Shown: one piece after another, positions 1 through 32,671 of the stretch | How the letters are laid out: the number at the start of each line of letters is the position of its first letter | Numbering within the stretch: position 1 is the first letter of the stretch | From: an uncultured Bacteroidales bacterium | GTDB taxonomy: Bacteria > Bacteroidota > Bacteroidia > Bacteroidales > SZUA-534 | NCBI GenBank assembly: GCA_964424425.1 | Contig: CAYRJP010000001.1 | Coordinates: 9,782 to 42,452 of the forward strand | DNA: 32,671 bases | Direction of reading: 5' to 3' | Program-made: the position numbers and the translations under genes | Notes under the pieces: model-generated | The model's input: only the letters and a program-made list of their open reading frames with translations | Databases searched by the model: none | What the model was told of the DNA's origin: nothing

Positions 1-2
1 CT

Positions 3-1196
3 CAATTTTACATTGACGGACAAATTCGTCCTCGTTACGAATTTAGAGACGGATACCGTAAATTTAGAGATTCAACATCAACTCCTGCAAATGTTATTTC
101 ACAACGCAGCCGAATATGTTTTGGTTACAAACATGACAGTCTTGAATTTAAAGTATCTTTTCAAGACGTGCACGCTTGGGGAGATATGGTTCCAAAAAAA
201 ATAAAATCCGGATATATAGGATTACACGAAGGATGGGTTAAATTCAAATTTAAGCATAATATCTACTTTCAAATTGGTAAACAAGAAGTTTTTTACGACA
301 ACAAAAGACTGATGACAAATGCCAATTGGAATCAGATAGGTTTTACTCACGATGCTATGAGATTGGGTTACAAATCGAAAAAATTTGAAATAGAAACCGT
401 ATTTGCCAAAAATCAAACATCGGCATATTTTGGAAATATTTATATTCCCGAAATACCAATGTATAAAATGCTAAATACCTTGTGGACATCGTATAAATTC
501 GGCAAAAAAAACAAAGTGTCTTTTCTTGCTCTTAGCGATTTAAGACAAAAGAACGATACTGTAAATACCGACTATGTGCGATTTACATTAGGACCTATTT
601 TAAATATGAATTTTAAAAATATAGGTTTTGATTTTAGAGCATTTTATCAAGGCGGAAAATTACAAAGCGGTCAAGATGTATCGGCTTATTATCTGAATTC
701 TGATATTAAAATTCCGATAAATAAAATAAAAGCAACAGTTGGTTTTGAGTTAATGTCGGGGACAGATGCCACAGACACAACAAATACCACAAGCAATGCT
801 TTTGATATTATGTACGGAACACGTCATAAATACAACGGTCAGATGGATTATTTTTCGACTCCGTCAACCACAAAAGGTTCCGGTTTGATTGATATTTATG
901 CAACTGTAAACTATCCTGTTTCTAAAAAAATGTCGGTAGGAGGACAGTGGCATTATTTCAGTCTGCAAAACAACTATGTTGATGCAAGCGGCAAAACTGT
1001 CTCAAAATATTTAGGCAACGAATTTGATTTTACGACAAAAATAAAATTCAATAAAATTGTAAGTCTGAATTTGGCATATTGTATGATGTTCGGCTCTGAA
1101 ACAACAGAGTTATTCAAAGGTGGTGACAAAGATTTATTTAACTCATACGGTTATGCAATGCTCACTATCAAACCAAGATTGTTTGAATCAAAATAA
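3..1196 (+). CDS. outer-membrane beta-barrel protein, alginate-export/porin-like (5' partial, open to window edge)
   Basis: Frame 3 is open from nt 3 (QFYIDGQIRPRYEFRDGYRKFRDSTS...) and runs directly into the tracked ORF 168..1196, so the Met at 168 is internal. Alternating beta-strand-like pattern rich in Y/F/G/N/T, with a terminal strand ...GYAMLTIKPRLF near the C-terminus. The family name is from recalled resemblance only. Confidence 0.6.
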   Translation, partial: QFYIDGQIRPRYEFRDGYRKFRDSTSTPANVISQRSRICFGYKHDSLEFKVSFQDVHAWGDMVPKKIKSGYIGLHEGWVKFKFKHNIYFQIGKQEVFYDNKRLMTNANWNQIGFTHDAMRLGYKSKKFEIETVFAKNQTSAYFGNIYIPEIPMYKMLNTLWTSYKFGKKNKVSFLALSDLRQKNDTVNTDYVRFTLGPILNMNFKNIGFDFRAFYQGGKLQSGQDVSAYYLNSDIKIPINKIKATVGFELMSGTDATDTTNTTSNAFDIMYGTRHKYNGQMDYFSTPSTTKGSGLIDIYATVNYPVSKKMSVGGQWHYFSLQNNYVDASGKTVSKYLGNEFDFTTKIKFNKIVSLNLAYCMMFGSETTELFKGGDKDLFNSYGYAMLTIKPRLFESK

Positions 1197-1243
1197 TCTT
1201 TTAAAAAAAGTAACTATATAAAGTACTTTCATATTTAAACCTA

Positions 1244-1276
1244 CAAAAAAAGCTGTCTTTTCAGACAGCTTTTTTA
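1244..1276. terminator. bidirectional intrinsic terminator between convergent porin gene and ppdK
   Basis: A7 run (1244-1250), perfect 8-bp stem AGCTGTCT (1251-1258) / AGACAGCT (1263-1270) with loop TTTC, then T6 (1271-1276). Confidence 0.8.
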
Positions 1277-1293
1277 TATCATAATAAAACATA

Positions 1294-4020
1294 TTACTTA
1301 CGAATATTTGCTTGAGCAGCAGCTAAACGTGCAATAGGCACACGGAACGGAGAGCAAGAAACATAATCCATTCCTACACCGTTACAAAACTCAACTGATG
1401 AAGGTTCTCCACCATGCTCACCACAGATACCTACTTTTAAATCGGCACGAGCATCTCTACCTTTTTTAGTTCCCATTTCAACCAACTGACCTACACCTGT
1501 TTGGTCAAGAACTTGGAAAGGATCGTTTTTCAAGATACCTTTTTCGATGTAAATAGGTAAGAATTTACCTGCATCATCACGAGAGTAACCGAATGTCATT
1601 TGAGTAAGGTCATTTGTTCCGAAAGAGAAAAACTCTGCTTTTTTAGCAATTTCATCGGCAGTTAAAGCTGCACGAGGAATTTCAATCATAGTTCCTACCA
1701 TATAATCAACTTCAACACCTTTTTCTTTCATCACCTCAGTTGCAACTCTGCGGATAATCTCCTCTTGCATTTCAAATTCTTTAACTGTTCCAATCAAAGG
1801 AACCATAATTTCAGGCTTAGGATTCAATCCTTTAGCTTTTAAGTTACAAGCAGCTTCAATAATTGCACGAGCTTGCATCTCGGTAATTTCAGGATAAGTA
1901 TTACCCAAACGACAACCTCTATGACCTAACATGGGGTTAAATTCGTGTAAAGATTCAACTTTTTCTTTAACTATTTTAACATCAACGCCCAGCTTTTCAG
2001 CCATTTCTTGTTGAGCTTCGGGTTCGTTTGGTGTAAATTCGTGCAATGGAGGGTCAAGTAAGCGAATAGTAACTCCAAAACCGTCCATAGCTTCAAGAAT
2101 ACCTTCGAAATCACCACGCTGAATAGGTAATAATTTATCCAAAGCCTTTTGACGACCGGCTAAATCATCGGCAAGAATCATTTCACGAACAGCCCAGATA
2201 CGCTCTCCTTCAAAGAACATATGCTCTGTACGACAAAGTCCGATACCTTTTGCTCCAAAATCGCGAGCTACCTGAGCATCGTGAGGAGTATCAGCATTTG
2301 TACGAACATACATTCTTGTATATTTATCAGCTAAATCCATTATTTTACCAAAGTTACCCGAAAGTTGAGGAGTAATTGTTCCTACTTTTCCTTCGTAAAC
2401 TTCACCGGTAGTTCCATTTAAACTCATCCAGTCACCTTCTTTGAAAGTAACTCCTTTGATTGTCATTGTGCGAGCTTTATAATCAACAGCTACATCGCCG
2501 GCTCCCGACACACAACATTTTCCCATACCGCGAGCAACTACTGCAGCGTGAGAAGTCATACCTCCGCGAGCTGTAAGAATACCTTCAGCAGCATGCATTC
2601 CACGTAAATCTTCGGGAGAAGTTTCAATACGAACAAGAACAACTTTTTCACCTTTAGCAGCCCACTCTTCAGCTTCATCAGCAAAGAAAACCACACGACC
2701 TGTTGCTGCTCCCGGTGAAGCAGGAAGACCTTTTGTCAAAGTTCTTGCAGAAACAATAGCTTCTTTTTCAAAAACAGGATGTAATAATTCATCTAATTTA
2801 TTTGGGTCTTGACGCAATAATGCTGTTTTTTCGTCAATCATTCCCTCTTGTAACATTTCTACTGCAATACGCACCATAGCTGCTCCTGTGCGTTTCCCAT
2901 TTCGTGTTTGAAGCATCCATAATTTACCGTCTTGAATAGTAAATTCAAGATCTTGCATATCTTTATAATGATTTTCAAGTTTATTTTGAACATCAAATAA
3001 TTCTTTATAAGCATTTGGCATTGTTTCTTCCAACGAAGGATATTTTGAAGCTCTCTCCTCTTCAGATACTCCTTGCATTTTAGCCCAACGACGCGAACCT
3101 TCAAGAGTGATTTCTTGTGGTGTACGAACACCTGCCACAACATCTTCACCCTGAGCATTAATTAAATACTCTCCATTGAAAATATTTTCGCCTGTAGCGG
3201 CATCACGAGAAAAAGCAACACCTGTAGCAGAGTTATCACCCATGTTACCATAAACCATTGCTTGAACATTAACAGCAGTTCCCCATTCTCCTGGTATTCC
3301 TTCTAACTGACGATAGAGAATGGCACGCTCTGTATTCCAAGAATCAAACACAGCACAAACAGCTCCCCAAAGTTGCTCCCATGGGTCTGTCGGGAAATCT
3401 TTACCTGTTTGATTTTTTACAACAACCTTAAATAGTTTAACTAACTCTTGTAAATCTTCAACAGTAAAATCAGTATCTGACTTGTATCCTTTTTGCTCTT
3501 TAATTTTATCCATCTCTATTTCGAACGGGTCGTGCTCACCTTTTTCGGCTGCAACACCCATTACAACATCACCATACATTTGAATAAAGCGACGATATGA
3601 ATCCCAAGCAAAACGAGGATTACCTGATTTTTCGGCTACTATTTTAACTGCATCATCATTCATTCCCAGATTCAACACAGTATCCATCATACCGGGCATT
3701 GATACTCTTGCTCCTGAACGAACAGAAACCAATAAAGGGAATGCCTCTCCCTTAGAACCGAATTTTGCATTCATTACTTTCTCGGTATTCGCAATTCCCG
3801 CTTCTACATCCGCTTTAATTAAATCAACCACTGCATCTCTACCCAACTCATTATATTCGGTACAAACTTCGGTTGTAATTGTAAATCCGGCAGGTACCGG
3901 AACTCCAATTAAATTCATCTCTGCAAGGTTAGCTCCCTTTCCGCCCAACAGATTCTTCATATCTGCTCTACCTTCGGCTTTTCCGTTTCCAAAAGTATAA
4001 ACACGTTTTTTCTGTGTCAT
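1294..4020 (-). CDS. ppdK: pyruvate, phosphate dikinase
   Basis: 908 aa. Phosphohistidine motif [16 protein letters not shown], ...RTNADTP..., [16 protein letters not shown](E)P. Full-length PPDK architecture. Confidence 0.97.
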
Positions 4021-4054
4021 AATAATTAATTTTTAAATTATTTTCATATCATAT

Positions 4055-4080
4055 AAAACATTGTCACTAAACAATGTTTT
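4055..4080 (-). promoter_or_regulatory. perfect 10-bp hairpin in the ppdK 5' leader
   Basis: AAAACATTGT (4055-4064) / ACAATGTTTT (4071-4080) with 6-nt loop, 35-60 nt upstream of the ppdK ATG and immediately downstream of the candidate -7 box. Confidence 0.5.
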
Positions 4081-4089
4081 TTAGCAGAA

Positions 4090-4097
4090 CAAAATTA
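4090..4097 (-). promoter_or_regulatory. candidate Bacteroidota -7 promoter box (TAnnTTTG) for ppdK
   Basis: Plus strand CAAAATTA = minus strand TAATTTTG, an exact match to the TAnnTTTG consensus, about 70 nt upstream of the ppdK start. Confidence 0.4.
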
Positions 4098-4181
4098 AAA
4101 TATTTTAACTGATTTCAAGTAAGATTTTTTAAAATATTTACTCTATGCAACACAACTATAAATAAAAAAACATTTATCAAA

Positions 4182-4198
4182 TAGATTTCTTAAAATTT
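4182..4198 (+). promoter_or_regulatory. 17-mer TAGATTTCTTAAAATTT, copy 1 (begins with near-consensus -7 box TAGATTTC)
   Basis: Identical to 5418-5434. Lies inside the dyad AAATAGAT (4179-4186) / ATCTATTT (4202-4209), 91 nt upstream of the lipoprotein ATG. Confidence 0.45.
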
Positions 4199-4288
4199 AA
4201 TATCTATTTTTAGAATATAAATCACCAATATGCGTTACTTTATATAAGTAAATAACATTATTTTAAACAATTAACACCTTAATTTATT

Positions 4289-5140
4289 ATGAAAAACATT
4301 GTAATCTTAGTTTTTATTGCTTTTATGTTCAGTATGTGTACTTCAAATCAAAAAGCAAAAGAAGAACTTTTAACAAAAAACGACAGTCTTCAAAGATTGG
4401 TAATCAACAAAGATTCTGCACTATATGCAGTTATTAATACTTTTAATGAGATTGAAGATAATTTGCAATCTATTAAGGAAAAGGAAAATATAATATCATC
4501 AACTGCTCAAGATGCAGAAGACAACCGCTCAAGAGAGCAAAAAATAAATGATGATATAAATATGATTTATAACTTAATGAAAGAGAATAAAAATAAAGTT
4601 AGATATCTGCAAAGACAACTAAAGAATGCTAAAATTAAAAATAAAGATTTAGAAAACACTATTAAAAATCTTCAAGAGAGATTAGCTGAGAAAAATGAAG
4701 AGATTCTTAATTTACGCCGCTCTCTTTTAGATATGAATCTTAAAATTGATGAACTTACTTATTCTATGGACTCTTTAAACTTTGATATTCAGGTTAAATC
4801 GGAAATTATAAAAGCTCAAGAAGAAGACCTTAATACCGGTTATTATCTGTTTGGCACAACCAAAGAACTTAAAGATTTACAAATTATAAATAATAAAGGT
4901 AGTTTTTTAGGCACAAAAAAACTAAATCAAGATTTTGATAAAGACCATTTTACAAAAATTGACATAAGAAACCAAAAAACTTTTGTTTTTAATGATACAA
5001 AAAAGATAAAAATTATAACTTCACATCCATCAGGCAGTTATACTATTTATGGAGAAAAGCCTGTTGATAGCTTAGTTATTAATAATATTGATGATTTTTG
5101 GAGTATCTCAAAATATCTGGTAATAATGATTAATAAATAA
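4289..5140 (+). CDS. coiled-coil lipoprotein, function unknown
   Basis: N-terminus MKNIVILVFIAFMFSMC has a signal peptide plus lipobox Cys. About 150 aa of K/E/N/L-rich heptad-like sequence follows, then a small globular C-terminal domain (...GYYLFGTTKEL...ITSHPSGSYTIYG...). Confidence 0.75.
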   Translation: MKNIVILVFIAFMFSMCTSNQKAKEELLTKNDSLQRLVINKDSALYAVINTFNEIEDNLQSIKEKENIISSTAQDAEDNRSREQKINDDINMIYNLMKENKNKVRYLQRQLKNAKIKNKDLENTIKNLQERLAEKNEEILNLRRSLLDMNLKIDELTYSMDSLNFDIQVKSEIIKAQEEDLNTGYYLFGTTKELKDLQIINNKGSFLGTKKLNQDFDKDHFTKIDIRNQKTFVFNDTKKIKIITSHPSGSYTIYGEKPVDSLVINNIDDFWSISKYLVIMINK

Positions 5141-5162
5141 TTTTAAATTCAAGAATCTATCT

Positions 5163-5265
5163 AAAAAGTAGTCATTACGAACAAAAGAAATAAATTTCTT
5201 AGCTGATAACAGTATTTTTTTCAAACAAATTACTGCATATCTCACTTTCGTAATGACTATTTTTT
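5163..5265 (+). repeat. 19-bp long-range inverted repeat enclosing 65 nt (structured terminator or small structured RNA candidate)
   Basis: 5163-5181 pairs with 5247-5265: 18 Watson-Crick pairs plus one G.T, including the perfect 12-mer AGTCATTACGAA / TTCGTAATGACT. Nested hairpin AAGAAAT / ATTTCTT at 5185-5200. The right arm runs into a T7 tract (5260-5266). The repeat starts 23 nt after the lipoprotein stop. Confidence 0.55.
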
Positions 5266-5417
5266 TATTCTTAGACAGTTTTATAAAAATATTAGATATC
5301 ATAAACAAAAATTACAGCTACATTACCACTATAAAAACACTACTTTTACTATTTTATTAACTCTTATAATAATTACATTAACTATTTTCTTGATAATTTA
5401 AAAAATCTAAATTATAT

Positions 5418-5434
5418 TAGATTTCTTAAAATTT
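5418..5434 (+). promoter_or_regulatory. 17-mer TAGATTTCTTAAAATTT, copy 2 (candidate promoter core of the 5450 gene)
   Basis: Identical to 4182-4198. Its 5' half is the right arm of hairpin AAATCTAA (5403-5410) / TTAGATTT (5417-5424). It ends 15 nt before the ATG at 5450. Confidence 0.45.
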
Positions 5435-5449
5435 CAGATAACTAACTCA

Positions 5450-6544
5450 ATGTCGTTACAACAATTGTTATTACAAAAATTTGATACAACTCATGAAAAT
5501 TTTTTTATGAGTATATATCCTGATTTTAAAAGATATATCAATATAAATTTTGGTAACGGTCACAATTATTTTTCGGTATTACCCAAAACAAATTGTTATA
5601 TTAACGATCCAAATCCCGAGGTAATTGATTTTTACAAAAATATTTCTGATGCCAATTTACTATCTGAATTAAATAAAATCAGTGATGCATGGCTGTTATT
5701 AGGGCATTTCAGCAAATTATCGGCAAAAGAAATTTATATCTCTTTTGAAGATTATATAAACAATATAATAACTTCCGAAGATATTAAATATATGGTGCAA
5801 GCCATTATTTTTATGAATATCAATAACGATGCTTTTAATTTATTATTTAATAAAGATTTTATTATAAGTATTGATTTATTTACCAAATCATTAATTAATA
5901 ATACCGTAAATCAACTAAAAAAGATAAAAAGCATTACAGATATTTCTCAATCTACACAAAATGAGTTTGAAATTATAATAGAAACCGGTCTCAGAAGAGG
6001 TTTTTTTGAACATTTTCAAAATTTAATAAATCTTCAAAACACAGGACTTATTGACTGTATATCAGACATTAAAAGGTGTTCTATTTGGTTCTTTTTAGGA
6101 AAAACATCAAAAGGAAATAAAATAGTTTATGACGATGATAATAATTTAAAATGTCAATACAGCGGGAAGTCTTCAAATTCTATTTCGTTAAAGTCTATTA
6201 TCGAGAAATTTGAATCTTACGAAATAAAAGAGTTATTTAAAAGAACAACTTTTTATAACTCATCTATTACCAAATTTATAGATGATATTAATATAAAAGA
6301 AGATGATGTGATAATTGCCGATTTCAGAACCAACAAACAATACACCCCTATTCAAAGTGATAATATTTATTTTAACGATATCATTTGTTCTATAAGTTTA
6401 CTTATTGCATCTAATTATAATTGGATTTGTTATTTTAACAGTAAAGTTTTATTTGACAAAATAAAAGATAAGAGTGATTTTATTTTGCTTAATAATGCTG
6501 ATGAATATATTTTATTACCTTCAAAAATAAAAATGCCCACTTAA
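5450..6544 (+). CDS. hypothetical protein, Dam (D12 class) methyltransferase-like fold with degenerate catalytic motif
   Basis: 364 aa, extremely AT-rich (8 G+C in nt 5821-5880). Collinear with recalled E. coli Dam motifs: NINFGNGHNYF (vs EPFVGAGSVF), CYINDPNPEVIDFYKNI (vs YILADINSDLISLYNIV), FFLGKTSKGN...QYSGK (vs FLYLNRYGYNG...NVPFG), VIIADFRTNKQY (vs VVYCDPPYAPL). Confidence 0.45.
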   Translation: MSLQQLLLQKFDTTHENFFMSIYPDFKRYININFGNGHNYFSVLPKTNCYINDPNPEVIDFYKNISDANLLSELNKISDAWLLLGHFSKLSAKEIYISFEDYINNIITSEDIKYMVQAIIFMNINNDAFNLLFNKDFIISIDLFTKSLINNTVNQLKKIKSITDISQSTQNEFEIIIETGLRRGFFEHFQNLINLQNTGLIDCISDIKRCSIWFFLGKTSKGNKIVYDDDNNLKCQYSGKSSNSISLKSIIEKFESYEIKELFKRTTFYNSSITKFIDDINIKEDDVIIADFRTNKQYTPIQSDNIYFNDIICSISLLIASNYNWICYFNSKVLFDKIKDKSDFILLNNADEYILLPSKIKMPT

Positions 6545-6562
6545 AATTAAGCAGGCATTTTT
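6529..6562. terminator. bidirectional terminator between convergent 5450 gene and eno
   Basis: AAAAATGCC (6529-6537) / GGCATTTTT (6554-6562), with an inner 3-bp extension CTT/AAG. A/T runs on both sides. It overlaps the last codons of the plus-strand gene. Confidence 0.6.
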
Positions 6563-6583
6563 AATATTATTAATCTAAAGATT

Positions 6584-7969
<1,386 letters not shown>

Positions 7970-7973
7970 TCAT

Positions 7974-8011
7974 AAAAAAAGGGATAAATATAAAGAATTT
8001 ATCCCTTTTTT
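7974..8011 (-). terminator. intrinsic terminator ending the ribosomal supercluster (after rplQ)
   Basis: Perfect 9-bp stem GGGATAAAT (7981-7989) / ATTTATCCC (7997-8005), flanked by A7 (7974-7980) and T6 (8006-8011). Confidence 0.8.
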
Positions 8012-8031
8012 GTATATCAAAAAGAATGATT

Positions 8032-8670
8032 TTACTCTTTATCTTCAGATTTTTCTTCTTTTTTATTATCAGTCTCCTCTGCCGCTTTTGCTTGTTCTTC
8101 AACCTTAGCTTCTTCTGTTTTGTTTTCTACTTTGGGAGTTTCAACTTTTTCAGTTTTCACTTCTTCGGTAGCAACAGCTTCAGGTTGTTGAACATCAACA
8201 TTTTCTGTTTTATTTACAGTAGCAGTTTCTGCTTTAGGAGTAGTTTTTTTACCACCTCTTCTTCTGCGAGAAGTTGATTTTTTAGTTTCTTGTTTTGCCT
8301 GAGTATAACTTTCATTATAATCAACCAATTCAATAATACACATTTCTGCATTATCACCCAAACGAGTGGCAGTTTTTAATATTCGTGTATAACCTCCCGG
8401 ACGATTAGCTACTTTTACAGCTACATCTCTAAAAAGTTCGGCTACACTCTCTTTATTTTGAAGATAACTAAAAACTACTCTTCGTGAATGTGTTGAATCA
8501 ACCTTTGATTTTGTAATCAAAGGCTCCACATAACTTCTTAAAGCCTTAGCTTTAGCCACTGTTGTATTAATTCTCTTGTGAAGGATTAATGATGAAGCCA
8601 TATTTGCCAACATGGCATTACGGTGAGCGGCTTTTCTTCCTAAATGATTAAAACTTTTATTATGTCTCAT
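8032..8670 (-). CDS. rplQ: 50S ribosomal protein L17 with long acidic/basic C-terminal tail
   Basis: [21 protein letters not shown]... L17 core of about 120 aa, followed by about 90 aa of K/E/T/A-rich low-complexity tail. Position after rpoA. Confidence 0.96.
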
Positions 8671-8675
8671 CTCAA

Positions 8676-9668
8676 TTATTCTTTCTCAATTTTATACTTA
8701 CTGATGTCCATTCCAAAAGTAAGATTCATTGAATCTAACAAATCTTCAAGTTCAGTTAACGATTTTTTACCAAAGTTTCTGAATTTCAAAAGATCATTTT
8801 TGTTGAAAGTACACAAATCACCTAAAGTATCAACATCTGCAGCTTTCAAACAGTTCAAAGCACGAACTGAAAGATCCATATCAACCAATTTTGTTTTAAG
8901 TAACTGGCGCATGTGTAATACTTCTTCATCAAATTCTTCTGCCTGATATTTATCATCAGAGTCGAGAGTAATTTTCTCGTCAGAGAATAACATAAAGTGA
9001 TAAATAAGTATTTTTGCTGCTTCTTTCAAAGCATCTTTAGGATGGATTGACCCATCAGTTTTAATTTCAAACACAAGCTTTTCGTAGTCTGTTTTTTGTT
9101 CAACCCGATAGTTTTCAACAGCATACTTAACATTGCGAATAGGAGTATGAATAGAATCTAAAGCAATTACACCAAATTCTGCATCAACAGGCATATTCTC
9201 TTCAGAAGGCACATAGCCACGTCCTTTGTTGATGGTTATTTCCAATTGTAATTTCACAGAAGGTTCTAACTTACAAATTACCAAATCAGGATTTAAAACT
9301 TTAAAACCTGTAATAAAGCGAGCTATATCACCGGCAGTAAAAACATCTTGATCGGTAATGGTAATAGAAACCTTTTCGTGATCAATTTCTTCAATTTGTT
9401 GCTTAAATCTAACTTGCTTAAGATTTAGTATTATTTCGGTAACATCCTCAATTACTCCGGGGATTGTAGAAAATTCATGTTCTACACCTTCAATTTTTAC
9501 GGTAGTAATTGCAAAACCTTCCAATGAAGATAACAATATTCTGCGTAAAGCGTTACCTACTGTATTACCATATCCCGGTTCCAATGGTCTGAATTCGAAT
9601 TTACCTTGATAGTCATCCGCATCCAGCATTATAACTTTATCGGGCTTTTGAAAAGCTAAAATTGCCAT
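8676..9668 (-). CDS. rpoA: DNA-directed RNA polymerase subunit alpha
   Basis: [12 protein letters not shown]..., [15 protein letters not shown]-terminal domain ...[18 protein letters not shown]. Synteny rpsD-rpoA-rplQ. Confidence 0.97.
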
Positions 9669-9679
9669 AATATTAATTA

Positions 9680-10288
9680 TTACTTAGAGTATAATTCTAC
9701 GATTAATTGTTCCTTAATATTTTCAGGTATCTCATCCCTTTGAGGAACATTAAGGTATTTACCACTTTTAGCATCACTATCCCATTCTAACCAAGGATAT
9801 TTGCTGTGGTTTTCACTTGCCAAAGCATTAGTTATTACTTCTAAAGATTTAGATTTTTCTCTAATGCCAATTATCTGACCCGGTTTTAATGTATAAGAAG
9901 GTATATTAACAACCTCGCTGTCAACAGTTACATGTTTGTGAGAAACTAACTGACGAGCAGCTGCTCTTGTAGGAGCAATGCCAAGACGATAAACAACGTT
10001 ATCTAATCTTGATTCTAATAGTTGTAATAAAACTTCACCGGTAACACCTTTGCTTCTGTGAGCTTTTTTAAACATGTTGGCAAATTGCTTTTCCAATATA
10101 CCGTAAGTATATTTAGCTTTTTGCTTTTCTTGAAGCTGAATACCGTATTCAGAGGTTTTTCTACGCTTCTTGTTTAATCCGTGTTGTCCCGGAGGAAAAT
10201 TTTTTCTTTCAAAATATTTATCCGGTCCGTAAATCGGGTCACCAAATTTTCTGGCAATCTTTGTTTTTGGTCCAATATATCTAGCCAT
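9680..10288 (-). CDS. rpsD: 30S ribosomal protein S4
   Basis: [16 protein letters not shown]..., [14 protein letters not shown]4 RNA-binding domain. Synteny. Confidence 0.97.
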
Positions 10289-10315
10289 CTGCTAAAATTT
10301 TTAATCAATTCAAAA

Positions 10316-10705
10316 TTAAACACGTCTCCTTTTAGGAGGTCTGCAACCATTGTGTGGTAATGGAGTAACATCAACAATCTCTACCACAGCAATACCTCTA
10401 TTGTGTATTGTTCTGATTGCAGATTCTCTACCTGTTCCCGGTCCTTTCACAAAAACTTTTGCTTTACGCATACCTAAATCATAGGCTACTTTTGCGCAAT
10501 CTTCTGCAGCTACTTGTGCAGCATAAGGGGTATTTTTCTTAGAACCCCTGAATCCATTCTTTCCGGCTGACGACCACGAAATTACTTGTCCATCATTATT
10601 CGTAATTGAAATAATAATATTATTAAATGACGAATGAATGTGCACTTGTCCGCTTGCTTCAACCTTTACAATCTTTTTCTTTGTAGTTTTAGACTTTTGT
10701 GCCAT
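10316..10705 (-). CDS. rpsK: 30S ribosomal protein S11
   Basis: ...[18 protein letters not shown]..., [15 protein letters not shown]-terminus [13 protein letters not shown]. Confidence 0.97.
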
Positions 10706-10718
10706 AATAACTTATCTC

Positions 10719-11096
10719 TTATTTAGTAGCTTTCTTTTTATTCGCAACGGTTTTCTTTCTACCCTTACGTGTACGTGCGTTATTTTGGGTATTTTGTCCT
10801 CTTACAGGTAATCCTATACGATGACGAATACCGCGATAACAACCAATATCCATTAAACGTTTAATGTTTAACTGTATCTCAGAGCGAAGCTGACCTTCCA
10901 ACTTATATTTTTCATTAAGTATTTTACGCAATGCTGCTATTTCTGAATCAGTCCAATCTTTCACTTTTGTATCGAAGCTGATATTTGCTTCTTGAAGAAT
11001 TGAACGAGCAGTACTGTGACCTACTCCAAAAATATAGGTAAGTCCTATTTCTCCTCTTTTATTCTTTGGTAAATCAACACCAACTAATCGTGCCAT
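10719..11096 (-). CDS. rpsM: 30S ribosomal protein S13
   Basis: [14 protein letters not shown]..., [27 protein letters not shown]. Confidence 0.97.
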
Positions 11097-11134
11097 AACT
11101 AATTTTTAAATTTCGGTTTGCAAAGTTAATTAAA

Positions 11135-11251
11135 TTATCCTTGACGTTGCTTAAATTTTGGATTTTTTTTGTTAATCACATACAAACGCCCTTTTCTTCG
11201 TACGATTTTACAATCAGAACTACGTTTTTTTATTGATGCTCTTACTTTCAT
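11135..11251 (-). CDS. rpmJ: 50S ribosomal protein L36 (single-Cys, zinc-independent type)
   Basis: Not in the ORF track. Hand translation of the minus strand gives [38 protein letters not shown], with ATG at 11249-11251 and TAA at 11135-11137. Canonical position between infA and rpsM. Confidence 0.93.
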
Positions 11252-11265
11252 CTTTTAAGTTCTTT

Positions 11266-11484
11266 TTATTTGTATCTAAATGATATGCGCCCCTTAGTTA
11301 AATCATAAGGTGACATTTCTACTTTAACTTTATCTCCGGGTAAAATTTTTATATAGTGCATACGCATTTTACCTGAGATATGAGCAGTAATAACGTGCCC
11401 GTTTTCCAGTTCTACACGAAACATTGCATTACTCAATGCTTCGATAATGGTACCATCTTGTTCTATTGAAGCCTGTTTGGCCAT
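11266..11484 (-). CDS. infA: translation initiation factor IF-1
   Basis: 72 aa. [28 protein letters not shown]...[34 protein letters not shown]. Confidence 0.97.
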
Positions 11485-11585
11485 AATACTTTTGTTTTTT
11501 TTGTTTATTCTCAGATTATTATTAAATATTACCTAATTGTAATATTTTTTAAGTTCAATCTTGTCTAGTGAAAAACACCGACTTC

Positions 11586-11634
11586 AAAAAAAAGAATTTT
11601 AATAATTGTGCAACTCATTTTTTATTAAAATCTT
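11586..11634 (-). terminator. weak AU-rich hairpin plus U-tract downstream of secY (candidate attenuator/partial terminator)
   Basis: Plus-strand AAGAATTTTAATAA (11592-11605) pairs with TTATTAAAATCTT (11622-11634): 10 bp, a 1-nt bulge, then 3 bp, with a 16-nt loop. On the minus strand it is followed by U6 (plus-strand A run from 11586). Only one G-C pair. Confidence 0.3.
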
Positions 11635-11685
11635 CTTTTACGATTGTCTTTTTTTTATTAATTATCAAAGAACTGCGTAATTGAA

Positions 11686-13017
11686 TTAAATAATTGAACG
11701 ACCACCTTTAATGCGTCCGCTCTTCATTAATCCATCGTAATGTCTCATTAATAAATGACTTTCGATTTGTTGAAGTGTATCTAAAACAACACCAACCATA
11801 ATCAAAAGCGAAGTACCACCATAGAAATAAGCAAAGCTTCTTTCAACACCTCCTATCATGGCAAAAGCCGGCATAATTGCAACTAATGCCAAGAAGATTG
11901 AACCGGGTAAAGTTATTCTTGACATAATAGTATCAAGAAATTCCACAGTTTTTCGTCCGGGTTTTACTCCGGGTATAAATCCACCATTCTTTTTCATATC
12001 TTCAGCCATTTGTGTCGGATTAATAATAATAGCTGTATAGAAATATGTGAAAAGAATAATTAAGATTGCAGTAACAAAGTTATACCAAAATCCTGTATTG
12101 TCAGCCAAAGCAGCAGCTATTCCGGTTGCTGTATCACTTTGTGAAAAACCAACTAATACTATTGGTAAAAACATTATTGCTTGAGCAAAGATAATCGGCA
12201 TAACACCGGCAGCATTAACTTTTAACGGAATATACTGACGAACTCCGCCGTATTGTTTATTACCTACAATTCGTTTTGCATATTGAACAGGTATCTTTCT
12301 TGTTCCTTGAATTAACAATATAGATATACCAACAACAATAGCCAAAGCAATCATTTCTACAATAAACATTACCAAACCACCACCTTGTTCGTTGATTCTT
12401 GAAACAAGTTCAACCCACAATGCAGACGGGAGTCTTGCAATAATTCCAATCATTATTATTAATGATATTCCGTTACCAATACCTTTGTCGGTAATACGCT
12501 CACCCAACCACATTACAAACATGGTACCTGCTGTTAATATAACAACAGAAGAAACTGTAAAGAATACACCGGTTAATGCAAAGGCTGAAGCCGGTAACTG
12601 TGCATGTAAATTAGCCAGATAACTTGGAGCTTGTAATAATAAAATTAATACTGTCAAATATCTTGTAATCTGATTAATTTTTCGTTGACCGCTCTCACCT
12701 TCACGCTGTAACTTTTGAAAATAAGGAACAGCCATACCCAGAAGTTGAATAACAATTGAAGCTGAAATATAAGGCATGATACCCAATGCAAAAATTGATG
12801 CGTTGGAAAATGCACCTCCCGAAAACATATCTAATAGCCCCAACACACCGCTTGATGTTTGAGATTTAAGAGCTGTTAATTGAGAGGGGTCAATACCCGG
12901 AAGTACCACTCTTGACCCTAAACGATATATCAATATAAGCCCCAAAGTGTTTAACAAGCGAGCTTTTAAATCTTCAATCTTCCAGATATTCTTTAAGGTT
13001 TCTATAAGTTTCTTCAT
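11686..13017 (-). CDS. secY: preprotein translocase subunit SecY
   Basis: 443 aa, 10 predicted TM segments. ...IFALGIMPYISASIVIQLL..., ...GGFIPGVKPGRKT.... Position after rplO. Confidence 0.97.
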   Translation of the reverse strand: MKKLIETLKNIWKIEDLKARLLNTLGLILIYRLGSRVVLPGIDPSQLTALKSQTSSGVLGLLDMFSGGAFSNASIFALGIMPYISASIVIQLLGMAVPYFQKLQREGESGQRKINQITRYLTVLILLLQAPSYLANLHAQLPASAFALTGVFFTVSSVVILTAGTMFVMWLGERITDKGIGNGISLIIMIGIIARLPSALWVELVSRINEQGGGLVMFIVEMIALAIVVGISILLIQGTRKIPVQYAKRIVGNKQYGGVRQYIPLKVNAAGVMPIIFAQAIMFLPIVLVGFSQSDTATGIAAALADNTGFWYNFVTAILIILFTYFYTAIIINPTQMAEDMKKNGGFIPGVKPGRKTVEFLDTIMSRITLPGSIFLALVAIMPAFAMIGGVERSFAYFYGGTSLLIMVGVVLDTLQQIESHLLMRHYDGLMKSGRIKGGRSII

Positions 13018-13027
13018 TTATTTTAAT

Positions 13028-13474
13028 TTACAAAGTTACTACTGTGCCTTCAAGTTTTTCTATAGCTTCAACAGCTGATTTAGAAAAAGCATGAGCTTTA
13101 ACTTCTAACTTCAAGGTTAATTTTCCGTTACCGAGAATCTTAATTAAATCGTTTTTAGAGCATAAACCATTATCTCTTAATGCTTGCACATCAACTGTAG
13201 TAAGATTTTTAGATTCGGCTAAACGCTGAATATCTCCGATGTTAATTGCTTTATACTCTTTTCTGTTGATATTCTTAAAACCAAATTTAGGAACTCTACG
13301 TTGCAATGGCATCTGACCTCCCTCAAAACCGATTTTTTTAGAATATCCCGAACGAGACTTTTGTCCTTTATGTCCGCGTGTTGAAGTTCCACCACGTCCG
13401 GAGCCTTGACCGCGTCCTATTCTTTTACGTTGTTTTGTAGATCCTTCAGCAGGTTTCAAATTACTTAAATCCAT
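13028..13474 (-). CDS. rplO: 50S ribosomal protein L15
   Basis: MDLSNLKPAEGSTKQRKRIGRGQGSGRGGTSTRGHKGQKSRSG.... Confidence 0.97.
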   Translation of the reverse strand: MDLSNLKPAEGSTKQRKRIGRGQGSGRGGTSTRGHKGQKSRSGYSKKIGFEGGQMPLQRRVPKFGFKNINRKEYKAINIGDIQRLAESKNLTTVDVQALRDNGLCSKNDLIKILGNGKLTLKLEVKAHAFSKSAVEAIEKLEGTVVTL

Positions 13475-13485
13475 ATCTGAAAATA

Positions 13486-13668
13486 TTATTTAATCTCTTC
13501 AAAAGAAACTAAGTGTTTAACTTTATTTATCATTCCCATAATCTCAGGAGTACTCTCTTGCTCAATAGTATGACGTATTTTACGCAATCCCAATGCTTCA
13601 AGAGTAGCTTTTTGACGCTTTGTACTTCCTATTTTACTTTTAATCTGTGTTATTCGTACTTTAGCCAT
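13486..13668 (-). CDS. rpmD: 50S ribosomal protein L30
   Basis: 60 aa. MAKVRITQIKSKIGSTKRQKATLEALGLRKI.... Synteny rpsE-rpmD-rplO. Confidence 0.95.
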   Translation of the reverse strand: MAKVRITQIKSKIGSTKRQKATLEALGLRKIRHTIEQESTPEIMGMINKVKHLVSFEEIK

Positions 13669-13681
13669 GTCTTAATTTTTT

Positions 13682-14194
13682 TTATCCTTTAAAGATTTTC
13701 TCTAATGAAACTCCTCTTTGATTGGCAACTGTATAAGCATCACGCATTTCTAACAATGCTGCTATTGTAGCCTTAACAACGCTATGAGGATTTGAAGATC
13801 CTTTTGATTTTGCAAGACAATCTTTTACTCCTACACTCTCAAGAACTGCACGCATAGCACCACCGGCTTTTACTCCGGTACCACTTGATGCCGGAGAAAC
13901 AAAAACCTCGGCTCCACCATAATGAGCAATTTGTTCATGAGGCAAAGTTCCGTTAATTACAGGAATTTTTATAAGATTTTTCTTAGCATCTTCAACACCT
14001 TTACTAATGGCAGTTGTCACTTCCTTGGCTTTTCCCAATCCGTAACCTACAATACCATTTTCGTCACCTACTACCACAATGGCTGAGAAGCTGAAAGTAC
14101 GACCTCCTTTTGTTACTTTCGTAACACGGTTAATTGATACCAAACGGTCTTTTAACTCTAAGTCTGTTGTTTTTATTTTTCTAATACTAGACAT
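13682..14194 (-). CDS. rpsE: 30S ribosomal protein S5
   Basis: ...[42 protein letters not shown].... Confidence 0.97.
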
Positions 14195-14199
14195 AACTT

Positions 14200-14556
14200 C
14201 TATATTTTAATTCCTCCTTTTCTGGCAGCATCAGCCAAAGCTTTTACTCTACCATGAAATAAATATCCATTGCGGTCAAACACCACAGTTTTAATACCTT
14301 GTTCTAAAGCTTTTTTAGCGATTAATTCACCTACTTTTTCAGCTTTTTGAATCTTGTTTCCCTCAAATTCAGCTACTTCTTTATTCAAAGATGAAGCTGA
14401 TACTAAAGTTTTTCCTTGAACATCATCAATTATCTGAACTGATATTTGTTTGTTACTACGGAAAACACTCATACGGGGCTTATCTGCTGTACCGCTAATC
14501 TTTGTGCGGATACGATATTTAATTTTTTGTCTTCTAAGTTGCTTACTGAAAGCCAT
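14200..14556 (-). CDS. rplR: 50S ribosomal protein L18
   Basis: ...[20 protein letters not shown]...[25 protein letters not shown]. Confidence 0.97.
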
Positions 14557-14574
14557 AATAAAATGTTTTTACGT

Positions 14575-15129
14575 TTATGCACTAGCAGATTTACCAGCTT
14601 TTCTGCGAAGCTCTTCACCTTTAAACTTAATACCTTTACCTTTATATGGTTCAGGTTTTCTGAACGATCTTATCTTAGCAGCTACCTGCCCGATAAGTTG
14701 CTTGTCGATACTCTCTAGTGTTACACGAGGATTTGAACGACGCTCTGTTACAGCTTCTACTTTCACCTCTTTTGGCAACTCAAAGAATATGTTGTGAGAA
14801 TAACCTAAGCTCATTTCAAGCATTTGCCCTTTAGATTCAGCACGGTATCCAACACCTACAAACTCCATCTCAATTTTATAACCTTCAGATACGCCTATTA
14901 CCATATTATTAATCAATGAACGATATAAACCGTGCATTGATTTATGAGGCTTTGACTCTGTTGGTCTTTTTACTACAACCTGATTATCTTCTATTTTGAT
15001 AATCATTTCAGGATGTACTTGCTGCTGCAGTTCTCCTTTTGGCCCTTTTACTACTACCAAATTGTTTTTGTCAACAGTTACTGTTACTCCATTTGGTATA
15101 GCTACAGGTAAATTTCCTATTCGTGACAT
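14575..15129 (-). CDS. rplF: 50S ribosomal protein L6
   Basis: MSRIGNLPVAIPNGVTVTV....VKGPKGEL.., ...RKPEPYKGKGIKFKGE. Confidence 0.97.
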   Translation of the reverse strand: MSRIGNLPVAIPNGVTVTVDKNNLVVVKGPKGELQQQVHPEMIIKIEDNQVVVKRPTESKPHKSMHGLYRSLINNMVIGVSEGYKIEMEFVGVGYRAESKGQMLEMSLGYSHNIFFELPKEVKVEAVTERRSNPRVTLESIDKQLIGQVAAKIRSFRKPEPYKGKGIKFKGEELRRKAGKSASA

Positions 15130-15140
15130 TTTCTATTTTT

Positions 15141-15536
15141 TTAATAAACGTAACACAAAATTTCTCCACCCACGTTCTTAGCTTTGGCAGCTTTACCTGT
15201 TAATACTCCTTTTGAAGTAGAAATGATAGCTATACCAAGACCGTTAAGAACTCTGGGTAATTCTTTAGCTCCTCTGTACTGACGCAATCCCGGAGAACTT
15301 ATTCTCTGTAATTTCTTAATCACAGGTTGTTTTGTATTGGTATCGTATTTCAAGGCTATTTTAATAATTCCTTGAATATTATTATCTTCAAATTTATAAT
15401 TTAAGATATATCCTTGTTCATAAAGAATTTTGGTAATATCTTTTTTAATATTTGAAGCCGGTATCTCAACAACCTTGTGCTTTGCCATTTGGGCATTGCG
15501 TATTCTGGTTAAATAATCTGCAATTGGATCTGTCAT
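15141..15536 (-). CDS. rpsH: 30S ribosomal protein S8
   Basis: [21 protein letters not shown]..., ...[13 protein letters not shown]...[13 protein letters not shown]. Confidence 0.97.
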
Positions 15537-15555
15537 TGTTTTTTTCTTTAATATT

Positions 15556-15825
15556 TTACCAACTTGCTTTTTTTACTCCGGGGATTAACCCTTTTAAAGC
15601 CATTTCTCTAAAAGAAATCCTACTAATACCAAATTGTCTCATATAACCCTTTGGTCTTCCTGTAAGATTACAACGATTATGCAAACGCACCGGTGATGCA
15701 TTTTTTGGCAATTTTTGAAGGCCAATATAATCTCCCTCTGCCAGAAGTTTTTCACGTTTGGCTGCATACTTGGCAACCATTCGTTGACGCTTTACTTCGC
15801 GAGCTTTCATTGATTCTTTAGCCAT
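15556..15825 (-). CDS. rpsN: 30S ribosomal protein S14 (long, non-zinc form)
   Basis: [14 protein letters not shown]..., ...[39 protein letters not shown]. 89 aa, no CxxC pairs. Confidence 0.96.
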
Positions 15826-15828
15826 AAT

Positions 15829-16383
15829 TTAGTTCTTTTTAAGATTTTTAAAAGGTAAACCGAATTCTCTAAGCAAAGCAAAACCTTCTTCATCTGTTTT
15901 TGCCGAAGTAACAAAAGTGATATCCATTCCTAAAATTGTATTGATTTTATCGATATCAATTTCAGGAAAAATAATTTGCTCTGTTATACCGAATGTATAA
16001 TTTCCTTTTCCGTCAAGTTTACTGTTAATTCCTCTAAAATCTCTGATACGAGGTAAAGCAACTACAACTAACTTTTGAAGAAATTCATACATTTTATCTC
16101 TGCGTAAAGTAACTTTAACACCAATAGGCATCTTTTTTCTAAGTTTAAAATTAGAAATGTCCTTTTTAGACAAAGTCTTAACAGCTCTTTGTCCGGTAAT
16201 CATAGTTAACTCTTCAGCAGCAACGTCAATTAACTTTTTATCGGCTATTGCTTTTCCGACTCCTTGATTAATTACAATTTTTTCCAATTTTGGAACTTGC
16301 ATAGGAGTCTTGTAACTAAACTCTTTAGTTAAAGCAGGAATAATTTCTTCCTCATACTTTTTCCTAAGTGCTGGTTTGTACAT
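15829..16383 (-). CDS. rplE: 50S ribosomal protein L5
   Basis: ...[13 protein letters not shown]..., ...[18 protein letters not shown]...[13 protein letters not shown]. The start overlaps the rplX stop (TAATG). Confidence 0.97.
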
Positions 16384-16706
16384 TACTTTATCTCCTCCCC
16401 GGATTTTTTAGAATATCTTACTAATTTTCCATTATCATTCAATCTTCTACCTACTCTAGTTGGTTGGTCAGAAGAAGGATCCACTATCATCAAATTTGAT
16501 ATATGAATGGGTGCCTCTTGCTTAATTATCCCCCCTTGAGGATGGTCAGCATTGGGTTTGGTATGCTTAGATACCATATTTGCCCCTTCTACGATAGCAC
16601 GTTGTTTTTCTACCAAAACTTCAAGGACTTTTCCTTTGTGTCCTTTTGATTCGCCTGATAAAACTACAACGGTATCACCTTTTTTTATATGCAATTTTTT
16701 ACGCAT
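16383..16706 (-). CDS. rplX: 50S ribosomal protein L24
   Basis: ...[26 protein letters not shown]... KOW motif. Synteny rplN-rplX-rplE. Confidence 0.96.
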
Positions 16707-16723
16707 AATCTTACTCTTTAAAA

Positions 16724-17089
16724 TTACAATACTTCAGGTGCAAGTGAAACAATTTTCATGTAATTATCACGTAGTTCACGTGCAACCGGTCCAAAAATAC
16801 GTGTTCCACGAATTTCACCTGCTGTATTTAATAATACACAAGCGTTATCGTCGAAACGAATATAAGAACCATCACTTCTGCGAACCTCTTTTTTAGTTCT
16901 AACTACAACAGCGCGACTAACAGTCCCTTTTTTCATTTCTCCACCGGGAATAGCACTTTTAACCGTAACAACAATTTTATCACCTACAGAGGCGTATCTT
17001 TTTTTACTACCTCCCAATACGTTGATAACTAAAACAGTTTTTGCACCGCTGTTATCAGCTACGTTTAATCTGGATTCTGATTGTATCAT
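16724..17089 (-). CDS. rplN: 50S ribosomal protein L14
   Basis: [17 protein letters not shown]...[29 protein letters not shown]. Confidence 0.97.
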
Positions 17090-17091
17090 GG

Positions 17092-17358
17092 TTACTTAAC
17101 TCTTTCAATTATTTCAACTAATCTCCAGCTCTTTGTTTTACTCAAAGGTCTGGTTTCCATCACTCTAACAGTATCACCAATATTACATGTATTCTCTTCA
17201 TCGTGAGCATGTAGTTTGGTAGTCTTATTGACGAATTTTCCGTATATCGGGTGTTTCACTTTACGTTTTACGGCAATTACGATGGATTTGTCCATTTTAT
17301 TGCTAACGACAACACCAACACGTTCTTTTCTAAGATTTCTTTTATTTTCCATCGCCAA
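17092..17358 (-). CDS. rpsQ: 30S ribosomal protein S17
   Basis: ...[48 protein letters not shown].....[14 protein letters not shown]. Confidence 0.96.
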
Positions 17359-17360
17359 AA

Positions 17361-17567
17361 TTATTTTTTCTCATTTATTTGTCTCATCCTCAATTCTGTT
17401 TTCAATCTGGCAACATCTCTCCTTGCATCTCTAAGTTTATTAGGATTATCAAGTGGAGAAACAGCGTGATTTAAACGCAAACGAACCAACACATTTTTAA
17501 AATCGTCAATTCTTTCTTGAATCTCTTGAGTTGACAACTCTTTAATTTCCGAAGCTTTCATACTCAT
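17361..17567 (-). CDS. rpmC: 50S ribosomal protein L29
   Basis: 68 aa. ...[45 protein letters not shown]. The start overlaps the rplP stop (TAATG). Confidence 0.95.
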
Positions 17568-17995
17568 TAATTTGAAGTTTCAACATAGTCTCTTCTTACC
17601 ACAAATTTGGTCTTAATAGGAAGCTTTTGAGCTGCCAAACGAAGTGCTTCTTTAGCTACTTCGTAAGAAACACCTTCTGCTTCTATAATAATACGACCCG
17701 GTGAAACAGGGGCAACAAATCCTTCCGGTGCACCTTTTCCCTTACCCATACGAACCTCTGCAGGTTTTTTAGTAATAGGCTTATCGGGAAATATGCGAAT
17801 CCAAATTTGACCTTCACGTTTCATGTAACGAGTCACAGCTTGACGAGCTGCTTCTATCTGCCGTCCGGTAATCCATGTTTCTTGTAAAGCTTTAATTCCA
17901 AAAGAACCAAAAGCTAATTGATTACCTCGCTGAGCATTTCCTTTCATCCGTCCTTTTTGAGAGCGACGGAATTTGGTTTTCTTTGGCTGTAACAT
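17567..17995 (-). CDS. rplP: 50S ribosomal protein L16
   Basis: [30 protein letters not shown]......[40 protein letters not shown]. Confidence 0.97.
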
Positions 17996-18013
17996 CCTAA
18001 ATCTCTTTTACGA

Positions 18014-18709
18014 TTATTTCTTACGTTTTTTAAATCCCTTCTTTTGGTTTGATGCGGCAGCTATATTTGGAGAAAGGTCGCGTTTTCCGTAAACTTCACC
18101 TTTCATAATCCAAACTTTAATACCAATTAAACCAACTTTAGTTAATGCTTCAACCTGAGCATAGTCGATATCAGCTCTTAGGGTATGTAACGGAATGCGT
18201 CCTTCTTTATAGATTTCTGCACGAGCCATTTCAGCTCCACCTAATCGACCTGATATTTGAACCTTTATACCTTCTGCTCCAATTCTCATTGAAGAAGCAA
18301 TAGCCATTTTTACAGCTCTACGATAAGAGATACGACCTTCTAATTGACGAGCTATACTGGTACCAACAAGGAATGCATCGAGTTCCGGTCGTTTTATTTC
18401 AAATATATTTATTTGAACTTCCTTTTTGGTAATCTTTTTTAACTCTTCTTTTAGTTTATCAACCTCTTGTCCGCCTTTACCGATAATAATACCGGGGCGA
18501 GCTGTATTAACAGTAATTGTAATTAACTTAAGCGTGCGTTCAATAACAATTTTTGAAACGCTGGCTTTTGCTAAACGAGCATAAAGATATTTTCTTATCT
18601 TATCGTCTTCTACTATTTTTTCAGAATAGTTGCTACCACCAAACCAGTTTGAATCCCAACCTTTAATGATACCTAATCTATTTCCTATTGGATTACATTT
18701 TTGTCCCAT
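18014..18709 (-). CDS. rpsC: 30S ribosomal protein S3
   Basis: [22 protein letters not shown]..., KH domain ...[17 protein letters not shown]..., ...[28 protein letters not shown]. Confidence 0.97.
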
Positions 18710-19129
18710 CTATTCGTTATTTTCGTTATTTTCACTATTACGGCTATCAACAACTAAGGTAACGTGATTAGAGCGTTTTCTGATTCTGTGAGCTCTACCT
18801 TGCGGAGCAGGACGTAATCTTTTTAAGATACGTGCAGAATCTACTTTTATCTCTTTAACGTATAAGTCTGACTCTTCAATACGAACACCTTCATTTTTCT
18901 GTTGCCAGTTTGCTATTGCCGAAAGCAATAACTTCTCAAGCCTACCAGAGGCTTCTTTAGGACTGTAATGAAGAATATTTAAAGCCTTATTAACTTCAAC
19001 ACCTCTTACCATATCAGCAACAATGCGCATCTTACGTGGAGATGTAGGGCAATTTTTTAAAATTGCATAGCTTATGTTCTTCTTCTGCTCTTTTAACTGA
19101 TTGGCTTTATTTCTTTTTCTTGCACCCAT
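18710..19129 (-). CDS. rplV: 50S ribosomal protein L22
   Basis: ...[19 protein letters not shown]......[16 protein letters not shown]...., ...[22 protein letters not shown]. Confidence 0.96.
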
Positions 19130-19149
19130 TTTACATCAGATTAAAATTA

Positions 19150-19416
19150 TTATTTTTTCTTTCCTCCATGACCCCTGAATTGACGGGTTGGGGCAAATTC
19201 GCCAAGTTTATGACCAACCATATTTTCAGTGATATATACTGGTATAAAACGGTTCCCGTTATGTACTGCGATAGTATGCCCAACAAAATCCGGAGATATC
19301 ATCGATGCCCTTGACCAGGTTTTAACTACGCTTTTCTTTCCTGATTCATTCATCTCTAAAACTCGCTTTTCGAGTTTGTAGTGAATATATGGACCTTTTT
19401 TTAATGAACGACTCAT
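19150..19416 (-). CDS. rpsS: 30S ribosomal protein S19
   Basis: [11 protein letters not shown]......V.....[52 protein letters not shown]. Confidence 0.97.
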
Positions 19417-19427
19417 ATCTACTTATT

Positions 19428-20252
19428 TTATTTCTTTCTTCTTTCTACAATAAACTTATTCGATACTTTTTTCTTAGCACGAGTTTTATAACCTTTAGCA
19501 GGTAAACCTTTACGTGAACGAGGATGACCTCCTGAAGCACGACCTTCTCCACCACCCATTGGGTGATCAACAGGGTTCATAACAACACCACGTACTCGCG
19601 GACGACGTCCTAACCATCTTGAACGTCCGGCTTTACCCGACTTTTCAAGTCCATGATCAGAATTACCGATAGCTCCGATTGTAGCTCTACAAGTAACCAA
19701 TACCATTCTAACTTCCCCTGAAGGAAGTTTTACTGTAGCGTATTTCCCTTCGCGTGAAGTAAGCTGGGCAAATGTTCCGGCACTGCGAGCCATCACTCCA
19801 CCTGCATTAGGGCGTAATTCAATATTATGAATAATAGTTCCTAAAGGTATCTCTGATAAATACAATGTGTTTCCAATTTCAGGAGCAACTCCTTTTCCTG
19901 ACATTATCTTCTGTCCAACTTCTAAACCGTTGGGAGCCAGAATATACCTTTTTTCTCCGTCAATGTAGTTAACTAGTGCAATTCGAGCACTACGGTTAGG
20001 ATCGTATTCAATAGTTTTCACTGTTCCTTGAATACCATCTTTATCCCTTTTAAAATCAACTACACGATAACGTTTTTTGTGTCCACCACCTATATATCTC
20101 ATTGTCATTTTTCCTGATCCGTTTCTTCCGCCGGATCTTTTCTTTGGACGTAACAATGATTTTTCAGGCGTATTAGTGGTAACTGTTTCAAAGTTACTTA
20201 CCACTTTGTGTCGCTGACCCGGTGTAACGGGTTTCATCTTTTTTGCAGCCAT
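19428..20252 (-). CDS. rplB: 50S ribosomal protein L2
   Basis: ...TPGQRH.V......., ...[15 protein letters not shown]..., ...[25 protein letters not shown]...KG.KTR. Confidence 0.98.
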
Positions 20253-20268
20253 GTTTTTTCTCTAAACT

Positions 20269-20559
20269 CTATATATTGCTATAAAAATCTATAACTTCTC
20301 CTTCTTTCAATGTAACAATTGCTTTTTTATAAGCATTTGTTTTTCCTTGAATAAAGCCTGCTTTTGTATATCTCGACTTAATTTTACCACCATAACGCAT
20401 TGTGTTTACGGCACTAACTTTAACGTCGTAAAGACTTTCAACAGCTTTGCGAATCTGATATTTATTGGCTCTTCTATCGACAATAAAACCATAACGATTC
20501 ATACTTTCAGCCATTGCCGTCATTTTTTCTGTTATGATTGGTTTTAATATAATATCCAT
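20269..20559 (-). CDS. rplW: 50S ribosomal protein L23
   Basis: 96 aa. MDIILKPIITEK...........F.VD..ANK.QI..AVE.LY.VKV..VNT.... Synteny rplD-rplW-rplB. Confidence 0.95.
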   Translation of the reverse strand: MDIILKPIITEKMTAMAESMNRYGFIVDRRANKYQIRKAVESLYDVKVSAVNTMRYGGKIKSRYTKAGFIQGKTNAYKKAIVTLKEGEVIDFYSNI

Positions 20560-20573
20560 AACTCCTCCTGTAA

Positions 20574-21200
20574 TTAACCTAAGACAGATTCAATAATTTC
20601 TACTGACTTTTCTGTAATAATCAATGATGAAGCTCTCATTATTTGATATGTGTTTAACATATCGGCAGAGATAACTTCAGCACCTTGAATATTTCGCGAC
20701 GACAAATATATATTTTTATTTGTATCGGCTAAAACTAATAACGATTTTTTATCGTTTACTTTCAAATTATTAAGCATTGCAGCAAATTCTTTTGTTTTTG
20801 GAGCTTCAAAATTAAAATCTTCAACCACAAAAATCTGATTTGCTTTTGCTTTATAAGTTAATGCCGATTTACGAGCCAACTGTTTAAGTTTTTTATTCAA
20901 CTTAATTGAATAATCGCGAACTCTTGGTCCAAATACACGACCTCCTCCTTTAAATACAGGAGATTTAATGCTTCCTGCACGAGCTGTACCGGTTCCTTTT
21001 TGCTTTTTAATTTTACGAGTACTACCTTTAATCTCTCCGCGTTCTTTTGATTTGTGAGTTCCTTGACGTTGATTTGCAAGATACTGTTTAACATCAAGAT
21101 AGATAGCATGATCATTTGGCTCCACAGCAAAAATGGAATCATTTAATTTTACCTTTTTACCGGTATCCTTGCCTGTGTTATTTAATACTTTCAATTCCAT
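20574..21200 (-). CDS. rplD: 50S ribosomal protein L4
   Basis: ...[58 protein letters not shown].... Its start overlaps the rplC stop (TAATG at 21198-21202). Confidence 0.96.
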
Positions 21201-21817
21201 TATTTCTCAATTATTAAGTATCCACCTTTTGGACCGGGAACCGATCCTTTCACTAATAATAAATTGCTTTCGGGAATAATTTTCATTACTCTAAGACTAA
21301 GCATTTTAACTCTGTCTCCTCCTGTACGTCCTGCCATTCTCATTCCTTTAAATACTCTTGAAGGATACGAAGAAGCACCTAATGATCCCGGAGCTCTGTT
21401 ACGATTATGCTGACCATGGGTAGCATCGTTAACACCGGCAAAACCATGTCGTTTTACAACGCCCTGGAAGCCTTTTCCTTTAGAGATACCTGTTATATCA
21501 AGCCAAGTATCATCATTAAATAATTCTACTGTAAGAACATCACCCAATTGATAATCTTCTTTAAAATCTGAAAACTCGGCTACTTTACGTTTAGGTAAAG
21601 TTCCTGCTTTCTTATAATGTCCAATTTGAGCTTTGTTAGAGTTTTTCTCTTTTTTATCCTCAAAACCCAACTGGATGGCACTGTAACCGTCTTTTTCAAC
21701 GGTTTTCACTTGTGTAACAACACAAGGTCCTGCTTCGATAACCGTGCATGGAATATTTTTTCCCTCGGCACTGAAAATCGATGTCATTCCAATTTTTCTT
21801 CCTAATAATCCAGCCAT
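21200..21817 (-). CDS. rplC: 50S ribosomal protein L3
   Basis: [46 protein letters not shown]..., ...[14 protein letters not shown]. Confidence 0.97.
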
Positions 21818-21836
21818 TTCTTTTTAATTAGTTTTA

Positions 21837-22142
21837 TCAAACTTTAATTTCTACTTCTACTCCGCTGGGAAGTTCAAGTTTCATCAATGCATCTATTGTT
21901 TTAGCTGTTGAACTATAGATGTCTAACAATCTTTTGTAAGAAGATAATTCAAATTGCTCTCTTGATTTTTTATTAACAAAGGTAGAGCGCAATACTGTAA
22001 AAACTCTTCTATGAGTAGGCAACGGTATAGGACCGCTAACAACTGCCCCTGTTGTTTTTACAGTCTTAACAATCTTTTCTGCTGATTTGTCAAGCAAGTT
22101 ATGATCGTAAGACTTTAATTTAATTCTAATTTTTTGGCTCAT
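21837..22142 (-). CDS. rpsJ: 30S ribosomal protein S10
   Basis: [38 protein letters not shown].....[14 protein letters not shown]....KRL.DI. Confidence 0.97.
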
Positions 22143-22155
22143 TTTATATCTGTCT

Positions 22156-24264
22156 TTATAGTAATTCTACTTTTCCTTTTACTTCTTTAAGAACTTCTTC
22201 GGCAATATTTTTAGGAACTTCGGCATAATGTGAAAATTCCATTGAAGAAGTAGCTCTTCCTGATGTAATAGTTCTTAATACTGTAACATAACCAAATTTC
22301 TCAGCCAATGGAACTTTTGCTTTTACAACTCTTGCTCCGGCTTTAGCTTCCATTCCTTCAACTTGACCTCTACGTTTGTTAAAATCGCTGATAACATCAC
22401 CCATATACTCTTCGGGTGTTACAACTTCAGCATGCATAATTGGTTCAAGTAAGATAGGCTTAGCTTTTGCTGCTGCTGTTTTAAATGCTTGGCGAGCACA
22501 AATTTCAAATGAAAGTTGGTCTGAGTCAACAGGGTGGAAAGAACCATCAAATAATTCAACCTTTAAACTGTCAACGGAGAATCCTGCCAAAGGTCCGTTT
22601 TTCATGGCTTCTTTAAAACCTTTTTCTACAGCAGGAATATATTCTCTCGGTATATTACCACCTTTAATAGAATTTATAAATTGTAAACCTTCTTCACCTT
22701 CATCGGCAGGTGAAATACGAACCTGAATATCGGCAAATTTACCACGACCTCCGGTTTGTTTTTTAAATATTTCACGATGCTCAACAGTAGTAGTAATAGC
22801 TTCTTTATAAGCTACTTGAGGCTTACCTTGATTTACTTCTACTTTAAATTCACGCTTTAAACGATCAACAAGTATTTCAAGGTGAAGTTCACCCATTCCG
22901 CTAATAACGGTTTGTCCTGAATCTTCATCTGTTTTTAATTGGAAAGTAGGATCTTCTTCTGCTAATTTAGCTAAAGCTACATCCAATTTATCCATATCCT
23001 TTTGTGTTTTAGGCTCAATAGCCACACTAATTACAGGATCGGGGAAAGTCATACTTTCTAATGCTATAGGATGTTTTTCATCGCATAAAGAATCTCCTGT
23101 TCTGATATCTTTAAAACCTACTGCTGCACAAATATCTCCTGCTTCAACAACATCAATAGGGTTTTGTTTGTTGGCATGCATTTGATAAAGACGTGATATA
23201 CGTTCTTTTTTCCCTGTGCGAACATTATAAACAGTAGAACCTGCTTCTAATTTACCACTATAAACTCTCATAAATGCCAAACGACCAACATAAGGGTCGG
23301 TAGCAATTTTAAAAGCTAAAGCAGCAAACGGCTCGGTTACTTCAGGTTTTCTTAATTCTTCTTTATCTGTTTTAGGATTAATGCCTTCTACGGCATCAAT
23401 ATCTAACGGACTTGGCAAGTAAGCTATTACAGCATCTAACAGACGCTGAACTCCTTTATTTTTAAATGCAGAACCACACATTACGGGAACAATAACCTGC
23501 TCTATTGTAGCACGACGAATTACTTCTCTCATTTCGTCTTCAGTTATTGATTCCGGATCTTCAAAATATCTTTCCATTAATGTATCATCAAGCTCTGCAA
23601 CAGCTTCAATTAGTTTTTCTCTCCATTCGGCAACAGTATCAACCAAATCATCAGGGATAGGCACATACTCATAGCGAGCACCCATTTTCTCATCATCGTG
23701 CCAAACAATAGCTTTATTTTCAATTAAATCAATCACGCCTTTAAAATCAGCTTCAGCACCAATTGGTATCTGAATAGGCATTGGATTTGCATTTAATCTT
23801 TCTCTGATTTGAGAAACTACAGAAAAGAAATCGGCACCTACTCTATCCATTTTATTTACAAATGCAATACGAGGAACCTTATATTTATCGGCTTGACGCC
23901 ATACTGTTTCAGATTGTGGTTCAACACCACCCACTGCACAATAAACAGCTACAGCACCATCAAGAACACGTAACGAACGCTCTACTTCTACGGTAAAGTC
24001 AACGTGTCCGGGTGTGTCAATAATATTAATTTTATGTTCTACATCTTGATACTTCCAAAAGCAAGTTGTTGCTGCTGAAGTAATAGTAATACCCCTCTCT
24101 TGTTCCTGCACCATCCAATCCATGGTTGCAGCACCATCGTGTACCTCTCCTATTCTATGTGTTAAACCGGTATAAAACAGAATACGCTCAGTTGTTGTGG
24201 TTTTACCCGCATCAATATGAGCCATAATTCCGATATTCCTGGTTAATTTTAAATCTCTTGCCAT
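22156..24264 (-). CDS. fusA: elongation factor G
   Basis: 702 aa. G1 [28 protein letters not shown]. Domain IV/V signatures. Position rpsG-fusA-rpsJ. Confidence 0.98.
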
Positions 24265-24299
24265 CTTATTTAATCTCTCTCTCTATTTCTGTAAATATA

Positions 24300-24776
24300 T
24301 TAGAATCTGAAATGTGAAAATGCTTTGTTAGCCTCAGCCATTCTGTGTGTTTCTTCTTTCTTTTTAAATGCTCCACCCTCTTCGTTGTGTGCAGCAATAA
24401 TTTCGGCGGCTAATTTTTCAGACATACCTCTACCGCTACGCTTACGAGCAAATAGTATCATATTTTTAATACTGATAGAAACTTTACGTGAATCACGAAT
24501 TTCCTGAGGTATCTGAAATGTTGCACCTCCAACACGACGACTACGAACCTCTACTTGAGGAGTCACATTTTGCAATGCTTTTTTCCAAATATCAAGTGGC
24601 GACAATTCGCTGTCTTTCATTTTCTTACCCACTAACTCTAATGCATCATAAAAAATTTGATAAGACAAATTTTTCTTTCCGTCAACCATTAAGTCATTTA
24701 CAAAACGAGTAACCAATGTATCGTTAAATTTTGGATCCGGTAATAATATCCGCTTCTTTGGTTTTGCTTTTCTCAT
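24300..24776 (-). CDS. rpsG: 30S ribosomal protein S7
   Basis: [30 protein letters not shown]..., ...[19 protein letters not shown]. Confidence 0.97.
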
Positions 24777-24797
24777 CTCTATTCTGTATAAAATCTG

Positions 24798-25172
24798 TTA
24801 TTTCTTAGGTTTTTTTGTACCATATTTTGAACGTCGTTGTGTACGTCCTTCAACACCTGATGTATCAAGAGCACCACGTACAATATGATAACGAACTCCC
24901 GGAAGGTCTTTTACCCTACCGCCTCTAATTAACACTATTGAGTGTTCTTGCAAATTATGTCCTTCACCGGGAATATATGAGTTAACCTCTTTCCCGTTGG
25001 TTAAACGAACTCTTGCTACTTTACGCATAGCCGAGTTAGGTTTCTTCGGTGTAGTTGTATATACACGTGTGCATACGCCGCGTCGTTGCGGACATGAATC
25101 TAATGCCGGAGCCTTACTTTTTCTTTTAAGGTCGGTTCTTCCTTTTCTTACTAATTGTGATATCGTTGGCAT
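24798..25172 (-). CDS. rpsL: 30S ribosomal protein S12
   Basis: [12 protein letters not shown]..., [68 protein letters not shown]. Wild-type lysines are present at the classical streptomycin-resistance positions. Confidence 0.98.
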
Positions 25173-25214
25173 ATTAAAAATTTATATTACATTTTACTCC
25201 ACAAAATCGGTTCG

Positions 25215-25222
25215 CAAAGGTA
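25215..25222 (-). promoter_or_regulatory. candidate -7 promoter box (TACCTTTG) of the rpsL-led ribosomal supercluster
   Basis: Plus CAAAGGTA = minus TACCTTTG, an exact match to TAnnTTTG, 43-50 nt upstream of the rpsL ATG and preceded (minus-strand sense) by T6 and A9 tracts. Confidence 0.4.
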
Positions 25223-25283
25223 AAAAAGTTTTTTTTTAATTCAATAAAACAATGCAAATATTTTGATTTTTAGGTAAAAAAGT
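25218..25283. repeat. two direct copies of AGGTAAAAAAGT, each followed by a T8-9 tract
   Basis: Perfect 12-mers at 25218-25229 and 25272-25283. An inverted partial copy, TTTTTTTACCT, lies at 25382-25392. AAATCGGTT is also repeated (25204-25212 and 25393-25401). Confidence 0.6.
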
Positions 25284-25336
25284 GTTTTTTTTAGGTATAA
25301 TGTGGCTTCTGAAACAGTTAATAATGTATTAGAAAT

Positions 25337-25379
25337 AAAAAAAATTTATGCTTTTTTTATTATTTTACATAAAAAGCAT
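25337..25379 (-). terminator. intrinsic terminator of the rsmA-mgtE-25965 operon
   Basis: Perfect 9-bp stem ATGCTTTTT (25348-25356) / AAAAAGCAT (25371-25379). On the minus strand it is followed by AAA then U8 (plus-strand A8 at 25337-25344). It lies about 70 nt below the stop at 25447. Confidence 0.7.
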
Positions 25380-25446
25380 CATTTTTTTACCTAAATCGGT
25401 TACTTATTTACTGATTATAATAATCTAAAAATATAATGAATCTCTT

Positions 25447-25965
25447 TTACTGTGAATCAGCGTTGTTTTGTCTTTTTTCTTGCGACTGATTATGGGTATC
25501 TGATTGTTGTTTTTGTTTTATGTTTCGTCTTCGATAAGATCTTCTTTTAGTTTGTTTACCTGCTTGTTTGTTTTCGGAAATTTCTTTTTCGTGAGAATTC
25601 TCTTTAAGTTCATCTTTATTTTTACTTAAAGGTTTATTCTTTTTTACTTCATTCTTTATGTTTTGTGTTTTTTTATTTTTTTCTCTTTTTAAGAATCTTA
25701 TCTCTTTCTCAAAAGTTGAGTTATACTTACTTATTGTTGTTGCAACATCGTCGCTCAAATTACTGAGATATGCCCGTGTCACTTTTTGATTGTGCGATAT
25801 TCTGAAATAATTCACAATAGACATCACTAATGCGGCTACTGCTATTACAAGAATTAGCAGTATTACAATTTGCATGTTTTCAGCATTTCCTGTATTTGAA
25901 GTTTGTGCAAATATATTTTTTGATATAATAATATATGTAATTAAGAAAAAAAGTTTTTTTATCAT
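25447..25965 (-). CDS. small membrane protein with signal peptide, one TM helix and a polybasic low-complexity tail
   Basis: MIKKLFFLITYIIISKNIFA|QT signal-like N-terminus, TM segment IVILLILVIAVAALVMSIV, then about 100 aa rich in K/R/N/Q/E. Starts 17 nt downstream of mgtE. Confidence 0.6.
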   Translation of the reverse strand: MIKKLFFLITYIIISKNIFAQTSNTGNAENMQIVILLILVIAVAALVMSIVNYFRISHNQKVTRAYLSNLSDDVATTISKYNSTFEKEIRFLKREKNKKTQNIKNEVKKNKPLSKNKDELKENSHEKEISENKQAGKQTKRRSYRRRNIKQKQQSDTHNQSQEKRQNNADSQ

Positions 25966-25982
25966 TTTAATTTTATTTTAAA

Positions 25983-27344
25983 TTATGAAAAATAAGAAAA
26001 AAATATTTGACCTATCCAAAAATAGATAAATAGCCCTGTCACATCGTTAGTTGTTGTGATAAATGGTCCTGTTGCCAAAGCGGGGTCTATTTTTATTTTA
26101 TTAAGAGCCAAAGGAACAAATGTTCCGAACAGCGAAGAGAATATTATTACCGAAAACAGTGCGGTGCTTACCGAAAATGTAAGTGCATAGGAATCGCTGG
26201 TAAGGAAATTGTAAATAAAAGCAAGTAATCCTAAAAACAATCCTGTAACTATCGCTACACTCAATTCTTTTAGTAGTTTTTTCATTGTAGTTTCAAGTCC
26301 CAGTGTTTTGTTTGCCAACCCTTGCACTATAATTGACGATGACTGAATACCAACATTTCCGCCGGTAGCGGTAATCATAGGAATAAAAAAAGCCATTGCG
26401 GGATAAAGACTTATTTCATCGCCGAAGTTTCCCAACACTCGTGCCGACAATGTTCCGCCAAATAGCCCGATTAACAGCCACGGAACTCTTGCTCGCGTAA
26501 GTTGAAAAACATTATCGGAAGCCTCAACATCGCTACTGATACCCGAAATCATCTGATAATCTTTTTCGGCTTCTTCTTTTATCACATCCACGACATCGTC
26601 GATGGTAATTCGCCCTTTGAGTCTGCCTATGCTGTCAACAACCGGAAGTGCCACAAGGTCGTATTTATCCATAATATTTGCAACTTCCTCTGACTTGGTA
26701 TCGGTTTTTACCATTATAATATCGGTATCGCAAATATCTTTAATATGTGTATCGCTTGAAGCAATAAGCAATTTTTTTAAAGGCAGAGTTCCTTTCAGCA
26801 TCTCACTATCGTCAACCACATATACAAAAAAGATATCGTCAACATCTTCGGCTTGTTTACGAATCTCTTCCATACATTTTGATACTGTCCAATTTTCGTT
26901 GACAGAAATAAGTTCGGTAGCCATTAATCCACCGGCAGTATCTTCATCGTAGCTCAACAAATCGACAATATCGCCCGCTTGCTCTACATCACTTACGTGA
27001 GATAATACTTCCTCCTGCTTTTCTTCGGGCAGCTCTCCGATAACATCGGCAGCATCGTCGGAATCCATATTATCAATAAATACCGATGCAATTTCTTTAC
27101 TTGACAAATGTTCAAGAAATTGTTCACGCACATCTTCTTCAAGTTCAACAAGCACATCGGCAGCATCTTCTTTGCCCAATTTTGAGTAAACATAATGGGC
27201 TTCATCAATTGTTAACTCATCAAAAACCTCCGCAATATCGGCAGGATGCAACTCTTTGATAAGTTCACGAACAATTTTATCGTCTTGCGATGCTATCGAC
27301 TCTTTTAATTTGTCAAGAAAATCTCGCGTTAATTCAAAATGCAT
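25983..27344 (-). CDS. mgtE: magnesium transporter MgtE
   Basis: MgtE N-domain (acidic helices), two CBS-like repeats and a C-terminal TM domain (...GGNVGIQSS..., ...ATGPFITTTNDVTGL...). I place the start at Met-14 (ATG 27342-27344, MHFELTRDFL...), which removes the overlap with rsmA. Confidence 0.93.
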   Translation of the reverse strand: MHFELTRDFLDKLKESIASQDDKIVRELIKELHPADIAEVFDELTIDEAHYVYSKLGKEDAADVLVELEEDVREQFLEHLSSKEIASVFIDNMDSDDAADVIGELPEEKQEEVLSHVSDVEQAGDIVDLLSYDEDTAGGLMATELISVNENWTVSKCMEEIRKQAEDVDDIFFVYVVDDSEMLKGTLPLKKLLIASSDTHIKDICDTDIIMVKTDTKSEEVANIMDKYDLVALPVVDSIGRLKGRITIDDVVDVIKEEAEKDYQMISGISSDVEASDNVFQLTRARVPWLLIGLFGGTLSARVLGNFGDEISLYPAMAFFIPMITATGGNVGIQSSSIIVQGLANKTLGLETTMKKLLKELSVAIVTGLFLGLLAFIYNFLTSDSYALTFSVSTALFSVIIFSSLFGTFVPLALNKIKIDPALATGPFITTTNDVTGLFIYFWIGQIFFSYFS

Positions 27345-27348
27345 TATT

Positions 27349-28140
27349 CTAACTGTTTTTATTTTCCGATAACATATTTTCAATTAAAACTGTCAGCTCA
27401 ATAAATTGTTCAACAGAAAGCTGCTCCGGTCGTTTTTTGAAAATATCATCTTGCGACTTCAAATTTAATAAAATTGGCTTTAAACTGTTAGATAAAGTTT
27501 TTCGTCGCTGATTAAAACTTGTTTTTACTATTTTAAAAAACAATTTTTCGTCACATGAAAGTTTATCTCTGTTATTACGTTTAATACGTATTACTGCCGA
27601 TTTAACTTTCGGTGGCGGACTAAATACATGCTCGTGAACAGTAAACAAATACTCTACGGTATAAAATGTTTGCAACAACACACTTAGTATTCCGTATGCT
27701 TTGGTTCCGGGATTTGATGCTATTCGCTCAGCTACCTCTTTTTGAAACATACCCACAAGCTGTGGAACTTTATCACGATTTTCTATTGCCTTAAAAAGTA
27801 TTTGACTTGATATATTGTAAGGAAAATTACCTATTATGTATATGTTCTCGGTAAAATATTTTTGTAAATCAAGTTTTAAGAAATCGCCTTCGATTATATT
27901 TTTTGTTAAATCAAAATAATTATCTTTTAAATATGCAACAGAATCTCGGTCAATCTCTACCACATATAATTTATCGGTATATTTTTTCAATAAATGTTCG
28001 GTAAGCACTCCCATGCCGGGTCCTATCTCCAACACATACCCGTCTATCTCTCCGATGAAACTATCGGCTATGTTTTTTGCTATATTTTTATCGGTCAAAA
28101 AATGTTGCCCAAGATGTTTTTTTGCTCTAACTTTATCCAT
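27349..28140 (-). CDS. rsmA: 16S rRNA (adenine1518/1519-N6)-dimethyltransferase
   Basis: ...[14 protein letters not shown]...[16 protein letters not shown]..., [13 protein letters not shown]. KsgA/RsmA signatures. Confidence 0.95.
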
Positions 28141-28227
28141 TTAATAAAATTTGCCGCAATTTACATCAATTTATTTTAACCTTAAAAATTATTCAAAAAG
28201 ATTAAAGATTATAATATTATATTTATT

Positions 28228-28668
28228 AATAGTTCGTTAAATTTTTAGTCACAAATACTCAAATATATTGATTTATAAATAGTTAAATAATACAAAAATC
28301 ACACTGCCACCTATTTAATAATCAGCACATTACACATATATACAATGAACTATTAATTTATGAAAATGTCATTTTAAATATAACATCATGTATTTCACTT
28401 AACTCATCATTCATTATCAAAAAGCATTTATATGTAATTACTTTTTCGTATCTTGTAATTTTAAACTTATGTATATAATAAGCATTGCTTAATATTTAAA
28501 AATTGTAGCTAATTTATAATTTCTATCTCGTGAATAAAAAAACACAAAATATAATAGATAAAGAATTTAGTTTGTATTTTTTACTTTAAATCACTTTTAA
28601 TTAAAGCATTTCAAAATATTATTTTTTTTATTTATTAACTGTTTAACCTAATTTCACAACGAACTATT
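28228..28668. repeat. 11-bp perfect inverted repeat pair bracketing 419 bp of the leader of the 28742 operon
   Basis: AATAGTTCGTT (28228-28238) and AACGAACTATT (28658-28668). A third, direct copy of the core, CAATGAACTATT, is at 28343-28354 (compare CAACGAACTATT at 28657-28668). Confidence 0.55.
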
Positions 28669-28741
28669 GTAATATAAGATTATTTGAAATAAAATCTTAT
28701 TAAAACACATAATTATTTTTTATAATAAAATATTAACTAAT

Positions 28742-29269
28742 ATGACAAACAAAAAAAAAATTAAGAAATCTAAATTAATTTATACTGATTTAAATTTCGA
28801 TTTTTATGAATATGAAAAAATACTTTACCAATTATTTAACAATAAACTTGACAAGGAAATAGGTATTTCAATATCTCAAAATAGGTTTTCTTTTAACATC
28901 CCAGTTGAATACTTATATATTAAAGCTTTAAAGACAGAACAAAATAAAATTGTTGCTGCACTATCATTTAACACTAAACTTTACAAATATAAACAATTTG
29001 AAAAATTCGGATTTATCTTACCCCCTGAATTAGTTAATTCTAGCATTGAAGTAATAATTGCTTTTTCAATAGATAAAACAAATACATTTTATCTACTAAA
29101 TAAAATTAGAAATATTTTTAAAAATACCTTAATAAAATACAAAAAAACCAGCATAATTGCTACTGCTTCTGAGCATTTAATAAACTTTTATAAACGTATT
29201 GGATTTGAAGTAATTAATAAAAAAGTATATAAAGAAACAAATAAATTTTTATTACTATACAAAAAATAA
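28742..29269 (+). CDS. GNAT-fold-like acyltransferase, atypical (no recognisable Q/RxxGxG/A CoA loop)
   Basis: 175 aa. C-terminal GNAT motif-B-like ...IIATASEHLINFYKRIGFEVINKK. The preceding strand VIIAFSIDKTNTFYLLNKIR sits where the pyrophosphate-binding loop would be. Stop lies 2 nt before the next ATG. Confidence 0.5.
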   Translation: MTNKKKIKKSKLIYTDLNFDFYEYEKILYQLFNNKLDKEIGISISQNRFSFNIPVEYLYIKALKTEQNKIVAALSFNTKLYKYKQFEKFGFILPPELVNSSIEVIIAFSIDKTNTFYLLNKIRNIFKNTLIKYKKTSIIATASEHLINFYKRIGFEVINKKVYKETNKFLLLYKK

Positions 29270-29271
29270 TC

Positions 29272-30642
29272 ATGAAAGAAGATGTTTCTACTATTTTTAA
29301 AAAAGTAAGAAAAGCTCAATCCAGTCTAATGAGATTACATCAAAAAGAAATTGATGAACTTTGTGCTGCAATTATATGGGAAGCAGTTCAGGACGAATTT
29401 GTTAAAAAAATTACAAAATTATGTTTTAAAGAAACACAATTGGGAAATATACCAGATAAGATATACAAATTTCATAATAAACTTAGAGGTGTATTGTTTG
29501 AAATGCAAAGCGAAAAGTCTATAGACTTAATTCAGCATGACAAAAAAAAAGGGATAAAAATATTTGCTAAACCTGTTGGTGTTATTGTATCTTTATTACC
29601 ACTAACAATTCCTGACATATCTCCTTTTGTTAATGCTATTTCTGCTATTAAAGGAAGAAATGCTATCATTTTATCTCCACATCCAAAAGCTGTAAAAACA
29701 AATTCGTTAGCTGTTGGTAAAATTAAAGAAGTATTATTAAAACACAATATTCCTGAAAATTTAGTTTATACATTTAACAATATTTCTAAAGAATTTACAA
29801 ACAAACTAATGAAAACTGCAGATCTTGTATTGGCAACAGGAGGAAAAAAAATTATTAAAATTGCTCATAAATCAGGCACTCCTGTTTATGGAGCAGGACA
29901 GGGAAATTCTGTGTCAATAATTGATGAAACTGCTGACATAAACGATGCTGTCTCTAAAATAATAAAATCAAAAACATTTGATTTTGCAACCAGTTGTTCA
30001 TCAGAGAACTCTTGTATTGTTCAAGAAAATATTTACAATAAATTTATGGATTTAATGATTGAAAATGGTGCATATTTTTTAAATGCACAAGAAAAAGAAA
30101 AACTAAAAAAATGCTTATGGATAAATGGGAAGCTAAATCCAAATATTATTGCTAAATCTGCAAATAAAATTTCAAAATTTGCTGGTATTAATATACCTAA
30201 CAAAACTAAGATACTAATTGTAGAAGAAAGTGGTATTGGAGAACATTTCCCTTTTTCTGGTGAGAAATTATCAATTGTACTAACAATATATAAATATAAG
30301 TACTTTGAATCTGCTATAGATTTAGTAAACAAAATTACTAATTATCAAGGAGCTGGTCATTCTTGTGGAATTCACTCATTCAATGAAGATAATATTAATA
30401 AACTTAGTCAAAATGTAAATGTAAGCAGAATTACTATTAGACAACCCAATTCATTATCAAATAATGGCTCTTGGACAAATAATTTCACAATGTCAGTAAT
30501 TTTAGGATGCGGAACTTGGGGAGGAGGAATTTCAAATGATAATATCAACTGGAAACATATGATAAATTATACTAAAGTATCTTATCCAACAAAATCAAAG
30601 AAAGTTTCAGACCTTGAGTTGTTTGGTTTTAAAAACAAATAA
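29272..30642 (+). CDS. CoA-acylating aldehyde dehydrogenase, SucD (succinate-semialdehyde dehydrogenase, acylating)-like
   Basis: 456 aa. AKPVGVIVSLLPLTIP, AIKGRNAIILSPHPKA, LATGG, GAGQGNS, KTFDFATSCSSENSCIV (catalytic Cys context of the acylating SucD/AdhE-N/EutE class), ENGAYF, GAGHSCGIHS, LGCGTWGG. Collinear with my recollection of Clostridium kluyveri SucD. Confidence 0.8.
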   Translation: MKEDVSTIFKKVRKAQSSLMRLHQKEIDELCAAIIWEAVQDEFVKKITKLCFKETQLGNIPDKIYKFHNKLRGVLFEMQSEKSIDLIQHDKKKGIKIFAKPVGVIVSLLPLTIPDISPFVNAISAIKGRNAIILSPHPKAVKTNSLAVGKIKEVLLKHNIPENLVYTFNNISKEFTNKLMKTADLVLATGGKKIIKIAHKSGTPVYGAGQGNSVSIIDETADINDAVSKIIKSKTFDFATSCSSENSCIVQENIYNKFMDLMIENGAYFLNAQEKEKLKKCLWINGKLNPNIIAKSANKISKFAGINIPNKTKILIVEESGIGEHFPFSGEKLSIVLTIYKYKYFESAIDLVNKITNYQGAGHSCGIHSFNEDNINKLSQNVNVSRITIRQPNSLSNNGSWTNNFTMSVILGCGTWGGGISNDNINWKHMINYTKVSYPTKSKKVSDLELFGFKNK

Positions 30643-30661
30643 AATTTAAATATTAAAAATA

Positions 30662-31945
30662 ATGAATAAATATATTTTACATGAATGGTGTATTCAGAAT
30701 GATTTCGTTCATAATACTATATCAAAAGCTAACGGAATCTTTTTTTGGGATAATACTGGTAAAAAATATTTCGATATGTCATCTCAATTTGTTAATTTAA
30801 ATTTGGGTTATAATAATCAAAATGTCATAAATGCTATTATCAAACAAGCTAACAGCTTACCTTATATTGGATCATCATTCTATTTAGATATTCGAATTCA
30901 GGCAGCACGAAAAATAATTGATATTGCTCCCAAAAATATGAGTAAAGTATTTTTTACTAACTCTGGGGCAGAATCAATTGAGAATTCAATTAAGATTTCA
31001 AAACAATTCTCAGGTAAAAACAAAATAATTTCAACATATAATTCATATCATGGAGCCTCATATGGAGCAGCAAATCTTTCTGGTGAGTCACGAAGGTTTG
31101 CTGTAGAACCTGGAATTCCTGGTTTTATAAAATTCTTCAATCCTAATAAATACAGACCTTTTTGTGAGAAACTTACTGAACCTGAATTAACAAATTTACA
31201 TTTAAAATATCTAGAAGAATTAATAATATCAGAAAATAATGAAGATATTGCAGCTATATTTTTGGAAAGTATTATTGGATCAAATGGTGTTATTATTCCT
31301 CCTTACGGATATTTGAAAGGAATTCGTAAACTATGTGATAAATACAATATCTTGATGGTATGTGATGAAGTTATGACTGGTTTTGGAAGAACCGGAAAAT
31401 GGTTTGCTTTTGAACATTGGGGAATACAACCAGATATAATTACTATTGCAAAAAGTATAACAGCAGGATACATCCCTTTTGGTGGTGTAATTGTATCAGA
31501 AAAAATTGAAAATTATTTTAACACTAATTTTTTAAGTTGTGGCTTAACTAATAATTCACACCCAATCGGTTGTGCAGCCACTGTTGCAGCAATTTCTGAA
31601 TATAATAATAAAAAACTCATTAATAATTCAAAAAATCTGGGAGATATACTAACTCTTAGTCTTAAAGAACTTAAGTCAAAATATTCTTGTATTGGTGATG
31701 TAAGATCTATTGGCTTATTTGGTGGAATTGAATTTGTAAATTCACCAGAAAAAAAAGATCCTATTACAATTAAAAATCTAGACACAAAACAATCTATGAA
31801 ATTTATTTTGAAAATATTAAAAGAAAATGGTATATGGACTTTTTTCAAGAATAATGTTTTAATTATAGCTCCCCCACTAATAATACGACAACAAGAACTA
31901 CAAGAATCTTTACAAATAATAGATAAAGTAATATCTAAAATTTGA
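30662..31945 (+). CDS. class-III (omega-type) PLP-dependent aminotransferase
   Basis: 427 aa. NSGAESIENSIKISK, YHGAS.GA, DEVMTGFGRTGKWFAFEHWGIQPDIITIAKSITAGYIPFGG (PLP lysine in IAKS), C-terminus ...LIIAPPLII.... Confidence 0.88.
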   Translation: MNKYILHEWCIQNDFVHNTISKANGIFFWDNTGKKYFDMSSQFVNLNLGYNNQNVINAIIKQANSLPYIGSSFYLDIRIQAARKIIDIAPKNMSKVFFTNSGAESIENSIKISKQFSGKNKIISTYNSYHGASYGAANLSGESRRFAVEPGIPGFIKFFNPNKYRPFCEKLTEPELTNLHLKYLEELIISENNEDIAAIFLESIIGSNGVIIPPYGYLKGIRKLCDKYNILMVCDEVMTGFGRTGKWFAFEHWGIQPDIITIAKSITAGYIPFGGVIVSEKIENYFNTNFLSCGLTNNSHPIGCAATVAAISEYNNKKLINNSKNLGDILTLSLKELKSKYSCIGDVRSIGLFGGIEFVNSPEKKDPITIKNLDTKQSMKFILKILKENGIWTFFKNNVLIIAPPLIIRQQELQESLQIIDKVISKI

Positions 31946-32185
31946 AAATGGTTTCTAAAATTAGTAATTTCTTAAAAATATCTCATTGTTGTTAATCTAA
32001 TAAGAACATAAGCTCTGCTGGAAAACATTATTAGTAATCAAATTAATCTCATATGATAAAGAAAAAACTCTATAAAGGATATTACATAATATTTTTTTGC
32101 TCAAAAAAAATCATTTGTAGTAACATATCCGATACTCATTTTATTTTTAGTGTTCCTTCAGAATTATAAAACTAACCTGAAATAC

Positions 32186-32218
32186 TAAAAAAGCGAAACT
32201 TCACAGTTCCGCTTTTTT
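32186..32218 (-). terminator. intrinsic terminator of gcvP (also the only clear hairpin downstream of the plus-strand operon)
   Basis: AGCGAAAC (32192-32199) / GTTCCGCT (32206-32213), flanked by A6 and T6. The single non-Watson-Crick position is G.U on the minus-strand RNA but A.C on the plus-strand RNA, so the hairpin is better formed for gcvP. Confidence 0.7.
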
Positions 32219-32240
32219 GTATCTAAAATGAAATTACTTT

Positions 32241-32671
32241 CTATTGATACTCACTAATCGGAGCACAGGTGCAAACAAGATTTCTATCGCCGTAACCGTC
32301 ATCAACTCGTGCTACTGCAGGCCAAAACTTATTAAATGTCACCCAATCCAACGGATAAGCTGCACGCAATCTGCTGTATTTGTGGTCCCAATTATCATCA
32401 CTACATTCCAATGCCGTATGTGGAGCATTTTTAAGCAAATTATCGCTTGCATCGGAAACACCGTTTTTAATTTCAATAATCTCTTCCATTATTGAAGCCA
32501 TTGCTTCAGCAAATCTGTCAAGTTCTTCTTTGCTCTCACTTTCGGTAGGCTCTACCATAAGTGTTTCGTGAACAGGAAACGAAAGTGTAGGTGCATGATA
32601 ACCGTAATCCATCAAGCGTTTTGCCACATCAACAGTTTCCACGCCGTATTCCTGACGGAAATGGCGACAAT
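32241..32671 (-). CDS. gcvP: glycine dehydrogenase (decarboxylating), C-terminal part (5' end outside window)
   Basis: ...[43 protein letters not shown]... The frame stays open to the window edge (...[14 protein letters not shown]...). The tracked start at 32642 is an internal GTG. Confidence 0.92.

What the first reader, a model, noticed from the sequence alone, without database searches (positions are those of the whole stretch)
28742..31945. Compact AT-rich operon: atypical GNAT-like protein + SucD-like acylating aldehyde dehydrogenase + omega-aminotransferase, not matching a canonical pathway
Seen in sequence: three same-strand ORFs separated by 2 nt and 19 nt, wedged between the housekeeping genes rsmA and gcvP. 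They follow a 600-nt non-coding leader, and no transporter or regulator is present. The middle protein has the catalytic-Cys context of CoA-acylating aldehyde dehydrogenases (SCSSENS, plus AIKGRNAIILSPHPKA, GAGQGNS, GAGHSCGIHS, LGCGTWGG), not that of hydrolytic NAD-ALDHs. The last protein has the class-III transaminase core DEVMTGFGRTGKWFAFEHWG..PDI.TIAKS. Established chemistry: an acylating ALDH interconverts an acyl-CoA and an aldehyde, and an omega-transaminase interconverts an aldehyde and a primary amine. Inference: the pair forms a direct thioester <-> aldehyde <-> amine route. Candidates include succinyl-CoA/succinate semialdehyde/GABA, malonyl-CoA/malonate semialdehyde/beta-alanine, and sulfoacetyl-CoA/sulfoacetaldehyde/taurine. 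This route would bypass the usual hydrolytic semialdehyde dehydrogenase and keep the thioester energy. The 175-aa GNAT-like first gene could N-acylate the amine, analogous to EctB/EctA, where a class-III aminotransferase is paired with a GNAT of about 170-190 aa. I cannot place this triad in any operon I know, so it is the best candidate for an undescribed small metabolic or biosynthetic system in this window.
Basis: partly seen in the sequence, partly recalled or inferred. Interest (0 to 1): 0.7.

Follow-up and report, generated by a model that had tools for sequence, protein, structure and literature searches.

The report
Borrowed beta-alanine cassette plus orphan acetyltransferase
An uncultured Bacteroidota bacterium carries a small AT-rich gene island: two genes resembling a Clostridia module that most likely turns beta-alanine into an aldehyde and then a CoA thioester, preceded by a gene from a tiny unstudied acetyltransferase-like family, making it a new variant of a known pathway rather than a new kind of system.

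Summary
Three real, tightly spaced same-strand ORFs (175, 456 and 427 aa) lie between rsmA and gcvP, behind a 601-nt non-coding, 17% GC leader.

The last two genes form an amine -> aldehyde -> acyl-CoA pair, but the pair is not undescribed. It is a diverged copy of an ALDH->aminotransferase cassette common in anaerobic Clostridia (48-57% identity, same order and spacing). There it sits in reductive pyrimidine-degradation clusters, and the same ALDH clade fills the IolA slot of myo-inositol operons. This points to beta-alanine / malonate semialdehyde / malonyl-CoA. Taurine / sulfoacetaldehyde is the main rival: the best characterised relatives are BkToa and SauS, but the curated SauS cut-off is not reached.

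The first gene has a GNAT fold and belongs to a family of about eight known proteins. Its role is unknown. The triad was found only in this one lineage.

Two caveats. The ALDH has Ile where 114 of 115 homologs have the oxyanion-hole Asn. The aminotransferase has lost an Arg conserved in at least 97% of homologs.

Verdict: a horizontally acquired, strongly diverged variant of a known catabolic module with an orphan partner. Interest is moderate.

The parts
28141..28741 (.). Non-coding AT-rich leader between rsmA and the operon. The rsmA-proximal half is probably native; the island's left edge probably lies somewhere around 28.4-28.7 kb.
   Evidence: GC 0.171. No ORF and no TAnnTTTG motif. No Rfam hit at E<=1. 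20 strain SNPs, 16 of them between 28154 and 28410.
28742..29269 (+). 175-aa member of a very small GNAT-fold family. Acyl donor and acceptor are unknown.
   Evidence: Pfam Acetyltransf_10 scores only 18 bits, below the 23.6 cut-off. It found only itself in the word-seeded search of 5.8 billion proteins. Exhaustive HMMER over 1.84 billion representatives found 6 small relatives, E 2e-8 to 8e-4. The AF2 model has pLDDT 72.9, with block means above 70 from residue 51 and mostly 84-95 from residue 71. Foldseek matches SpeG-type and other GNATs with TM 0.51-0.64 and probability 1.0. Family-invariant residues are N77, Q85, E87, G90, F91, E103, T141, Y150 and G154.
29272..30642 (+). 456-aa CoA-acylating aldehyde dehydrogenase from the sister clade of SauS. 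It is most likely derived from a malonate-semialdehyde dehydrogenase (acylating). Catalytic Cys242 and His363 are present, but the oxyanion-hole Asn is replaced by Ile113.
   Evidence: NCBIfam SauS 456.5 bits, below the 600 cut-off; AdhE-N 364; EutE 325. PDB SucD 8cei 309 bits. Closest homologs are 47-51% identical, and all that carry an organism name are Bacillota. Homologs sit in iol operons and Pyd clusters. I113 stands against N in 114 of 115 homologs and in PDB SucD and AdhE.
30662..31945 (+). 427-aa class-III aminotransferase of the PydD/Toa family (beta-alanine or taurine : 2-oxoglutarate). PLP Lys264 is present; the family-conserved Arg127 is replaced by Asn.
   Evidence: Pfam Aminotran_3 308 bits. 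NCBIfam PRK06062 472.6 bits against a cut-off of 472. PDB 6jix BkToa 372 bits against 235 for the next hit. Closest homologs are 50-57% identical, in Bacillota. R127N and 26 other departures from columns conserved in at least 97% of homologs.
31946..32240 (.). Convergent intergenic region between the aminotransferase stop and the gcvP stop.
   Evidence: GC 0.234. 9 variable alignment columns between strains, mostly at 32149-32231. No flanking direct or inverted repeats beyond low-complexity matches.
27349..28140 (-). rsmA (16S rRNA dimethyladenosine transferase), the native left flank.
   Evidence: Pfam RrnaAD on the identical contig gene. rsmA-mgtE synteny is kept in most of 80 Bacteroidota genomes, none of which has the triad.
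32241..32671 (-). 3' end of gcvP (glycine dehydrogenase), the native right flank.
   Evidence: 949-aa GDC-P gene on contigs L001 and L002.

Best explanation
The three genes form one operon on an AT-rich island of about 3.5-4 kb that only this uncultured Bacteroidota lineage carries between rsmA and gcvP.

Genes 2 and 3 are a horizontally acquired, strongly diverged copy of a two-gene cassette that is common in anaerobic Clostridia. In the inferred reaction sequence, the PydD/Toa-family aminotransferase moves the amino group of beta-alanine onto 2-oxoglutarate, giving malonate semialdehyde and glutamate. The SauS/SucD-like acylating dehydrogenase then oxidises the aldehyde on its catalytic cysteine and releases it as a CoA thioester: malonyl-CoA, or acetyl-CoA plus CO2 if the acyl-enzyme decarboxylates. 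The host would thus harvest nitrogen from beta-alanine and keep the carbon as a thioester.

Shown: the family assignments, the operon structure, the foreign composition, and the Clostridial contexts of the relatives. Inferred: the substrate in this host, the direction of flux, and whether the Ile113 enzyme is still efficient.

Gene 1 is a GNAT-fold protein from a tiny unannotated family. It is separated from the ALDH start codon by only 2 nt. My best guess, held with low confidence, is that it is an N-acyltransferase working on a pathway-related amine or using the acyl-CoA the ALDH makes. Nothing here demonstrates that.
For: 1. Operon and reality of the ORFs.
2. Foreign composition: GC3 is 0.14-0.15 for all three genes against 0.27-0.32 for rsmA, mgtE and gcvP.
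3. Absence elsewhere: none of 80 Bacteroidota rsmA loci has the genes.
4. Closest relatives: the nearest ALDH and AT relatives are 47-57% identical, and every listed hit that carries an organism name is Bacillota. They are adjacent in the same order with gaps of 18-59 nt, against 19 nt here.
5. Context of the relatives. In Natronincola and Anaerovirgula the pair lies next to an NCS1 nucleobase permease, dihydropyrimidinase (532 bits, above cut-off), PreA dihydropyrimidine dehydrogenase (628 bits) and an M20 amidohydrolase. Two further ALDH homologs, including the top hit, occupy the IolA (malonate-semialdehyde dehydrogenase) slot of iol operons whose IolC, IolD, IolE and IolG pass equivalog cut-offs. 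All five ALDH-homolog context types examined point to malonate semialdehyde or beta-alanine; none contains sulfonate genes.
6. Published precedent: Pyd clusters with a beta-alanine aminotransferase (PydD) plus a malonic semialdehyde dehydrogenase are described in the literature (PMC7332683).
7. Catalytic residues: Cys242, His363 and the PLP Lys are intact.
8. Selection: strain SNPs in the ALDH are 4 synonymous to 1 non-synonymous.
9. GNAT fold of gene 1.
Against: 1. The best experimentally characterised relatives act on sulfonates: BkToa (372 bits) and the SauS model (top NCBIfam hit). Beta-alanine and taurine are isosteres, so homology cannot separate them.
2. The window ALDH has Ile113 in place of the Asn of the xTNP motif. 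That Asn is present in 114 of 115 homologs and in SucD and AdhE structures. It corresponds, by my offset mapping, to the oxyanion-hole N138 of Cphy1178 (PMC4762007). The enzyme may be slow or may have changed function.
3. Both enzymes depart from 17-18% of columns conserved in at least 97% of homologs. These include the AT change R127N, where BkToa and the homologs have Arg, so specificity may have shifted.
4. There is no Pyd gene, iol gene, transporter or regulator in the 32.7-kb window or the 7 kb beyond it.
5. The GNAT gene is absent from every Clostridial cassette examined, so its link to the pathway rests on operon position alone.
Confidence: 0.5

Rival explanations
1. Taurine nitrogen scavenging. 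The aminotransferase is a taurine:2-oxoglutarate aminotransferase (Toa) and the ALDH an acylating sulfoacetaldehyde dehydrogenase (SauS-like), giving sulfoacetyl-CoA. The GNAT-fold protein would then discharge the otherwise dead-end sulfoacetyl-CoA by transferring the acyl group to an acceptor, freeing CoA. It would stand in for the SauCD/SqwKL ligases of known pathways.
For: BkToa (6jix) is by far the best solved-structure match, 372 bits against 235 for the next. SauS is the top NCBIfam family for the ALDH, 456.5 bits. Many database homologs are named taurine-2-oxoglutarate transaminase or sulfoacetaldehyde dehydrogenase. Acylating sulfo-aldehyde dehydrogenases feeding CoA ligases are established (PMC10413351; PMC11489063). 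A CoA-recycling step is missing from the operon, which would give the GNAT a logical job.
Against: The SauS score is below the curated 600-bit cut-off. So are the scores of the Clostridial homologs (549-580 bits) that sit in iol and pyrimidine clusters, so those database names are probably transferred by similarity. No sulfonate transporter, Xsc, IseG, SauCD/SauT or TauE was found nearby. A weak TauE hit on a 219-aa ORF beyond gcvP belongs to a signal-peptide protein with few transmembrane segments and is probably spurious. None of the five homolog contexts examined is sulfonate-related.
Confidence: 0.2
2. Biosynthetic direction. Malonyl-CoA is reduced to malonate semialdehyde and aminated to beta-alanine. 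This would replace PanD or feed the GNAT, which would N-acylate beta-alanine to a small product.
For: Both reactions are reversible in principle (established chemistry of acylating ALDHs and transaminases). Malonyl-CoA is universally available. The GNAT gene is close-packed with the ALDH gene (2-nt gap). From my memory of SSAT, which is a lead and not a test, the GNAT has a Glu on beta4 (E103) and a Tyr in an 'INFYKRIG' motif (Y150) like polyamine N-acetyltransferases, and SpeG is the top Foldseek match.
Against: Every ALDH-AT cassette context examined for the relatives is catabolic. The ALDH oxyanion-hole substitution would hamper the thermodynamically harder reductive direction just as much. 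No PanC or pantothenate genes are nearby. The rest of the genome was not available, so presence or absence of panD is unknown.
Confidence: 0.12
3. Neofunctionalised or decaying island. After transfer the cassette drifted and now acts on a different, possibly non-anionic amine. One example is a protect-transaminate-oxidise route in which the GNAT first acetylates a diamine. Alternatively the island is on its way to loss.
For: 17-18% of near-invariant positions have changed in both enzymes. The ALDH carries N113I at the oxyanion-hole position. The AT carries R127N; Arg is specific to the Toa/PydD family, while an unrelated amine transaminase (6s54) has Asn there. No family member keeps the GNAT motif Q/RxxGxG/A. 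The triad exists in one lineage only.
Against: All three ORFs are intact on 5 independent assemblies. In the strain comparison the ALDH has 4 synonymous and 1 non-synonymous change. GC3 is uniformly low and the genes are close-packed, as expected for an expressed operon. No substrate prediction can be derived from the changed residues with the tools used here.
Confidence: 0.13

Closest known systems
[quoted passage not shown] 1 legend, which cites Yin et al. 2019 and Zhu et al. 2020)
   Same: It has the same two enzyme families, the same gene order (ALDH then AT) and similar spacing. The nearest homologs of both window proteins sit in such clusters.
   Different: The window has no pydA, pydB or pydC, and no permease or regulator. 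The host is a Bacteroidota, not a Clostridium. Identity is only 48-57%. A catalytic Asn is lost. An extra GNAT-fold gene sits in front.
Taurine and sulfoacetate enzymes: Toa of Bifidobacterium kashiwanohense (PDB 6jix) and SauS of Cupriavidus necator and Bilophila wadsworthia (PMC10413351)
   Same: These are the best experimentally characterised relatives of the aminotransferase and the ALDH. The chemistry is the same: amine to aldehyde to acyl-CoA on a C2/C3 acid isostere.
   Different: The SauS equivalog cut-off is not reached (456 against 600 bits). There is no SauT/SauCD, Xsc, TauF or IseG, and no sulfonate transporter. The contexts of the nearest relatives concern malonate semialdehyde, not sulfonates.
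IolA step of myo-inositol catabolism (malonate semialdehyde to acetyl-CoA)
   Same: ALDHs of the same clade (the top hit P0003, and P0029) occupy the IolA position in Clostridial iol operons.
   Different: Canonical IolA/MmsA belongs to the classical ALDH family and decarboxylates its substrate. The window has no iol genes.
EctA/EctB (ectoine) and ArgA/ArgD or AstA/AstC/AstD logic: a GNAT paired with a class-III aminotransferase
   Same: A small acyltransferase is encoded beside an omega-aminotransferase.
   Different: EctB was not among the 25 best NCBIfam families for the aminotransferase. There is no EctC. The GNAT matches no curated family. The ALDH here is CoA-acylating, unlike AstD. The resemblance is one of logic only, recalled from general knowledge.
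SpeG/SSAT-type polyamine N-acetyltransferases (GNAT superfamily)
   Same: These are the best structural matches to the predicted fold (TM 0.57-0.61). A Glu on beta4 and a Tyr in the alpha4 'FY' motif are conserved in the orphan family.
   Different: Sequence identity is 7-11%. The pyrophosphate-binding Q/RxxGxG/A loop is absent. The Pfam gathering score is not reached.

Membership tests
CoA-acylating aldehyde dehydrogenases (SucD/EutE/AdhE-N/SauS type) | Full-length similarity to acylating rather than hydrolytic ALDHs | tested here: met
   NCBIfam scores: SauS 456, AdhE-N 364, EutE 325 bits; hydrolytic ALDH models score 61 bits or less. PDB: SucD 309, AcDH 285, AdhE 276 bits.
CoA-acylating aldehyde dehydrogenases (SucD/EutE/AdhE-N/SauS type) | Catalytic Cys, and the strictly conserved His that replaces the general-base Glu | tested here: met
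   C242 (ATSCS) and H363 (GHSCGIHS) are invariant in alignment A4. The role of the His is taken from PMC4762007.
CoA-acylating aldehyde dehydrogenases (SucD/EutE/AdhE-N/SauS type) | Oxyanion-hole Asn of the xTNP motif | tested here: not met
   The window protein has LTI (Ile113). 114 of 115 homologs have xTN, and SucD and AdhE structures have TNP. The equivalence to N138 of Cphy1178 comes from my offset mapping.
SauS, acylating sulfoacetaldehyde dehydrogenase (NCBIfam NF047625 equivalog) | Score at or above the curated 600-bit cut-off | tested here: not met
   456.5 bits. Clostridial homologs score 549-580 bits, also below the cut-off.
SauS, acylating sulfoacetaldehyde dehydrogenase (NCBIfam NF047625 equivalog) | Neighbourhood with a sulfoacetate-CoA ligase, a sulfonate transporter or a C-S lyase | tested here: not met
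   None in the window or on contig L001.
Class-III aminotransferase, PydD/Toa subfamily (NCBIfam PRK06062) | Pfam PF00202 and the subfamily cut-off | tested here: met
   PF00202 308 bits. PRK06062 472.6 bits against a cut-off of 472, so only marginally met. Homologs score 574-600 bits.
Class-III aminotransferase, PydD/Toa subfamily (NCBIfam PRK06062) | PLP lysine and the DEV motif | tested here: met
   TIAKS begins at residue 261 (Lys264) and DEVMTGFGRTGK at 235.
Class-III aminotransferase, PydD/Toa subfamily (NCBIfam PRK06062) | Family-conserved Arg in YRSYHG (role not established here) | tested here: not met
   R127N. Arg is present in at least 97% of 119 homologs and in BkToa.
Reductive pyrimidine-degradation (Pyd) gene cluster | Adjacent pydA, pydB and pydC (dihydropyrimidine dehydrogenase, dihydropyrimidinase, ureidopropionase) | tested here: not met
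   These genes are present next to the homologs. They are absent from the window and its flanks.
GNAT acyltransferase superfamily | GNAT fold | tested here: met
   AF2 pLDDT 72.9 and pTM 0.70. Foldseek gives 392 PDB matches at E<=0.001, and the 50 listed are nearly all GNAT acetyltransferases.
GNAT acyltransferase superfamily | Pfam gathering score; acetyl-CoA pyrophosphate loop Q/RxxGxG/A | tested here: not met
   Acetyltransf_10 scores 18 bits against a cut-off of 23.6. No such loop is conserved in the 7-member alignment.
GNAT acyltransferase superfamily | Acyl-CoA-dependent acyl transfer | not testable with these tools
   This needs an enzyme assay.
Ectoine EctA/EctB pair | EctB-type DABA transaminase, EctA-type GNAT and an EctC neighbour | tested here: not met
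   No EctB model appears among the best 25 NCBIfam hits for the aminotransferase, and there is no NCBIfam hit at all for the GNAT. No third ect gene is present.

The most novel reading that the evidence does not exclude
The orphan GNAT-fold family could make a small N-acylated amine that 7TMR-DISM membrane sensors detect. Two of three informative family contexts place a member next to such a sensor, and one of those sensors is fused to a histidine kinase, a receiver domain and a LuxR-type DNA-binding domain. In this operon the diverged ALDH and aminotransferase would run biosynthetically and supply the amine (for example beta-alanine from malonyl-CoA). That would make the triad a new small-molecule or signal biosynthetic system in Bacteroidota.
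Probability: 0.06. Interest if true: 0.7.

Novelty: new variant of a known kind. Interest (0 to 1): 0.35.

Why it matters
If the main reading is right, a Bacteroidota has taken up a Clostridial nitrogen-scavenging module for beta-alanine or taurine. That is ecologically sensible but not surprising. Three by-products are more useful:

1. A large clade of Clostridial ALDHs, some labelled sulfoacetaldehyde dehydrogenase in public databases, is by context probably an acylating malonate-semialdehyde dehydrogenase.
2. The window enzyme is a natural oxyanion-hole Asn-to-Ile variant that could be tested directly.
3. A tiny uncharacterised GNAT-fold family has been delimited, with a possible link to 7TM sensors.

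Tried and rejected
- **Riboswitch or RNA element in the leader.** There were no Rfam matches at gathering score for the whole window, nor at E<=1 for 28100-28800.
- **Promoter and terminator scans.** These were uninformative: 39 sigma-70-like sites against 33 expected, and no Bacteroidota TAnnTTTG motif in the leader.
- **Mobile-element signatures.** There are no convincing direct or inverted repeats at the island edges, and no integrase or transposase in the window.
- **GNAT family on plasmids or viral contigs.** No tblastn hits in PLSDB and none in IMG/VR.
- **Metagenome scans for GNAT relatives.** The third gave one locus, L096.
- **Profile search of the GNAT family against PDB sequences.** Nothing significant.
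- **TauE/SafE sulfite exporter next to gcvP.** A 17.6-bit hit on a 219-aa protein with a signal peptide, a soluble domain and few transmembrane segments; rejected as spurious.
- **Empty-site comparison.** The nearest genomes share only 65% RsmA identity or less, and upstream synteny is not conserved, so no clean empty site could be shown.
- **Literature.** Yin 2019 (JBC), Zhu 2020 (AEM) and the BkToa structure paper are not held, so substrate-binding residues of Toa and PydD could not be checked.
- **ALDH changes K97I and K121N as loss of anion binding.** Rejected. K97 is merely shifted by one position, and SucD also has Asn at position 121.

Full report
**Observation**

They lie between rsmA (27349-28140, -) and the 3' end of gcvP (32241-, -). 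Upstream are mgtE and the S12-S7-EF-G / S10-spc-alpha ribosomal cluster. The 601-nt leader is 17% GC. It contains no ORF, no Rfam match and no Bacteroidota -7 motif. With the island's composition a stop is expected every 11 codons or so, which makes stop-free runs of 175, 456 and 427 codons very improbable (5e-8 to 8e-20). The longest run in 500 shuffles was 149 codons. The same arrangement, with an identical 175-aa product, occurs on five independent metagenome contigs from ENA, JGI and Logan.

**A foreign island**

GC3 is 0.14-0.15 for all three genes, against 0.27-0.32 for rsmA, mgtE and gcvP. A scan of GTDB species genomes with RsmA returned 80 Bacteroidota loci. The best RsmA identity was only 65%, so the host has no close sequenced relative. 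The rsmA-mgtE pair is conserved in most of these loci, but none contains any of the three genes. Between the strains represented by the contigs, variable sites are 1.8% in rsmA and 1.9% in gcvP. They are 0/528 in gene 1, 5/1371 in gene 2 and 3/1284 in gene 3. The island is therefore several-fold less diverse than its flanks, which suggests a recent spread or sweep. Leader SNPs cluster in the rsmA-proximal half, so the left edge of the island probably lies within the leader. No repeats or mobility genes mark the edges.

**Genes 2 and 3**

*Family assignments.* Gene 2 is a CoA-acylating ALDH. Its NCBIfam scores are SauS 456.5 bits (cut-off 600), AdhE-N 364 and EutE 325, while hydrolytic ALDH models score 61 bits or less. 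The best solved structure is SucD 8cei at 309 bits. Gene 3 is a class-III aminotransferase. It just reaches the PRK06062 subfamily cut-off (472.6 against 472). Its best solved relative by a wide margin is the taurine:2-oxoglutarate aminotransferase of B. kashiwanohense (6jix, 372 bits, against 235 for the next hit).

*Closest relatives.* The nearest relatives of both proteins are 47-57% identical, and every listed hit that carries an organism name is an anaerobic Bacillota. Many ALDH and AT hits appear to share a contig, judging by matching longest-contig lengths in the two lists.

*Neighbourhoods of six ALDH homologs:*
- Natronincola peptidivorans and Anaerovirgula multivorans have ALDH-AT followed by an NCS1 nucleobase permease, dihydropyrimidinase, PreA/PreT-type dihydropyrimidine dehydrogenase and an M20 amidohydrolase. 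This is a reductive pyrimidine-degradation cluster, whose end product is beta-alanine.
- Clostridium sp. Cult2 and [C.] ultunense have IclR-ALDH-AT-M20-ApbA-DUF997-SSF-M20-OPT.
- The top ALDH hit (Clostridiaceae 35-E11) and a second [C.] ultunense paralog sit in iol operons in the slot of IolA, the malonate-semialdehyde dehydrogenase. IolC, IolD, IolE and IolG there pass equivalog cut-offs.

All five context types point to malonate semialdehyde or beta-alanine, and none contains sulfonate genes. These Clostridial ALDHs score 549-580 bits on the SauS model, also below its cut-off. The clade is therefore a sister of SauS, and some of its members are probably misnamed in databases. A beta-alanine aminotransferase (PydD) plus a malonic semialdehyde dehydrogenase as an extension of Pyd clusters is already in the literature (PMC7332683).

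*Conclusion.* The pair is a known kind of module, here transferred into a Bacteroidota. The most likely chemistry is beta-alanine + 2-oxoglutarate -> malonate semialdehyde + glutamate, followed by malonate semialdehyde + CoA + NAD(P)+ -> malonyl-CoA (or acetyl-CoA + CO2). Taurine -> sulfoacetaldehyde -> sulfoacetyl-CoA remains a serious rival, because the substrates are isosteres and the only characterised relatives are sulfonate enzymes (PMC10413351).

**Caveats on function**

Against 119 homologs each, the window ALDH and aminotransferase differ at 17% and 18% of columns that are at least 97% conserved. Two changes stand out.

1. The ALDH has Ile113 in the xTNP motif. In 114 of 115 homologs, and in SucD, acetaldehyde dehydrogenase and AdhE structures, this residue is Asn. 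I mapped offsets using H387->H363, E357->E331 and H162->H137. On that mapping it is the N138 that Tuck et al. assign to the oxyanion hole and proton relay of an acylating ALDH (PMC4762007). The mapping is my inference.
2. The aminotransferase has Asn127 where BkToa and at least 97% of homologs have Arg (YRSYHG). An unrelated amine transaminase has Asn at that position. Whether this Arg binds the substrate's acid group could not be checked.

On the other side, the catalytic Cys242, His363 and the PLP Lys are intact. The ORFs are intact on all contigs, apart from a 1-nt indel four bases before the aminotransferase stop, which gives 431 instead of 427 aa in some strains. ALDH strain differences are 4 synonymous to 1 non-synonymous. 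The operon looks maintained, but its substrate or efficiency may have changed.

**Gene 1**

Pfam gives only a sub-threshold GNAT hit (18 bits against 23.6), and NCBIfam gives nothing. The word-seeded search of 5.8 billion proteins found only the protein itself. An exhaustive HMMER pass over 1.84 billion representatives found six proteins of 166-209 aa at E 2e-8 to 8e-4. A metagenome scan added one more. The seven-sequence alignment (A1, built before that member was found) has invariant N77, Q85, E87, G90, F91, E103, T141, Y150 and G154. It has no Q/RxxGxG/A loop.

AlphaFold2 on that alignment gives pLDDT 72.9, with 10-residue block means above 70 from residue 51 and mostly 84-95 from residue 71. 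Foldseek returns GNATs, led by SpeG, with TM 0.51-0.64. E103 on beta4 and Y150 in 'INFYKRIGF' resemble the Glu/Tyr pair of SSAT-type enzymes. That comparison comes from my memory of SSAT and is a lead, not a test.

None of the Clostridial cassettes has such a gene. Contexts of the other family members are mostly too short to read. In two of three informative cases the neighbour is a 7TMR-DISM membrane protein. In L096 this is a 728-aa 7TM-HisKA-HATPase-REC-LuxR fusion 34 nt downstream, on an integrative element. In L009/L010 it is a divergent DISMED2-like + 7TM protein. The third context (L099) has an unrelated soluble neighbour. Both Pfam hits are below gathering score.

The role of gene 1 is therefore open. 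Its 2-nt gap to the ALDH start codon is the only evidence tying it to the pathway.

**Comparison with known systems and verdict**

The system works like the PydD/MSDH end of pyrimidine catabolism, or like Toa/SauS. It is not a member of a Pyd cluster, an iol operon, a sau cluster or an ect cluster, because the defining neighbours are absent. It also fails the SauS equivalog cut-off, and one catalytic-residue test for acylating ALDHs. The claim of an undescribed pathway is not upheld for the pair. The triad itself is unique to one lineage, so conservation gives no support for a functional three-gene unit.

I rate it a new variant of a known kind, with moderate interest (0.35). The most novel reading not excluded, with probability about 0.06, is that the orphan GNAT family makes an N-acyl amine sensed by 7TM receptors, with the ALDH and aminotransferase supplying the amine.

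Noticed in passing
window 4021-6544: A second low-GC stretch (GC 0.16-0.26) lies between pyruvate phosphate dikinase (1294-4020, -) and enolase (6584-7939, -). It holds two + strand ORFs of 283 and 364 aa with no credible Pfam family. It may be another acquired island.
   Followed up: partly
L093 9001-10398; L097 8001-9389: Clostridial ALDHs of the same clade, one of them named 'sulfoacetaldehyde dehydrogenase (acylating)' in a public database, occupy the IolA slot of complete myo-inositol operons. They score below the SauS cut-off. They are probably acylating malonate-semialdehyde dehydrogenases, and the sulfoacetaldehyde name is probably wrong.
   Followed up: partly
L006 7033-17398; L098 7042-17398: A conserved Clostridial cluster reads IclR - ALDH - aminotransferase - M20 (ArgE/DapE family) - ApbA/PanE-like reductase - DUF997 + SSF symporter (PanF-like) - M20 - OPT. 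It looks like a catabolic cluster for a beta-alanine-containing compound such as pantothenate or a beta-alanyl peptide.
   Followed up: no
L096 7911-10728; L009 3-1553: Members of the orphan GNAT-fold family lie next to 7TMR-DISM-type membrane proteins. In L096 the neighbour is a 7TM-HisKA-HATPase-REC-LuxR(GerE) fusion on an element that also carries two integrases, a primase, ParA and a YafQ-like toxin. The Pfam 7TMR-DISM hits are weak (E 6e-4 and 9e-4).
   Followed up: partly
window 29608-29610 (ALDH residue 113): Ile replaces the Asn of the xTNP motif, the putative oxyanion-hole residue. Among 115 homologs with a recognisable motif, this is the only one without Asn. The residue is the same on all five contigs.
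   Followed up: yes
window 27349-32671 compared with L001, L002 and L004: Strain-level SNP density is about 5-fold lower in the three island genes (0-0.4%) than in the flanking rsmA and gcvP (1.8-1.9%) and the leader (3.3%). This suggests a recent spread or sweep of the island.
   Followed up: partly
window 31941: A 1-nt indel polymorphism lies four bases before the aminotransferase stop codon. It gives a 431-aa product in some strains (L001, L003, L005) and a 427-aa product here.
   Followed up: partly
window 25447-25965 (-): A 172-aa ORF between rpsL and mgtE has no Pfam or NCBIfam family. It is conserved on all contigs of this lineage.
   Followed up: no
window 25983-27383 (-): The mechanically listed mgtE ORF (TTG start, 466 aa) overlaps rsmA by 35 nt. 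Gene callers on the same sequence use a 453-aa product that starts downstream, so the true start is probably the later one.
   Followed up: no
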